A DNA stretch of 64,000 bases from Pyrodictiaceae archaeon (GCA_027036135.1 JALVSY010000016.1:32001-96000), one strand, 5' to 3'. Positions 1-64,000 are shown, counted from the stretch's first letter. Made by a program: numbers and translations. The notes: generated from the letters alone by a model not told the origin.

Positions 1-6
1 AAAGCG

Positions 7-453
7 ATGGAGGCTAGGAAGTACCTGCAAGAACTCACAGAGAAACGCGCCGAGCTTTATGGTCTGAGGCTCCAGATTAGGAGCATAGGCCAGGAGATAA
101 GGAGTGTTAGTGAGAAGATAAGCAAGCTTGATGAGAGAATTGGTGCACTACGTTCTCAGCTAGACGAAATTAGCCCACAAATAGATAACATAACTAAGCA
201 ACTTGAAGACTTATCAGCAAAGATAGAGGCGTTGCGAGAGGAGATAAATAGAAAGGTGCAGGAACTCAGAGAGCTTAGCGAGAGGCTCAAGGAGCTCCGG
301 CTCGGCCAGGAGAAGGAGAAAGCCCTTCAAATCTATGAGGAGAAGAAGCGTAGGATAGAGGAGAAACTAAAGAAGGGCGAGCCATTAACTCTTGAGGAAC
401 TGCGGCTGCTCTACGCTACGAGCCCTGATGAACTCGAGGAAGAATCAGAATGA
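7..453 (+). CDS. Archaeal coiled-coil protein (probably 5'-truncated by the window edge)
   Basis: Heptad-rich E/K/L sequence ending in GEPLTLEEL, typical of the archaeal coiled-coil family found upstream of DUF373. Confidence 0.6.
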   Translation: MEARKYLQELTEKRAELYGLRLQIRSIGQEIRSVSEKISKLDERIGALRSQLDEISPQIDNITKQLEDLSAKIEALREEINRKVQELRELSERLKELRLGQEKEKALQIYEEKKRRIEEKLKKGEPLTLEELRLLYATSPDELEEESE

Positions 454-1550
454 CTAAGAGAGTCCTGGTAGTAGCTATAGATATAGACAATGACCTTGGC
501 CGTGCAGGGATAAAGACACCCATAGTTGGTAGAGCCATGGTTCTAGAGGCGGCTACTCGTTTTGCTCTCTACGACCCTGAAGACTCTGATGCCAACGCTC
601 TTTTTGCAGCGGTAAAGATAGCTGATGAAATGAGGCTAAAGGGCTACGATGCAGAGCCAGCAGTAATTGCTGGTAGCGAGCTTGGCGGTGTTGACGCAGT
701 AATAGAGGCTCGTAATCAGCTTGAAAAACTAGTAGCAGAGTACAACCCAGACGGAGTAGTCGTCGTCACTGATGGCTCAGAGGACGAGTCACTTCTCCCA
801 GCTATATCCTCTATAGTACCCATAATCGCTGTTAGGCGAATAGTAGTAAAGCAGCATAGGGGTGTTGAGGAAACCTATATGCTCCTCATAAGATACATAC
901 AGAAGGCGCTAACGGAGCCTCGCTTCTCCCGCCTATTTCTCGGCGTACCCGGCATAGTACTCGTGGTGTTCTCCTCCCTAGCCCTCCTAGGCATGCTTCG
1001 CCAAGCAATTCTTGTCGGCCTCTTAATCGCGGGCCTGGCTATGATGGTTAGGGGCTTTGATATGGAAGAAAGAATAATACAGGCATTAACAGAGACACCA
1101 GTAACAATAGTGGCCTACTCTACAGCGGGTGTTACAGCACTAATAGCAATAGTGCTCATCGTGTCACAGCTGCATTCTCATACAACGTTGACTCCTCAGC
1201 TACTAGCAAGCCTTGTCCGCAACGTTACAAGCCTCATAGGCTTCTCCGCGAGCATAGCTATACTTGGTCACGCAGCTTCCAAGTTTGTTTCTGGCAAGCT
1301 CAAGCTCTATCGCGAAATAGTCGCCTTGACCCTCGTTATCGTGGCGGTAGTCCTACTGGATACGGTTGCCTCCGCTCTCCAGCAAATGGAGACCATGTCT
1401 ATATCAGAGTTCATGCAAGCCCTCGCGTCTAGCGGGTTCGGCCTCTACGCAATAGTATCAGTTGTTGTGGTAGCCGTGGTATGGAGAGGAGCCAAATCCC
1501 TCGAGAAGCTTATCGCCCAAACCTCCTCTCGCGCTTCTGATAAGAAATAA
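450..1550 (+). CDS. DUF373 family membrane protein
   Basis: N-terminal VLVVAIDIDNDLG...DPEDSDANA and DGSEDE motifs followed by several TM helices. Confidence 0.85.
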   Translation: MTKRVLVVAIDIDNDLGRAGIKTPIVGRAMVLEAATRFALYDPEDSDANALFAAVKIADEMRLKGYDAEPAVIAGSELGGVDAVIEARNQLEKLVAEYNPDGVVVVTDGSEDESLLPAISSIVPIIAVRRIVVKQHRGVEETYMLLIRYIQKALTEPRFSRLFLGVPGIVLVVFSSLALLGMLRQAILVGLLIAGLAMMVRGFDMEERIIQALTETPVTIVAYSTAGVTALIAIVLIVSQLHSHTTLTPQLLASLVRNVTSLIGFSASIAILGHAASKFVSGKLKLYREIVALTLVIVAVVLLDTVASALQQMETMSISEFMQALASSGFGLYAIVSVVVVAVVWRGAKSLEKLIAQTSSRASDKK

Positions 1551-2250
1551 TCGCGCGGTACAGCTCCGCCTCGTCGAAGTCTGGCCAAAGCTTCCTAGTG
1601 AAGTACAGCTCTGTGTATGCTACGTGGTATAGGAGGAACCCGCTGAGGCGTAGCTCTCCCCCGGTTCGTATCAAGAGGTCTGGCTCCGGGAGCCAGCCGA
1701 GGGGCATGAGCTTCCTGAACCCGTTCTCATCAATACCGTTCATCGCTCGTGTAGTGAGCAGCTTGTTAATAGTATCTATTATCTCCCATCTCCCACCGTA
1801 GCACGTCGCCACTGCTAGTATGTGGGGAGAGTTACTAGCAGTAACCTCGTTGATGTAGTTAATCCTATCAACGAGCCAGTCTGGTAGCAGCGAGAAATCC
1901 CCGACGAAGTATACACGTACACGCCCCTCCCTTACCCTCTTATCAGCGAGCAAGTCGTCAACAGCGTGCGACAACAGTTTATGAATAGCGGCTAGCTCGT
2001 CCCGGGGCCTCCTAGTACAATTCTCCCGGGAAAGCGCATAGAAAGTAACATAGTCAACCCCGAGATCCCAGAGATAATCAAGAGTCCTCCTAGCAACCTC
2101 ATAGCCCCTAAAATGCCCCATGTACACAGGTAACCCGTGCCGACGAGCCCAGCGCCTATTACCATCAGGTATAATAGCGACGTGAACCGGCAGCCTCCCC
2201 AGGTCTATTCTTCGCCTAAGCAGCTTCGTAGTGAAAATTCCTAGCACCAT
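1510..2250 (-). CDS. uppS: cis-prenyltransferase (undecaprenyl/polyprenyl diphosphate synthase)
   Basis: HVAIIPDGNRRWA, YALSREN, PDLLIRTGGELRLSGFL and RRFGR motifs. Confidence 0.95.
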   Translation of the reverse strand: MVLGIFTTKLLRRRIDLGRLPVHVAIIPDGNRRWARRHGLPVYMGHFRGYEVARRTLDYLWDLGVDYVTFYALSRENCTRRPRDELAAIHKLLSHAVDDLLADKRVREGRVRVYFVGDFSLLPDWLVDRINYINEVTASNSPHILAVATCYGGRWEIIDTINKLLTTRAMNGIDENGFRKLMPLGWLPEPDLLIRTGGELRLSGFLLYHVAYTELYFTRKLWPDFDEAELYRAIISYQKRERRFGR

Positions 2251-2409
2251 GGCTTCACCAAGTACTTCTCAGCAGCCTCCCCCCTGCAGCTCCTCGGTAG
2301 GTACTCTGTATAGCATTCTGGTAAATGTCTTATCTAGATGATATCCAGTGGCTATAGGCAAGTTTGGTTATGAACTCGCCTATTCACCTAAATTAAAAAT
2401 AGTGCTATC

Positions 2410-2856
2410 CTAGAGTGGTGGAACTGGTTGTTCAGCACCACATGCCTCGCATACCAGTACCCATGTTTTTCCTCTCTTCTCAAGCCTTGTATCCGGTGCT
2501 CCACATGTTGGACATATCACGTAGGTCTTTACGAATCTCTGTAACAGGTTATTGAGAGTAGCAGTTGATACCTTCACGTTAATGGTAAGCATGCCGTTTT
2601 CCTCGTCGTAGTTACCACTCGCGCCTAGCTCGCGTAGTAGATACCTCATTACTATTCTGGGATCGCGTCGCATAACATCTGCTATCTGCTTGAAGTTCCT
2701 TATGATAGTCTTGTTGCCAACACGCTCCACTATAAGCCTCGGTAGCTCAAATCGTGACGCCTTAGCTCCCCGTGCCGGTAAGCGCTCATAAAGACGCCTA
2801 AGCAAATAATCATAATCGTATAGGAGCTTTACCGCGTCGTCATGCTTAGCGCTCAT
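2410..2856 (-). CDS. eif2b: Translation initiation factor 2 beta subunit
   Basis: RFELP, KTIIRNF and a C-terminal CPTCGAPDT...CEACGA zinc ribbon. Confidence 0.95.
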   Translation of the reverse strand: MSAKHDDAVKLLYDYDYLLRRLYERLPARGAKASRFELPRLIVERVGNKTIIRNFKQIADVMRRDPRIVMRYLLRELGASGNYDEENGMLTINVKVSTATLNNLLQRFVKTYVICPTCGAPDTRLEKRGKTWVLVCEACGAEQPVPPL

Positions 2857-2930
2857 CTTTTGTCTCCCTCTTAGCTCTTCAAGACGCTTAAAGATTAATA
2901 TTTATAGATGGCTCACTCGCGCTCAGACTT

Positions 2931-3257
2931 ATGGCAGGAAGCATGTCCGAGGAACCAATGGTGTATATGAAGATCTATGAGACACAAGGAGAGAAGCTAA
3001 TAGCTATATGTGATAGTGACCTCTTAGGGAAAGTGTTCAGGAGTGGAAAGCTAGTACTCCATGTTGATAGGAACTTTTACGAGGGCATTCTGGTACCATT
3101 AAGTGTTGCTATGGAGCGGGCGGAGGAGGCAACAATACTGAACCTTGTAGGAGAGAATACTATAAATGCAGCTATTAGGAAGGGGCTAGTACACCCCGAT
3201 GCCGTGATAAGAGTTGAGGGAGTTCCTCATGCGCAGTCTGTAAGGATTCTTTACTAG
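2931..3257 (+). CDS. DUF424 family protein
   Basis: IAICDSDLLGK, NFYEG, NLVG and GVPHAQ motifs; usual neighbour of aIF-2beta. Confidence 0.85.
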   Translation: MAGSMSEEPMVYMKIYETQGEKLIAICDSDLLGKVFRSGKLVLHVDRNFYEGILVPLSVAMERAEEATILNLVGENTINAAIRKGLVHPDAVIRVEGVPHAQSVRILY

Positions 3258-3537
3258 GAACTCTGCTAGTGTTTACGCTCTTGCCATACAATATATTAAG
3301 TGGGTTCTGGCCGTACCATTCGCTATAAAGGGTCTCTCTTAGTACCTTTTCTACAAAAACAGCTCGCTGATGCCCGAGGCCGAGTACATGTTCTATGTAT
3401 TCGTGCATGAAGCTCTCGTCCAGGAACCATTCTACTTCGTCCTCTATTTGAATCCATCTAATATTAATGAATATTTTATTCTTCTTGAACCATGCTGCTG
3501 CATCATCGTCCTTTGCTACTATTATTACATCGGCCAA
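3175..3537 (-). CDS. Hypothetical protein
   Basis: 120-aa ATG ORF with protein-like composition filling an otherwise empty gap; no family recognised. Confidence 0.45.
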   Translation of the reverse strand: MADVIIVAKDDDAAAWFKKNKIFINIRWIQIEDEVEWFLDESFMHEYIEHVLGLGHQRAVFVEKVLRETLYSEWYGQNPLNILYGKSVNTSRVPSKESLQTAHEELPQLLSRHRGVLAPS

Positions 3538-3878
3538 GCCTGGCCACCACGCAGTATCCTATACATATCCGGGGGTTTAAAACACATTTAGGAACAATTG
3601 TCTGGAAATAGATTTGTAAATTAAGTTGGGGTTTACCATAGTTTAGGTGAGTCGCGTAGCCCTAGTAGCGCCCAGCCTGGCCGAAATCACTTCTATCAAG
3701 GGTAGTACCTAGTCCAACGAGTAGCTTGCCCTGGCTCGGAAATACTAAGAAGAAACATCCCGGATCTTTTCTCTCCATTCGTGCCTTGTTTAAGACAAAT
3801 CTAGTGCTTCAGGGACTGTTTGTATACAAGGCTATTTCTACCCGAGACCGCACAAGAATACTATCCTGGAGATAATCT

Positions 3879-4645
3879 TTGGCTGGGATAGTATATGAGG
3901 AGAGTCTTGATGGATTAACCCTAATGGAGTACATTGAATTCGAGCTACGTAAGCCAAGCTTCTTCGTCCTGGGCTTGCCAGATACTGGGCTAGTAGGTGT
4001 AATATCTGCGAATCATATCGTTGAGAGCATGGGGCTAAAGGAGGTTGCTGGTATAGATATCGAGGCGCTTATGCCACCTGTGGCTGTTATATCGAAGGGC
4101 GAGGTTCGGCCCCCCTCCGAATCTATGCTAAGGACAATATAATGGCACTTACAGCTGAAACACCAGTACCAGCGAGCGTTATCCCACTCTTAGCCAGGCT
4201 ACTAATAGACTATGCTATACGTAAGGGTGTAGACTACATAGTATCCATAGTCGGGATAGCATCGCCGAACAGGATAAACATGGATAAGCCACATGTATAC
4301 TGGATAGCAAGCAATGAAAAAGCAAAGGAACTGGCCTCTAAACTAGGCATAGAGGTGTTCAGTAGCGGATACCTTGTAGGACCTTATGCACTCATACTAA
4401 AGCAGGCCATAAGGAAAAGAGTCACTAACCTGGTACTATTAGCGGATGCCTATGTAGAGTTCCCAGATCCAGAAGCAGCAGCCAGCGTATTAACAGTACT
4501 GTCAAAAGCGATCGGCACTGAGATCGATGTTAAGAAACTGCTTGAACAAGCAGAGATGATCCGCGTAAGAATGAGAGGACTCATGAAGAAGACTAAAGAA
4601 GCTATGGCTGAGATGGGTGGGCCAAGTCCAGTTCTTTACGCATAA
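3879..4645 (+). CDS. Proteasome assembly chaperone (PAC2 family), split by a 1-nt frameshift at C6 4110-4115
   Basis: GLPDTGLVG in ORF1 and FPDPEAAA...IDVKKLLEQAE in ORF2; adding one C restores GEVRPPLRIYAKDNIMAL. Confidence 0.85.
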
Positions 4646-4668
4646 GCAGTTAGCTGGGGTGTGTCGCT

Positions 4669-5088
4669 ATGAGCTTCGAGGAGATTAAGAAAAGAATAGA
4701 GAGGATACACAAGAGGATAATGGAGGAGATAGAGAGGAGTTTCGAAGAAGCAACGAGTATGAGCTTATTCCAGCAGGGAAGCATGAAGCCCCTCTATACA
4801 ATATACCAGCGCCCCGATGCCTATGTAGTACTAGTTGACCTAGCAGGAGCCGATACTTCATCACTTGAGGTAAAAGCTACAGAGAATAAGCTCATCATAA
4901 GAGCCTCTCTTGAGAAGGAGGTAAGATTCAGCGATATCTACGGAACCGTGGTTGGAGAAGACATAGTATTTCATGAATACGAGCACGAGATTCCATTACC
5001 GCCTGACGCCGACCCGTCTAACATAAAGTACAATATCAGGCCGAACAAAATAGTTGAGATAATTATTCCGCGGAAAAGATCATCTTGA
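4669..5088 (+). CDS. Small heat-shock protein (Hsp20/alpha-crystallin)
   Basis: YVVLVDLAG, IPLPPDADP and IVEIIIPR alpha-crystallin pattern. Confidence 0.85.
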   Translation: MSFEEIKKRIERIHKRIMEEIERSFEEATSMSLFQQGSMKPLYTIYQRPDAYVVLVDLAGADTSSLEVKATENKLIIRASLEKEVRFSDIYGTVVGEDIVFHEYEHEIPLPPDADPSNIKYNIRPNKIVEIIIPRKRSS

Positions 5089-5143
5089 ACCGCTAAGATT
5101 TTTACACTATTCCTAATCTTTTCGCGGACTGGGGAGACAAGCC

Positions 5144-5302
5144 GTGACAACCTATGAAGGCCTAGTTGAACGCGATGAGAAAGGCTATTTGATACGCCTA
5201 CCAGATGAGCTGGTAGCTAATATTCGGTGGCGTGAAGGAGACAAGGTAAAAATAGAGATGAGCGAGTGGCGTGGAAGATTAGTAATAGTTGTGTATAAGT
5301 AA
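5144..5302 (+). CDS. AbrB/MazE/SpoVT-family small DNA-binding protein (52 aa, not in ORF track)
   Basis: Hand translation MTTYEGLVERDEKGYLIRLPDELVANIRWREGDKVKIEMSEWRGRLVIVVYK; GGGGAG SD upstream of the GTG. Confidence 0.8.
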   Translation: MTTYEGLVERDEKGYLIRLPDELVANIRWREGDKVKIEMSEWRGRLVIVVYK

Positions 5303-5338
5303 GTACCTAGCTATGCCACAAGTGTTTTTAGTAACAAG

Positions 5339-5770
5339 CTATTTCTCTTCATCACTTAGGTTCCAGGGCTTTCCTTCTCGTAGTATTTTCTCGGGTAGCT
5401 TATCCTGGTATCTTCTAAGGAATTTGAGATCTTCTTCCTTCTTCCGTAGATTATCAGGTAGCATTCGTGGTATCTCATCTATTATGGGGTACCATCTTTT
5501 GCAATTTGGGCAGTAGAGTACGCCAGTAACTACTTCTACCTTTAAGCACTCCTCGCAGGGAGTATTGCCGTCTACCTCTTCTATTTTCTTTCCTATGGGT
5601 GTTTGCAAACGATAACAATAGAGCTCGCAGAGGGGCGGCTTATACTTTTTCAGCAGCTCCTTAATCTGTTCCTCCCGCTCTGGATACACTCTTTCCTCGA
5701 TAACGTATAGCTCCAAGGGGAAATGCTTACACATGGGGCACGCCGCCAGATCCATGAACCGGTACTTCAT
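5339..5770 (-). CDS. trm112: Trm112-family methyltransferase activator
   Basis: [10 protein letters not shown]...[23 protein letters not shown]. Confidence 0.9.
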
Positions 5771-7164
5771 GCCGTACCCAGCCTCCGAGCCTTCTCAGCC
5801 AGCTCCTCGGCTAATTGTCTAGCTTTCTCCGGGGTCCTTGCCTCAACCATTATTCTAAGCACGGGTTCTGTACCGCTTGGCCTCACTAGGAACCAGTAGT
5901 CCTCCTCGTCGACGCGGATACCGTCAACTGTTACTACTCGTGCGCCCCTTGATTTATACTCGTTTATTAATGCCTTTACTACCTCTAGCGCCTTATTCCT
6001 AGGCATAGGTATCTTCGTCTTAACTGCATAGTATCTCGGGAGCTCGTTGAATAGTTCTGATGCAGTCTTCTTCTCACGGGCCATCATCTCAAGGAAAAGC
6101 GCGAGCGTCATGCCGCCATCGCGTGCCAGGAGGTGAGGAGGATATAGGAATCCACCATTCTCCTCAAACCCGGCAATGCCGCCATTCTCGAGCAGGCTAT
6201 AGGCTATGTTTATCGAGCCTACGGGGGTCCAACGAACCTCTACGCCAGCTTCTCTTAGATACTCTTCTACTAGCCGGCTACTAGAAACCGCTGTGTATAT
6301 AACTCTAGGCACATTTTGTGTCAGTTTGTGCTCAGCTATATACCTTGAGAGCAACGCTCCTGTACGATCCCCCCACCATACCTCGCCTTTCTCATCAATG
6401 AAGATGGCTCTGTCCCCGTCGCCGTCGTGTCCGACTCCTAGGTCTAGACCTAGCGCTTTAACCACGTTAGCTGCTTCTTTTAGCGAGCTAGGTGTAGGCT
6501 CGGGCTCTCGATAGGGCTGTGTCGATATGTTACAAGCCAGTGTGTAAGCTTTGACTCCGAGGATTCTTAGAATCTCTGGCGTTGTAAGTGAGGCGACGTT
6601 ATTGGTGCAGTCAACTAGTACGCGGAAGCCGCGAGAACGTATAAGGTTCTTATCAACTTTCTCAATTACTCCACGAATATAAGTGCCTAGTACCTCGTCG
6701 TCTATGCGTACTTTGTCGCGTATCCTTGTCCAAGGTGTTAGGCGGAAGCGTTCCTCGAAATATATTTGCTCAATCTTCTTCTCGGTCTCTCTATCAATCT
6801 CTATGCCCAGAGAACTTATCACCTTTATACCATTGTACTCCGGTGGATTATGGCTAGCAGTAACAATGACGCCAACATCGTAGCCACGTTCCTTTACAGC
6901 ATATTGTATAGCAGGAGTCGGTGCATACCCCTCTACCCCGGCCTTATAGACCTCAGCGCCGCCGGAGAGGAGACCAGCTATTACCGCGTTCATTATCATC
7001 TCGCCACCAGCCCTTCCATCGCGGCCTACTAGTACGCGAATACCCTCGCCATACTGTGAGGCGATTGCCATGCCTAACTTAAGGGCTAGAGTTGGTGTAA
7101 GCTCCTTGTTTAATATCCCGCGTACCCCGTCGGTTCCAAATAGCTTACCCAAGGATATATGCAC
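5767..7164 (-). CDS. glmM: Phosphoglucosamine mutase / phosphomannomutase
   Basis: [21 protein letters not shown] and RPSGTEP motifs. Confidence 0.9.
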
Positions 7165-7172
7165 CCAGGTAG

Positions 7173-8306
7173 ATGTTTAGTAGACCAGCCACCTATACTT
7201 GGAAATACTGCTGTAAAGTAAAAGAGTTCCCCTTCACCCTCTCTATGGCTCTATCTTGGCGAGCATTGTTGGGGTTCCTCGAGAACATCTATGGGCGTAG
7301 TCCCCGCTGTGTACTAGTATTATCAACTGGTGGCGGAGGGGATGTAGCAACAGCTCTTCTCTATGCGAGGATGGCTTCCTTGGAGAATGCTAGGGCAGTG
7401 ATACTGGCTCTCCCCTGGGAGCGATATGTTAAGGATCCTTGTCCCGGGCCAATCGAGTTCAACTCATTAATAGGAGTAGAGATGCTGAGCTACACCGCGC
7501 TGGCTAGGTATGAGTGCTTAGCGGAGCGCTGCGCACGAGTCTTTACGCCAACCGTGTGCAAGGCAGCTAGGCTCAGCGCTGCGGCAATTCCCGTCTATAT
7601 ACTCGATGGCTGGGGCGGCGAACTCGGTATACGTAGGGGTATAGAAGAGGTAGCCGGTATCCATGGATGTGAAGCAATACTAGCAGTTGATGTTGGAGGA
7701 GACGTACTAGCCCAGGGATGCGAGGAGAACCTATGGAGTCCTCTTGGCGATTCCCTAGGTCTTGCAGCAGCCGTGAGTACAGGGCTTGATACCAAGCTCT
7801 TGGTTCAAGGTCTTGGCGCTGATGGGGAGCTTAGTGAGGAAGAACTCTTACGTATAATAGCTGGCTTAGCACGGCGAGGTGCACTTGTATGGAGTAGGGG
7901 TATTAATAGAAAGGAGCTACAAGTGCTAGAAGAGATAACGAGTTATATCCATACAGAAGCTGGGCGAATACCTATTCTAGGCTTTCGTGGCTACTTCGGT
8001 GAGCACCGTATACGCGGCGGTACTCGTAGTGTTAGCGTGGATATCTATAAGACATGTGCAGTTATACTTGAGGCCGAGCCTGTCTACGAGCTCTCTTTAC
8101 CAGCACGCTTGGTTAGAAATACTGCTAGTCTTGAGGAAGCGCATCGTCGTCTAAACGATGCAGGCATATATACAGAGCTAGACCTCGAAATCGACCTGCA
8201 CAAGATAATAGAGCTTGACGAGCTATCTCCAGGCAAGGTAATAGAGGTAAGAAGGAATGGTAGAGCTAGGCTACCCCCGTGCAAGAATACTATTAACAAA
8301 CGATGA
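7173..8306 (+). CDS. DUF1152 family protein (true start probably slightly downstream)
   Basis: GGGGDV, VDVGGDVLA, LWSPLGD and GADGEL motifs. Confidence 0.8.
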   Translation: MFSRPATYTWKYCCKVKEFPFTLSMALSWRALLGFLENIYGRSPRCVLVLSTGGGGDVATALLYARMASLENARAVILALPWERYVKDPCPGPIEFNSLIGVEMLSYTALARYECLAERCARVFTPTVCKAARLSAAAIPVYILDGWGGELGIRRGIEEVAGIHGCEAILAVDVGGDVLAQGCEENLWSPLGDSLGLAAAVSTGLDTKLLVQGLGADGELSEEELLRIIAGLARRGALVWSRGINRKELQVLEEITSYIHTEAGRIPILGFRGYFGEHRIRGGTRSVSVDIYKTCAVILEAEPVYELSLPARLVRNTASLEEAHRRLNDAGIYTELDLEIDLHKIIELDELSPGKVIEVRRNGRARLPPCKNTINKR

Positions 8307-9084
8307 TGGAGCTGATAGCCCGGGGCTCCGCCTACTATACGAGGCTGTGCATGATCTAGGAGAAGTAAAGATAATTGTGCCCGAGGCCTCGCGGAGCGCT
8401 TGTGGACATGGAATGACGCTTCATAAACCCATCAGAGCGAGACGAGTAACTCTTTGGGGAAACATAGATGCGCTAGTAATTGATGGCTTACCAGCCGATG
8501 TGGTCTACATAGCGCTCAGCGAGAGCAAACCTAGCATAGTTCTTTCGGGAGTAAATATGGGGGATAATACTAGCCTGCAATCCATACTAGCGTCGGCAAC
8601 AATAGGTGCTATTATACATGCAGCGCTGAACGATGTCCCTGGGATAGCATTCTCGGCAGACACCAGGAGCGTGGAAGATTTTGAACTACTCGTGAAGAAC
8701 CATGGCAATTTCATTAAGAAGATTATACGTGGCTTAGTAAGCCTCGTGTTCAGTAAGGAGTTACCTCACCAAGTTAAAGCTCTCAGCGTTAACTTTCCAC
8801 GCTCTATAAGAGCAAGAGAGATAGCTATTGCTAGGCCAGCGAAGCTACGCTTCAAGCAACTAGCTAAGCCCGTAAAAAGTACAAATAATGAAACTTATTA
8901 CAGGATAATCGGTATTCCAGTTAGCACTCAGGGAGACAATGATGTGGCAACGCTTCTCGAAGGAAGAGTAGTTATTACACCAATCTGTATAGAGAGCTTA
9001 TTCTTCTGTGACTCCAATCTATACATGCATTTAGTCAAACTGATCAGAGACCGTGCTCTCTCAACGAGCCAAGTCTTTAACTAG
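8257..9084 (+). CDS. surE: 5'/3'-nucleotidase SurE
   Basis: ILLTNDDG, GLPAD and SGVNMGDN motifs. Confidence 0.92.
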   Translation: MVELGYPRARILLTNDDGADSPGLRLLYEAVHDLGEVKIIVPEASRSACGHGMTLHKPIRARRVTLWGNIDALVIDGLPADVVYIALSESKPSIVLSGVNMGDNTSLQSILASATIGAIIHAALNDVPGIAFSADTRSVEDFELLVKNHGNFIKKIIRGLVSLVFSKELPHQVKALSVNFPRSIRAREIAIARPAKLRFKQLAKPVKSTNNETYYRIIGIPVSTQGDNDVATLLEGRVVITPICIESLFFCDSNLYMHLVKLIRDRALSTSQVFN

Positions 9085-9103
9085 GAGCGATGCGGTCAAT
9101 GAT

Positions 9104-9183
9104 TACTAGGGGTGGTGGCCCGGCGGACGAGATGAGCCCCGGTCTCGGGGCGATATGGCGCCGGGTCCGACCTCGGGTACACA
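9104..9183 (+). ncRNA. Candidate structured sRNA (H/ACA-like hairpin with kink-turn-like GA/GA pair and 3' ACA)
   Basis: Intergenic GC-rich nested stems TACTAGGGGT/ACCTCGGGTA, GGCCCGGCG/CGCCGGGTC and GA-GCCCC/GGGGC-GA, followed by ACA. Confidence 0.5.
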
Positions 9184-9227
9184 TCCGGTCTCAGTTAACA
9201 AGGGAAGATCCCCGAGGAGCATGATTA

Positions 9228-9443
9228 TTGTCGCGTTGCTCTATAATTGCTAAGGATATAAGGATACTAAAGCAGCTCGATCTAGATGAATGTAGCGACG
9301 TCTGCCCAGTGGAGGCGCTAATAGTGACTAGTGATGGCGTCAGAGCCGAGCCGTCAAGGTGTCTTGTCTGCCTAGCTTGTATGGCTCTCTGCGGCCCCGA
9401 TAAAGTTATGATTATTAGTGACTGGGTATGTACAGAATCGTGA
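9228..9443 (+). CDS. Small 4Fe-4S ferredoxin-like protein
   Basis: CSDVCP and CLVCLACMALC cysteine motifs. Confidence 0.75.
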   Translation: MSRCSIIAKDIRILKQLDLDECSDVCPVEALIVTSDGVRAEPSRCLVCLACMALCGPDKVMIISDWVCTES

Positions 9444-10512
9444 AACAAAAGAGTGCCTTCTCGGCTCATTAACAATGATCGCGGTTGCGAGGAGCGAGGC
9501 ACGTATGGGTATAGCCACTCTCTTTGTTGACGTATACATAGTTAATAGTAACGGTAGCATAATCGGGCCTGGCTACGTAAGGGTATCAGATGGTGTTATC
9601 AGTCATATCGGTATTGGCGAGCCACCGGAGGAGGCGCAACTAGCCGAGCTTGTCCTAGGCGGTCGCGGGAGATTACTTTATCCTGGTTTTGGCGCGGCCC
9701 TTGTCTATCCCGAAACTTATATACTCAGAGACTATATAAATGGGGATGGCCTGCCTGATAAGAGTATACTAGAATGCATTAAGGAGATGAATGAAGAAGA
9801 GGCTTACTATTCATCACTTATGGCTTTCTATGAGATGAGTCTAGCCGGGTATACACGAGTAACTGCGCTAAGTCCTCACCCGAGTGCCGTGGCGCGTGCT
9901 CTAAAGGAAGCTGGGCTGGTTGGCGCAGTCCTAGCACTAGTAGAGGATGCTAGCAAGCTGAAAGACTTTTCAGGGCTAAAGCGGGACATGGGTAACGAGG
10001 TTGTCCTCGGAGCTGCTATCACTAGGCCAGTGTCTAGCGAGGTTCTCATAGAGGGCATTAGGTGCATAGTAGAAGATAAGTGTAATATTTATTGTAATGA
10101 CAGAATCATAGTGCCTTTTGGATGCGAGGGAGAAGGTATTATTGCACCCGTTTACCCTTTTGTTACACCCTCGCAAATTATGCAAAAATATCGTGCCCAG
10201 GGCCTCTTGTCACTAATCAGGGACGCGCATAGACTAATTAGTAAGGATTATGCTCCCCTAGACAAGGGAGCAAGGGCACATATAGCTGTCTACGATGTAA
10301 GTGAGCCTCCCTCCTGGATAGGGCCCTTAGAACTAGCATCGCCCTACATGTTGACCCCACTTGCAAGAGCCGAGACACTGGTATCTGAGGGCCGGTTAGT
10401 AATTGATGGTGGTGAACACTTATTCCTCGGCCCGGAGGCTTCTGAGAAAGCAATGGAGGTTCTTGGGGATGTGAGGCGCAGGTGTAGTAAGCGTTTGAAC
10501 AAGGTTTGGTGA
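9418..10512 (+). CDS. Amidohydrolase-fold protein (MTA/SAH-deaminase-like) lacking metal ligands
   Basis: N-terminal beta-sandwich (GYVRVSDGVISHIG...GRGRLLYPGF) and C-terminal LDKGARAHIAVYD...SEGRLVIDGG, but HxH is replaced by AALVY. Confidence 0.7.
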   Translation: MTGYVQNRETKECLLGSLTMIAVARSEARMGIATLFVDVYIVNSNGSIIGPGYVRVSDGVISHIGIGEPPEEAQLAELVLGGRGRLLYPGFGAALVYPETYILRDYINGDGLPDKSILECIKEMNEEEAYYSSLMAFYEMSLAGYTRVTALSPHPSAVARALKEAGLVGAVLALVEDASKLKDFSGLKRDMGNEVVLGAAITRPVSSEVLIEGIRCIVEDKCNIYCNDRIIVPFGCEGEGIIAPVYPFVTPSQIMQKYRAQGLLSLIRDAHRLISKDYAPLDKGARAHIAVYDVSEPPSWIGPLELASPYMLTPLARAETLVSEGRLVIDGGEHLFLGPEASEKAMEVLGDVRRRCSKRLNKVW

Positions 10513-10553
10513 AGCGGTCTTATTAAAAATAATAGGCGGTCCGGGGGCGGTTC

Positions 10554-10949
10554 CTATTCCAGGTTTCTCGAAGTCACGCCTCTCTCTATCCGCCTAGCTC
10601 TGAGGGCCTTCACTATATAGTTGAAGGCGCTGTCGGGATCGGTGTGCTTGCCGCAGCTATAGACATCAACTGTAGCGAAGCGGTACTCTGGCCAAGTGTG
10701 AATAGTTATATGGCTCTCAAGGACTATTGCTACTACGCTAACACCTTCTCCTATCTTCCAGCTCTTAACATCTAGCAAGGTCATGTTTCCTATATTTGCT
10801 GCCTCAATAACTATCTCTCTAAGCTTCTCCTCGTCTCTAAGGATATTAGAGTCACACTCGTAAAGATTACCGTAAACATGGCGACCGTATACCTTTGGCT
10901 CCCTGCTTAGCGCCAAAGTCTCCATGTTTCTTAGTGTCGCTGCTTCCAT
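10554..10949 (-). CDS. speH: S-adenosylmethionine decarboxylase proenzyme
   Basis: [23 protein letters not shown] pyruvoyl cleavage motif; [10 protein letters not shown] fits the crenarchaeal AdoMetDC paralog rather than the ArgDC paralog. Confidence 0.92.
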
Positions 10950-11232
10950 AGAACCACCTCCGCTTTTAGGGGGGTCATATTTATAGCCTTTAAGAGTTAC
11001 CCCCGGGGTCTTGAAGAACTCATATTGCTAAATTTATTGCTAGGAAGTACCAGATTCCCTGCTCAGCACTAGATATTGTTCATTACTCTTTCTCGAAGAG
11101 GGTGAAGCCTTATAATCCTCAGGCAATGTAGTTGCAGAGACCTCTACGAGGCTCTCGGGGATAGCTCTAATTATGTTTAGGAAACATTAACCCGTTCTAG
11201 CTCGGAGCCTTGTCTGGGCGGGGACGATACTT

Positions 11233-12021
11233 ATGCAAATATTTACGAAGACGAGCAAAGGCGATGTATCAAGCCATGCTCTTGTAACGAGCCTTGAGGA
11301 GGTCTATGAGGGAGCCCTTAGTTACTTAAACGATGTTGTTGAGCGCACTGGTAGGCCCGGGTTCCGAGTAGCTACTGGTGATTTCCATAAGTCACGTATA
11401 ACGGTGGTCCTTCACCCTATTGGGCCCTCGGCGCTCGCTATATTGCTTGAGGAGCTAGCCCGGCTGGGTACTGATGTTGTGTTGTATCTTGATACTGCTA
11501 CGGCTCTGCTACCAAGGATAGAGATAGGTAGTGTGATTCTCGCTACTGGCGCTATAAAGGGGGATGGAGTCTCTAAGGCGTATGCGCCCTTAGAGGTACC
11601 CGCGATACCGAGCCATGAACTCTTCCACCATGTACAGCAATCGCTTGAGATACACGATGTCAAGACGTTTACGGGAATTGTATGGAGCGTGGACACGTTC
11701 TACCTAAATGGCGGCTTCATGGAGAACTATATAAAGACGTATAGCAGGATAGCAGCGGCAATGGATATGGGCACAGCCACATTATTCACCGTATCCATGG
11801 TTCGGAAGCTTCACGCAGCATCAGTACTAGTAGTTGAGTCAAGCGTGCCTAAAGGCGTTGAGCGTGGAGCTCTCTACTCCGAGGAAGAGACCTATGAATC
11901 ACTTCACAAAAAAGTATTTGATACAATTGATCGCCTAATAAAGCCATTATTAGAGGCACTCGCTCTTCACATGGAGCACGTAAAGGTCTCCAGGCCAGCT
12001 ACTGTGGTAGAGCCAGCCTAG
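11233..12021 (+). CDS. Nucleoside phosphorylase (PNP/UDP family)-like protein with degenerate active site
   Basis: GPSALAILLEEL, IGSVILATGAIKGDGVSKAY and WSVDTFY fold motifs. Confidence 0.75.
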   Translation: MQIFTKTSKGDVSSHALVTSLEEVYEGALSYLNDVVERTGRPGFRVATGDFHKSRITVVLHPIGPSALAILLEELARLGTDVVLYLDTATALLPRIEIGSVILATGAIKGDGVSKAYAPLEVPAIPSHELFHHVQQSLEIHDVKTFTGIVWSVDTFYLNGGFMENYIKTYSRIAAAMDMGTATLFTVSMVRKLHAASVLVVESSVPKGVERGALYSEEETYESLHKKVFDTIDRLIKPLLEALALHMEHVKVSRPATVVEPA

Positions 12022-12056
12022 TAGCACCTAATGATCTATTAGTAAGGTGAGTAACC

Positions 12057-12284
12057 ATGGCTAGGGATAATGTTTTTCGCCTAATAGACGAGAGCATGAG
12101 TATCCTAGACTACATAGAGAGGGAGGTAGGAGAAATAGCTAAGAGCAGTTCACGAGACGAGCCGCCAAGCAAGGGCACCGTCTATTCTTTGTACAGCCTG
12201 GTCGTTAGGCTCAGAGATAAGATATCGGAGCTAAGAGCAGAGATATACAGGGACTACACAGAGTCTAAGTGCAGCAACGACTGA
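12057..12284 (+). CDS. Hypothetical helical protein
   Basis: 75-aa ORF with GGTGA SD, co-directional with its neighbours. Confidence 0.6.
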   Translation: MARDNVFRLIDESMSILDYIEREVGEIAKSSSRDEPPSKGTVYSLYSLVVRLRDKISELRAEIYRDYTESKCSND

Positions 12285-12296
12285 GGCATAAAAGCC

Positions 12297-12959
12297 GTGA
12301 AAGGCACTCCTAAGAAACCCCTATATATAGGCCGTTCAATCTCTAATGCAGCTAGTTTCATTGCTGCCCTTCTCTTCGTACTCATAGTATTCTACTTATA
12401 CTCCTACGGCGGAGAAAAGGGCATCGCCCCGCTCTTATCCCTATGGATTATATACTCGGGAATTGTTGCCTCTTCCATTTACCCGCTCATAAAGTCCTAC
12501 TACTCTGCAACACTAATGCTTATCCATGAATACAAAGTAGGATTGACACGGCCACCTTTCAAACCTCTTAGCGCTATAGCAGTTGTTCTCGCCGCTCCAT
12601 TCACAGCCCCCCTAGTTATTGCCTCTATGAATCATTGGTTGCTTAACGTAATAGAAAGGATCGCTGCGAGAACAAGTATAAGCGTAGAGGAAGTGGCGAG
12701 GGAACTACCTGCATCAATTACCTCGCTAAAACCCTTCGTAATTAGTACAGCTATCCCGATTCTCCAGCCAATAGCGCTGCTCTACTCCTGGCGACAGTTC
12801 CAGTTAGCTCTCTGCGGGCTCTTGAGAGTCCTTACCCGTAAAGGTCTTTGGGACAAGCCATGCACGCCTGATTTCATAGAAATAATGATCTGGGCCCAAC
12901 CTAACAACCTGGCCCTCAACTCTAAGCTCCTCTCTGAAAAGTGGAGCATCAAGGACTAA
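12297..12959 (+). CDS. Hypothetical membrane protein
   Basis: Several hydrophobic segments; 3' end overlaps the convergent dph6. Confidence 0.55.
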   Translation: MKGTPKKPLYIGRSISNAASFIAALLFVLIVFYLYSYGGEKGIAPLLSLWIIYSGIVASSIYPLIKSYYSATLMLIHEYKVGLTRPPFKPLSAIAVVLAAPFTAPLVIASMNHWLLNVIERIAARTSISVEEVARELPASITSLKPFVISTAIPILQPIALLYSWRQFQLALCGLLRVLTRKGLWDKPCTPDFIEIMIWAQPNNLALNSKLLSEKWSIKD

Positions 12960-13517
12960 GGTCTCGGCTTCCCCCCCTTCAAAGGCCGGATTGAATCCGT
13001 AGCGCTTGGCACGAGTTATTATATCCTCGACCAAGTCCTTGTCAAGGACTCGGCCAACAATCCAGCTCGGTAAGCCATACGCTTGCACGCTAACCACCAT
13101 TACCTTGAAATCATCTCTCACAAGGCTCCTCATATACTCCTCTTGGTCGATGCGCCAGAGAGGAGTAAATATCCTCAGCCCAACCTCCTCGGCCGCGGAA
13201 GCAAACCTAAGCCTCTGACAATCACTAAGCAACGCACCCGATACAACTGCTTCACAGCCACGAAGCCGTGCTTCTCTAAACACATTTACAAGTGCAGCCT
13301 CCTCGTCTCTCCCCGCTCGGAGCCTTACGAGTCTTAGCCGAAGCGCTTGCGCCTGTAGCTCCACTAGCCCCGTATACGGGTAATGGAATAACAAGCTATC
13401 CCAGCCACGAGACGGCTCAAGTGTTAGTGCGCAGCAAAGCCTAAACCCATGGAGAACAGCCCAGTGCAATGCATACATGCTATCCTTGCCACCGCTTAGC
13501 ATAGGGCAGGCAATCAT
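12804..13517 (-). CDS. dph6: Diphthine--ammonia ligase
   Basis: SGGKDS PP-loop, TPLWR and FEGGEAETLVLDAPLF. Confidence 0.92.
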   Translation of the reverse strand: MIACPMLSGGKDSMYALHWAVLHGFRLCCALTLEPSRGWDSLLFHYPYTGLVELQAQALRLRLVRLRAGRDEEAALVNVFREARLRGCEAVVSGALLSDCQRLRFASAAEEVGLRIFTPLWRIDQEEYMRSLVRDDFKVMVVSVQAYGLPSWIVGRVLDKDLVEDIITRAKRYGFNPAFEGGEAETLVLDAPLFREELRVEGQVVRLGPDHYFYEIRRAWLVPKTFTGKDSQEPAES

Positions 13518-13609
13518 CCTTACCAGCCACTCAGTGCCACGAGGCCTCTCGCTCCTCGTGGCTGTTATCTATCCACCCCCTTTCTAGAACATTTGTAGGG
13601 TAGTAGAGG

Positions 13610-16600
13610 GTGACTCGATCCAAGAAGGGAGCTAGCAGGACTATAGCAAGCCTAAGGGCGCTAGGCTACGAGGTTGTATTCTGGGAGGAAGAGGGCGAAG
13701 AACCCGAGCAGGTCGATACAACGTTTTCCGAGGTAGTGCCGGAGCTGGTAGGTCACGAGAAGGCAAATTTCCGCCTCTACCGTCACCAGTTCGAGACGCT
13801 CCATGCCCTCGAGAAAGGATACAATGTGATACTGACAGCGCGCACCGGATCCGGGAAGACTGAGGCATGGGCCCTCGCCGCTCTTCGAAACAATTGGCGA
13901 GTACTCGCCATTTATCCAACCCTGGCGCTTGCAGCAGACCAGATTAAGAGGCTTGAGAGCTACTACGAGGGAACAGGTAAGGGGAAAGTTATCAGAGTTG
14001 ATAGACCAAGTCTCGGAAAAAAGCAAGGTGATAAGCTACTAAAGGAACTTGCTACTACGCGCCTCGTGGTAACTAACCCTGCCTTCTTGTTAGCAGAGCT
14101 AAAAAGAATGGCTCTTGCGCCCAACCGGGCCATCTTGGAGGATTTCCTGGCAAGCATAGACCTGGTAGTGGTGGACGAACTAGACTTCTATGGTCCTCGT
14201 AGCGCGCACCTCATACTAGCAATGCTAGATATAATTTCCAAGTATATAGCCGCAGGGCCTCCACGCGTAGTAATATTGTCCGCGACACTTGGCAACCCAG
14301 ATGAACTAGCGTCACTCTTGACAAAAATTACTGGCAGAGAGACAAGGATCATACAAGGTAAGCCGTTCAAGACACCTAATCGCACCATAATAGTGCTTGG
14401 TAAGGGTGTTGACGCGCTCCTCAATTACATAAAAGCATACTCAAGCATAATAGCATCGAGGGCTAAGTGGATACTCGATATAGCTTATGATGAGGAAGAG
14501 TTTCGCGAACACATCTACGAGATCTACGAAGCACTCGAGGCCATAGGTCTTAGGCCTCCAAGGCCGGGAATGGATCATGTCGAAGTACTTCGCGCTATCC
14601 TTGAGTCGGCGGAGGAGGGTATGGTCACACTAGTATTTACGCGGAGCATAAGGATGGCGGAGAAACTATACCGCTCGCTACTTGAGCGCCTCCCACCAGG
14701 TAAGAGGGAGAAGGTGAGAGTACATCATCACCTTGTCTCGAAGAGCCTTAGGGAGCGCATAGAGGACGAGGCACGTAGCGGAAAGATACAGATGATAATA
14801 ACTGTGAGGACTCTTGCCCAGGGAATAGACATAGGTAATGTAAACCGAGTAGTCCACGTTGGTCTACCAATAGATCTACGCGAGTATATGCAGAGAGAGG
14901 GTAGAAAGGGTAGGCGCAAAGACATAGGGGTCTCTGAGACAGTGATTATCCCATCTGGTCTCTGGGACAGAAAGCTCCTCGAGGCAGGTAGCTCTGCTCT
15001 AAGAGAGTGGGTAAGCCTTCACCTAGAGAAACTCTACATTAACCCGGAGAACACTTATGCAGCTATATTCAAAGCCCTATGGAAGCTGCTACGAGGAGTA
15101 CAGCTAGGAAGAGACGAGGTAGAAGCACTTGAGCGTTTCCGCCTCGTAGAGACATATTCTACCCTTGCTGGCGAGCGGCTAGGGCTCAGCGATAAAGGGA
15201 GAAGATTCTGGAACGACATAGGTTTTTACGAGCATGGCCCGCCCTATGGTTATCGCAAGGTACTGATTCGACACGGCGAGGAAAAGCTGCTTCGTGGCGA
15301 GGAGGTTTCTCACCGAGATGCTGTAGAGAAGTATCAGCCCGGCGTCTATGATGCTATGACAGAGGCTCTTGTTGTACGCATCGAGCCACGAGCGCTCCGA
15401 GTATATGAGGAGTACCCCGAGGAGGCTATTGAGGAGTATGAATGGCTTACCCGGGCCTACTATCGCTACGAGGATGTAAAGAAAGCATGGGGGGAACGAC
15501 CATCGTTCAGCGATGACTTGCGCTATGGAAGGATAGGAACCTATGTACTGCTAAACGTTCAGGCACCATTAAATGGCTTCGGAGAGCTAGTAGAGGAGCC
15601 CGTTGACGTTGAGTGGCTCGTTGAGAGTCGCCGTCCAAGGCTCTCGTCTTCTCGTGGCTCGGTAAGAGTATACCATGAAATGGCATCCATAGAGCTCAAT
15701 GCACCCGTTGCTGGAAGGTACCGCGACTATACATATGGCTATGTATTCGAGGCGCCGGGTGATATCTCTGCCGAGGATATAAGGCTCGGACTAGCAGTTC
15801 TCATAGTGTATTTGAGGCTCAGCAAGGAGTACGCTATACCCCTAGGCCTCTTATCTTATCGTGTTGTTAGCGCGGGTTCCATGAAGCTGATCCACCTATG
15901 GGAGAGGGAGGCAGCTGGCCTGCTAGCTAGGATAGATTGGCTAAGCGTTGCACGTGACGTTGAAGAGGCGAGGCTTCCCGGCATTAGCATCCCTCTTGTA
16001 GCGGCAATAGATCCTGTGTCAGCACTGAGGCTTATGAGGGGCGAAGTATCATTGCGGCAAGCGACACGGCTAGCAGCGAGGGTTGCACGCATTCTCGCGG
16101 GTAGCCTAAGAGCCAGGATCAAAGGCCTCGAGATAGAGTATCCCAGGCCGAGTCCAAGACATGGGCTAGCAGCGATATATGCACTATACGAGACCCTAAG
16201 CACCGAAAAGGGCAGCTACGTGGTAACAGCGCTCGCGAGCTACGATGGAGACAAGGTAGAGACAGCGAGTCTCTCAGCACCTTTATCCCTAGATGCCTCC
16301 TCAAAGATATCTCAGATCGTCTTAAGTCACCTAGACAAGCTCCTTAGTAGGAAGATGCGCATAGGCTACTATGGTAGCGAGCAGCGCAACTTACTGCTAA
16401 GACTACTATCGGCAAGCTATAGCGGGGTAATGGTGCTTCGCGGCGCCGAGGCAGAGGGACTACTAGTTGATGTAGCGCAGCTAGCAGGCGAGAAACTAGG
16501 CGATACACCAATCCTCACTTACCTAGAGCCAGGTATTAGGAAGGCGCTTGAGAAAGTAACACGGGCGAAAACCCGTAGAGACATAAACGTCCTCGAGGAA

Positions 16601-16696
16601 GCCTTCCGCGAAGCAGCATCACTAATGGCCAAGGCTATCTACAAGCTATTCCTCGCCCTAGAGAAAGGAGTCATAAGGACTAGCAGAGAAGAGTAA
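13610..16696 (+). CDS. Large SF2 DEAD/DEAH-box helicase (Hrq1/MrfA/SftH-like) with C-terminal extension
   Basis: TGSGKT, YPTLALAADQ, DELD, SAT, TLAQGID and QREGRKGRR motifs. Confidence 0.88.
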   Translation: MTRSKKGASRTIASLRALGYEVVFWEEEGEEPEQVDTTFSEVVPELVGHEKANFRLYRHQFETLHALEKGYNVILTARTGSGKTEAWALAALRNNWRVLAIYPTLALAADQIKRLESYYEGTGKGKVIRVDRPSLGKKQGDKLLKELATTRLVVTNPAFLLAELKRMALAPNRAILEDFLASIDLVVVDELDFYGPRSAHLILAMLDIISKYIAAGPPRVVILSATLGNPDELASLLTKITGRETRIIQGKPFKTPNRTIIVLGKGVDALLNYIKAYSSIIASRAKWILDIAYDEEEFREHIYEIYEALEAIGLRPPRPGMDHVEVLRAILESAEEGMVTLVFTRSIRMAEKLYRSLLERLPPGKREKVRVHHHLVSKSLRERIEDEARSGKIQMIITVRTLAQGIDIGNVNRVVHVGLPIDLREYMQREGRKGRRKDIGVSETVIIPSGLWDRKLLEAGSSALREWVSLHLEKLYINPENTYAAIFKALWKLLRGVQLGRDEVEALERFRLVETYSTLAGERLGLSDKGRRFWNDIGFYEHGPPYGYRKVLIRHGEEKLLRGEEVSHRDAVEKYQPGVYDAMTEALVVRIEPRALRVYEEYPEEAIEEYEWLTRAYYRYEDVKKAWGERPSFSDDLRYGRIGTYVLLNVQAPLNGFGELVEEPVDVEWLVESRRPRLSSSRGSVRVYHEMASIELNAPVAGRYRDYTYGYVFEAPGDISAEDIRLGLAVLIVYLRLSKEYAIPLGLLSYRVVSAGSMKLIHLWEREAAGLLARIDWLSVARDVEEARLPGISIPLVAAIDPVSALRLMRGEVSLRQATRLAARVARILAGSLRARIKGLEIEYPRPSPRHGLAAIYALYETLSTEKGSYVVTALASYDGDKVETASLSAPLSLDASSKISQIVLSHLDKLLSRKMRIGYYGSEQRNLLLRLLSASYSGVMVLRGAEAEGLLVDVAQLAGEKLGDTPILTYLEPGIRKALEKVTRAKTRRDINVLEEAFREAASLMAKAIYKLFLALEKGVIRTSREE

Positions 16697-17522
16697 CCGA
16701 GTCACCTATAACCAAGGACTCGAATAAGCGACGTGCCAGCGCGTTAACAACTATATCAGCTATAGCACCGGGGCCTGCCTCGCCTAGTTCCTCGTAGAGC
16801 CTCCTAACAGCTCCCTCATCTCCCTGGTAGGCTTGTAGCCATAACTCCCTGTAACTTCTTCCCTTTTTCCTCTTCAGCAAGAAGTCGTCCAGCATCCATG
16901 CAAGCAGATACGTTGTCTTCTCAACTCCCGCAGCTAAGCACTGTGTCTCCCTTAGTACAGGTAAGGCTACGCCGAGGCTGAACTCCATCAGCCTAGCAGC
17001 ATCGCGTAGAACAACGTCGTATAGAGACGCGGCCTCTGCGAGGCTGTCGAGCCCTATGCTGATAGAGACTTGTTTCTGTGATGCATCTGGTAACCCAGCC
17101 CAGGATAACCGACCAAGATAGCTAGGCCTAAGCATGTACAACGCGTCATAGAAGTACTTAGCTCCCCTAGGCCCACACAGTCCTAGCAGAGTTCTCGTAG
17201 CGCCCATAACGTGCTCTAAGCCTGGCTCTCTCAGCTTCTCGTAGGAGTACCCAAGACCAGCAGCCTGCAAGGACAGCAGAAGCAGGGAGCCTAGTCCAGG
17301 GTTCCCCCATCTACGCATGGAGCGTACTGCGCGAAACCAGCATCCGCACCAATCACTGCGGTTCTCGTGAGCAGCCCTTGCGCCGTCTCTGCAGCTGCAG
17401 AGACAAGCCTCGTAAGCCAGCGGCGCTAGCGCGGCAAAACCTAAGGGGTCTAGGTCCTTACGGGGCTTCTCGAAGCTAGATAACCCGGGCCTAGGAACAG
17501 CTGCATCCACTATCACGGCCAT
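16680..17522 (-). CDS. CitG-like (triphosphoribosyl-dephospho-CoA synthase family) protein, divergent
   Basis: PRPGL, NPGLG and GPGAIAD correspond to the CitG PKPGL, NTNLG and SPGxxAD motifs. Confidence 0.6.
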   Translation of the reverse strand: MAVIVDAAVPRPGLSSFEKPRKDLDPLGFAALAPLAYEACLCSCRDGARAAHENRSDWCGCWFRAVRSMRRWGNPGLGSLLLLSLQAAGLGYSYEKLREPGLEHVMGATRTLLGLCGPRGAKYFYDALYMLRPSYLGRLSWAGLPDASQKQVSISIGLDSLAEAASLYDVVLRDAARLMEFSLGVALPVLRETQCLAAGVEKTTYLLAWMLDDFLLKRKKGRSYRELWLQAYQGDEGAVRRLYEELGEAGPGAIADIVVNALARRLFESLVIGDSVTLLC

Positions 17523-17563
17523 GCTGCAGGCGTGTGCAAAAGCCTTACAAGTATTGAGTTGTC

Positions 17564-19114
17564 TTACTTTCTCTCCCAGACGAGTTCACCACCAACTATT
17601 GTTGCATTAACTTGTATCCTGGGCAAATGCTCTGCATCAACACCCAGGGGATCGTCTGAGAGGAACACTATGTCGCCGTAACAGCCTGGCTCAAGGCACC
17701 CAGCCCTGGGCTCACCGAGCACTTGGGCCGAGCCAATAGTATAGAGATGCAACGCTGTCTCAACATCAAGTGCCTCGTCACTACTATAAGCTAGTAGTGC
17801 TCCCCGCGTAACAGCTGCGTATACGCCTTCGAGCGGGTTAATGGGCTCCACGGGAGCATCGCTAGAAAAACCAAGCAGTACTCCCTTTGAGAGCATGGTG
17901 CGGAAGGGGTAAAGCCACCTAGCTCTCTCAGCTCCAAGCCTATCGGCAGCCCACCAGTCGCTAACCAGGAACCTGGGCTGAGCAGCAACCCTCACACCAA
18001 GTACAGCCAGCTTCTCAATAATGTCCCTCGGTGCAAGACTAGCGTGCTCTATACGACACCTGCAACCAGCCATCTCGTAGCCGCGGAGAGCCTCGAGAAT
18101 CGCCGCATCACCTATAGCATGGGCGGCAACGTCTAATCGCCACTCTCTAGCCTTCCTAGCTAGGGAATAGACCTCCTCTGCTCTTAACAGCTGTCTCCCA
18201 AAGTTATGCTCGTCATCGCTATAGGGTTGGCGAAGCCATGCAGTCCTGGCCCCGAGGCTACCATCCATGTATATCTTTACGCCTGTTATGCGGAAACGTG
18301 CGCCGCCAAACGAGGGAACGAAGCCAGCCTCGTAGAGTTTCTCGAAAAGACCTCTAGACAAATAAACACGCAGCCTCGGAGCCATTAACCCACTATGCCA
18401 GGCCATTAGCAGGCCCCTCAGCGCATGCTCCTCAACATCCATAGCGCCAGCCATCGTCACCCCATTTCGAATAATCTCGTTCATACCCTCAACAACTAGC
18501 CTAAGCGCATCAAGACTACGAACAGCCTCATGATAAGCCCGCTCAGCAAGCTCCTCATATACTATCCCAGTAGGCTCATCATTGCACCCCCTATCAACTA
18601 GGGGGGAATCAATTCCAAGATACCCAAGAATCTCCATAGCACGTGTATTCAGGACAGCCGCGTGGCCACATACACGCATAAGCACGATAGGCTTGTCGGG
18701 GACAACCTCATCAAGGTCGAACCTAGTAGGCCATGTACCAAGCTTGTCCTGGTCCCAGCCACGCCCAATAACCCAGCCATTAAACCTCCTAGCGCCCTGG
18801 GCAACACGTCTCAGCATCTCTTCAAGACTCTCAACATCGTTTAGCTTAATAGAGTACTTGTAAACACCTATGCCTTGTACGTGAAGATGTGCATCAACAA
18901 ACCCAGGAACACCGATACTATCGAACTCCATTACACGTGGTCTACCGCAGCCGATGGATTGTGCAAGACTCCTACCTATTCTTGCAGCCTCGGTAGCGTC
19001 GCCGGCATAGATGACATAGTCGCCGAGCACAGTGATGGCCTCAGCAAACCTGGTTGGGCGAAATGATGTATAGATTCTCGGTGCTTTAATAACAACAGGG
19101 CACTCGGCAACCAA
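17564..19114 (-). CDS. Amidohydrolase_3 (YtcJ-like) metal-dependent hydrolase
   Basis: PGFVDAHLH, GRGWDQ, KIYMDGSLGARTA, HAIGD, RIEHAS and SSDAP; TTG start at 19114 after GGGG SD. Confidence 0.9.
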   Translation of the reverse strand: MVAECPVVIKAPRIYTSFRPTRFAEAITVLGDYVIYAGDATEAARIGRSLAQSIGCGRPRVMEFDSIGVPGFVDAHLHVQGIGVYKYSIKLNDVESLEEMLRRVAQGARRFNGWVIGRGWDQDKLGTWPTRFDLDEVVPDKPIVLMRVCGHAAVLNTRAMEILGYLGIDSPLVDRGCNDEPTGIVYEELAERAYHEAVRSLDALRLVVEGMNEIIRNGVTMAGAMDVEEHALRGLLMAWHSGLMAPRLRVYLSRGLFEKLYEAGFVPSFGGARFRITGVKIYMDGSLGARTAWLRQPYSDDEHNFGRQLLRAEEVYSLARKAREWRLDVAAHAIGDAAILEALRGYEMAGCRCRIEHASLAPRDIIEKLAVLGVRVAAQPRFLVSDWWAADRLGAERARWLYPFRTMLSKGVLLGFSSDAPVEPINPLEGVYAAVTRGALLAYSSDEALDVETALHLYTIGSAQVLGEPRAGCLEPGCYGDIVFLSDDPLGVDAEHLPRIQVNATIVGGELVWERK

Positions 19115-19294
19115 GCATATAGCCCCACTAATAGATACTATGACAACCCCATATTTTATAACTAAAACGTGGCACTCTGTAAATTGTAAAGCTCCTGGGT
19201 TAGAGCCTAGGCGCCGATATAAGGGGGTAAGTACTGCGCTAATCATTACTCGGTAACTTGAGGACTCAGTACCAATAAATCAAAGTCGCGGTGC

Positions 19295-20347
19295 TTGCCA
19301 TTGCCGCTCTGTATAAGATGTGGTAGAGAAGTACACTACTTGGTTGACGGGCGTTTATGCCCAGAGTGCTATCTAGAACTTTATGGTTTTGGTAAGGCGC
19401 CAAGTGAGATAACAGTAACAATATGTCCTCGTTGCGGGAGCTATAGGTTCCAAGGGAACTGGTACCCCTCTCCCGGCGGGATTGAGGATGTTGTAGCTCT
19501 CGTGTTCCAAGCTGCATTTAAGCCAACAGAGCATACAGAGTACTATCGAGTAAGCAGGGTAGAGATAGACTATGAGAACAATAAGGCGATAGTCACTGTT
19601 ACTGGGAAGCTGAGGGGCGATACAAAGGAGAGATCAGCGACGTATGTCACGCGGCTCATAATAAAGAAGCAATTATGCCCAACCTGTCTAAGAAAAGCCT
19701 CTGGGGCGCCATCAGCTATAATACAAGTTAGGAGCTATTACGGGAAACTAGGCGAAGAAGAACGACTAGCTGTTGAAGATCTGCTAGGAAGCCTTGATAC
19801 AGGTCTACAAGACGCGATAATATCAACTAGCGAGCTCCGCGAAGGCATTGACATAAACCTACTAGACCATAACGCGGCTCGAGTCATAGCAAATAGATTT
19901 AGAAGCCGACTAGGCGCCCTTATCAAGGAGAGCCATAAGCTAATAACGCAGCGCCGAGACGGGAGAAAAGTAACGAGACTCACACTCTCAGTCCGGCTTC
20001 CCTTCTTCGCACCTGGGTCACTAGTTGACTATAAGGGCTCACTTGCAAGAATAGAAGACATAGACAAAGGATACGTGCTACTAAGACCGCTAGGAACTAA
20101 GAAACTGCGCAGACTCAGAGTAGAAGAAGCATGGCGCGTTCTCAGCGAGCCAAAAGAGCTAGAGAAAACCAATGTGGTAGTAACAGCGCTTGAGCCTGGA
20201 TGGGTACATGTACAAGAACTCAGCGGCGCCTATAACTATCTAGAGCTACCACGCTCAGATATCATACTGGAGGGTGATGTTAGGCCGGGAAAAGATGCGC
20301 TCCTCATAAAATTCCGGGACAAGTACTATATAATCCCACGTGACTAA
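19295..20347 (+). CDS. nmd3: 60S ribosomal export protein NMD3 homolog
   Basis: CxxC repeats (CIRCG, CPEC, CPRCG, CPTC), AIIQVR and RLTLSVRLP. Confidence 0.9.
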   Translation: MPLPLCIRCGREVHYLVDGRLCPECYLELYGFGKAPSEITVTICPRCGSYRFQGNWYPSPGGIEDVVALVFQAAFKPTEHTEYYRVSRVEIDYENNKAIVTVTGKLRGDTKERSATYVTRLIIKKQLCPTCLRKASGAPSAIIQVRSYYGKLGEEERLAVEDLLGSLDTGLQDAIISTSELREGIDINLLDHNAARVIANRFRSRLGALIKESHKLITQRRDGRKVTRLTLSVRLPFFAPGSLVDYKGSLARIEDIDKGYVLLRPLGTKKLRRLRVEEAWRVLSEPKELEKTNVVVTALEPGWVHVQELSGAYNYLELPRSDIILEGDVRPGKDALLIKFRDKYYIIPRD

Positions 20348-20392
20348 ATAAAACCCTCAGCTAGAGGGACATAATTCACGCTAACCCACGAG

Positions 20393-20734
20393 CTACATAA
20401 CGCCGTGAACTTCTCGTATCCTCTGCCTCTCCTCCTCAAGCTTCTGGAGCACTCTCTGAACCTTCTCCTGAGGCAGCTCCTCCTCCCTATCCCTCCTATC
20501 ATCAATAGTCACCAACGTAACTATCCTCGTCACACCCATGCTATAGAGCTCGTCGTGAATCTTCCGAACAATGACCCCGATCTCGCTTAGGTCACGTACC
20601 TGGACAACAGTATTATCAGGGGTAACAATGGGCTTATACCCATTCTCCTCGAGCAGGGCAACGACCCGCGCAATATACCTGGAAAGGCTTGTACCAACAC
20701 CAACTGGTATAACCTTTATAGAAACCGTTGGCAA
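20393..20734 (-). CDS. MTH1187/YqgV thiamine-binding family protein
   Basis: SIKVIPVG.GTSLSRYIA and RIVTLVTIDDRRD. Confidence 0.85.
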   Translation of the reverse strand: MPTVSIKVIPVGVGTSLSRYIARVVALLEENGYKPIVTPDNTVVQVRDLSEIGVIVRKIHDELYSMGVTRIVTLVTIDDRRDREEELPQEKVQRVLQKLEEERQRIREVHGVM

Positions 20735-20893
20735 CCAGGAACCCCGAATACTATAATTAGGATAACAACCCCGGCTAAAAAGAAGACCCTGGACAATGCT
20801 TAAGAAGTATTCTTATAGACAGGTGGCACCATCACCTCCGTAAACATAAATATAGATAATCTAGCCGATACTGGATAAATGTAGTGGTGTCCC

Positions 20894-20960
20894 ATGCTGA
20901 CTACAGCCGAGGCCGAGCCCCTCCGAGGAGAGGGGATATGCGGTACAACACCTAGGCTGA
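20894..20960 (+). ncRNA. Degenerate box C/D guide sRNA (candidate sRNA-1)
   Basis: C-like ATGCTGA 20894-20900, 12-nt guide CTACAGCCGAGG, D' CCGA, internal hairpin CCCCTC/GAGGGG, weak C', 12-nt guide ACAACACCTAGG, D box CTGA 20957-20960. Confidence 0.6.
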
Positions 20961-21021
20961 GCTTCTCTCCCTCCTTCTGTAGAAGGGCCTGAGAGCAGGA
21001 GAGCTGGGCAGCAAATCCAGC

Positions 21022-21579
21022 GTGCTCGGAGACGTAAAGGTTCTTGCCGCAGAGGTGGCGGATAACAAGCGCCTACTAGCAATGATGCTCTACCTCTCCA
21101 CGGGCGCGAAGGCGGTCAAGGATGTCGTGAGCCTAAGGGTCTACGAGGCTGGGAAGGTAAGGGTCAAGAAAAGGGTCAAGGAGCGGGTCGAGAAGCCCTG
21201 GGGCACCACCTACGACGATGTAGAGAAAGAGGTTCTAGAGGAACAGTGGAGCTACTACCCGTTGCCCCAGTCCACGGCTTATCGCATACTGAAGAGGCTT
21301 AGGGAGCTAGGCCTGGTAGAGGCCTATAGGGGGCTCGATTACCGTAAGCGCTACTATAAGCTCACAGAGCTCGGTAGAAACGTGGCGGAGAAACTTAAGG
21401 AGCTCCTCATAGAGAAGCTGAAGACAGTCGCTCGCATAGAGAACGGCAAGTACCTAGTAACAGAGAATAAAATAGAGGAGACAATAAGGCTCGAGGCCAG
21501 CCTCGTAGCCGAGGCCCTAGGCTTGAGGAAGGGTGAGACCTATGGCAAGACATACTACGTGGTACCGAAGAAGGTTTAA
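21022..21579 (+). CDS. Winged-HTH (MarR/PadR-like) DNA-binding protein
   Basis: PQSTAYRILKRLRELGLVE...RKRYYKLTELGR. Confidence 0.8.
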   Translation: MLGDVKVLAAEVADNKRLLAMMLYLSTGAKAVKDVVSLRVYEAGKVRVKKRVKERVEKPWGTTYDDVEKEVLEEQWSYYPLPQSTAYRILKRLRELGLVEAYRGLDYRKRYYKLTELGRNVAEKLKELLIEKLKTVARIENGKYLVTENKIEETIRLEASLVAEALGLRKGETYGKTYYVVPKKV

Positions 21580-21592
21580 CAATAAGCCGCGT

Positions 21593-21820
21593 TTGCCCCC
21601 AGTGACTCGCTGCGAGCTCTGCGGTAGGAGCTTGTTGTGCAGGGAGCGCTACCACGTAAAACTAGTGCTCAAGAGAGGCCCGCTCAAGGGCACCGTGTTC
21701 AAAACTCTCCATGTCTGCAAAGAATGCTTAGCAAGGATTAGGGCGGATAAAGAGATAGCGAAAAAGTTCAAGCTGAGGTACTACAAGATGAAGATGCTAT
21801 GTCCCCGTGGCCTCGCCTAG
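21593..21820 (+). CDS. Small basic Zn-finger protein
   Basis: CELCG...HVCKEC; TTG start 21593 is in frame with track ORF 21533..21820. Confidence 0.6.
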   Translation: MPPVTRCELCGRSLLCRERYHVKLVLKRGPLKGTVFKTLHVCKECLARIRADKEIAKKFKLRYYKMKMLCPRGLA

Positions 21821-22123
21821 GTGTTGCTCGGCCTGCTTCTCCACAACTTTCCTAAGGGTGTCGTATGCCGCCTTGTACCATCCATCTATCTCCCATGATG
21901 TGAACCTATACTCGGCCTCTACCTCGCTTAGCCAGTCAGCTATTATGTCGACCAGCTTGTCGTCCACGAGCCCCGCCTTCTTAGCCTCGTAGAGTAGCTG
22001 CAACACCTTGCTCAAAGCCTCGTATGCCGCCTTCGCCTCGACATAGGCCAATACCCTGGGAACAAAATCTGGGTCCACGCTCCTACCAGCCACGAGATCA
22101 AATACATGAACCCACTCCACCAC
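21797..22123 (-). CDS. Hypothetical helical protein (element-associated)
   Basis: 108-aa ORF with GGGGTGG SD, divergent from the AbrB gene. Confidence 0.6.
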   Translation of the reverse strand: MVEWVHVFDLVAGRSVDPDFVPRVLAYVEAKAAYEALSKVLQLLYEAKKAGLVDDKLVDIIADWLSEVEAEYRFTSWEIDGWYKAAYDTLRKVVEKQAEQHLGEATGT

Positions 22124-22148
22124 AAACCACCCCTCTGGCTGGTTCTCC

Positions 22149-22185
22149 GATTCTGTTCAGAATCTGAGCAGACTCAGATATAAAG
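22149..22185. promoter_or_regulatory. Two overlapping inverted repeats next to a TATA box in the divergent promoter
   Basis: GATTCTG-TT-CAGAATC (22149-22164) and ATCTGAG-CAGA-CTCAGAT (22162-22179), then TATAAAG. Confidence 0.55.
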
Positions 22186-22226
22186 CTTTCTTCCCTTACT
22201 CTACTCTGAAGCTGGGTAGAATAACC

Positions 22227-22400
22227 TTGGCGGGTGTTGTGAGGCTAAGAGCTAAGCAGACTAAACCAGGATATCATAGCTACGAGATTACCCTGCCAAA
22301 AGACCTTGTAGAGCTCCTAGGCTGGCAGCAAGGAGACAAACTAGTAGTCGAGCTCCACGAGAAGAGTGGCAAGAAGGGATTATTCATCTACAAGCCCTAG
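22227..22400 (+). CDS. AbrB/MazE/SpoVT-family DNA-binding protein (57 aa, not in ORF track)
   Basis: Hand translation MAGVVRLRAKQTKPGYHSYEITLPKDLVELLGWQQGDKLVVELHEKSGKKGLFIYKP. Confidence 0.85.
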   Translation: MAGVVRLRAKQTKPGYHSYEITLPKDLVELLGWQQGDKLVVELHEKSGKKGLFIYKP

Positions 22401-22407
22401 GAAGGGC

Positions 22408-22484
22408 GGCCCGCGGGGATGATGAGCGCGGCAGGATCGGATCCGTGAAGAGCGGACTTAACGCTGACCCTGAGCCCGCGGGCC
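22408..22484 (+). ncRNA. Box C/D guide sRNA (sRNA-2)
   Basis: C ATGATGA 22419-25, 12-nt guide GCGCGGCAGGAT, D' CGGA 22438-41, C' GTGAAGA 22445-51, 12-nt guide GCGGACTTAACG, D CTGA 22464-67; flanking 10-bp stem GGCCCGCGGG/CCCGCGGGCC. Confidence 0.9.
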
Positions 22485-22602
22485 ATTTAGTATGGGTAAT
22501 GGCACAGTCGCGGATAAGCTTACCGCTGCGTAGGGACCAGCGAGCCAAGAGATAAACTAGTAGCTGAGAACGTGGATTATCTCCTATACGCGGAGTTGGG
22601 CC

Positions 22603-22797
22603 GTGGATGCTACTGTGCTCCCCCGAGCAGCTAGAGAGCTACGAGAAAAACACAACGACATAGCCAGGCTATTCTACAAAGCCCACCTCGAGGGCAGAGG
22701 CGATAAGGCATCCATGATCCTCGCAGACTGGCTACTAGGCGAAATAGACAAGAAGGAAGCACTAAGAAAACTAAAACAACTCCTAGGAGAAGAATAG
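22603..22797 (+). CDS. Hypothetical protein (element-associated)
   Basis: 64-aa ORF with GGAG SD and helical composition. Confidence 0.55.
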   Translation: MDATVLPRAARELREKHNDIARLFYKAHLEGRGDKASMILADWLLGEIDKKEALRKLKQLLGEE

Positions 22798-22821
22798 AAA
22801 CAATAAGCTAGCCCATTGTTA

Positions 22822-22890
22822 TATAGAGGCCAACTAGTCCTCTATAGAGGGGTATGGATTCTTCTTGGAGAGCTCTATAGCCTTATATAT
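22822..22890. promoter_or_regulatory. Repeated (C)TATAGAG boxes upstream of the RHH gene, putative operator
   Basis: TATAGAGG..CCTCTATA inverted repeat, palindrome CCTCTATAGAGG 22839-22850, CTCTATAG 22873-22880, TTATATAT box. Confidence 0.5.
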
Positions 22891-22899
22891 GGGTAGTGG

Positions 22900-23169
22900 G
22901 TGGTGCCTTCCTACTACAAGGGTAGGCGTAGCTACTGTTTCTGGGTGGACGAGGACCTGTTCATAGAGCTGGATAGGGTTGTCGAGGAGATGGGCTACAG
23001 GAGCCTATCCGAGTTCTACAGGGAGCTAACCAGGGAGATTGTAGCGAGCTACAAGGCAGTACGTAAATTTGGCCTCAGGGGCCAGGAAGCCAAGCCATTC
23101 GTATTCGAGTACGTGAAGGAGAAGCTACTAGGCATGCTCAAGGCAAAGAAGAGGAGAACACAGCGCTAA
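22900..23169 (+). CDS. Ribbon-helix-helix (CopG-like) protein
   Basis: RSYCFWVDEDLFIELDRVVEEMGYRSLSEFYRE pattern. Confidence 0.8.
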   Translation: MVPSYYKGRRSYCFWVDEDLFIELDRVVEEMGYRSLSEFYRELTREIVASYKAVRKFGLRGQEAKPFVFEYVKEKLLGMLKAKKRRTQR

Positions 23170-23306
23170 GCAGCAGAGTTAGCTTAACTACCTGAGCCCC
23201 GCACCCGATGAACTCTCATTCAAGCTCCTCTTGGCGAGGCATTCCCGCCTGTCAGGAGAGGCTATCTACGCGTTAACCACAAATTAGACTCCACAAGTAC
23301 TCCCAA

Positions 23307-23563
<257 letters not shown>

Positions 23564-23824
23564 ATCCCTCCGTTGCGGGAGGGTCTCCACTTGTAGAAGA
23601 CCTAGCTATGGGGTTCTGGTTTATATGCTTTGGTCCTTCTCTTGGTGGGACTCGTTTCCCTTGTTCTATTGTTTCCTCTACGAGGCTGGGGATTAGGATT
23701 ATATAGGGAGCAGTGGGTGTGTCTCTCGTAGCGGATGTAGGTGGCTGTTTGAGTCCGCCAGCGCGACTAGTAGTGTGCCAGCTCGGTTTAGAAGCGCTGG
23801 TCTCTTGTGGGGTGAGGCGTCTCG

Positions 23825-24349
23825 GTACAGATACCACTTGATTACGTCTGTGTTAAGAGTGGCGTCCTATGTCCTCGCTGCCAGAGCCTTATTGATACGG
23901 GGGCTGTCCAAGAGTTCGAAGTCGATATTATGAGGGCATTGATAGAGCTTGAGGAAAACGAGGGCATGCAGATACTGAAGAAAGCAACCTATTACAAGTC
24001 ATACATGATTGGTGACGACTTAGTGATTATAGTGATGGATCTCGGTGTTGGTACTAGTGTACCGGTGTTTAGTAGATATGCAAGACAGATAGAGCAAAAG
24101 CTTAGAGAAAAACTAGGTAAGCGGGTAAAGGTTATACCACGTGCCAATGATGTTCGTGGTCTCGCTATGCACCTCTTATACCCAGCACGGATACTTGGCG
24201 TGAACACGCTTTGGTTACCCGATGGCAGCATCGAGTACGTTGTGCGGATACCCCGAAGCGATGCTAGGAGGCTCAGCAAGCACAAGGAGATGTATGAGAA
24301 AATATTGTCAGAGATACTCCGAAAACCAGTTAGAATAAAGTCCACGTAA
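23825..24349 (+). CDS. NusA-like KH-domain transcription factor with N-terminal Zn motif; apparent GTA start
   Basis: Frame is open from 23816 as (V)QIPLDYVCVKSGVLCPRC..., with LLYPARILGVNTLWLPDG downstream; first ATG only at 23930. Confidence 0.8.
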   Translation, partial: VQIPLDYVCVKSGVLCPRCQSLIDTGAVQEFEVDIMRALIELEENEGMQILKKATYYKSYMIGDDLVIIVMDLGVGTSVPVFSRYARQIEQKLREKLGKRVKVIPRANDVRGLAMHLLYPARILGVNTLWLPDGSIEYVVRIPRSDARRLSKHKEMYEKILSEILRKPVRIKST

Positions 24350-24358
24350 GCTGCGTCA

Positions 24359-25528
24359 CTATAGCCCATCGGGTATTTTTACTAATTCTCGTAGAACAAT
24401 GGTAGCATACTCGCCTGGGCCTAGCTCGAAGAATAACAATACTACTTTGTCTCCCAGCACTCTGGCACCTAGATGCTTGGGAAATAGAGCTACTGGTCTC
24501 CAATAGGGCTTCACTCTACCTATGACTGGGAATGGCTTCTCCAATGCATTCTTGCTAAGCCCTACGTGCTCGATTACGTATTCTAGGATTCTGCGTGCTT
24601 CCCCATCTATTCCTAATCGATACCCTATCCCAGGGACGAGGGCAAGAGGTGGGCTTGTTTTTCCTCGCTCACCCTTTATGGGCTCATTTAGCCCGTAGCC
24701 CTTCTCTATCCTCAGGGAGAGATAGAGATTGAATAGGTAAGCTTGTAGTGCTGATGCATAGAGTGACAAGATTTTACGAGAAAGCCCTGCTACATAGTCT
24801 CTCGGGCTACGAGCTTTTCTTACTAGAAGGGACTCGTAGAGAGCACTACCGCAGCCCCGCCACCTTCTTAGCCTGCATAGCTTATTCCCACTGCTCTCAT
24901 CAGGATACGGAGAGTTTAAAAGTTCATCAAGATAGCTAATTAAGTCTCGTGAAAGGAGAGCGAGTCCTAGGAGATGTGTATTCGGTCTCCGTGTTCCGAA
25001 TCTTTGGTATCCATAGTAATTTGGCAGCATCTTTCCTTTAAGCTTATTTATTCTCTCCATGGTTTCTTCGATATTGCCTAGTGGTTCGAGGATTATCCAG
25101 AACTTGTTGCCTAGTGGTGGTTGTTCTTTACACTTCTCGCTATAGCCTACTAGCCTTGCCATTACAGAGCCTTCTCCAAGTCGTAGAAATGCTGGATGCT
25201 CGGCATCGTGTCTGCATGGTATGCAGACGTATTGTAGCGTAGTGGCCTCCGTGTCCTTTAGCCCGAAGAAAAGCGGCTTCCCCATGGCTATGGTTCGTAA
25301 AGCCCTCTTGAGTAATGATACTGCTTGGAGACTTGGTTTCCCCCGTTTAACCAGGGCATAAACACAATATCGTGCCCGCTGTCTCTGAGGAAGTATTGGT
25401 GGCTCCTCGCCGACAATGAAGCATCTTTCTCTTGGTCTACAAATCCTTGCTATGGCTGGGCCGCTAGTCACTCTATACCATAGGCCGAGTAGTCTATCTA
25501 GGCTCCATGGCGACAAATATGTATCCAA
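24359..25528 (-). CDS. truD: tRNA pseudouridine(13) synthase TruD
   Basis: GLKD catalytic motif, GNKF, PNYYGYQRFG, SALQAYLFN and GEYATIVLREL. Confidence 0.92.
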   Translation of the reverse strand: MDTYLSPWSLDRLLGLWYRVTSGPAIARICRPRERCFIVGEEPPILPQRQRARYCVYALVKRGKPSLQAVSLLKRALRTIAMGKPLFFGLKDTEATTLQYVCIPCRHDAEHPAFLRLGEGSVMARLVGYSEKCKEQPPLGNKFWIILEPLGNIEETMERINKLKGKMLPNYYGYQRFGTRRPNTHLLGLALLSRDLISYLDELLNSPYPDESSGNKLCRLRRWRGCGSALYESLLVRKARSPRDYVAGLSRKILSLYASALQAYLFNLYLSLRIEKGYGLNEPIKGERGKTSPPLALVPGIGYRLGIDGEARRILEYVIEHVGLSKNALEKPFPVIGRVKPYWRPVALFPKHLGARVLGDKVVLLFFELGPGEYATIVLRELVKIPDGL

Positions 25529-25573
25529 TTCCTTGCACGCTCGTCGCGGACTATCTAAGCTTGCCCGGAATAA

Positions 25574-25951
25574 TCAGAAGAGCTTGAGCCTACCAGTCAC
25601 CTTGTCAACTAGCGAGCTGGGTGCTGGGCCAACAGCTATTGCGGTAAGCGTGCCAGGAGGTAGCTCCGTGAGCCCTGCATCCCTTATCAGTGACGCTGGT
25701 AGCCCTAATCGTCGTGCTTCCTCGAAGAGTCTGAGTAGCTCTTGCTCACTATTAGCTCTAAGCACGACCTTTTTCTGCCTCTCTTTTCTCCAGTCACGGA
25801 GCCACTTGTGCCAAGTAGTATTAGTGGAGTCTATAATGAGTAGAACCGCCTCCACAGCTGCATGCGCAGCCTGGGCCGCTGCTTTTCCCTTGCTCATCTT
25901 TATGTCGCTTCTAAGCACTATTGATTGCTTATACTCGCTCAAGTGCTCCAT
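25574..25951 (-). CDS. pth2: Peptidyl-tRNA hydrolase Pth2
   Basis: KMSKGKAAAQAAHA, KKVVL and DAGLTELPPGT. Confidence 0.95.
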   Translation of the reverse strand: MEHLSEYKQSIVLRSDIKMSKGKAAAQAAHAAVEAVLLIIDSTNTTWHKWLRDWRKERQKKVVLRANSEQELLRLFEEARRLGLPASLIRDAGLTELPPGTLTAIAVGPAPSSLVDKVTGRLKLF

Positions 25952-26055
25952 GCTTCTCCGCCTCTCAGGATACCGTGGCTCACCAAGTGGCTCTGAGAAG
26001 CATAAGTCTAATAATTAGGCCTCTTATCAGTTCTGCCCGGGGGTGCTAGGGTAAG

Positions 26056-26271
26056 GTGGCGCTGAGCCTAGAGGTTCCGCGCAAGCCCAGCATAGTTGAG
26101 GCTACAAAGCTACCAGTTTGCACGAGTTGTGGTAGGCCAATACCGCCGTGGGAGAAGGCAGTAGCATTTGTCTGCCCGAACTGCGGCGAAGTAGTGATTT
26201 GGCGCTGTGCTCGCTGCAGGAAGATGGGCGTACCCTATAAGTGCCCCAAGTGCGGGTTCGAGGGACCCTAG
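26056..26271 (+). CDS. Small Zn-ribbon protein (DUF1610-type)
   Basis: CTSCG, FVCPNCG, RCARCR and [11 protein letters not shown]; conserved upstream of aEF-1beta. Confidence 0.9.
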
Positions 26272-26297
26272 AACTAAGGCTTGGAGGCGGGAACACG

Positions 26298-26576
26298 ATG
26301 GCTAAGGTCCTAGTAGTGGTATCGATTTACCCGTCAAGTACTGATATAGATCTAGACCAGTTAGTGGAGAAAATAAAGGCAAAACTTCCCAACGACTATA
26401 ACATTGCTAAATATGATAAGGTACCTATTGCCTTCGGGCTTAATGCTCTCAAGGTCTACTTCGTTATACCGGAGGAGAGTGAGGGCGGTACCTCAAAACT
26501 AGAGGAGCTACTCCAAGGCGTTGAGGGTGTTGAGGAGATAGAAGTAGAAGCTGTTCATAGAATATCCGAGTACTAA
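26298..26576 (+). CDS. ef1b: Translation elongation factor 1 beta
   Basis: PIAFGLNAL and EGGTSKLEE; ATG 26298 after GGAGG. Confidence 0.93.
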   Translation: MAKVLVVVSIYPSSTDIDLDQLVEKIKAKLPNDYNIAKYDKVPIAFGLNALKVYFVIPEESEGGTSKLEELLQGVEGVEEIEVEAVHRISEY

Positions 26577-26817
26577 CGTAATCAGAGTCTTTTCGAATAG
26601 CTCTCTGTATAACATTTTTATTTATGTACTCATAGCCCCTTATTAAACCAGTCCTGCATCTCTCCGTCTTAGAAAAGACTACATAGATAAACCGCTAGGG
26701 TTCTTGCATACTTTATGGGCTCAAGAGACCCTAGTATACCTAGGCGTAGGCGTATACCTAAATTAGGCGCTAAGGGTGTTACCGTAAGGAATAAGGCTCG
26801 TAGAGCTAGGTGAGTAA

Positions 26818-29031
<2,214 letters not shown>

Positions 29032-29220
29032 CACGCATCTAGCTACTCGGCCGGTACTAGTGAATAGGGATATCATTTTTCATTTGTCCTAGAGACGACC
29101 CTTACTTTGGTAAATGAATCTCATAACTGCGCCTCTCTAGTCCCTAATTCATCCTATCTCTTAGTCAGTAGCCTCGATAATGAACATATCCGTATTGGAG
29201 CAGAGGAGGCGGGATGTATT

Positions 29221-29454
29221 ATGAGTATAAATGGGTGGAGAAGTATACCACTATACTATGCTATAGTGGAAGAGCTTGAACGAAGAGGTGGCAGCGCAAA
29301 GGATATCGACATATACCGTGCTCTTAGAGACAAGTATGATTTATCTTTCTCAGAGTTCCTCAAGGAGTTAATGAAGCTAGAAATGCACGGTGTTATTCGT
29401 GTCGAGGTTCTTAAGGAGAATCTTAGGAATATTGAGCTTATAGCCAAGCCTTAA
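29221..29454 (+). CDS. Small wHTH-like protein
   Basis: [21 protein letters not shown]; ATG 29221 after GGAGG-type SD. Confidence 0.65.
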
Positions 29455-29492
29455 GAAGCAGTACTTGTTTGAGCATATACCTGGGGCTAGCC

Positions 29493-30548
29493 GTGGGCGT
29501 TAACATAAGGGAAATAATCCCGCCTGAGGCTATAAAGACAATAGATCTTCCGTTCCTCAAGTACAAGGTAGTTGCTATCGATGCCTATAATGCTCTTTAT
29601 CAGTTCTTAACTGCTATAAGGCAGCCAGACGGCACACCCCTAATGGACTCAAAGGGCCGTGTCACAAGTCATTTGAGTGGACTCTTTTATCGAACAATCA
29701 ACCTCGTTGAGAACGGCATAAAGATTGTGTACGTGTTTGATGGGAAGCCGCCGGAGATGAAGTATACTGAGATAGAGCGCAGGAAGAAGGTGAAGTCAGA
29801 GGCTGTTAAGAAGTACGAGGAGGCGATAAAGCGCGGCGACCTAGAGGCCGCTAGGAGATATGCCCAAATGGCTTCAAAGCTTACCGAAGACATGGTGCAA
29901 GATGCCAAGAAGCTTCTCGAGGCAATGGGTATACCGTATGTACAAGCAAAAGCAGAGGGCGAGGCACAGGCAGCATACATGGCCAGAAAAGGTGATGCAT
30001 GGGCAGCAGCGAGCCAGGATTACGATTCCCTTCTCTTCGGCGCACCAAGGCTTGTAAGGAACCTGGCAATCACGGGGAGAAGGAAGCTTCCACGCAAGGA
30101 CGTCTATATAGAGGTTAAGCCAGAGCTAATAGAACTCAACACACTCCTCAAGGCACTAGGTATTACACGTGAGCAACTCATAGCCATAGGTATACTCGTT
30201 GGCACAGACTATAACCCGGACGGTGTAAAGGGGGTAGGCCCGAAGACCGCGCTCAAAATGGTAAAAGCTCACAAGGACCCAGTAAAGCTTCTACAAAGCT
30301 TACCAAGGCACGAGTTCCCTGTAGACCCGGTAAAGATATACGAGTACTTCCTCAATCCTCCAGTAAATACTGATTATAAGCTAGAGTGGCGGGAACCCGG
30401 CGAGAAAAAAGTATTCGAGATACTGGTCGAGGAGCACGACTTCAACCCGGAGCGGGTAAAGAATGCCCTAGAGCGCCTCAAGAAGGCCTATCGGGAGCAT
30501 ATAAAGGGTAAGCAAACAGGGCTTGACGCCTGGCTAAGGAAACGATAG
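29493..30548 (+). CDS. fen: Flap endonuclease 1
   Basis: [36 protein letters not shown] and C-terminal PIP box QTGLDAW. Confidence 0.97.
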
Positions 30549-30571
30549 AGCCAACTATGCTTAAAGGGATT

Positions 30572-31261
30572 TTAGTACTCGTGGAGATGCCACCCGTACT
30601 CTCCTACTAGAGGTACGAAGAGGACAGGTATCGTAGGCTTTACTTTTATCTCACCATTCTCCTTCTTCTCAACAATGTACAGTACTTGTGAGTAACGATC
30701 ACCAACGGGTATAACCATTTTGCCCCCGGGGCGAAGCTGGTCTATGAGAGGCTGAGGTATATCCGGTGCAGCAGCTGTTACAATTATTCTATCGTATGGA
30801 GCCTTCTCCGGGTACCCCTTTGTGCCGTCCCCCACAATGACGGTGACGCGGTCAGCGTAGCCTGCCCGCCTAAGATTCTCCTGCGCCCTCTTAGCAAGCT
30901 CTGGTATACGCTCAATGCTGTAGACATGCCCCCACTCCTCCCTGGGTGCATCACTCGGCGCTACCATCTCTGCTATAACTGCTGCATGATAGCCAGAGCC
31001 AGTCCCAACCTCAAGCACCTTCATCCCAGTGTCAAGGTCAGCGTACTCGCACATGAGAGCAACCATATGGGGCGCACTAATCGTTTGGCCATGGCCTATG
31101 GGGAGCGGCGTATCCTCGTAAGCTAAGTATCTCAAGTCATCTGGCACAAACAACTCTCTCGGTACACGAAGCATTGCCTTCATTACCTTCTCCGACCTTA
31201 TATACCCTTCCTCAACGAGACTCCTAACTAGGCGTCGCCTAAGCTCCTCAAATCGCTGCAT
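30572..31261 (-). CDS. pcm: Protein-L-isoaspartate O-methyltransferase
   Basis: [25 protein letters not shown] and FVPL. Confidence 0.96.
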
Positions 31262-31278
31262 CGGCAGACCTTATCCCC

Positions 31279-31863
31279 GTGATGTCTAGGAGGGCATTAC
31301 TCTTCTTAACGCTTAGCTCACATAAGAGCATCGCGATAATGGATGTTTATGTGGCGGACTCTGCCTTGGCGCTGACTCTGTTGAGATGTAGGGGTCATCC
31401 CGACGTACAGGTATCGCATCCAACAACACTTGAGCTCGAAGAAGAATCATTCCTAACAATACGAGGCGACTGTATAGTATGTATTGAGTGTACCGGTGCA
31501 GACGAGCTTCGTAAGCTTGCAGCGGGGAAGGGGCTCGTAAAGCTCTTCATAGTAGCAATGAATCCTTTCCTAAGTCCTTACATAGCCTATGCTATTGTTG
31601 ATGGTTTTCTCCCAGCTAAGCAGCCTAAGAGGCTCATTGTGAGGAAGAGTACTCATCGAGAAAACAGCGTCATTATCTGCTCATCGCTTAGCGCTTTAGA
31701 GCTGCCTAGCGACTTAAGGAAACTGCTTAGGAGCAATTATACCAAGTGCTATGCATTACTCGTCTCCTCTACCCTCGGCGGCGACGTCGACGCGGTATAT
31801 GAACTTGCGGGGTGCATAGTCAAGGACGCGAGTAGCGCTAATGGAGCCGGGGACAAGGTTTAA
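31279..31863 (+). CDS. DUF371 family protein
   Basis: RGHPDVQVSHPTTLE, LTIRGDCI and IVRKS. Confidence 0.8.
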   Translation: MMSRRALLFLTLSSHKSIAIMDVYVADSALALTLLRCRGHPDVQVSHPTTLELEEESFLTIRGDCIVCIECTGADELRKLAAGKGLVKLFIVAMNPFLSPYIAYAIVDGFLPAKQPKRLIVRKSTHRENSVIICSSLSALELPSDLRKLLRSNYTKCYALLVSSTLGGDVDAVYELAGCIVKDASSANGAGDKV

Positions 31864-32793
31864 GGCCTCCTCTCGTGTCCGTGCCACGACATACACGTGG
31901 ATAATGCATCCCTGTGGGCTACAGAGCCTATGGGCCGTGTCGAGGAATTCTGTTGAGCTATGAGGGAGGTTCATTATAATCCTTGTAAAAACTGGTCTAA
32001 GCACCCTTGGTAATTCCTTGGCGTCCATGTTTAGTACCAGTATTGGTGTTTTGAGCTTCTTCTTGTTCAGCTTAATGGAATCCAGCATGGCTGAGACAGC
32101 CCATGGATTAGCATCATTAGCGACAACTAGCTCCGCTCTACCAAGTGCGCTTATGAGGAGAGAAAAGCCGCCTATACCGGCAAACATGTCAAGAACTACT
32201 TCTCCTGGAGCCACTTGGCTAGCAATCCGGTAGTGCTCGGCGCTGAGACGCGGGTTGATGTAGACCTTCCCTAGGGGGACATGATATACTAGCCCGTGCT
32301 CACGATACTCCGTTACTTCTATTATCTCCCCTGCCAAGTGGACTAGTCTTTGAACCCGGTACTCGCCCTCAGTAACCTCCTTGCCATAAACAGCTCGTAT
32401 ACCCCTAACATTCCTCAACAGCTCCTCGGCTACTTCTTTCTCGCGGCCCCTAATCTCCTCGCTCAGCGATATAATTGCAACGTCACCTACCACTGTGAAG
32501 GAGATAGGAGGCTCCCACTTCTCGCGCGCCTCGCAGCTAGTCTCAACGACTTCCACTACTCCTTCACATATTTGTAGGAACGTGTCACGCACGGCAGTAG
32601 CATCTACTGCTCCTCTAACTGGGAACACTGGGAGCATCGTCCTAATAGGGGAGTACTTCTTAAGAGGCCTGGAGCCGCTTAGCAATAACTGGTTGTCCTT
32701 GAGGTAGCGGCGCAGTGCCTCGCCGCACCATGGCCCAGCTACGAGACATGTGCAGCGCCCCTGCTCCGGTGGCAATGTGATGCTCCGCCGCAT
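31756..32793 (-). CDS. Trm5/Taw22-family tRNA methyltransferase
   Basis: VYINPRLSAEH, VLDMFAGIGGF, NDANP and IIMNLP. Confidence 0.85.
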   Translation of the reverse strand: MRRSITLPPEQGRCTCLVAGPWCGEALRRYLKDNQLLLSGSRPLKKYSPIRTMLPVFPVRGAVDATAVRDTFLQICEGVVEVVETSCEAREKWEPPISFTVVGDVAIISLSEEIRGREKEVAEELLRNVRGIRAVYGKEVTEGEYRVQRLVHLAGEIIEVTEYREHGLVYHVPLGKVYINPRLSAEHYRIASQVAPGEVVLDMFAGIGGFSLLISALGRAELVVANDANPWAVSAMLDSIKLNKKKLKTPILVLNMDAKELPRVLRPVFTRIIMNLPHSSTEFLDTAHRLCSPQGCIIHVYVVARTREEALNLVPGSISATRVLDYAPRKFIYRVDVAAEGRGDE

Positions 32794-33607
32794 AGCAATA
32801 TTCGCGAGACCCGACTTAAGAGAATCTATTATACTTGCTAAGCAGGTATACGAGAAACTGGTAAGGCTTGGTGCTGAGGTGTATTATGACCTATCTGTAG
32901 CTGATAAGGTAGGTGGCCCTGGTATTGACCTAAGATTCGAGGATGTCGACGGCGTTGTTGTCATAGGTGGTGATGGCACCCTCCTCCGCCTACTTCAGCT
33001 CCTCGGCGAAAAATCACCCGTTCTTCACCTAATAAGGCTCGGGCATAGAGCATTCCTTTTCGCCGAGGAGCCTAGTACGGCTATCGAGAAGCTGAGGGAC
33101 TTCGTCTCCGAGAACTACTGGGTGGAGGAGCATAAGCGCCTAAGAATAGAGACCAGTAGCTATATGGGCTTTGCTCTCAACGAGGCAGTGATAACTGCTC
33201 TGGGCTCGAAGATAGTCTACCTAGACGTGAATGTAGGAGACGAGATACTCTATGAGGACCTAGCCGGTGACGGGGTTATAGTGGCGACGCCTCTCGGAAG
33301 CACTGCATACAGCTACAGCGCTGGTGGTCCCGTGGTTCATCCTGCCCTAGATGCTGTTATTGTTACACCGCTTAACCCAATCAATAGGGACATGGGGCCA
33401 ACAGTTCTACCGGGGGATGCCGCGATAGAGGTGGTGATTAAGTATACTTTACGCCCGGTAAAACTAATAATTGATGGAGCGAAGGAACAGCTTCTTACAA
33501 GAGGAGCCCGGGTAAAGGCGTCTCTCCAGGGCCCCTCGGTGCGTTTCGCTAGGTACACTGAGGGAGGGATGCTGAGACTACCATGGAGGAGAAAGTGTTC
33601 GTCCTAG
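32750..33607 (+). CDS. nadK: NAD kinase
   Basis: GGDGTLL, ALNE and GDGVIVATPLGSTAYSYSAGGP. Confidence 0.95.
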   Translation: MQRPCSGGNVMLRRIAIFARPDLRESIILAKQVYEKLVRLGAEVYYDLSVADKVGGPGIDLRFEDVDGVVVIGGDGTLLRLLQLLGEKSPVLHLIRLGHRAFLFAEEPSTAIEKLRDFVSENYWVEEHKRLRIETSSYMGFALNEAVITALGSKIVYLDVNVGDEILYEDLAGDGVIVATPLGSTAYSYSAGGPVVHPALDAVIVTPLNPINRDMGPTVLPGDAAIEVVIKYTLRPVKLIIDGAKEQLLTRGARVKASLQGPSVRFARYTEGGMLRLPWRRKCSS

Positions 33608-34116
33608 ATACAAGTGGGTTCATAGCTAGGTGGCCTCTCTATGCCCCCCGGGCAACAATATACACGACTAGTCTCGTGCTAAGCGAGGTAAAAGACTCTG
33701 AGAGCAAACAAGGCCTAGAGATAGCACTTCTACTTGACCGCGTTCACGTAGTTGATCCCAGGCAGAGCTATGTTAAGCGAGTAGTCCGTGAAGCGCGTAA
33801 GAGGGGCCTACATATATCCCTGAGCAGGACCGATATATCGGTAGCAGCCCTGGCTCTTCAACTAAGAGAACAGGGGCTAGAGGTAGAGGTTATAACAGAT
33901 GATTACTCGTTGCAAAACCTCCTCGCCCTCCTCGGGATAAAGTATCGGCCGCTAAGAACCCGTGGAATAAGAAGAGTTGAGGAATACATAGTAGTTTGCC
34001 CAGCATGTGGCTACACGTCACGGAACCCTGCTGAGAAGACATGCCCTGTTTGCGGAACTCCTCTCAAGCGTATAAGGAAGAAAGCTTGGAGCAAGAACAA
34101 CAAGACACAATTCTAG
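33583..34116 (+). CDS. nob1: Nob1 PIN-domain rRNA endonuclease
   Basis: VLDTS, LSRTD, TDDYSLQN and C-terminal CPACG/CPVCG ribbon. Confidence 0.92.
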   Translation: MEEKVFVLDTSGFIARWPLYAPRATIYTTSLVLSEVKDSESKQGLEIALLLDRVHVVDPRQSYVKRVVREARKRGLHISLSRTDISVAALALQLREQGLEVEVITDDYSLQNLLALLGIKYRPLRTRGIRRVEEYIVVCPACGYTSRNPAEKTCPVCGTPLKRIRKKAWSKNNKTQF

Positions 34117-34787
34117 GAAAAGATGATTATTCACCTGGGCTAGTAGAGGTGCGCGGCAAAAAGATACTCCTCATAGGTTATAGTGTGTTTTCGGGCTTTC
34201 AGCTAAACCCCTCCGAGGAGATAATCACAAGGCTTGACGGCGCTGATATTAACGGGTACAGGGTTGAGGGCCTCCTACTCCCGGTATCCTATCGCTACGT
34301 CCAAGGCACGTTGCCGAGAATACTTGAGGAAGAGCAGCCAGACATAGCTCTAGGCATAGGGCTTGCCCCTAGAGCTACTAGGCCAGTGATAGAGCTCGTG
34401 GCTTCTAATGTTGCTAGCTTCCGTATAAGCGACGACGGCGGGGCCCTGGTAGGCTACGAGTATGTAGCAGGTAGTGGCTTAGAAGCTGTAAGAACAACAC
34501 TGCCAGTAAGCAGCATTCTTGATGAGTGTCGGCGGCGTGGCCTAGATATAGTGGCAGGCGTCAGTATCGGCACTTATCTCTGCGGCATAGCCGGCTATTA
34601 CATAATGAAGTATGCAGAAACCCATAAGAGAATCGGGGGATTCATACATATACCTCCATCAACGGAGCTGGCTATGCGCCACGGGCTCCGGAACTATGTG
34701 TCGCTGAGCATACTCCTCGAGATAATTAAGTGTGTACTAGAGACGGTTACCGGGGCTTTACAAGCCTCGCAACAAAGTAGCCAGTAG
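34041..34787 (+). CDS. pcp: Pyroglutamyl peptidase I (true start probably about 34150)
   Basis: NPSEE, LPVSY, IELVA, GTYLC and GFIHIP. Confidence 0.88.
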   Translation: MPCLRNSSQAYKEESLEQEQQDTILGKDDYSPGLVEVRGKKILLIGYSVFSGFQLNPSEEIITRLDGADINGYRVEGLLLPVSYRYVQGTLPRILEEEQPDIALGIGLAPRATRPVIELVASNVASFRISDDGGALVGYEYVAGSGLEAVRTTLPVSSILDECRRRGLDIVAGVSIGTYLCGIAGYYIMKYAETHKRIGGFIHIPPSTELAMRHGLRNYVSLSILLEIIKCVLETVTGALQASQQSSQ

Positions 34788-35913
34788 CGCCATGTACATG
34801 TGGATGGACTCTTATCAAGTAATCAGCCCAAGTGCCTACTCCTTTGCCGAAAACACGGAGAGGAGGCATAACGGGCTTGAATCCTAGCTCCTCGACAGCG
34901 TACTGTATGTTTTCCTCGTTCTCCGAGAGAGTAACGGTGCACGTGGAGTATACTAGTACCCCGCCAGGCTTTAGGAGGCCATAGGCAGCGCGTAGAAATT
35001 GTCGTTGATAAAGCGCGCTATTACGCACGTCTCGGTAACTCTTCTTATCCCATACCTTGGGCAAGACGCCTAGACTAGTACATGGTGGGTCCAGGATAAC
35101 ATAGTCGGCGATTCCTTTGCCAAGCCTTATGTCAGCGTATCGCGAATCGAGCCGAATAACTTCTACACCGCAGTGTCCTAGCCGCTTAAGATTCTCAACA
35201 AGTCTCCTAGTCTTTGACGCGGAGTGATCAAGGGCGATGATGCGCGCCCTTCCCCCAACAAGCTCGTAGACATGTCCTGTCTTACCACCAGGGGCTGCAC
35301 ACATATCAACTATCACACTGCCCGGCGCCGGGTCAAGTACACGCGCCACCAGCATCGAGGATATACTCTGCTCATAGATGAGCCCGTTCCGGGCCCAGAC
35401 CGTGTCGCGGAGACTAGGGACACTATAGAGGGGCCTAACGTTCTCTGCAACAAGTCCTCTTCCCCTGCGCAGGCTGTGAAGAAACTCTTCTACTACAATC
35501 GCATTAGCTACAACAACATCGTTCTCAGCCTTCACAGTGGCCTCCACACCGGGCTTGGCACAGTCATCGATACTCCTAACACCTGGGGCGTATACGTGAG
35601 CCCCCATCATTATGCTCTCAGCAGCCTTCTTTTCAACAACTATGTAGCAACCAGTATCCCTAACACGTTGCGGACCCCTAACCGGGAGCCAAAGGGCCTC
35701 CTCGAGAAACTCGTCGCGATAAACCATGTAGCCCTGGCTCCTCATGTCGTCAAGCAGCTTACCTGAGTCAATCTTTAGCACATTGACGCGTATGTAGTAG
35801 CGAGTAGGAGGCCTTTGAATAGCACTGAAGAAAGCACGGAGCCCATGGATACCATAGACTTGGCGAAGCTCGGCTAGTAACTGCTCATCGTAGCACAGCG
35901 TGGTACACGTCAT
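34747..35913 (-). CDS. RsmB/NOP2-family RNA m5C methyltransferase with PUA domain
   Basis: GAHVYAPGV, DMCAAPGGKT, DPPC and YSTCT. Confidence 0.92.
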   Translation of the reverse strand: MTCTTLCYDEQLLAELRQVYGIHGLRAFFSAIQRPPTRYYIRVNVLKIDSGKLLDDMRSQGYMVYRDEFLEEALWLPVRGPQRVRDTGCYIVVEKKAAESIMMGAHVYAPGVRSIDDCAKPGVEATVKAENDVVVANAIVVEEFLHSLRRGRGLVAENVRPLYSVPSLRDTVWARNGLIYEQSISSMLVARVLDPAPGSVIVDMCAAPGGKTGHVYELVGGRARIIALDHSASKTRRLVENLKRLGHCGVEVIRLDSRYADIRLGKGIADYVILDPPCTSLGVLPKVWDKKSYRDVRNSALYQRQFLRAAYGLLKPGGVLVYSTCTVTLSENEENIQYAVEELGFKPVMPPLRVFGKGVGTWADYLIRVHPHVHGATGYFVARLVKPR

Positions 35914-36089
35914 CCCAGATAACCCTAGCTATTCTTCCCTTGGCCTCAGTGCCTAGCATGGGGCTAATTAAGCTACAATGCGTAAACAATGCAGGATAGC
36001 GGAGACTAGGAACAAGAAATATTTGAGTGCAGACAGGGACCGGGTGAGGCTCCTTGTTCCAAAGAAATATCTTGGGTGATGTCCTGCCC

Positions 36090-36809
36090 TTATTGCACTC
36101 CTAGATACGCCTTTATTATCTCCGGGTTCTCTGCGGGCTCCTTGGCGGGGCCTTCCATCCTTATCCTGCCCGTTTCTAGGACGTAGGCATAGTCGGCAAT
36201 GTTTAGCGCGTAGTGCACGTTTTGCTCAACTATGAGTATGGTTAGTTCTTCTTCGTCTCGGATCCTCTTAACGAGATTCATTATCTCGAGAGCAAGCTTT
36301 GGTGCAAGGCCGAGACTGGCCTCGTCTATCATTAGTAGCCTCGGTAGCGCCATGAGCCCGCGCGCTATTGCTAGCATTTGTTGCTCTCCACCGCTTAGCG
36401 TGCCGGCTTTCTGGTTTAGTCGCTCCCGGAGCCTAGGGAAGATGTTGAAGACTCTCTCAAGGCTCTCTTGTATCTTCTGACGAGCGCGCTGATTATAGGC
36501 ACTCATGAGCAGGTTCTCATAGACAGTCATTTGTTGGAAGATATCCCTACCCTCCGGCACCAGTACGATGCCTCTCTCTACTCTGCGGTAACTGGGCAGC
36601 TTTGTTACGTCTTCTCCCGCGAACACTATTCTCCCTTTCCACGCTGGGATTATGCCAACTATGGCTCTCAGAGTAGTGGTTTTACCGGCACCGTTGCTTC
36701 CTATGAGTGCTGTTATGCTTCCCTTCTCAACCTGTATCGATACGTCCCATAGTACTGGTATTTTGCCGTAACCTGTGTGAAGCTTCTCAACACTAAGTAG
36801 TGTCGCCAC
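36090..36809 (-). CDS. livF: Branched-chain amino acid ABC transporter ATPase
   Basis: GSNGAGKTT, LSGGEQQM and VEQN. Confidence 0.9.
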   Translation of the reverse strand: MATLLSVEKLHTGYGKIPVLWDVSIQVEKGSITALIGSNGAGKTTTLRAIVGIIPAWKGRIVFAGEDVTKLPSYRRVERGIVLVPEGRDIFQQMTVYENLLMSAYNQRARQKIQESLERVFNIFPRLRERLNQKAGTLSGGEQQMLAIARGLMALPRLLMIDEASLGLAPKLALEIMNLVKRIRDEEELTILIVEQNVHYALNIADYAYVLETGRIRMEGPAKEPAENPEIIKAYLGVQ

Positions 36810-36827
36810 CCTGTCCCCCTCCTCTAT

Positions 36828-37592
36828 TCATCCCTGCTTCTTGAATCGTTTCACAAAAGCGAGTGCAAGCTTCGGGTCACCGAGGTACGCTTCTATTACC
36901 CTTGGGTTCGTCGCTATTTCCTCCGGTGTTCCCTCTGCAAGTTTCCTCCCGAGATGCAGTACTACTATTCTATCAGCGATCTCCATCACGGCATGCATTA
37001 CGTGCTCGATCATTACTATTGTGAGGTTGAACTCTTTTTTCGCTAGCTTTACCTTTTCAAGCATATACGATACCTCGGCCGGATTAAGGCCTGCAAAAAC
37101 CTCGTCTAGTAGGAGTAGGCGGGGTTGCCTAGCAAGAGCTCTTGCAAGCTCCAGCCTCTTCTCCAGGGCCACGTTTAGCTGTGCAGCAAGCATGTGTGCA
37201 TGCTTATCAAGCCCAAGGAATTCTAGGATGCGCTTCGCCTCCTCAGCTGCCTCTAAGTCACTTAGTCGCCTATTAGAGAACTTTATCGAGACCAATACGT
37301 TCTCGTATACTGTGAGATCGGGGAATGGCTTCGGTATCTGGAATGTGCGCGCTACTCCGAGCAGTGCTATGCGATGCGGAGGCCACCCCGTCACATCCTT
37401 CCCGAAGATGATTACCCTGCCCTTGTCGGGCTTATAGACACCCGTAATTACGTTGAAGAGCGTAGTCTTGCCAGCACCGTTGGGGCCTATTAGGCCAAGT
37501 ATTTCTCCCTCCTCAACACTCATAGATATTCCTTGGAGCGCTCTTACTCCTCCAAAGCTCTTGTGTATATCCTCAACTTGGAGCACGGGCAC
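36828..37592 (-). CDS. livG: Branched-chain amino acid ABC transporter ATPase
   Basis: GPNGAGKTT, ARTFQ, LLLDE and IEHVM. Confidence 0.9.
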   Translation of the reverse strand: MPVLQVEDIHKSFGGVRALQGISMSVEEGEILGLIGPNGAGKTTLFNVITGVYKPDKGRVIIFGKDVTGWPPHRIALLGVARTFQIPKPFPDLTVYENVLVSIKFSNRRLSDLEAAEEAKRILEFLGLDKHAHMLAAQLNVALEKRLELARALARQPRLLLLDEVFAGLNPAEVSYMLEKVKLAKKEFNLTIVMIEHVMHAVMEIADRIVVLHLGRKLAEGTPEEIATNPRVIEAYLGDPKLALAFVKRFKKQG

Positions 37593-37616
37593 AAAGCATC
37601 ACCTTCCCCGAGGCCC

Positions 37617-38643
37617 TTATTCTAATAGGAAGCGTAGCTTCGTGCTCTTGATTCGTAGCCAGCCAATGATTCCCATGGGTAGTAGCTCTGCTATGACTGC
37701 TATAGTTGCGCCAAATATCACTAGGTGTAGTGATGGGAAGCTCGTCAGGAACGCGGTCTTCACGGCATGGTATATTGCTGTACCAGTTATTGTACCTAGT
37801 ACCGTGCCTGCCCCTCCGAGCATTGTTGCGATTATTGCCTCGATGCTTAACCCTAGGTTGAAGAACTCCCCAGGCAATACTATCATTCGCTTCCAAGCTA
37901 TTATTGCTCCCGCCAAGGCTGGCGTGATGGAGCTGAGCACGAATGCAAGTGTCTTGTACTTCCAGGTATTGACGCCTATTGCCTCAGCAGCGTCCTCGTC
38001 CTCCCTAATGGCTCTTAGTCCTGCGCCGAACTTGCTCCTAGAAACGTATAGGTTGATGAGCAGCCCGAGCGCCACGACGCCTACTAGGAGGAAGTACGCT
38101 ATGTAGTGGACAGCCATTAGGCCATGATACCCGGCTATTGAGTAACCACGGTAATAGGTAGCTGATAGCTGCAAGCCCTCGCTACCACCTAGGTAGTTCA
38201 CGTTAGCCGCTACTACCCGGAACGCCTCAAGCACAGCTATGGTTGCTATCGCGAAGTACGCGCCTCTGAGCCTTAGCACTATGAGGCCTATTAGGTATGC
38301 AGCCCCCCATAGCTGCCAGTACAGCGGCCAGCATCGCTAAGTATATACTAACTCCATGGTAGTACATCAGTACCATGGCAGTGTAGCCGCCTATGCCGTA
38401 GAAGACGGCGTGTCCGAAGCTCACGTACCCAGTGTAGCCGAGTATGACATTAAGCCCAAGTACTATTGAGAACAACACCATGAAGGTGGTTATGGTTTCG
38501 CGGTAGTAGCCTAGGCTTTCAGAATATAATGACCCGGTGCCAAGCCCCAGTAACACAGCTATGATTAGTGCAACGGTTAGGTTGGTTATCAAGCGGCCAC
38601 GCGCTAGTTGACGAAGTATCTGTGCAGCCTCCATTAGCACCAC
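37617..38643 (-). pseudogene. livM: ABC permease LivM, frameshifted at the G6 run (38303-38308)
   Basis: GYTGYVSFGHA in the 5' ORF and LRLRGAYFAIAT in the 3' ORF; removing one G joins them. Confidence 0.85.
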
Positions 38644-38652
38644 CTCTTGGCT

Positions 38653-39516
38653 CTAGAGTTTCGCGAACAACCCAGTCGGCTTTATGACGAGCATTATGAT
38701 AAGCAAGAGGAACGCGACAAGAGGGCCCCAGCTACCACTAGCCACTATGCTCGTTAGCTGCTCAGCTACGCCAAGTATTACACCGTCAACAAGGCTTCCA
38801 AGGGGGTTCCCGAGGCTACCTAGCACAACTATTGTGAACGAGTATAGCTCGTACTTGCTACCAGTCTCTGGGGTAAAGCTATACGCGAGCGCCAATAACG
38901 TTCCCGCTGCGGTCGCAAACAGTACCCCGAGCGCAAACGTCAACATCAATATCTTTGTTACGTTTACCCCCATAAGCGCGGCTGCTTCCTGGTTCATAAC
39001 CACTGCTCTAACAGCCCTACCGAACCACGTCCGGTATATGAGAACGTAGGCACCAATAGCTATTGCTGCGGCTACAATGGCTCCTATAATCTGTATAGTC
39101 ATGATGGGTACGTGCCCGACCTCTATTACGCTAGACTCAACGGGTAGTGTGCGTGCAATACCGCCGAACTTTAGCTCAATAAGCCCGAGGATTATGAGCC
39201 CGAAGCCGAAGGTTGACAAGAGGCTTGCTAGCTCTGGGCCGCCTAGTACGCGGTGAACAAAGAGATAATAGGCAACAACACCGACTATGAAGCCGATGAA
39301 CAGTGTTAGTAGAATAGAAGCCAGTAATGGTACACCATGCATTACTGTCAAGAGATAAGCAAGGTACATGCTCATCGCTATTAGCGCGCCATGGCTTAGA
39401 TTAACGACTCTGAGTATGCCCCAGATAATACTGAGCCCGAGAGCGGCGAGGCCATAGAGGCTCCCAACAACTAGTCAAGCGACAAAGCCTCCCAGTAACA
39501 AGCTTCCCGAGACCAA
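38653..39516 (-). pseudogene. livH: ABC permease LivH with in-frame TGA at 39475-39477
   Basis: Upstream frame reads FVA*LVVGSLYGLAALGLSIIWGILRVVNLSHG; the stop sits at the conserved Gly (GGA to TGA). Confidence 0.85.
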
Positions 39517-39648
39517 TCCGCCGACACCTATGCCCTAAACTTAACGATGCATAGTGCATACTGCGGTCTCGTGACGTGTTTATTAAGCGTAATTAATGAA
39601 GAGTAAATAAGATACATTATTTTAGGAAAAACCGTTGAGGGGTGGGCG

Positions 39649-41020
39649 CTACTTATTCCAGGGTATCGGGTATATGGGCTTGGCTTGTGCAGCCTCCTCG
39701 GGATATACTATGACCTTTACTAGCTTGCCGTTCTGCTTCTGCCACTGCACTAGCACCATGCTGTGACCTATCTGTAGCCCGTGCTTATCGGCGCCACTGT
39801 AGAACTTTATGTGGCCCCAGAACGTCATTAGGTCGAGGTTGTCTAGTAGCTTTTAGCCTTCTCCGTATCTAGTCCGACGTGCTCTATGACGTACTGGAGT
39901 AGTAGTCCCGCGGCGTAGCCACCGGCTGCGTGGTATCCTGGGAGTTTTCCATACTTGCTCTTATAGGCGTTGACAAACTCCTCGACAGTGGGCCCATACC
40001 ATGGTATGCCTAGCTTCTTCGCGGTCTCAGGGCTGTACTTTACGCCGGGCTCCCATTGGCTGGGGCCAATAACGCCGAGGGCAGCGTCTCCTAGTTCGGC
40101 GAAGGCGGGTTCTGGTGGGGCAACTAGTATAGCGACGTATTTCAGCGTCTTTATCTTTGCCTGGTATAGCTGCTTTACCAGGTTGAAGCCGTCTTGGAAG
40201 TGGCCTCCGCCGAAGATTGCTGTCGCGCCAGAGGACGATATCTTGGCTATGTATGTTGAGAAGTCAGTAGTGCCTGGTGGATAGTGGTCCTCGTAGACTA
40301 TCTTGAAGCCGTGCTCCTCTAGGTACTTCTTCGTGGCAGCAGCTACTGACTTGGCGAATTTGCTGTTCTCGAAGAGCAGTGCTACTTTCTTATTGTTCGG
40401 GTCAAGCTTCATGAGTAGCTCAACGGCCAAGGTCATATACTTACTGGCTGGCGTGTATAGCTGGTAGACGTACTGGTACCCCTTAGTGAATATTGAGTCG
40501 CTAGCAGCACCAGTAGCTATCATAATCTTATGATAACTATCAGTAACGGCGGCAGCAGCGGTCAAGCCACTGCTATATGGGCTAATAAGGTAGTCAACCT
40601 TGTCGCTAGTGATGAGCTTCTGGTACAGCTCCTGCACACGCGCGCTCTTGGACTCGTCGTCGTAGTAGATTAGCTTAACCTTACAAATCCTCCCATCAGG
40701 TAGCTTTATGCCGCCCTTAGAGTTAACTTGCTCAGCCCAGAGCTTGATTCCCTTGAGCTGCTCGGTAGACTCCTCCTGCAATTTACCAGTAAGGGAAGCA
40801 GTGAACCCTATCTTAATCACACAGCCACCAGCACCACTACCAGCTGCGCTAGTCGTGGTTGTTGACTGCGTCGTTATCGTTGCTGGTGGTGTTGTTGCCG
40901 GCGATGTGGCTGTTGCCTTACCACCACCCTTAGACGCATAGTAATAGGCTACACCAGCAATAATAACAATAATGATCACATCACAGCTATAGATATCCAA
41001 ACACCTGCCTTAGACACCAA
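39649..41020 (-). pseudogene. livK: ABC substrate-binding protein LivK-like, frameshifts near 40980 and 39851-39854
   Basis: KIGFTASLTG, YYDDES and SPYSSG; signal anchor MSKAGVWISIAV and C-terminal TFWGHIKF...VQWQ...YPIPW lie in other frames. Confidence 0.85.
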
Positions 41021-41305
41021 GACCTACCACACCCCATGAAAAAGAACTCCTTGTCTATGTAACACCCCACCCCCAGGGGTTTTATCATTAGCCCTACACA
41101 GAATCCCACAAAGCAACATATTCATGAAACGAATTAAGTAACACCCACTAAAGAAAATAAAGACAAGAACAAGACTAGGCCGAGCAAGGATCAAGGAGAC
41201 CCCGTTGTAAAGAAAACCTAATAACCACGACCCAGGGACAAAGAAGAATCCACGGAAACCCAGCCAGGGGCCACAAAGGCCTCCAGACAAAGAGGCCCTC
41301 TGGCT

Positions 41306-41383
<78 letters not shown>

Positions 41384-41605
41384 TTATAAAGATACAAATA
41401 AGCTCTTACTTCCCTTAACTCCGACGGCTCCTCTTACATAGAGCCGTCTAGCTCTCTGAGTAAGGCTAAACTTAGGATCCTTTTATGCATCTTTATTTGT
41501 TCAACTATTTTAATTCAACTGATTTAAAGTATGCTAGGCATAGGATCTCTACTACAAGGACTACTAATTAATAATCTTATCATGGAAAATAAGATTTTTA
41601 TATTC

Positions 41606-41640
41606 TATTTTCATAATATATAATATATATTATGAAAATA
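41606..41640. repeat. 35-bp AT-rich palindrome
   Basis: TATTTTCATAATATATA-A-TATATATTATGAAAATA (17-bp perfect arms, 1-nt centre). Confidence 0.9.
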
Positions 41641-41744
41641 TTATGTACTAAAATTCTGTAGATACACTATTATATGTAGCTTCGTGCCGTCTCATGAATA
41701 GTTTATAAGGGAGTAAGTTTACATATTTTTCAAGAGGTTTTCAA

Positions 41745-42220
41745 ATGAATTATACTGTTGTTACTGCTATAGAGAATTGTAGAGAATTGTCTATCAAAGC
41801 ACTGTGCTCTAGGCTCTGTAATTGTGTTAAAGCAGACATGTAGTTCGCTTAAGCAACACGAACACGAGGGTGTATATATTTTCGTAGATGATTCAAGCAA
41901 TATCATCTACTATGTTGGTGAAACAAGAAATTTAGCTAGTAGGGTTTATAGAACGCATTGTAAAGGCCTAATAGGGAGCTCCGAGGGTGTTGTTCGCTTT
42001 CTCATGTATATATTTGCTAGGCTGTGTAAAGATGAAAGAATAATAGGGGCCCAAAGTGTTGCTGAGCGTGGAAAAAAATGTTAAAGACGAACTTGTCAAA
42101 TTTATATCAGCATTGACTATATACATAGGTTATTGTAAAGACGAAAAACTCAGTCAAGATAAGCTTCTAGAGGCAGAGATGTGCCTTAAGGAAAAATTAA
42201 AGCCAATATTGAACCCATAA
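41745..42220 (+). pseudogene. GIY-YIG endonuclease with apparent +1 frameshifts
   Basis: GVYIF...IYYVGETRNLASRV; C-terminal LLEAEMCLKEKLKPILNP in the next frame after the A7 run near 42072; ATG 41745 in a third frame. Confidence 0.75.
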
Positions 42221-42396
42221 GATAGAATATCTTTACAATAGTTCAAAGAACTTAGTATTAGGATTCTTAACAGGAGAGCCAAGGGGGATACTCTCCTAGG
42301 CCCCCATACGTGGCTCAGTAGTGGTGCTGTGGCCTGGACCCGGTTATTGCTAGGCGGGCTAGGCTTGTCTGCAGCGAGCTTGAGACCAAGTACACT

Positions 42397-42879
42397 GTGG
42401 ATGGCTTCCTCGTGACCTTGGAGACGCTTGCCACCTGGGCCCTGGACACGTGCCGCGACAAGGGGGTAGTGTGTGCTGCTAAGCTCTTCCGCGAAGTCCT
42501 TGGAGACGAGTGTGTTGAGAGGGAGTTGGCGAGGCTCGCGCCCCACAAGGGGCTAGTGTCTAGCCTGGTGCCGGGGAACCCCCGGTTCCGGAAACTAGCA
42601 GTGCTCCTAGACCACCTGCTCAAGAAACTAGAGAATGTCTCCACGGCGCTTCTCAGGAGCCGGGAGCTATTACCAGTAGCGAGGGCCCCACTCTTCCTCA
42701 TAGAGCACGCCCAGGAAACACATATGCCGATACAGGTAGCAGAGCCACTGGAGCCCCAAGGAGCTAGGGAGCACCGAGAACCAAGCATAATCGAGATAAT
42801 AAAGCCCCGCAAAAAGCCACGAATAATAGAAGAGAAACACAAGCAAAGAGACAACGACATAGAATGGGTAGAACTATAG
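42397..42879 (+). CDS. Hypothetical protein, probably a 5'-truncated fragment in a GC-richer insert
   Basis: 160-aa ORF, frame open about 25 codons further upstream without a start; acidic DIEWVEL tail. Confidence 0.45.
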   Translation: MDGFLVTLETLATWALDTCRDKGVVCAAKLFREVLGDECVERELARLAPHKGLVSSLVPGNPRFRKLAVLLDHLLKKLENVSTALLRSRELLPVARAPLFLIEHAQETHMPIQVAEPLEPQGAREHREPSIIEIIKPRKKPRIIEEKHKQRDNDIEWVEL

Positions 42880-42889
42880 TTCTTAACCG

Positions 42890-44159
42890 TATATTGGAAC
42901 TGGGTCCTAGTTTTTGAGGCAATTCTAGGTACCGTTGGCCAAGTTTTACGAGACCAACTATGGTATCGAGGCTTATAGGCTTATATCTTGTAAGCTCTAT
43001 TGATACGTTGATTGTGCGTTGTTCAGGATTTATTAACGGATAATGACGGAGATCATTATTATGTTTATGGCCGTGTATGAGCCAGCAACCCGGCGGTGGT
43101 GTTGACGGCTTATGTTGTAATATTAAAGCATATTCCTGCGTATTTCATCACTAAGCGGTCGCAGCAAGCATAATTTCTGTCATGGTTTCCGCGTATGAGT
43201 ATCTTTTTGCCATTAAGAATTCTTAAGTATCTCTTCACGTCTCTCCTCCTAAATGCCAGGTCGCCGACTATGTATACGGTGTCGTTTGGTGCTATAATAG
43301 TATTCCAATTATGTATAAGAATTTTGTCCATTTCCTTGGAGTTGAGGAAAGGTCTGGCTGTGTATTTTATGATATTCTCATGTCCCAGGTGGAGATCAGC
43401 TGTAACCCATACTCTTTTTAATCCTTGGCGCGATTGTGGTATTTGACTGTCTACTTCGATGCCCCGAGTTTTGCAATAAACCGTTAAGTCGGCTGCATAC
43501 GTTTTCTCGCTTAGTGCCTCTTTGCGGGTAAGTATCCTGCGTAATATATGGTCATACTCATAGACTATTTTGCCCCTATACAACAGGGTTATTCTCCAAA
43601 CCTCTGATGGTAAGAAGAAACTAAATCCTAGAGCTCTATGTCGCGATATGCTTTCTTGAGGTAAACGGCCTAGCGCTATAGTCGCGTGAAACCAGAACTT
43701 AGAACAATTGTTAAGCCCCTGCGACCTTGAGGACTCCTCTATCAAAGGCTTAATAGCCTCATATACTTCTTTCCGGAGTTTTCTAAGCTCTAAGCTAGGC
43801 TCTATGTTGAATACAAGTACATGGCCTGGGCCTTGCTCCCGCTTCCTTAGCGCTACGCCATCATAATAGAAAGTAACTCTTTCATAATTTTCCGCTACTC
43901 TTGCTACAGTCTGAATCAGACTTAATGGAGCTACACTGCGTTTTAATTCAAAGTTATAGATTAGTGTTATATGAGGTACTTTCATTAAGTATCTGCGCGG
44001 TATTCTCAGCTTCTCAGCTACCTTCTTCGCGCGAAGTCTCAATAGTTTTTTCTCAAGAATAGGTCTTATCTCAAGTAACCACTTGTAACCCTTAGGATGC
44101 TGGATCTTCTTGCCTTTTCTGTGAAACCGTGCTAAAAGACGATGAAGTAAGTCCAGCAT
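42890..44159 (-). pseudogene. 2H-phosphoesterase (2'-5' RNA ligase-like) fused to a calcineurin-like metallophosphoesterase, frameshift near 43120
   Basis: PHITL and FHATI 2H motifs; ADLHLGH, VGD and GNHD; IHGHKH...INVSIE continues in the shifted frame. Confidence 0.8.
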
Positions 44160-44439
44160 GCTAGTCTCCCGTTATTCCAAGGCTATTCACTAGATACTAA
44201 TGCAGACAAATAACTTATATATAATGCTCAGCTGCCTTTCAGTAACTATAGCATCTTGTATTTTAATCTAACAGACTTAAGAACTACAACAATGGAGCCT
44301 TTCCATAACTCATTAAAGTATATATGGATATACTCGTTTAGATAATTAATGATACGGTGTCTTTTTTTGTATACTTTTTTACAATGCTTAGTTTTAAAGG
44401 CAATGATTTAACCGATACAAGCTCTAGGGTTAGTTAGTC

Positions 44440-45636
44440 GTGTCTCGGGTTCTTTTCTTGTCGTCTCATGTTGGGTTGGGGCATGTTGCTAGGGATTATG
44501 CTGTCTCCGTTGTTCTTCGGGGGCTTGTCCCGGGTGTTGAGCTGGATTGGTGTAGTGCTGAGCCTGTGAATTCTTTCTTGGATGCTCTCGGGGAGCGTGT
44601 TGTGCCGGATTGTAGGGGGTTGGAGAGCTTTTCCAGGGTTATTGAGGATCTTTATAATGGGCGTATTGGGGGGTTGAGGGAGCTTGGTTCTAGGCTCGGG
44701 GTTCTTCGCCGTAACTGGGAGGTAGTACGTGGTGTCCTGGAAAGTGGTAGGTATGACTTGGTGTTTGCTGATGAGTTCTGGGAGGTTGTGTATGCTGCCC
44801 CGGCTGAGATTAAGGAGGGTATAGTTTTTGGCACTGATATAGTGCATAAGCGGTACTCGTTTAACCCCTTGGACTCGTTTATTAGCTTCGTTCTTAACCG
44901 GTACTTTAAGCGGGTCCTGCCCGGATTCGGCTCTCTCTTATTCCTCAACGATCCCGAGACTCTCGGTGATGCTCGCTGGTACCCGTTGCTGGGTAGACGT
45001 GTCCGCGACTGGGTTGAGGAGCACATGTTTGTCGCGGGGCTTGTTACTAGCTTTGCTCCCGGCGAGGTCCCGGCCCGGTGTGTGGCCCGCGAGAAGCTGG
45101 GCATTGACTGCGACGAGTTCCTCGTGGTAGTTAGTGTTGGTGGTACCTCTACTCGTAGCGAGGCATTGCTGAGCTGCATAGATGCTGCCGCGGAGCACGT
45201 GGTCCGTGTACTAGGGGAGAGGCTTGCTAAACGGGTACGGGTAGTCGCGTTGCCGGGGCCAAGGACGATGTGGGAGCCGAGAAGCGGCTATGTTGAGGCA
45301 CGCGTGGGTGTTGTTCCTAGGCTTCTTGACTACTATGCTGCAGCTGACCTATTCGTGACACGGGCTGGTAGGACCACTACAGCTGATCTCCTATGCCTCG
45401 GGAAGCCCGCGGTTCTTATCCCGATAAGGAAGCACTTCGAGCAAGAAGACATAGCTCGAGACCTCAACGAGAGGTATGGGTACCCAGTTATCCGGGAAGA
45501 TGATTGCAGCGCCGAGAAACTGGTAGCAGGCATACTTGAAGCTATTAGGAGAAGCTACAGTGCTCCAAGAGAGCTGTGCAGGGGCGTGGAGAGGACGGCT
45601 CGCTTCCTAGCAGGGAAGCTAAACGCAGAGACCTAG
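44440..45636 (+). CDS. GT-B glycosyltransferase (GT28/MurG-like)
   Basis: GLGHVAR, VSVGG, ADLFVTRAGRTT and HFEQ. Confidence 0.88.
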   Translation: MSRVLFLSSHVGLGHVARDYAVSVVLRGLVPGVELDWCSAEPVNSFLDALGERVVPDCRGLESFSRVIEDLYNGRIGGLRELGSRLGVLRRNWEVVRGVLESGRYDLVFADEFWEVVYAAPAEIKEGIVFGTDIVHKRYSFNPLDSFISFVLNRYFKRVLPGFGSLLFLNDPETLGDARWYPLLGRRVRDWVEEHMFVAGLVTSFAPGEVPARCVAREKLGIDCDEFLVVVSVGGTSTRSEALLSCIDAAAEHVVRVLGERLAKRVRVVALPGPRTMWEPRSGYVEARVGVVPRLLDYYAAADLFVTRAGRTTTADLLCLGKPAVLIPIRKHFEQEDIARDLNERYGYPVIREDDCSAEKLVAGILEAIRRSYSAPRELCRGVERTARFLAGKLNAET

Positions 45637-45660
45637 GCTCATCGTCATCCCCGTCTATCA

Positions 45661-46365
45661 ATGCTGTTGCGGGGTGATGGGGACTCGTTGGAGATAACGG
45701 CTCCCATAATTACTGCTGCGAGCCTTGTTGCGCTACCCCTAGCCAACAAGGTAAAGATGAAGAATAAATTCGGCTTCCTTGCCGCGTTCATGGCTGTGCT
45801 TCTCGGCCAGCTCGTGCTCTGGGTGCTGAGGCCAACAGGGCTGGTGGTTCTCTTCCCCTGGGAGTACCCGTTCCTATACACCATGGCAGCCTGGGCTCTG
45901 TTCAGCACCGTGAAGGCATCGGCTACAAGTATTGCTCTAAGGCATCATCGTGTTCTAGGGCTGTGGTTACTCGTACTAGCATTGTTCCAACCCATGGCCT
46001 CGGCGATAAACGCTGCCACGACGCCTTCTCCCCGTAGTGCCCTACTCATGGTCGGCAATGAGTCCCTGGAAGCCATTGTAGCTGATACTGGGTTGAGGGC
46101 TCAGTGCGGGTACTATTGCTGGCCTCGTGCAGCTGCTCTAGTCTTTACTAGTGTTCCGGAGGGCTATCACTGGGTGACAATGATTGGGATAAATAAGCCT
46201 CTCTTGCTCCTAGTTATAGTTAACAACACTATTGCAGAGACCCGGCTCTTGTCGCCGTGGAGGATATATCGGGTATGGATTCCCCGTGGGGCAGTGATAG
46301 TAGAGACGGCCGATACAAGTCTCTCAGTAGTTAATGGTGCTTATGTAGCTTTGCGGTATCGATGA
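45661..46365 (+). CDS. Membrane protein with DUF192-like C-terminal domain
   Basis: About 4 TM helices, then YHWVTMIGINKPL...LSPWR...IVET reminiscent of DUF192. Confidence 0.5.
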   Translation: MLLRGDGDSLEITAPIITAASLVALPLANKVKMKNKFGFLAAFMAVLLGQLVLWVLRPTGLVVLFPWEYPFLYTMAAWALFSTVKASATSIALRHHRVLGLWLLVLALFQPMASAINAATTPSPRSALLMVGNESLEAIVADTGLRAQCGYYCWPRAAALVFTSVPEGYHWVTMIGINKPLLLLVIVNNTIAETRLLSPWRIYRVWIPRGAVIVETADTSLSVVNGAYVALRYR

Positions 46366-46434
46366 GCGCTAGCTAAGGCGATACTTGTATAACTAAGAGG
46401 GGTACAAGTAAGTCTATGTCTTGGCTGCCCCAGG

Positions 46435-47361
46435 GTGACGCTAGCATATCTAGACAAGGTACTAGGAGTACTACGCAGTGTAGAGCCTCTCTACTTCTCC
46501 TACGCTGTGCTCCTCTACTTCGTTATGACTGCTCTCTATGCTCTCCGGCTCCAGATAATTCTCTTCCGGCTAGGTATAAGGATTAGCTTCTTTGACTCCT
46601 TTGTAGCTAATCAGCTAAGCGTAGCATTCAACAATCTCACCCCGAGTTTTCGCGTAGTAGGAGAGGGAGCTAGAGCGGGGTATGTCTACCTACGCGTGGG
46701 TGGTCGCCTTGTAGGCGTGTTGGCGGCGATCGTGTTTGATAAGATAGTTGAGGCACTCCCCCTGGTAGCACTAGCTGTAATCGTTCTACCAGAATCGCTT
46801 AGCACGACAAGTAGTGCTATCTATACCCTCCTAGCAATAGGCATAAGCATTGCTGGTATAGTGGTGGCTGTTCTCTACTGGGACAGGGTAGTCAACTGGC
46901 TGATAGAGAAGGCGAGAAAGAGGGGCTACCGCATAGAGGTCTCCGGGCTAGAACGTAGAGCCCTCGAGTCACTGATGAGGGATAAGCTCCTAGTAGCGGT
47001 AGGGATAGCGATAAGCTTTGCTGCATGGCTGGTGCTCGCGCTCCGTCTTTACCTAGTAGCCCTTTCCATAGGATGGGAGGTAAGATTCTATGATGCGGTT
47101 TTACTCACTGTAGCCTATACAGTGATAAGCATATTCACCATAACTCCGGGAGGCGTGGGCGTAATAGAAGCCTCGCTCACAGGCCTCTTCATGGCCCTTG
47201 GAGCCCCAGCTGACAAGGCTCTAGCAGCATCGCTTGTGGAGAGACTAATATCGTACGGAATAGGTACAGCAGTAGGCATAGTACTTGGCCTCGTCACTGG
47301 CGGCTGGGAGCTATGGAGACGGATGAGGAGGTGGCCAAGAGAGACTCGGGGGAAGAACTAA
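46435..47361 (+). CDS. UPF0104 / lysylphosphatidylglycerol-synthase TM-family flippase-like protein
   Basis: NNLTPSFRVVGE, TPGGVGVIE and ERLISY. Confidence 0.88.
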   Translation: MTLAYLDKVLGVLRSVEPLYFSYAVLLYFVMTALYALRLQIILFRLGIRISFFDSFVANQLSVAFNNLTPSFRVVGEGARAGYVYLRVGGRLVGVLAAIVFDKIVEALPLVALAVIVLPESLSTTSSAIYTLLAIGISIAGIVVAVLYWDRVVNWLIEKARKRGYRIEVSGLERRALESLMRDKLLVAVGIAISFAAWLVLALRLYLVALSIGWEVRFYDAVLLTVAYTVISIFTITPGGVGVIEASLTGLFMALGAPADKALAASLVERLISYGIGTAVGIVLGLVTGGWELWRRMRRWPRETRGKN

Positions 47362-47387
47362 GCTTATTTATGAACAGGTAGCCCACA

Positions 47388-50300
47388 TCATGTACCAAGA
47401 TAATAATCCCTGAGTTCTTTCGCCTCTAGGTCTCCGGGACTGAGCGAGGCGATTGCTTGGGCTAGTAGCTTTCCTAGCCATGAGTCTAGGACAAGTGGTG
47501 TATTGAAGTCGGCCCCTGCTCTCCGGATCTCGTAATCTCTTTGTGGCGCGTAGCCGGTAGTCACTATGAGGCCCACATGACCTCTCCTCACGAGGCGTAT
47601 AGCTTCGTGGTATCCTAGGCTAGCTAGGCCTCCTACCTCCATGCCGTCAATAGTGTAGGTCTTGTAGCCGGTGCTTGAGAAGAGCTTGGCGGCTTGCTCG
47701 AGAGCCTTGTCTCTTCTTCCGAGAGGATTGTAGACCAGGATTACCTGGTTTCTCCCGGGATACTCGTTGCCCTCGGCGCTGAGCCAGCTCTTCAGCAAAG
47801 CCTCCTCTAGCGTATAGCCGAGGGCTGCTACCTCGCCAGTACTCCTCATCTCGGGGCCTAGGCCAGGGTACGCTCCTCTCAGCCTCTTCCAGCTAAACTG
47901 CGGCGTCTTCACACCATAATAGTTCCTCGGTCTTAGTAGCTTAAACTCCTCGTCTAGGTCCAGGCTTCCCCGGAGGGATGCCTGGGCAGCTGCCTTCGCG
48001 AGATTGTAGCCGGTCACCTTGCTCGTGAACGGCATTGATCTGCTTGCTCTTAGATTGAGTTCGATAACGTAGAGGTCCCCGCCCTTTACGAGGAACTGTA
48101 TATTGAATGGCCCCTTTATCCCCAATACCTCGTTGAGCGTAGCAGCTATCTTGGTCATCTCTCTCACTGTTGACTCGCTTAGCCTGAACCATGGGAGAAC
48201 CATTGTTGAGTCCCCGCTGTGTACGCCGCCAGGCTCTACGTGCTCGATCACGGCCCCGGCAGCTGTCTTCCCATCCCCTACGGCGTCTATTTCCGCCTCA
48301 ACAGCGTCCTCGATAACCTTGGAGACAACCACGGGGTAGCGCGGCGAGATCTTAGTCGCCCTGGCCAGGTATTCTCTGAGCTCGCTCGCCGAGTACGCTA
48401 TGTTCATAGCTGCCCCGCTTAGCACGTAGCTTGGGCGCACGAGAACGGGGTAACCATACTCCTCGGTGAATCTTAGTGCATCATTGATGCTTGTTGCAGC
48501 TATCCAGGGGGGCTGCCTAATACCCAGCTCCTCGAGTAGCTGGGAGAACAGTGCCCGGTTCTCGGCTCTGTGTACGCTCTCTCCCCCCGTGCCTAGTAGC
48601 CTTACCCCTAGCTCCTCTAGCCGCTTAGCAATATTGTTCGATAACTGGCCCCCGAGGAACGCTACAACGCCTACTGGTTTCTCCGCCTCATATATATCCA
48701 GGATGCGCTCCGCGCTTATCTCCTCGAAGTAGAGCTTATCATTAACGTCCCAGTCCGTGGAGACAGTCTCAGGGTTATAGTTGAGCACTATTACTCGGTA
48801 CCCTAGCTTCCTAGCCTCCTCCGAGAACGTTGTCACAGCCCAATCAAACTCAACCGACACACCTATACGGAAGACACCAGCGCCGAGAACCAGTATCTTG
48901 TCCCCATTATCGCCTAGGGCCTCGTCGTCGAACGCGTTATACGTTGTGTAGAGATAGTTTGTCTCCGCAGGCCACTCAGCTGCAAGTGTGTCGATCTTGC
49001 GTACCCGGGCCCTACCAGTTATTCTCCTCCTAAACTCCCTGACGGCGTCCTCGCTGAGACCGGTGAGTAGGGCTATTTGCTCATCACTGAAACCAAGCCG
49101 CTTAGCCTCTGCAACGAGTTCTTCGAAACCAGGGCTGTTTGGCCCCCTTCCCCTTAGCTCCTCCGCTAGCTCAACGACTCGCTTAATCTCATAGATGAAG
49201 TACTTATCAATACCCGTTGCCTCGTAAATCTCGTCGGGGCTTGCTCCTAGCCGTAGCGCCTTGGCTGCGTAGAGGGGCCAGTAGGGCTCCCTCCGCCTCA
49301 GCTTCTCCATAACATCCTCTAGGCTCCCGGGTTCCTCGTAGCTGGGTCCTGCGACGAGTCCTGGCTCGCCTATGTCTAGCATCCTCACTGCCTTCTGGAG
49401 TGCCTCGGCAACGTTCCTACCAATAGCCATTACCTCGCCTATGCTTTTCATCTCACTCCCAATACTCTTATTGGCTCCCTCGAATTTTTGGAGATCCCAG
49501 CGAGGCATCTTAACAGCCACGTAGTCGAGGCTGGGCTCGAAGCATGCGCGTGTCTTTCTAGTTACACGGTTTAATAGCTCGTCTAGGCGGTAACCAAGCG
49601 CGAGCTTAGCCGCGATATAGGCCAGTGGGTACCCAGTGGCTTTGCTTGCCAATGCGCTGCTCCTGCTCATCCGGGGATTGGTCTCTATTACGTAGTATTC
49701 CCAGCTATTCCTCGGATTGAGAGCTAGCTGTACATTACACTCGCCGACGAGGCCTATTGCCTCCGCGACGCGAAGCGAGGCTTCCCGGAGCAACTGGTAC
49801 TCCTGGTCAACAAGCGTCTGGCAAGGAGCAATAACCACAGAGTCCCCGGTATGCACGCCCATTGGGTCAAGGTTCTCGAGACAAGCAACGGCGACTGAGT
49901 TGCCATACTGATCCCTAACGACCTCGAACTCTATCTCCTTCCAATGATGCAGGTACCTCTCAACAAGAACCTCTCTTATACCGCTAGATGCGAATGCCTT
50001 GTCTATGCGCTCTCTTAGCTCGTCCTCGTTCCACGCGACAAAGCTCCCACCACCACCTAGGTTGAAGCTAACCCTAACTATCACTGGGTACCCGATACTC
50101 TGGGCAACAGCGATCGCTTCCCCGGGGCTGCGGGCAGCCCTACTAGGGGGTATGGGTAGTCCATGCTTCTCCATCGTCTCTCTGAACAATGCCCGGCTAA
50201 GAGCAGCCTCGATACCCTCGATAGGTGTACCTAGGACGCGGACGCCGTAGCGTCTGAGTATTCCTCGCTTGTAGAGCTCCACCCCGAGGCTGAGGGCTGT

Positions 50301-50579
50301 CTGGCCACCAAACCCGAGGAGTATCCCGTCCGGTCTCTCCCTCTCTATGACCTTCTCGAGGAACCAGGGCTTAAGGGGGCCTAGGTATACGTGGTCAGCC
50401 AGCCTATAGCTCGTTTGGATCGTGGCCACGTTTGGGTTAACGAGCACGGTCTCGATGCCTTCTTCCCTTAGGGCTCTTAGCGCCTGGCTCCCGCTATAGT
50501 CAAACTCCGCTGCCTCAGCTATCTTTATGGAGCCGCTTCCAAGCACCAATACCTTTCTCACATCTATACTCCTCGGCAA
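47388..50579 (-). CDS. carB: Carbamoyl-phosphate synthase large subunit
   Basis: AAEFDYSG, GVHTGDS, NPETVSTD and GVHSGDS; 1063 aa. Confidence 0.97.
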   Translation of the reverse strand: MPRSIDVRKVLVLGSGSIKIAEAAEFDYSGSQALRALREEGIETVLVNPNVATIQTSYRLADHVYLGPLKPWFLEKVIERERPDGILLGFGGQTALSLGVELYKRGILRRYGVRVLGTPIEGIEAALSRALFRETMEKHGLPIPPSRAARSPGEAIAVAQSIGYPVIVRVSFNLGGGGSFVAWNEDELRERIDKAFASSGIREVLVERYLHHWKEIEFEVVRDQYGNSVAVACLENLDPMGVHTGDSVVIAPCQTLVDQEYQLLREASLRVAEAIGLVGECNVQLALNPRNSWEYYVIETNPRMSRSSALASKATGYPLAYIAAKLALGYRLDELLNRVTRKTRACFEPSLDYVAVKMPRWDLQKFEGANKSIGSEMKSIGEVMAIGRNVAEALQKAVRMLDIGEPGLVAGPSYEEPGSLEDVMEKLRRREPYWPLYAAKALRLGASPDEIYEATGIDKYFIYEIKRVVELAEELRGRGPNSPGFEELVAEAKRLGFSDEQIALLTGLSEDAVREFRRRITGRARVRKIDTLAAEWPAETNYLYTTYNAFDDEALGDNGDKILVLGAGVFRIGVSVEFDWAVTTFSEEARKLGYRVIVLNYNPETVSTDWDVNDKLYFEEISAERILDIYEAEKPVGVVAFLGGQLSNNIAKRLEELGVRLLGTGGESVHRAENRALFSQLLEELGIRQPPWIAATSINDALRFTEEYGYPVLVRPSYVLSGAAMNIAYSASELREYLARATKISPRYPVVVSKVIEDAVEAEIDAVGDGKTAAGAVIEHVEPGGVHSGDSTMVLPWFRLSESTVREMTKIAATLNEVLGIKGPFNIQFLVKGGDLYVIELNLRASRSMPFTSKVTGYNLAKAAAQASLRGSLDLDEEFKLLRPRNYYGVKTPQFSWKRLRGAYPGLGPEMRSTGEVAALGYTLEEALLKSWLSAEGNEYPGRNQVILVYNPLGRRDKALEQAAKLFSSTGYKTYTIDGMEVGGLASLGYHEAIRLVRRGHVGLIVTTGYAPQRDYEIRRAGADFNTPLVLDSWLGKLLAQAIASLSPGDLEAKELRDYYLGT

Positions 50580-50586
50580 CTCCTCT

Positions 50587-51771
50587 TCACCGGTTCTTCG
50601 ACTCTTCTATGAGCTTAAGGAACTCGTCAAATACCCATGTGGAGTCCCAGGGCCCGGGCCCAGCCTCGGGGTGGAACTGCGTAGCTAGGACGAGTCCATC
50701 CCTTGACCTAACACCCTCGAGAGTCTTATCGTCGGGCTGTATGAACCATGGGACTAGCCCAGTACCCTCTAGGCTCTCGGGATCAATCGCGTAGCCATGA
50801 TTATGGGTGGTTATGTAGCACCTCCCAGTGCCCAGCTCTACTACGGGCTTATTGACCCCGCGGTGTCCATAGGGCAGCTTATATGCTCTAGCACCTAGGC
50901 CTATGCTGAGAAGCTGCATTCCAAGACAAATAGCTAGGACAGGCTTACCGCTGGTAGCTACATGTGCAGCTACCTCGGCTTGGCTTCGCAGCAAAGAGGG
51001 ATTGCCAGGCCCATTGCTTAGTACAACCCCGTCATAGTCCTCTAAGAACTCGTCCGCGGAAGCGGTGCACGGGTACCTCGTGACGCTAATGCCTCTTTCT
51101 AGAAGCCTTCTCAGAATACCATACTTTACCCCACAATCGAGCATCGATACCCTTGCCCTTATCTCGCCAGGCGGATTATGCGTTATGGGCTTCTTTGGCG
51201 AAACTTCTAATGCAAAGACTTTCTCATCGTAGTTTTTGCTCTCCGCAAGTATTCTTGCCAGCTCACTCCACTCGATGGGTTCATTGCAGGGAAACGTTGC
51301 TAGGACTGCCATGAGGACGCCGTGTTCGCGAAGAATTCTTACAAGCAGCCTAGTATCGATACGGTAGATGCCTGGCACATTTTCTTCTCGGAGCCACTCG
51401 TCGAGGCTCATAACCGAGGCATAGTGGCTCGGTGTCGGTAGCTCGGCTGCAACGAAGCCCTCCACTTGGATCCGGTCAGACTCGTAGTCTAGTGGTATAC
51501 CAGCGTATCTCCGAGAAGGACTAGGCACGCCATAATTCCCTATCATTGGGTGGGTCTCTACGAGTATCTGGCCCCGGTAACTGGGATCAGTTAAGCTCTC
51601 CGGATAACCAGTCATAGCTGTAGTGAAAACAGCCTCCCCGACGGCGATGCCTTGTGCGCCGAAGCCGCAGCCCTCGAAGCCAAGCCCGTTGGCTAGGAGG
51701 AGGCGGGCGCAGAGGCCACGTGGACAGCGAAGGAATGGGTACCGATAGATCCTTTCTAGGCCTTGATACAA
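50587..51771 (-). CDS. carA: Carbamoyl-phosphate synthase small subunit
   Basis: TGYPESLTDPSY, SNGPG, ICLG and QFHPE. Confidence 0.97.
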   Translation of the reverse strand: MYQGLERIYRYPFLRCPRGLCARLLLANGLGFEGCGFGAQGIAVGEAVFTTAMTGYPESLTDPSYRGQILVETHPMIGNYGVPSPSRRYAGIPLDYESDRIQVEGFVAAELPTPSHYASVMSLDEWLREENVPGIYRIDTRLLVRILREHGVLMAVLATFPCNEPIEWSELARILAESKNYDEKVFALEVSPKKPITHNPPGEIRARVSMLDCGVKYGILRRLLERGISVTRYPCTASADEFLEDYDGVVLSNGPGNPSLLRSQAEVAAHVATSGKPVLAICLGMQLLSIGLGARAYKLPYGHRGVNKPVVELGTGRCYITTHNHGYAIDPESLEGTGLVPWFIQPDDKTLEGVRSRDGLVLATQFHPEAGPGPWDSTWVFDEFLKLIEESKNR

Positions 51772-53159
51772 GTATTCTTCACCTCTTCGAGAAGCTCCTC
51801 AACCCTCCTCCTGGCAACCCTCAGCCTTGCAGCGAGCTCGGAGACCTGCTTCTCGTCAAGAGCTATCCTGGCCTCAACCCTGCCGAGGTTCACGGTGCTC
51901 TTGCACCCCGTCCTCCTCAGCTCTATGATCTTCTCAACCCAATTGGGGCCCAGCAACTCCTCTGCCAGTTTGCTTAGGGGTCTCTTTCTAAGAAACTCTG
52001 CAACCTCAGCGTATGCCTCCCTAAAGGCTTTACTCTCTCTCAGAGCTAAGAGTTCGGCGAGCTCTACGCTAACCGGGGCATACTCCCAGATGAGCTGTCG
52101 TAACTTATCCTCGTCGAAGCTCATCTTCTCGAACACGTCGGCCAGGATCCTAGCTGCCTCAATCGCGTCTCGGAGAGAAGCGTAGAGAAGGGGATTAGCC
52201 TCTTGGAGATCAAGGTTATAGATATAAGGGAGACCATGCATTATCGTGAGCGCTCCCGCCGCGTATCCAGCTACCTTAGCCGCTCTTGCTCGGAGAACCT
52301 CGAGGGTAACCGGGTTCCTCTTATGAGGCATAGCACTACTAGTAGCAACGTGCTCATCCGGTATCTTTAAGGCGCCGAGGTAGGGCGATGAGTACTGAAT
52401 AAGGTCCCCGGCTATCCTGGATGCCTCCGCGAGGAGCAGGGAGGACACAAGGATAGTCATTACCACGTCAAGCCTACTCCCCGAGGCATAGGGGGCCGGG
52501 AGCACAGAGCCCAAGCCAACTAGCTCTGATAGACGCTCCGGGTTCAATGGTGCAAGCGTTCCTGCCCCAGCACTTGCCCCGAGAGGAGAGCGAGTAACTA
52601 GCTCGAGAACCGTGAGCGCTAGGCGCGTTATAGAGCTAAGAGCCTCCTCCCAGCTGAGCACTAGGCAAGCCACTGTACCAACCTGGCTAGGCTGCTGATG
52701 AGTATGCAGGATTATCGGGGTTCCTCCTTGCCGCGAGGCCAGGCCTAATAGAGCACGCCTTGCGGCGAGTAGACCGTCTAGTAGCTCCAGTAGCTTCTCG
52801 GCGGCATGTAGCCGGAGAGCTGCTGAGACGTGGTCATTCCTGCTCCTGCCAAGCCATAGGAACTTGGCTGCCTCTCCTGCTCTCTCCTCTAGGTGGGCCT
52901 CTGCTGCCTCGAAGACGTCCTCGTAGCCCTCCTTGATATAGTTGCCCTTCTTTATCATCTCGAGGAGAACTGGTGCAAGTCTGCAAACAGCGCTTCGTGG
53001 AACAAGGTCTTTCTCATATAGGTGAGCGAGGTGAGCCGCTAGGATAAACGCGACTTGTTTCTCTATGGCCTTGTCGTGTTCTATGCTAGAGGTGTACCTG
53101 TATACTAGGTCGCCGCCATGTATACCTGTTATCTCCCTGTACCTTGTCATGGCTAGCAC
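51756..53159 (-). CDS. argH: Argininosuccinate lyase
   Basis: GRSRNDH, TSSAMPHKRNP and YNLDLQE. Confidence 0.93.
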   Translation of the reverse strand: MLAMTRYREITGIHGGDLVYRYTSSIEHDKAIEKQVAFILAAHLAHLYEKDLVPRSAVCRLAPVLLEMIKKGNYIKEGYEDVFEAAEAHLEERAGEAAKFLWLGRSRNDHVSAALRLHAAEKLLELLDGLLAARRALLGLASRQGGTPIILHTHQQPSQVGTVACLVLSWEEALSSITRLALTVLELVTRSPLGASAGAGTLAPLNPERLSELVGLGSVLPAPYASGSRLDVVMTILVSSLLLAEASRIAGDLIQYSSPYLGALKIPDEHVATSSAMPHKRNPVTLEVLRARAAKVAGYAAGALTIMHGLPYIYNLDLQEANPLLYASLRDAIEAARILADVFEKMSFDEDKLRQLIWEYAPVSVELAELLALRESKAFREAYAEVAEFLRKRPLSKLAEELLGPNWVEKIIELRRTGCKSTVNLGRVEARIALDEKQVSELAARLRVARRRVEELLEEVKNTCIKA

Positions 53160-53189
53160 CGCTTCTCAAGATAACGCATCCCTCTCTTC

Positions 53190-54374
53190 TCAGATGCCCC
53201 TAGATCTTACAGCAGCGAGGCTATGTCGGCCCCAGATCTTTATGAAGCCCTCGGCCTCCTCGGCTGACGGATACCAGCCTTTATCGTAGTCTATGAGGCT
53301 CTTGCTGTAACTGGTATAGTCGCTGCTTCTCCCGATGACGCTGAGAGAGCCCTTATAAACCTTGACAACTACTTCACCTGTCACCCACTTATTGAGTTCA
53401 TCTATAGCCTTCTCCACTACGAGCCGAAGCGGCTCCACCCATAGGCCTTGGTAGACTAGGTCGCTCCACTGTTCATCTAGGAGCTTCTTGAATCGCAGCT
53501 CCCGGGGCGTATAGACCAGCTTCTCTAGATCCTTGTGTGCCTCGATGAGGGTCAGCGCTGCAGGGGCTTCATAGACCTCGCGGCTCTTGAGCCCAACAAT
53601 CCTATTCTCTATATGGTCTATCCTGCCATAGCCATGGAGCCCTACTAGCCGGTTAAGTAAGCGGACTAACTTCTCCAACCCCATCTTCTCATTATTAATG
53701 CTCACGGGGATGCCCTTCTCGAAACCTATGCTGAGTACTAGTGGCTCGTTGGGGGCCTTCTCGGGCGGAACAGTCCAGGCAAAGACCTCTTCAGGCGGAG
53801 GAGCTGCAGGGTCATCTAGTACCCCACCCTCGATGCTCCTAGACCAGAGGTTCTCGTCAACACTATACTTCTTATGGGCACCTGGTGGCTCGAACCCATG
53901 TCTTCTCAAAATCTCGGCTGATGCTGTTCTCGTGAGCCCTAGTTCGCGTACTGGGGCAATTATTTTTACATCATCGCCTAGGCGGTATTTGAGGACTAGG
54001 TCGAATCGAACCTGGTCGTTACCCTTAGACGTACAGCCATGAGCTACTGCCTCGGCTCCCTCCTTCTTGGCTATCTCGGCTATCTTCTCGGCTATCAGTG
54101 GCCTAGCCAGGGCCGTGCCTAAGGGGTACCTGTCCTCATACAATGCATTAGCCTTAACTGCCTTACTGATATAGTTCTCCGCGAACTCCTTGACAGCATT
54201 GATAGTGTAGTGCTTTACTGCACCGAGCTTATAGGCCCGCTCCTCGACACCAGCTAGGTCATCCTCTTGGCCCACATCAATTGTGACCGTTATGACCTCG
54301 TATCCCTTCTCCCTGAGCAATAAGAGAATAGCTGATGTATCGAGTCCACCCGAGTACGCGAGTACAACCCTCAT
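53190..54374 (-). CDS. argG: Argininosuccinate synthase
   Basis: LAYSGGLDTS, HGCTSKGNDQVRF and GLKSREVYE. Confidence 0.97.
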   Translation of the reverse strand: MRVVLAYSGGLDTSAILLLLREKGYEVITVTIDVGQEDDLAGVEERAYKLGAVKHYTINAVKEFAENYISKAVKANALYEDRYPLGTALARPLIAEKIAEIAKKEGAEAVAHGCTSKGNDQVRFDLVLKYRLGDDVKIIAPVRELGLTRTASAEILRRHGFEPPGAHKKYSVDENLWSRSIEGGVLDDPAAPPPEEVFAWTVPPEKAPNEPLVLSIGFEKGIPVSINNEKMGLEKLVRLLNRLVGLHGYGRIDHIENRIVGLKSREVYEAPAALTLIEAHKDLEKLVYTPRELRFKKLLDEQWSDLVYQGLWVEPLRLVVEKAIDELNKWVTGEVVVKVYKGSLSVIGRSSDYTSYSKSLIDYDKGWYPSAEEAEGFIKIWGRHSLAAVRSRGI

Positions 54375-54498
54375 TACAAGCCCTGGGCGGAGCAGCTACA
54401 ACACGATATGTTAAAGCAAGCGACCTGCTCAGCGCTCCAGGCGTTAATAAATAGTGATAAATGGGTCTCTGCGCGCCGGGTGTGGCGGGAGTACTGTC

Positions 54499-55182
54499 GT
54501 GGAGCAGCGTCTCTCAGCCATAGTTAGGAGGATAGTAGATACGGACCCGATACTCCAGGAGTGCCTTGCTCGTGGTGTAGCTAATTACTCTGAGACCGCT
54601 AGGAGGATTAAGCCCCTAGTAGAGAAGGAAGCGGGCACCTCAGCCTCTCTCGAGGCGATAAAAACTGCGCTAATACGCTACGCTCATCGGCTCCGCGAGA
54701 AAGGGGTAGCGCTATCAGCTATGCCTCAGCAGATACTAGCTAGGAGCTCACTCGAGCTACGCATGGGCGTTACAGTAATAGTTGCGAAGCATAGTGCCTT
54801 GGAGAAAATAGTTCGGCTACTCTCAGAGCTACTCGGTAAAGCAAGGCTGCTCTTCGTAATGCAGAGCATCGCGGGAATAGTTGTTATTGTTAGCAAGGAA
54901 TACGCTGACTATGTTCTAGCCAGCCTGAGCGGCGATGTGTTGGAGGTATCTAAGGATCGCTCAGTAATAGTAATAGCTAGCCCAAGGGAGGTGATAACAA
55001 CGCCCGGGTTCCTAGCGTACATAACTGGGCTATTCGCCCGCAACAACATAAACATAGAGCAGATAGAATCAGTGTTCACGGACACGATAATAGTGCTATC
55101 GCCCTCGGACGCGATGAAGGCTTTCCAGCTACTCAATACGGCCATAGAGGAGGCAAAACTGATACAGAGTGAAACGGGCTAG
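54499..55182 (+). CDS. Putative amino-acid-responsive regulator (N-terminal HTH-like plus C-terminal ACT-like domains)
   Basis: LARGVANYSETARRI helical N-terminus; TPGFLAYITGLFARNNINIEQI ACT motif; divergent from argG. Confidence 0.7.
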   Translation: MEQRLSAIVRRIVDTDPILQECLARGVANYSETARRIKPLVEKEAGTSASLEAIKTALIRYAHRLREKGVALSAMPQQILARSSLELRMGVTVIVAKHSALEKIVRLLSELLGKARLLFVMQSIAGIVVIVSKEYADYVLASLSGDVLEVSKDRSVIVIASPREVITTPGFLAYITGLFARNNINIEQIESVFTDTIIVLSPSDAMKAFQLLNTAIEEAKLIQSETG

Positions 55183-55190
55183 TCTTTTTC

Positions 55191-56255
55191 CTAAATGAGG
55201 CCGTTTATCTTTATCTTGTAGTATAGCTCTGCTATCAATACGCCGGTGCCAGCAGCGCCACGTATAGTGTTGTGGCCGAGCACGAGGTACTGAAGAACTC
55301 TGCCGCTAAGCCTTATACGTCCAACAGTCACACTCATGCCCCTGCCGTTGAGCCTATCGAGTCGCGGCTGTGGCCTATCAGGCTCGCGGCGCACTATAAC
55401 TGGTTTCTCCGGGGCCGTGGGCAATCCTAGCTCCTGTGGTCTTGGTCCCCAGGACTCGAAGGCCTCTATGACCTCCTTGGGGCCGCCGGGCTCTCTCCCT
55501 AGTACTAGGTGTACTGATTCTAGGTGGCCATCGAGAACTGGTACACGGGTAGTCGTCGCGTAGATGTTTACCTCTAATGGTTTGACCGTGTTATTCTCGA
55601 GCTTACCGAGTATCTTTCTCGACTCGTTGATTATTTTCTCCTCCTCGTTCTTGATGAAGGGGACAATGTTATCAACTATAACGTAGCCGGGTACTCCTCG
55701 GAGCCCGGCTCCGCTGATAGCCTGCATTGTTGTTACGTGTACATCCCTTATACCGAACTTATCGAGTACTGGTTTTAGGCTAAGAGTGAGCACAGCTGTG
55801 CTACAATTAGGTACCTTTAGTATAGCTCCTCTCCATCCCCGCTTCTTTCTCTGCTCCTCTACTAGCCCTATGTGGTTCCAGTTGGCCTCAGGGTTTAGTA
55901 GCGGTATATCTGGTTCTAGGCGATAATTACTAGCATTCGAGACCACTATCTTGCCGCGTCGCGCCAGCTCCAGCTCTATCTCCATAGCGGCCTCCTTGGG
56001 CAGCGCGACGAACACTACCTCGGCCTCCTCTACGCTATCGGGGCTCGTAGCAGCTACAGTGATTTCGGCGACATTGCTGGGCATAGGTGTCTCTAGCAGC
56101 CATTGGACTGTATCGCCGTAGCGCTTTCCAGCTCTCTCTGAGCTAGCGGTGAGCGCGACTAGCTCGAACCAGGGATGACTCGCTAGTAGGGATACGAAGC
56201 GTTGACCAACGAGCCCCGTGGCGCCTAGTACGGCTGCCTTTATCCTATCCACCAC
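55191..56255 (-). CDS. asd: Aspartate-semialdehyde dehydrogenase (archaeal type)
   Basis: GATGLVGQRF, PNCST, QAISGAG, RVPVLDGH and HNTIRGAAG. Confidence 0.95.
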   Translation of the reverse strand: MVDRIKAAVLGATGLVGQRFVSLLASHPWFELVALTASSERAGKRYGDTVQWLLETPMPSNVAEITVAATSPDSVEEAEVVFVALPKEAAMEIELELARRGKIVVSNASNYRLEPDIPLLNPEANWNHIGLVEEQRKKRGWRGAILKVPNCSTAVLTLSLKPVLDKFGIRDVHVTTMQAISGAGLRGVPGYVIVDNIVPFIKNEEEKIINESRKILGKLENNTVKPLEVNIYATTTRVPVLDGHLESVHLVLGREPGGPKEVIEAFESWGPRPQELGLPTAPEKPVIVRREPDRPQPRLDRLNGRGMSVTVGRIRLSGRVLQYLVLGHNTIRGAAGTGVLIAELYYKIKINGLI

Positions 56256-57616
56256 TTAGAGACCACCTCCTCGTGGAGCTTTGAGGCTATGTGCCATGTC
56301 CGAGAGGGCTCAACTATTATTGATAAGATGGGGCTCCCGGGGCTCCACACTGTCCCCATTACCCCGGAGAGCCTCGAGGCTATGGAGAGGAGTGAGGCGC
56401 TTATCTCTGGCTCCTTGACCCCGTACCCGACAATGTTTATCGTGGCTACTTCTCTCTGCTCCACGTTCACCGCTAGTTTGCTAAGTTCCTCGCTGAGAAC
56501 ACTAGCTAGTTTATCCGAGTCCTTCCTTGATACAAGGAGCGTTATGCGGGTCTCTGTTGGTGGCTGGGCCAGGGCCTTTATGTTGACTCCTAGCTTAGCT
56601 GCTATGGAGGTTATGTAGGCCGCGGCTCCTATCCTCTCAACCAGGCCACCACCACTGATGGTTACTGCTGCTAGGTTATCCATCACCGCTATGCCTTTCA
56701 CGGAAGGAGGTTCCTCGGCTTGCTCCACGATGGTCGCCCTGTTTGCCGCGGGCTTTGTTATAGCTACCCTTATGCTCGTGCCTTGCACGGGCTCAAAGGT
56801 TCTTGGATGCATCTTCTTCGCGCCTAGCAACGCTAGCTCCATTGCCTCCTCGTGGCTCAGCCTGGGTATGTGCCGTGCCTCCTTCACGTAGCGCGGATCA
56901 GCGCTATAAACACCGTCAACATCGGTATAGAGCCTGGCCTCTCTTGCTCCAAGGAATCTAGCGAGAAGCGTTGCTGTGTAGTCGCTCCCGCCCCTGCCCA
57001 GCAGGACTAGTTTACCTTCCCTATTGCGCGCAGTAAACCCCATCACGACCGGTACTACGTCGTCCTCTACGAGTGGTTTGAGAGCCTCTCCTACCCATTT
57101 GCTAGACTCAGCATAGTCTATGACTGCGTCGAAGTAGTCCTCGCCTCGCGATACTAGGCCTGCCTCGCCCCCACTGAGCCATGTCGACTCGATGCCCTTG
57201 TCTCGGAGCACGGCCGAGGCCAGTGCAGCTGATAATCGCTCACCGAAAGCTATTATGGAGGCCTTGGCGTGTGGCGTTGCCTCACCAATGACCTTGACGG
57301 CCCATACCAGCTTGAAGAGTTCGTCAAAGAGCCTTGTTAGCTCACCGAGTGTCTGGGAGAGGAGCCCGGGGTTGCTAATCGAGCCCCGAGCTACTGAGAG
57401 ATAGAGAGACATTATGTGCTTGAGCCTCTGCTCCCAGCCCCACCCAGCATCAACGACATCGATTAGTGTATCAGTGACCCCTTTCATAGCTGATACGACT
57501 ACTACTACCCGGTACCCGCTCCTTATCAGCGACCTTACCTCCTCGGCTAATGATAAGTAGCCAGCACTATTCCTCAGCAACGAGCCGCCAAACTTAGCTA
57601 CAACTATGTCGCTCAT
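56240..57616 (-). CDS. lysC: Aspartate kinase
   Basis: KFGGS, VVSAM, GRGGSDYTA and TDVDGVYSADP plus ACT domains. Confidence 0.93.
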   Translation of the reverse strand: MSDIVVAKFGGSLLRNSAGYLSLAEEVRSLIRSGYRVVVVVSAMKGVTDTLIDVVDAGWGWEQRLKHIMSLYLSVARGSISNPGLLSQTLGELTRLFDELFKLVWAVKVIGEATPHAKASIIAFGERLSAALASAVLRDKGIESTWLSGGEAGLVSRGEDYFDAVIDYAESSKWVGEALKPLVEDDVVPVVMGFTARNREGKLVLLGRGGSDYTATLLARFLGAREARLYTDVDGVYSADPRYVKEARHIPRLSHEEAMELALLGAKKMHPRTFEPVQGTSIRVAITKPAANRATIVEQAEEPPSVKGIAVMDNLAAVTISGGGLVERIGAAAYITSIAAKLGVNIKALAQPPTETRITLLVSRKDSDKLASVLSEELSKLAVNVEQREVATINIVGYGVKEPEISASLLSIASRLSGVMGTVWSPGSPILSIIVEPSRTWHIASKLHEEVVSKWWIG

Positions 57617-57617
57617 A

Positions 57618-58649
57618 CTACTCTCCCTCCAATTCCTCTATGGCTAGTAAGAGGTCACTAAACAGAGTAGAAGCCGTGGCCCGGGGCCCGGCACCGGGCC
57701 CGTAGAGCGTTATGGGCTCAGCCTCCTCAGTGACTACCTCAGCTGCGTTCATTACGCCAGTGGTGTTCCAGAGAGAATCACTTGGCTCCAGCTCTGCTAA
57801 GCGGACAACTGGCTTATGCCCCATACATATATCGGCGATGTAGCGTAGTCGCCTACCCTCTCCTCTCAGCCTCTTTACTCGCTTCTCTATCCCGGGCTCA
57901 ATCCTATCCTCCACGTGTACCTCGTGGAGCCCTACTGGCGAACCCAGTGTACAGGACACTATAGCCGCCTTAGCAGCTAGGTCAAATCCATGAAGATCAA
58001 TGCTTGTATCGGGCTCTGCGTAGCCCCTTCTCTGAGCATCACTGATAGCCTCGGCTAGCGAGAGACCCTTCTCGATAAGGGTTAGAACGTAGTTGCTTGT
58101 ACCGTTGAGGGCACCTCTTACTCTCTTGACCCTGCGTCCCCGTAAACCATAGCGCAGCAAGTCTATGAGGGGCGTACCTGCCATTACTGTGGCCTTGTAG
58201 AATAATTTCTTACCCCACTTCGGGCCCAGGAGGGGTGCACAATTCATAGCTAGGGGCGCCTTATCAGCTGTTACAACAGCCCCTCCTCCCTCGAGGACTC
58301 GTCGGAGCCATTTGAGCTGAGGCGGCTCCTCGACATAGATGCTAGGAGTAATATCAACGAGTACATCTATACGGTCCAGCAGCTCGTCTACATGAAGCCC
58401 CTCGTGGCCCAGTCCTTGGTATCTTCCTAGCCCGCCTCGGGGCAAGCTGAGTGCCTCAAGAAGAACTTCTCTGCCTAGCCCATTCTCGTCAAGGATTACT
58501 CCCTTGCTATCAGCTATGAACACTATATTTACCCGATCCCATAGCCCGTGCTGGTCTCCCCTCTCTAGTAGTAGTCTTACGAATTCCCGCCCAACGTTCC
58601 CAAAACCAGCTATGCCTACGGAGAGCCTCGGGGCCAATGCCGCCAACAC
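57618..58649 (-). CDS. hom: Homoserine dehydrogenase
   Basis: GFGNVG, VTADK, ATVMAGTP, NGTSNY, GYAE and GPGAG. Confidence 0.93.
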   Translation of the reverse strand: MLAALAPRLSVGIAGFGNVGREFVRLLLERGDQHGLWDRVNIVFIADSKGVILDENGLGREVLLEALSLPRGGLGRYQGLGHEGLHVDELLDRIDVLVDITPSIYVEEPPQLKWLRRVLEGGGAVVTADKAPLAMNCAPLLGPKWGKKLFYKATVMAGTPLIDLLRYGLRGRRVKRVRGALNGTSNYVLTLIEKGLSLAEAISDAQRRGYAEPDTSIDLHGFDLAAKAAIVSCTLGSPVGLHEVHVEDRIEPGIEKRVKRLRGEGRRLRYIADICMGHKPVVRLAELEPSDSLWNTTGVMNAAEVVTEEAEPITLYGPGAGPRATASTLFSDLLLAIEELEGE

Positions 58650-58662
58650 CTCTTTTATTAAT

Positions 58663-59900
58663 TCAACTCTCCGAGGGGGCCCCTAGCCTGCTTACTATTC
58701 TTGAAGCCTCCTCGGGATTCCTGGCTATAAGTCTTATAGTATCGGCCTTCATCATCGCGTCCGGGTCTTTTAGCCCATGCCCAGTAAGCACTATGACTAC
58801 TGTCTCCCCCCTCTCTATGAAACCGTCCCCGACTAGGCGAAGCAACCCGGCCAGGCTAGCCGCACTTGCCGGCTCCACAGCTATTCCTTCCCGCCTAGCT
58901 AGTAGGCGCTGAGCACTGAGAATCTCCTCGTCACTAACATCGATGAACACGCCGTTGCTCTCCTCTACCGCTCTTAGAGCCTTTGGCCAGTTAATCGGCT
59001 TACCAATACGTATAGCCGTAGCCACGGTCTCTGGGTGCTCAAAGACAACTGGCTCCCTGAGACCCTTCCTCCAAGCAGAAGCTAGTGGCGCTGCACCACT
59101 GGCCTGTATACCTGCCAGCCTAGGGAGCCTATCTATTAGCCCATAGCGGTGTAGCTCCCGGAACCCTTTCCATATAGCCGATATGTTGCCAGCATTGCCT
59201 ACAGGTACAACGACCCAGTCAGGGACGAAGCCAAGCTGCTCAACTATCTCGAACGCTATTGTCTTCTGGCCCTCGAGCCTCCACGGGTTGAAGCTGTTAA
59301 GGGGATAGAGCTGCCTATTCCTACGAGTAGCCTCCATAACAGCCTCTAGTGCTTTGTCGAAGCTCCCCTCTACCTCTACTATCACTGCCCCATAGAGTAT
59401 GCTCTGGGCCAGCTTACCTAGAGCAATCTTGCCCCGGGGAACAACGATGACTACCTTCATTCCTGCTCGCACAGCATACGCGGCAGCGCTTGAAGCGGTA
59501 TTCCCGGTACTAGCGACAATAACTGCTCGCGCGCCAATACTCCTCGCTAGAGTAACAGCAACGGTCATTCCACGATCCTTGAAACTACCAGTGGGGTTTA
59601 CTCCCTCGTTCTTAGCGAATACTGATACTCCTCTCAGCTCCTCGATTCTATTCAGCCTAGTTAGGGGAGTAGCTCCCTCGCCCAGGCTTATTGGAACAGC
59701 TCCCCTAGGAACTGGTAGTAGTTCACGGTACCTCCATACTCCTGGGCTCCTCTTGCTCCATTGCTCCCAGCTAGGCGGCGCAATGGGCTCCACTACGACC
59801 TCTAGGAGGCCTCCACAACGGGGGCAGAGAAGGAGCCTAGGAGAAGGCTCATAGACATGGCCGCACTTTATGCATCTAAGCCTTACCCGCTTGTCTCCAA
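58663..59900 (-). CDS. thrC: Threonine synthase; N-terminal Zn ribbon lies upstream of the track ORF and the start appears frameshifted
   Basis: NPTGSFKDRG, ASTGNT, PVGNAGN and TGHGLKD; upstream in-frame LRCIKCG...CPRCGG. Confidence 0.92.
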
Positions 59901-59992
59901 AGGAGAGCCCTTGCGCTAACTCATACTCGTATCCAAGCGGTTCACCGACAAACCCTTCGCCGAGGTAACCAGGTATTTAAGAGTTGCCCCAC

Positions 59993-61099
59993 CTAACTTT
60001 CCCGCAGCACAAGTGAGAGTTCATCACGGAGGTACTCGAAGCTCTCCAGGCCAACACTTAGGCGCACGAGCCCCGGGGTTATGCCAAGTCTCTTCTTCTC
60101 CTCGTCGCTTAGCCACCTATGACTACTAGTAAATGGGTACGAAGCTATGGAGTCAACAGCTCCCAGGCTAGGCCCGGGCATTATGCCTCTAAGTCTCTGG
60201 AGGACCCTCTTGGCTCTCTCCGAGCTACCGGTATCAAACGAGAGTACGCCACCATAGGTTCCGCCAAAGAGCTTAGACGCCGTAGAATGGTCTGGGTGAC
60301 TGGGCAGGCCGGGGTAGTATACCTTCTCAACGAGTCCGCTCTCCTCCAGCCACTGGGCAAGCCGCATAGCTGTCTCCGAGGCTTGTTTTACTCGTACCTC
60401 GAGGGTCTTGAGCCCCCTATAGGCTAGGTAAGCATCTACTGGCTGAAGAATACTGCCTAGCAGTCTTCTCCACTCCCAGAGACTCCTATGAAGCTCCTCG
60501 TCCACGGAGCCTATGAAGCCTCCTAGGACATCATTGTGCCCCGAGATGTACTTTGTAAGGCTCTCTACAACAACGGCTCCTAGGCTACTGGGCCTATATA
60601 TCACCGGAGTGGCGAACGTGTTATCAACAACTAGTATGCAATCACTCCTTGTACACTCCCTGCTTATCTCGGGTAGTGGTGGGACACGGAGAGTAGGATT
60701 AGCCATTGTCTCCACGAGAACCATGTCAACTTTCTCGATGAGAGCAAGTAGCTCATCCCATGGAGGTCCTGCAAGGAGTAATCCTTTGCCCAGTAGCTTC
60801 TCGGCTAGCTGCCTCGTAGAGCCATAAACGAGCCTAGAGACAAGTACTCGTTTACCCCTAGAAACAGCCTCGTGAAACAATGCTGAGAGAGCAGCCATGC
60901 CGGTATTGAACGCTAGCCCGTAACGGGTCTCCTCGATGCAGGAGAGAACACGCTCAAGAAGCATAGTGGTTGGGTTATTTTCCCGCCCATACTTGACCTC
61001 CGCTAGAGGGTCGTGGAACTCGCCAAGGTAGCGGTAAACCACCGATAAGTGCAACGGTGGAACCGCCTCGTCTCCCCGAGGGAAACACCGCTCAAACAC
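59993..61099 (-). CDS. metB: Cystathionine gamma-synthase / trans-sulfuration PLP enzyme
   Basis: YGRENNPT, VDNTFATP, ESLTKYISGHND and LVRLSVGLE. Confidence 0.85.
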   Translation of the reverse strand: MFERCFPRGDEAVPPLHLSVVYRYLGEFHDPLAEVKYGRENNPTTMLLERVLSCIEETRYGLAFNTGMAALSALFHEAVSRGKRVLVSRLVYGSTRQLAEKLLGKGLLLAGPPWDELLALIEKVDMVLVETMANPTLRVPPLPEISRECTRSDCILVVDNTFATPVIYRPSSLGAVVVESLTKYISGHNDVLGGFIGSVDEELHRSLWEWRRLLGSILQPVDAYLAYRGLKTLEVRVKQASETAMRLAQWLEESGLVEKVYYPGLPSHPDHSTASKLFGGTYGGVLSFDTGSSERAKRVLQRLRGIMPGPSLGAVDSIASYPFTSSHRWLSDEEKKRLGITPGLVRLSVGLESFEYLRDELSLVLRES

Positions 61100-61108
61100 T
61101 TTCCCTTC

Positions 61109-62098
61109 TCACCCCGTGCTCTTCACAAGCTCCAGGGCCCCTGGAGCCAGTGTGGCTATCCTTGTCTCGGCATCGCCCCCACACTCCCTGTAAGCATCTA
61201 GCATCGCCCTAGCTATCATTGATGCCCTTGTCTCGCTCCACGCCAACGCTATCATACTTGGCCCGGCACCGCTAAGCGATACCCCCGGCGCTCCCACCGA
61301 GAGCGCTGCCTCACGGACAGCCCAGTAGCAGTCAACGTACCGAGACCTGGCTCTCTCAATGATCTCATCGCTCATCATGAGCTCCCCGACTAGCTCCAAG
61401 TCGCCCTCAAGCAACGCTAGAACCATTAATGCGGTCTTGCCACCAAAGTTCCTAGCAGCCAGGGAGACCTCAACGCTACGCGGAATAACCGAGCGCATAA
61501 ACCTAGTCTTTTGCTTCCGGGGAGCTCTGCTGGGCACGAGTATAGCAAAGAAGAGGGGCTTGCTTGGCCGTACCTGCTTAGCGACAAGCCGGTTACCAAT
61601 AGTGGTTACTAGAACGAAGCCACCTAGCAGACTAGCAGCAACGTTGTCAAAATGCGGTGTACCAGCGGCCACGGTCTCGCCAAGCCCCGCTACATAGACT
61701 AGCTCGCTTCTAGTTATCCTCTGTCCAAGTATGCTGCTCAAGGCGGCCACGGTGGCAGCCGCAGAGGCACCACTACTGCCAAGCCCGCGGCCTGGAGGCA
61801 CGCCTTTGTATACGCTTAGCTCTACTCGACCCCCGAAACCGAGCCTGCTCAGCAGCTCCTCGGCGGCTCGCTGGGCAGAGGCCGCTCCACCGCTTCCTTC
61901 AGCAAAGGGCCCAACAACCTTCACCACCTCAACGCCCTGGTTCTTTTTCTCGTCATAGCAGGCAGTAACCTCGTCATAGTAACTAGTATGAGCTACAGCT
62001 AGTACATCAAATCCTGGACCAAGATTAGCACTGCTCGAATATGCTCGAGCGCTCGCACACATTGCTGGCACTTTGAGATTAGACCCCCTCTTTACCAA
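61109..62098 (-). CDS. thrB: Homoserine kinase
   Basis: SSANLGPGFD, PGRGLGSSGAS, HFDNVA and SGAGPS. Confidence 0.95.
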   Translation of the reverse strand: MVKRGSNLKVPAMCASARAYSSSANLGPGFDVLAVAHTSYYDEVTACYDEKKNQGVEVVKVVGPFAEGSGGAASAQRAAEELLSRLGFGGRVELSVYKGVPPGRGLGSSGASAAATVAALSSILGQRITRSELVYVAGLGETVAAGTPHFDNVAASLLGGFVLVTTIGNRLVAKQVRPSKPLFFAILVPSRAPRKQKTRFMRSVIPRSVEVSLAARNFGGKTALMVLALLEGDLELVGELMMSDEIIERARSRYVDCYWAVREAALSVGAPGVSLSGAGPSMIALAWSETRASMIARAMLDAYRECGGDAETRIATLAPGALELVKSTG

Positions 62099-62247
62099 TA
62101 GAGCACGCCAGTAACATTAATAGCGCGGCATCTGCTTATGTCTTGTTGCTTGTTATAGATGATTTCTTTTACTTCACTGCATAGAAACGCTAACTATATT
62201 AACTGGCCAGTTGGTCTACATGAATAGACTACTAGGTGCATGGTAAG

Positions 62248-63420
62248 ATGAGTAACGCGGTAATAGAGAGAATAAAGGGCATGAGCGTTGCGTGGTTCTC
62301 GTTCAACCTAGCAACCTCAGCAATAATATTATCCAGCTTTATTTTAGGCTTCATAGATCATATAGGATTGTTAATCGACTTAGCAAAGGTATTAGCAATA
62401 ATAAACTCTGCAGTCTTCGTATTTATAGTTGTACTGTATTCGATACGAGTGATCATTGGATGGCAGAGCTTCAAGGCGCTTCTTCGCAACCCGGTACAGG
62501 GCCCCTTCCTAACAGTAATATCTATAGCAACGATGGTTCTATCTCTTGACTGGAGCCTTGTCCTGCACAACATAATGATAGCCACTGTACTCTTTTATAC
62601 AGGATTAATCCTACATACGATATTGTTCTTAACGGTTATGTACTACCTCGAAAGACATCAAGGTATTGAAATACACTACATGAATCCTAGCTGGTACATG
62701 CCAGCCGTAGGCAACGTGCTAGCACCATTCGTTGGCATGGTGCTTGTGGCAAAGGGTATACCGGTTCCCAGAAGCCTCCTCGGAATCTATCTTGGAACAG
62801 GAACCATAATGTGGCTTGCGTTGTTCGCTATATGGCTATACAGAGCAATATTCTATTCCCCGCAGCCAGCAAGACTTATGGCAACGATGTGGATAAACCT
62901 GGCGCCACCAGCTGTAATACCATTGTCCTATGAAGCCCTGCTGGGGTTTACCCCAAGGGTTTACCGAGAACTCTTTAGAGAAGCGATGAAGAGTCCGGTA
63001 AGCCCCTTAGCTGTTAAGCTACTTATCGATATGTATGACTTGTTCTATTACACGTTCTGGGGCACGGCAGGTTTTCTCTTCGCCCTAGTAATGATATTGA
63101 CAATAGGGTATTTCGCAAGGAAAGAAATAGAGTTCGCTGAAAGTTGGTGGGCGTTCACATTCCCTCTAGCCGCGTACGTAATATCTACTGTCCATCTCTA
63201 TCTGCATCATCCTAGCGAGCACTGGTTGCTATACTATGCATGGTTCCTCTATATACTAACATGGATATCCTATATAGTGACGACGAGTCTGAGCATATAC
63301 TACGGATACGAAGAGACGGTAAAGAAGGTACCTAAGGAGAGGCTACCGCCGGCTGCAAGACCTTTATCAGAGGATCTAACCAAAGAGAATAGCAAGAAAA
63401 ATGGTAAGTATAAGGAGTAA
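62248..63420 (+). CDS. TDT/SLAC1-family dicarboxylate (malate) transporter
   Basis: NPSWYMPAVG, WINLAP and SWWAFTFPL; about 10 TM helices. Confidence 0.88.
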   Translation: MSNAVIERIKGMSVAWFSFNLATSAIILSSFILGFIDHIGLLIDLAKVLAIINSAVFVFIVVLYSIRVIIGWQSFKALLRNPVQGPFLTVISIATMVLSLDWSLVLHNIMIATVLFYTGLILHTILFLTVMYYLERHQGIEIHYMNPSWYMPAVGNVLAPFVGMVLVAKGIPVPRSLLGIYLGTGTIMWLALFAIWLYRAIFYSPQPARLMATMWINLAPPAVIPLSYEALLGFTPRVYRELFREAMKSPVSPLAVKLLIDMYDLFYYTFWGTAGFLFALVMILTIGYFARKEIEFAESWWAFTFPLAAYVISTVHLYLHHPSEHWLLYYAWFLYILTWISYIVTTSLSIYYGYEETVKKVPKERLPPAARPLSEDLTKENSKKNGKYKE

Positions 63421-63510
63421 TTCTGTTTCTCCGGTACGGCGCAATACGTTTTAGGCCTTCAGCTTCCTCATTATCTCCATGGATGCGTTCGTTGGGGTGT
63501 ATGTGTCGTA

Positions 63511-64000
63511 ATGGGTGAAGAGCGCAAGACTATTGACTGGTATGAGTTTGCTCGTCGTCTCCACAAGTTCTATGAGGGGAAAATAGAGGTTCTCCCAAAG
63601 GTCCCCATAGGCAAGATGGACTACTACTCGATCTGGTACACTCCTGGCGTGGCTGGGCCAGCGAAGGATGATGCCGAGAACCCGGACGAGACTTTTCATA
63701 ATACATGGAGATGGAACGCCATAGCGGTTGTTAGTGATGGTACACGTGTACTCGGGCTTGGGAAGATAGGGCCTGAGGGAGCCCTACCCGTAATGGAGGG
63801 TAAGGCTCTTCTCTTCAAGGGCCTTGGAGGCGTAGACGCTATTCCCCTCGTGCACCGTGCACGTGACCCAGAGAAATTCCTGGAACTCCTAGAGCTCATA
63901 GAGCCTAGCTTCGGAGGCATAAACCTAGAAGATATCGAGAGCCCTAAGTGCTTCTACATACTCGACGAGGCGAGGAAGCGCCTCAACATCCCGGTGTGGC
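63511..64000 (+). CDS. mae: Malic enzyme (NAD(P)-dependent), runs off the window end
   Basis: Hand translation: [29 protein letters not shown] and GGINLEDI. Confidence 0.93.

What the first reader, a model, noticed from the sequence alone, without database searches (positions are those of the whole stretch)
22408..22484. Canonical C/D sRNA whose two guides would bridge the 16S 5' end and the central domain
Seen: exact C-12nt-D'-C'-12nt-D geometry plus a 10-bp terminal stem, directly after the AbrB stop codon, so probably co-transcribed. From remembered archaeal 16S sequence (not searched), the D' guide segment CGGCAGGAT(C) complements (G)AUCCUGCCG at the 16S 5' end, and the +5 rule points to the U of AUCCU. 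The D guide GCGGACTTAACG complements CGUUAAGCCCGC (about E. coli 870) with one mismatch. Inference: the two targets are about 850 nt apart but both near the central pseudoknot, suggesting a folding-chaperone role as well as methylation.
Basis: partly seen in the sequence, partly recalled or inferred. Interest (0 to 1): 0.75.

Follow-up and report, generated by a model that had tools for sequence, protein, structure and literature searches.

The report
Archaeal C/D methylation guide RNA
This is an ordinary-looking archaeal box C/D small RNA that should guide methylation of the organism's own 16S ribosomal RNA, but it belongs to an unusual long-stemmed, multi-copy family that swaps its guide sequences and also rides on integrated mobile elements.

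Summary
Window 22408-22484 carries C box, 12 nt, D', 3 nt, C', 12 nt, D box inside a perfect 10-bp stem, 7 nt after an AbrB-family ORF; 0 of 100 shuffles give the box pattern. The genome encodes fibrillarin, Nop5 and L7Ae.

This is only marginally above chance (881/20000), and a G.U-rich 23S site rivals it.

The RNA is one of four copies in this genome. The long-stem family exchanges guide modules: the positional ortholog in a sister genome has both guides replaced. The copy with this guide pair in genome G019 lies inside a 14.5-kb integrated element.

The bridging/chaperone idea is untested here and already in print (PMC4644070, PMC7994747). No RNA data exist. Verdict: new member of a known kind, moderate interest.

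The parts
22227..22400 (+). 57-aa AbrB/MazE-type (SpoVT/AbrB fold) ORF. Its TAG stop lies 7 nt before the sRNA stem, so it is the probable co-transcription partner.
   Evidence: ORF list; Pfam PF04014 at 26.4 bits against cut-off 24.7. Homologous AbrB 3' ends precede 6 of the 11 family copies read. Co-transcription is inferred.
22408..22417 (+). 5' arm of the 10-bp terminal stem (GGCCCGCGGG).
   Evidence: Covariation over 26 related sequences: 97.7% of 256 cells paired, 8 of 10 pairs with changes on both sides, 0 of 500 shuffles as high.
22419..22425 (+). C box ATGATGA (consensus RUGAUGA).
   Evidence: Invariant in the 9-sequence alignment A1 except for one degenerate copy.
22426..22437 (+). 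D' guide GCGCGGCAGGAT. The best Watson-Crick match is own 16S nt 11-19 (10-19 with the first D' box base); N+5 = U15 (E. coli U20). The rival is 23S 464-476.
22438..22441 (+). D' box CGGA.
   Evidence: The CGGA / UGAAGA combination recurs in other C/D candidates of this genome.
22445..22451 (+). C' box GTGAAGA.
22452..22463 (+). D guide GCGGACTTAACG. It makes 10 contiguous Watson-Crick pairs with own 16S 1044-1053 (N+5 = A1047, E. coli A1092). The second site is 16S 829-840, 11/12 (N+5 = A833, E. coli A872).
22464..22467 (+). D box CTGA, followed by CCC (22468-22470), which can pair with GGG 22415-22417 as the short stem next to the K-turn.
   Evidence: Rfam snoPyro_CD alignment pairs GGG with CCC.
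22470..22473 (+). Second CTGA between the D box and the 3' arm (tandem D-box-like motif). It is not the guide-defining box.
   Evidence: The 12 nt upstream of it have no good rRNA or tRNA complement. Tandem CTGA also occurs in long-stem relatives G127, G109 and G103.
22475..22484 (+). 3' arm of the terminal stem (CCCGCGGGCC).
22485..22530 (+). 3' flank partly conserved among copies (ATTTAG ... GGATAAGCTTACCGC, a near-palindrome). Role unknown.
   Evidence: Seen by eye; not analysed further.

Best explanation
Window 22408-22484 encodes a box C/D sRNA.

Inferred mechanism. The RNA is transcribed together with the upstream AbrB-family gene. L7Ae binds the terminal C/D K-turn and the internal C'/D' K-loop. 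A Nop5 dimer and two fibrillarins assemble on them. Each 12-nt guide then pairs with about 10 nt of nascent rRNA, so that the nucleotide opposite the fifth guide base upstream of D or D' is 2'-O-methylated.

Predicted targets.
- D guide: most likely 16S A1047 (E. coli A1092), with A833 (E. coli A872) as a weaker second site.
- D' guide: probably 16S U15 (E. coli U20). It appears to be derived by two substitutions from an ancestral guide for 16S 1024-1034, and it may instead be directed at 23S U469 or be weak.

Family. The 10-bp G+C stem is a conserved RNA (or DNA repeat) feature of a multi-copy family. The family evolves by exchanging C-guide-D' and C'-guide-D half-modules, and copies are also carried on integrase-bearing mobile elements.

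Shown here: the anatomy, the complementarities, the family, stem covariation, synteny with guide replacement, the mobile-element location of relatives, and the presence of the protein machinery. Inferred: transcription, RNP assembly and methylation.
For: Anatomy and chance: (1 match in the window; 0 of 100 shuffles with any match). All 12 Rfam E-value matches are C/D families.

Machinery: fibrillarin 355.6 bits, Nop5 253.8 bits and two L7Ae-family genes.

Guides. The D guide makes 10 contiguous Watson-Crick pairs; 233/20000 or 250/20000 shuffled guides reach that. The D' guide makes 10 contiguous pairs with the box base counted; 881/20000 reach that. Both meet the published 9-bp criterion (methods passage of PMC4644070). 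No site with 11 or more complementary bases exists elsewhere in the genome, apart from the genes' own antisense strands.

Family. BLAST and covariance model R1 find 10 strong copies (65 bits or more) in 3 of the 29 genomes searched in the taxonomic family: G000 has 4, G002 has 3, G019 has 3. Stem covariation is strong: 8 of 10 pairs with double changes, 0 of 500 shuffles as high. Among 15 C/D candidates in this genome, the three family members captured have 10-bp stems and the other 12 have 0-6 bp.

Support for A1047. Relatives carry the near-identical D guide GCGGACTTAGCG together with a D' guide ending GGCACGAG (G002b, metagenome locus L184) or GGCACGAC (L185). This D' guide complements 16S 1024-1031, 19 nt upstream. 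A distant long-stem relative (G127) pairs 11 bp with the orthologous site of its own 16S, and the guide change matches the 16S change. Linked double guides within 100 nt are the published norm (PMC4644070 passages; PMC7994747 section 4).

Support for U15. The 9-mer CGGCAGGAT is identical in 4 copies from two genera, and variation is confined to guide positions 10-11. In G019 the guide of copy G019b matches that genome's 16S at 11 of 12. Published sRNA sequences of I. hospitalis (sR58) and M. kandleri (sR23) contain CCGGCAGGAG, which by my reading complements the same 16S stretch (supplement 1 of PMC4644070).
Against: There is no expression evidence of any kind. No RNA run is listed for this DNA, and the genome is a metagenome-assembled one.

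Bit scores are below every Rfam gathering threshold.

The D' match alone is weak statistically: 2591/20000 shuffles and 1099/20000 random genomic 12-mers reach 9 bp, and by a simple score 113/300 shuffles do as well. A 23S site is isoenergetic and is conserved in G019 too. The substitutions seen among copies are compatible with either site.

The D guide has two sites, and the 11/12 site scores higher by simple pair counting. The conserved G at both guide ends pairs only with the 829-840 site.

One copy sharing the D' guide (G019b) has degenerate C and D boxes, so identity of the guide need not mean selection.

Stem complementarity would also be kept by a DNA-level inverted repeat.

The alignment used was fitted to the model.
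Confidence: 0.72

Rival explanations
1. The D' guide methylates the 16S 5' end (E. coli U20) and the D guide methylates the central-domain site (E. coli A872). The RNP holds these two segments, about 820 nt apart, together near the central pseudoknot as a folding chaperone.
For: Both complementarities exist on the organism's own 16S. The 829-840 duplex is 11/12 and passes the published criterion of one mismatch. By a simple pair score only 3 of 300 shuffled guides do as well. In M. kandleri, sR91 carries GGCGGACTTAAC and is labelled in the E. coli 830-910 block of the published 16S alignment, where that species' 16S reads GUUAAGUCCGCC (supplements 1 and 3 of PMC4644070). One guide with a linked and a distant target, and long-range chaperoning, are described in that paper.
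Against: The mismatch (guide A opposite C836) splits the duplex into 7 + 4 pairs. The 1044-1053 site gives 10 uninterrupted pairs and a lower energy at 37, 70 and 90 C. The guide A at the mismatch position is invariant in all 5 copies carrying this D guide or its single-base variants, and it pairs with U1050 of the other site. Family relatives pair this D guide with a D' guide for the neighbouring 1024-1034 site. Three-dimensional proximity was not tested.
Confidence: 0.2
2. The element is a MITE-like or decaying repeat that only resembles an sRNA. It would be a mobile or duplicated DNA unit bounded by inverted repeats, not a working methylation guide. The rRNA matches of the D' guide would be leftovers of an ancestral guide.
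For: The element is multi-copy, with conserved 10-bp inverted termini. One copy (C2) shares only 88 nt with the window locus. Distribution is patchy: none was found in G004, a complete genome of the same genus. Copies lie on integrase-bearing elements. A MITE-like sRNA element with 15 copies is described in P. calidifontis (PMC6009581 section 22). Some copies (G019b, G003a) have degenerate boxes.
Against: The window copy has intact C, D', C' and D boxes and exact 12-nt spacers, unlike the published MITE-like elements with degenerate D'/C' boxes. Both guides meet rRNA target criteria. Other scaffold members also carry guide pairs with linked 16S targets: G019c at 1298-1306 and 1342-1353 of its own 16S, and C30b at 1024-1034. 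The window locus is syntenic in three genomes and sits among housekeeping genes. No flanking target-site duplication was seen by eye.
Confidence: 0.08

Closest known systems
Archaeal double-guide box C/D sRNAs (e.g. Pyrococcus snoPyro_CD RF00095; the sR families of Sulfolobus and Pyrobaculum; the sets of Dennis et al. 2015, PMC4644070)
   Same: C, D', C' and D boxes; two 12-nt spacers; a 3-nt D'-C' loop; a position just downstream of an ORF (common according to PMC7994747 section 8); guides complementary to conserved 16S segments. [quoted passage not shown]
   Different: It is below the gathering score of every Rfam family, so it is not a member of a curated family. It has a perfect 10-bp G+C terminal stem, whereas other candidates in this genome have 0-6 bp, and M. 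kandleri sRNAs are described as having absent or too-short terminal complementarity (PMC3695527 discussion passage). It has a second CTGA between the D box and the stem.
MITE-like sRNA elements of Pyrobaculum calidifontis (Lui et al. 2018, PMC6009581, section 22)
   Same: A multi-copy sRNA-like core flanked by conserved inverted repeats. Guides differ between copies. The authors suggest a role in spreading sRNA modules.
   Different: Here D' and C' are intact, guides have strong rRNA complements, and copy number is low (4 in this genome against 15). The window copy is 7 nt from a gene at a syntenic core locus, whereas the Pyrobaculum elements lie on average 322 nt from genes in unstable regions. 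Two relatives sit inside integrase-bearing elements, which that section does not describe.
Composite or transposed sRNAs and long-range 'chaperone' sRNAs (Dennis 2015; Lui 2018; review Breuer 2021, PMC7994747)
   Same: Half-modules (box-guide-box) recombine between sRNA genes. Guides drift to new targets by a few substitutions. Some sRNAs have D and D' targets far apart in sequence.
   Different: Here the exchange is seen at one orthologous locus across three genomes: same flanks, boxes and stem, but different guide pairs. The long-range pairing is only one of several possible target combinations.

Membership tests
Archaeal box C/D sRNA | C box RUGAUGA near the 5' end and D box CUGA near the 3' end | tested here: met
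   ATGATGA at 22419-22425 and CTGA at 22464-22467.
Archaeal box C/D sRNA | Internal D' and C' boxes forming a K-loop | tested here: met
   CGGA and GTGAAGA, one departure each. By recalled K-turn geometry, the two departing positions are the ones that face each other (U.U replaced by G/A). The same pair recurs in other candidates of this genome.
Archaeal box C/D sRNA | Two spacers of about 12 nt (archaeal norm; PMC7229835 passage) | tested here: met
   Exactly 12 and 12 nt.
Archaeal box C/D sRNA | Guide complementarity of at least 9 bp to rRNA or tRNA, with a Watson-Crick pair at N+5 (criteria of PMC4644070) | tested here: met
   D guide: 10 Watson-Crick pairs with 16S 1044-1053, and 11/12 with 829-840. 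D' guide: 9-10 Watson-Crick pairs with 16S 10-19. Chance levels are 250/20000 and 881/20000.
Archaeal box C/D sRNA | Score above the gathering threshold of a curated Rfam C/D family | tested here: not met
   Best is 28.5 bits against 42 for sR2, and 28.0 against 45 for snoPyro_CD. These families are largely guide-specific, so this bears on membership of those families, not of the class.
Archaeal box C/D sRNA | Host encodes L7Ae, Nop5 and fibrillarin | tested here: met
Archaeal box C/D sRNA | Stable small transcript; methylation at the predicted nucleotide | not testable with these tools
   No RNA run is listed for this DNA. No modification data are available.
MITE-like sRNA element (Lui 2018) | Many copies with conserved flanking inverted repeats | tested here: met
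   Four copies in this genome and 10 strong copies in 3 genomes, all 9 aligned ones with perfect 10-bp arms. The copy number is low.
MITE-like sRNA element (Lui 2018) | Degenerate D'/C' boxes, orphan or non-conserved guides, location far from genes in non-syntenic regions (PMC6009581 section 22) | tested here: not met
   The window copy has intact boxes, rRNA-matching guides, a 7-nt distance from an ORF, and synteny with G002 and G019.
MITE-like sRNA element (Lui 2018) | Signs of transposition (target-site duplication, empty sites) | tested here: inconclusive
   No flanking direct repeat was seen by eye. The C2 copy shares only the 88-nt unit with the window locus. No empty-site comparison was made.

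The most novel reading that the evidence does not exclude
Integrative elements or temperate viruses of this hyperthermophile lineage carry working box C/D guide RNAs aimed at the host's own 16S rRNA. The exact guide pair of the window RNA sits inside a tRNA-Glu-integrated 14.5-kb element in genome G019 and on an integrase-bearing contig in this genome. Such elements would alter or reinforce host ribosome methylation. They would also act as vectors that spread guide modules and overwrite them at chromosomal sRNA loci, which would explain the patchy distribution and the guide replacement at an orthologous locus.
Probability: 0.25. Interest if true: 0.7.

Novelty: new member of a known kind. Interest (0 to 1): 0.4.

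Why it matters
As a single gene it adds one more predicted methylation guide to a poorly annotated hyperthermophile, with concrete sites to test: the 16S equivalents of E. coli A1092, A872 and U20. The family around it is more useful. First, one scaffold with a 10-bp stem carries at least four different guide pairs. It shows guide-module exchange at a single orthologous locus and retargeting by two substitutions, which makes it a compact natural system for studying how archaeal guide RNAs evolve. Second, copies lie on integrated mobile elements. Two full-text searches found no paper describing C/D sRNAs borne on archaeal viruses or plasmids, so this raises the testable idea that mobile elements move rRNA-modification guides between hosts.

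Tried and rejected
- Rfam at gathering thresholds found only two tRNAs in the window.
- A simple match score with shuffles was too permissive of G.U pairs to be useful for the D' guide.
- Sequencing runs: no RNA holder is listed; 15 DNA-type runs hold the stretch.
- Two viral-contig scans, one with an exact 42-mer and one with a box-and-scaffold pattern, found nothing.
- The metagenome scan found only 2 loci, both with the variant D guide.
- Second CTGA as the true D box: the 12 nt before it have no good target.
- Other targets: no site with 11 or more complementary bases anywhere else in the genome. The best tRNA hits are poor.
- Terminator reading of the stem: rejected because no T run follows (only TTT) and the stem encloses conserved boxes.
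- TIGR/Tas-like reading (PMC12045711 passages): rejected because this is a single unit with K-turn-type RUGAUGA/CUGA boxes, not an array. No search for a Tas gene was made.
- Supplement search for the 23S 465 site in the published alignment was uninformative.
- Earlier-findings look-up by place returned nothing.
- Additional file 2 of PMC4644070 was not among the three supplementary files held, so that paper's own site assignments for Iho sR58, Mka sR23 and Mka sR91 could not be read. The label spacing in the alignment supplements was lost.

Full report
**1. What is there**

Reading the window gives the following, in order:
- a 5' arm GGCCCGCGGG (22408-22417)
- C box ATGATGA (22419-22425)
- a 12-nt spacer GCGCGGCAGGAT
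- D' box CGGA (22438-22441)
- a 3-nt loop
- C' box GTGAAGA (22445-22451)
- a 12-nt spacer GCGGACTTAACG
- D box CTGA (22464-22467)
- seven bases CCCTGAG that hold a second CTGA
- a 3' arm CCCGCGGGCC (22475-22484) that pairs perfectly with the 5' arm

The ORF 22227..22400 stops 7 nt before the stem. It is an AbrB/MazE-type protein (PF04014, 26.4 bits against cut-off 24.7).

The box pattern with these spacings occurs once in 64 kb, and in 0 of 100 shuffles. Rfam's E-value mode returns 12 matches on this stretch, all of them C/D-box families, but all are below their gathering scores (best 28.5 against 42). The gathering run finds only two tRNAs in the window. The genome encodes fibrillarin, Nop5 and two L7Ae-family proteins.

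**2. Targets on the organism's own RNAs**

The genome's single 16S and 23S lie on contig C30. I mapped own positions to E. coli numbering by aligning to an annotated E. coli 16S.

D' guide:
- It makes 9 contiguous Watson-Crick pairs with 16S nt 11-19, or 10 if the first D' box base is counted, as the published criteria allow.
- N+5 falls on U15, which is E. coli U20.
- The support from chance alone is weak. 2591 of 20000 composition-matched shuffles and 1099 of 20000 random genomic 12-mers reach 9 contiguous pairs. 881 of 20000 shuffles reach 10 with the box base counted.
- A 23S site (464-476) gives a 12-bp duplex with three G.U pairs at the same energy (-20.2 vs -19.8 kcal/mol at 37 C). It is conserved in G019.

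D guide:
- The same 16S has a second site, 1044-1053, with 10 uninterrupted Watson-Crick pairs at guide positions 2-11 (N+5 = A1047 = E. coli A1092).
- Only 233 or 250 of 20000 shuffled guides reach 10 pairs.
- The 10-bp duplex is more stable at all three temperatures tried.
- It fits the finding that archaeal RNPs use at most 10 nt of substrate and modify 9-10-bp substrates well (passages of PMC7229835). That the 10 pairs occupy positions 2-11 is my recollection.

Other possibilities were checked. No site with 11 or more complementary bases exists elsewhere in the genome, and the second CTGA defines no guide with a target.

**3. The RNA is one member of a family**

Copies found:
- BLAST over 41 related genomes and a covariance model built from nine copies find 10 strong copies (65 bits or more) in 3 of 29 genomes of the taxonomic family.
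- This genome has four: the window; contig C2 at 97% identity; and a convergent pair on C30.
- G002 (same genus) has three and G019 (another genus) has three. G003 has one degenerate copy.
- None was found in G004, a complete genome of the same genus.
- At the level of the order, 13 of 151 genomes have weaker matches. These are other C/D sRNAs with long G+C terminal stems.

The stem:
- On 26 aligned sequences the 10-bp stem is paired in 97.7% of 256 cells. Eight of 10 pairs show changes on both sides, and no shuffle of 500 reaches this.
- The alignment was fitted to the model, and a DNA-level inverted repeat would give the same signal.
- Within this genome, a looser box scan gives 15 candidates (0 on the reversed genome). 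The three family members it captures have 10-bp stems, and the other 12 have 0-6 bp.

**4. What the family says about the targets**

Evidence for A1047 as the D target:
- Copies with the near-identical D guide GCGGACTTAGCG (G002b and two metagenome loci), or GCAGACTTAGCG (C30a), carry D' guides ending GGCACGAG, GGCACGAC or GACACGAG. These complement 16S 1024-1031, just 19 nt upstream of the 1044-1053 site.
- The long-loop copies C30b and G002c pair 11 bp with 1024-1034.
- G019b's D guide pairs with 1054-1062.
- A distant long-stem sRNA in G127 pairs 11 bp with the orthologous stretch of its own 16S. Its guide reads A where its 16S reads U instead of C.
- So the family's guides tile own 16S 1024-1062 (E. 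coli 1069-1107). Published predictions are already dense in this block (supplement 3 of PMC4644070).
- Linked targets within 100 nt are the published norm. This favours A1047 over A833 for the D guide.
- The evidence cuts both ways. The guide's terminal Gs pair only with the 829-840 site. M. kandleri sR91 has a related guide that is labelled in the 830-910 block, where that species' 16S is a perfect match.

Evidence on the D' guide:
- The window's D' guide differs from the 1024-1034-type guide at guide positions 1 and 4. Both changes break pairing there and create pairing with the 16S 5' end.
- The resulting 9-mer is identical in four copies from two genera. Variation is confined to positions 10-11.
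- In G019 the match to its own 16S is 11 of 12 for G019b.
- G019b has degenerate C and D boxes, so identity need not mean selection.

My estimates:
- D' guide: about 55% for U15, about 20% for 23S U469, the rest for an orphan or weak guide.
- D guide: about 60% for A1047 as the main site, about 25% for A833; both may be used.

**5. Guide exchange and mobile copies**

Guide exchange at one locus:
- G002 contig C23 is colinear with window 21976-23991 at 87.5% identity over 2040 columns. Its sRNA is therefore the positional ortholog, yet both guides are different while flanks, boxes and stem are the same.
- Its guide pair recurs in G019c, where it matches that genome's 16S at 1298-1306 (9 Watson-Crick pairs) and at 1342-1353 (10 of 12).
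- G019b is also syntenic with the window (78%). It shares the D' guide but has a long loop and another D guide.
- This is module exchange of the kind described as composite sRNAs (PMC6009581 passages; PMC4644070 passage), here seen at one locus in three genomes.

Mobile copies:
- The C2 copy shares only 88 nt with the window locus. Contig C2 carries an archaeal phage integrase (PF16795, 7e-20; phrog_5127, 8.3e-19), an Mrr-like nuclease and a MarR-type regulator.
- G019a has the window's guide pair. It lies 38 nt after an integrase-like ORF (phrog_5127, 6.9e-9).
- G019a sits inside a roughly 14.5-kb segment bounded by 56-nt direct repeats. The left repeat overlaps tRNA-Glu. The segment has lower G+C than its flanks, a DnaA-like ATPase (phrog_5484, 1.9e-23), and 10 copies of a GTTTC...GAAAC motif.
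Five of these motif copies lie within 3 kb of the sRNA, whereas this whole genome has three, which is the chance level.
- The window locus itself is core chromosome: NMD3, TruD, CDC48, FEN1 and tRNA-Ala lie nearby.

**6. Comparison with what is known**

- The class is the archaeal double-guide C/D sRNA. The features tested are met, except for a curated Rfam family score and for expression and methylation, which cannot be tested here.
- The bridging or chaperone idea is stated in the abstracts of PMC4644070 and PMC7994747, with named examples.
- Placement right after an ORF without its own promoter is described as common (PMC7994747 section 8).
- The closest special case is the MITE-like sRNA element of P. 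calidifontis (PMC6009581 section 22, read in full). The window RNA differs from it in having intact internal boxes, rRNA-matching guides and a syntenic, gene-adjacent position.
- For M. kandleri, terminal complementarity is described as absent or too short, with circularisation proposed instead (PMC3695527 passage). A conserved 10-bp stem is therefore a notable variant.
- Two full-text searches combining 'box sRNA' with virus, provirus, plasmid and mobile-element terms found no paper describing such RNAs on archaeal mobile elements. That is a limited search of an open-access library.

**7. Verdict**

This is a real and well-formed C/D sRNA gene, at about 0.85 for the class and about 0.72 for the explanation as a whole. 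The proposed pairing of targets is one of several, and it is not the best supported for the D guide. The chaperone inference is neither new nor tested. The finding is a new member of a known kind. The family's scaffold, its guide exchange and its mobile-element copies give it moderate interest.

Noticed in passing
G000 contig C2:7258-7334 (-), locus L183: A 97%-identical copy of the window sRNA with the same D guide and one change in the D' guide. It lies on a 12.7-kb contig that carries an archaeal phage integrase (PF16795, phrog_5127), an Mrr-like nuclease, a MarR-type regulator and a 1016-aa ORF with no family. Homology to the window locus is limited to 88 nt.
   Followed up: partly
G000 contig C30:80006-80083 (+) and 80265-80352 (-), locus L033: Two further family copies in convergent orientation about 180 nt apart. 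The second follows an AbrB-like gene and has a long D'-C' hairpin loop. The same pair exists in G002 (C297).
   Followed up: partly
L005 (G002 C23:447-523), syntenic with window 21976-23991: The positional ortholog of the window sRNA has identical flanks, boxes and stem, but both 12-nt guides are replaced. The same guide pair in G019c matches G019 16S at 1298-1306 and 1342-1353.
   Followed up: yes
L186/L187 (G019 C1:188878-203446): A roughly 14.5-kb integrated element bounded by 56-nt direct repeats, the left one overlapping tRNA-Glu. It has lower G+C, an integrase-like ORF, a DnaA-like ATPase, RHH proteins and 10 GTTTC-N16-19-GAAAC motifs. It contains sRNA copy G019a, which has the window's guide pair.
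   Followed up: partly
L170, L174, L175 (G127, G109, G103; another taxonomic family of the order): Long-stem C/D sRNAs with tandem D-box motifs (CTGA-C-CTGA) before an 11-bp stem, like the CTGA-CC-CTGA of the window RNA. The role of the second box is unexplained.
   Followed up: no
window 22485-22530: The 3' flank is partly conserved among the AbrB-linked copies and the C2 copy. It includes a near-palindrome (GATAAGCTTA/TC). It could be a promoter or a protein-binding site for the downstream small ORF 22603..22797.
   Followed up: no
window 23464-23584: The tRNA-Ala(GGC) gene at 23487-23563 (-), with its flanks, has 92-95% matches of 85-122 nt elsewhere in the genome (C30:62687-62808 and C30:207209-207293). 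These could be paralogous tRNA genes or att-like partial duplications.
   Followed up: no
G000 contigs C7 and C30 (coordinates): Twelve further C/D sRNA candidates from a simple box scan (0 on the reversed genome), all with terminal stems of 0-6 bp. The scan is strict and surely misses most of the repertoire.
   Followed up: no
window 21022-21579: A 185-aa winged-helix protein (PadR/TrmB-like; weak Replic_Relax match) and several small ORFs with no family lie between the housekeeping genes and the AbrB-sRNA module. This small island is conserved in G002 and G019.
   Followed up: no
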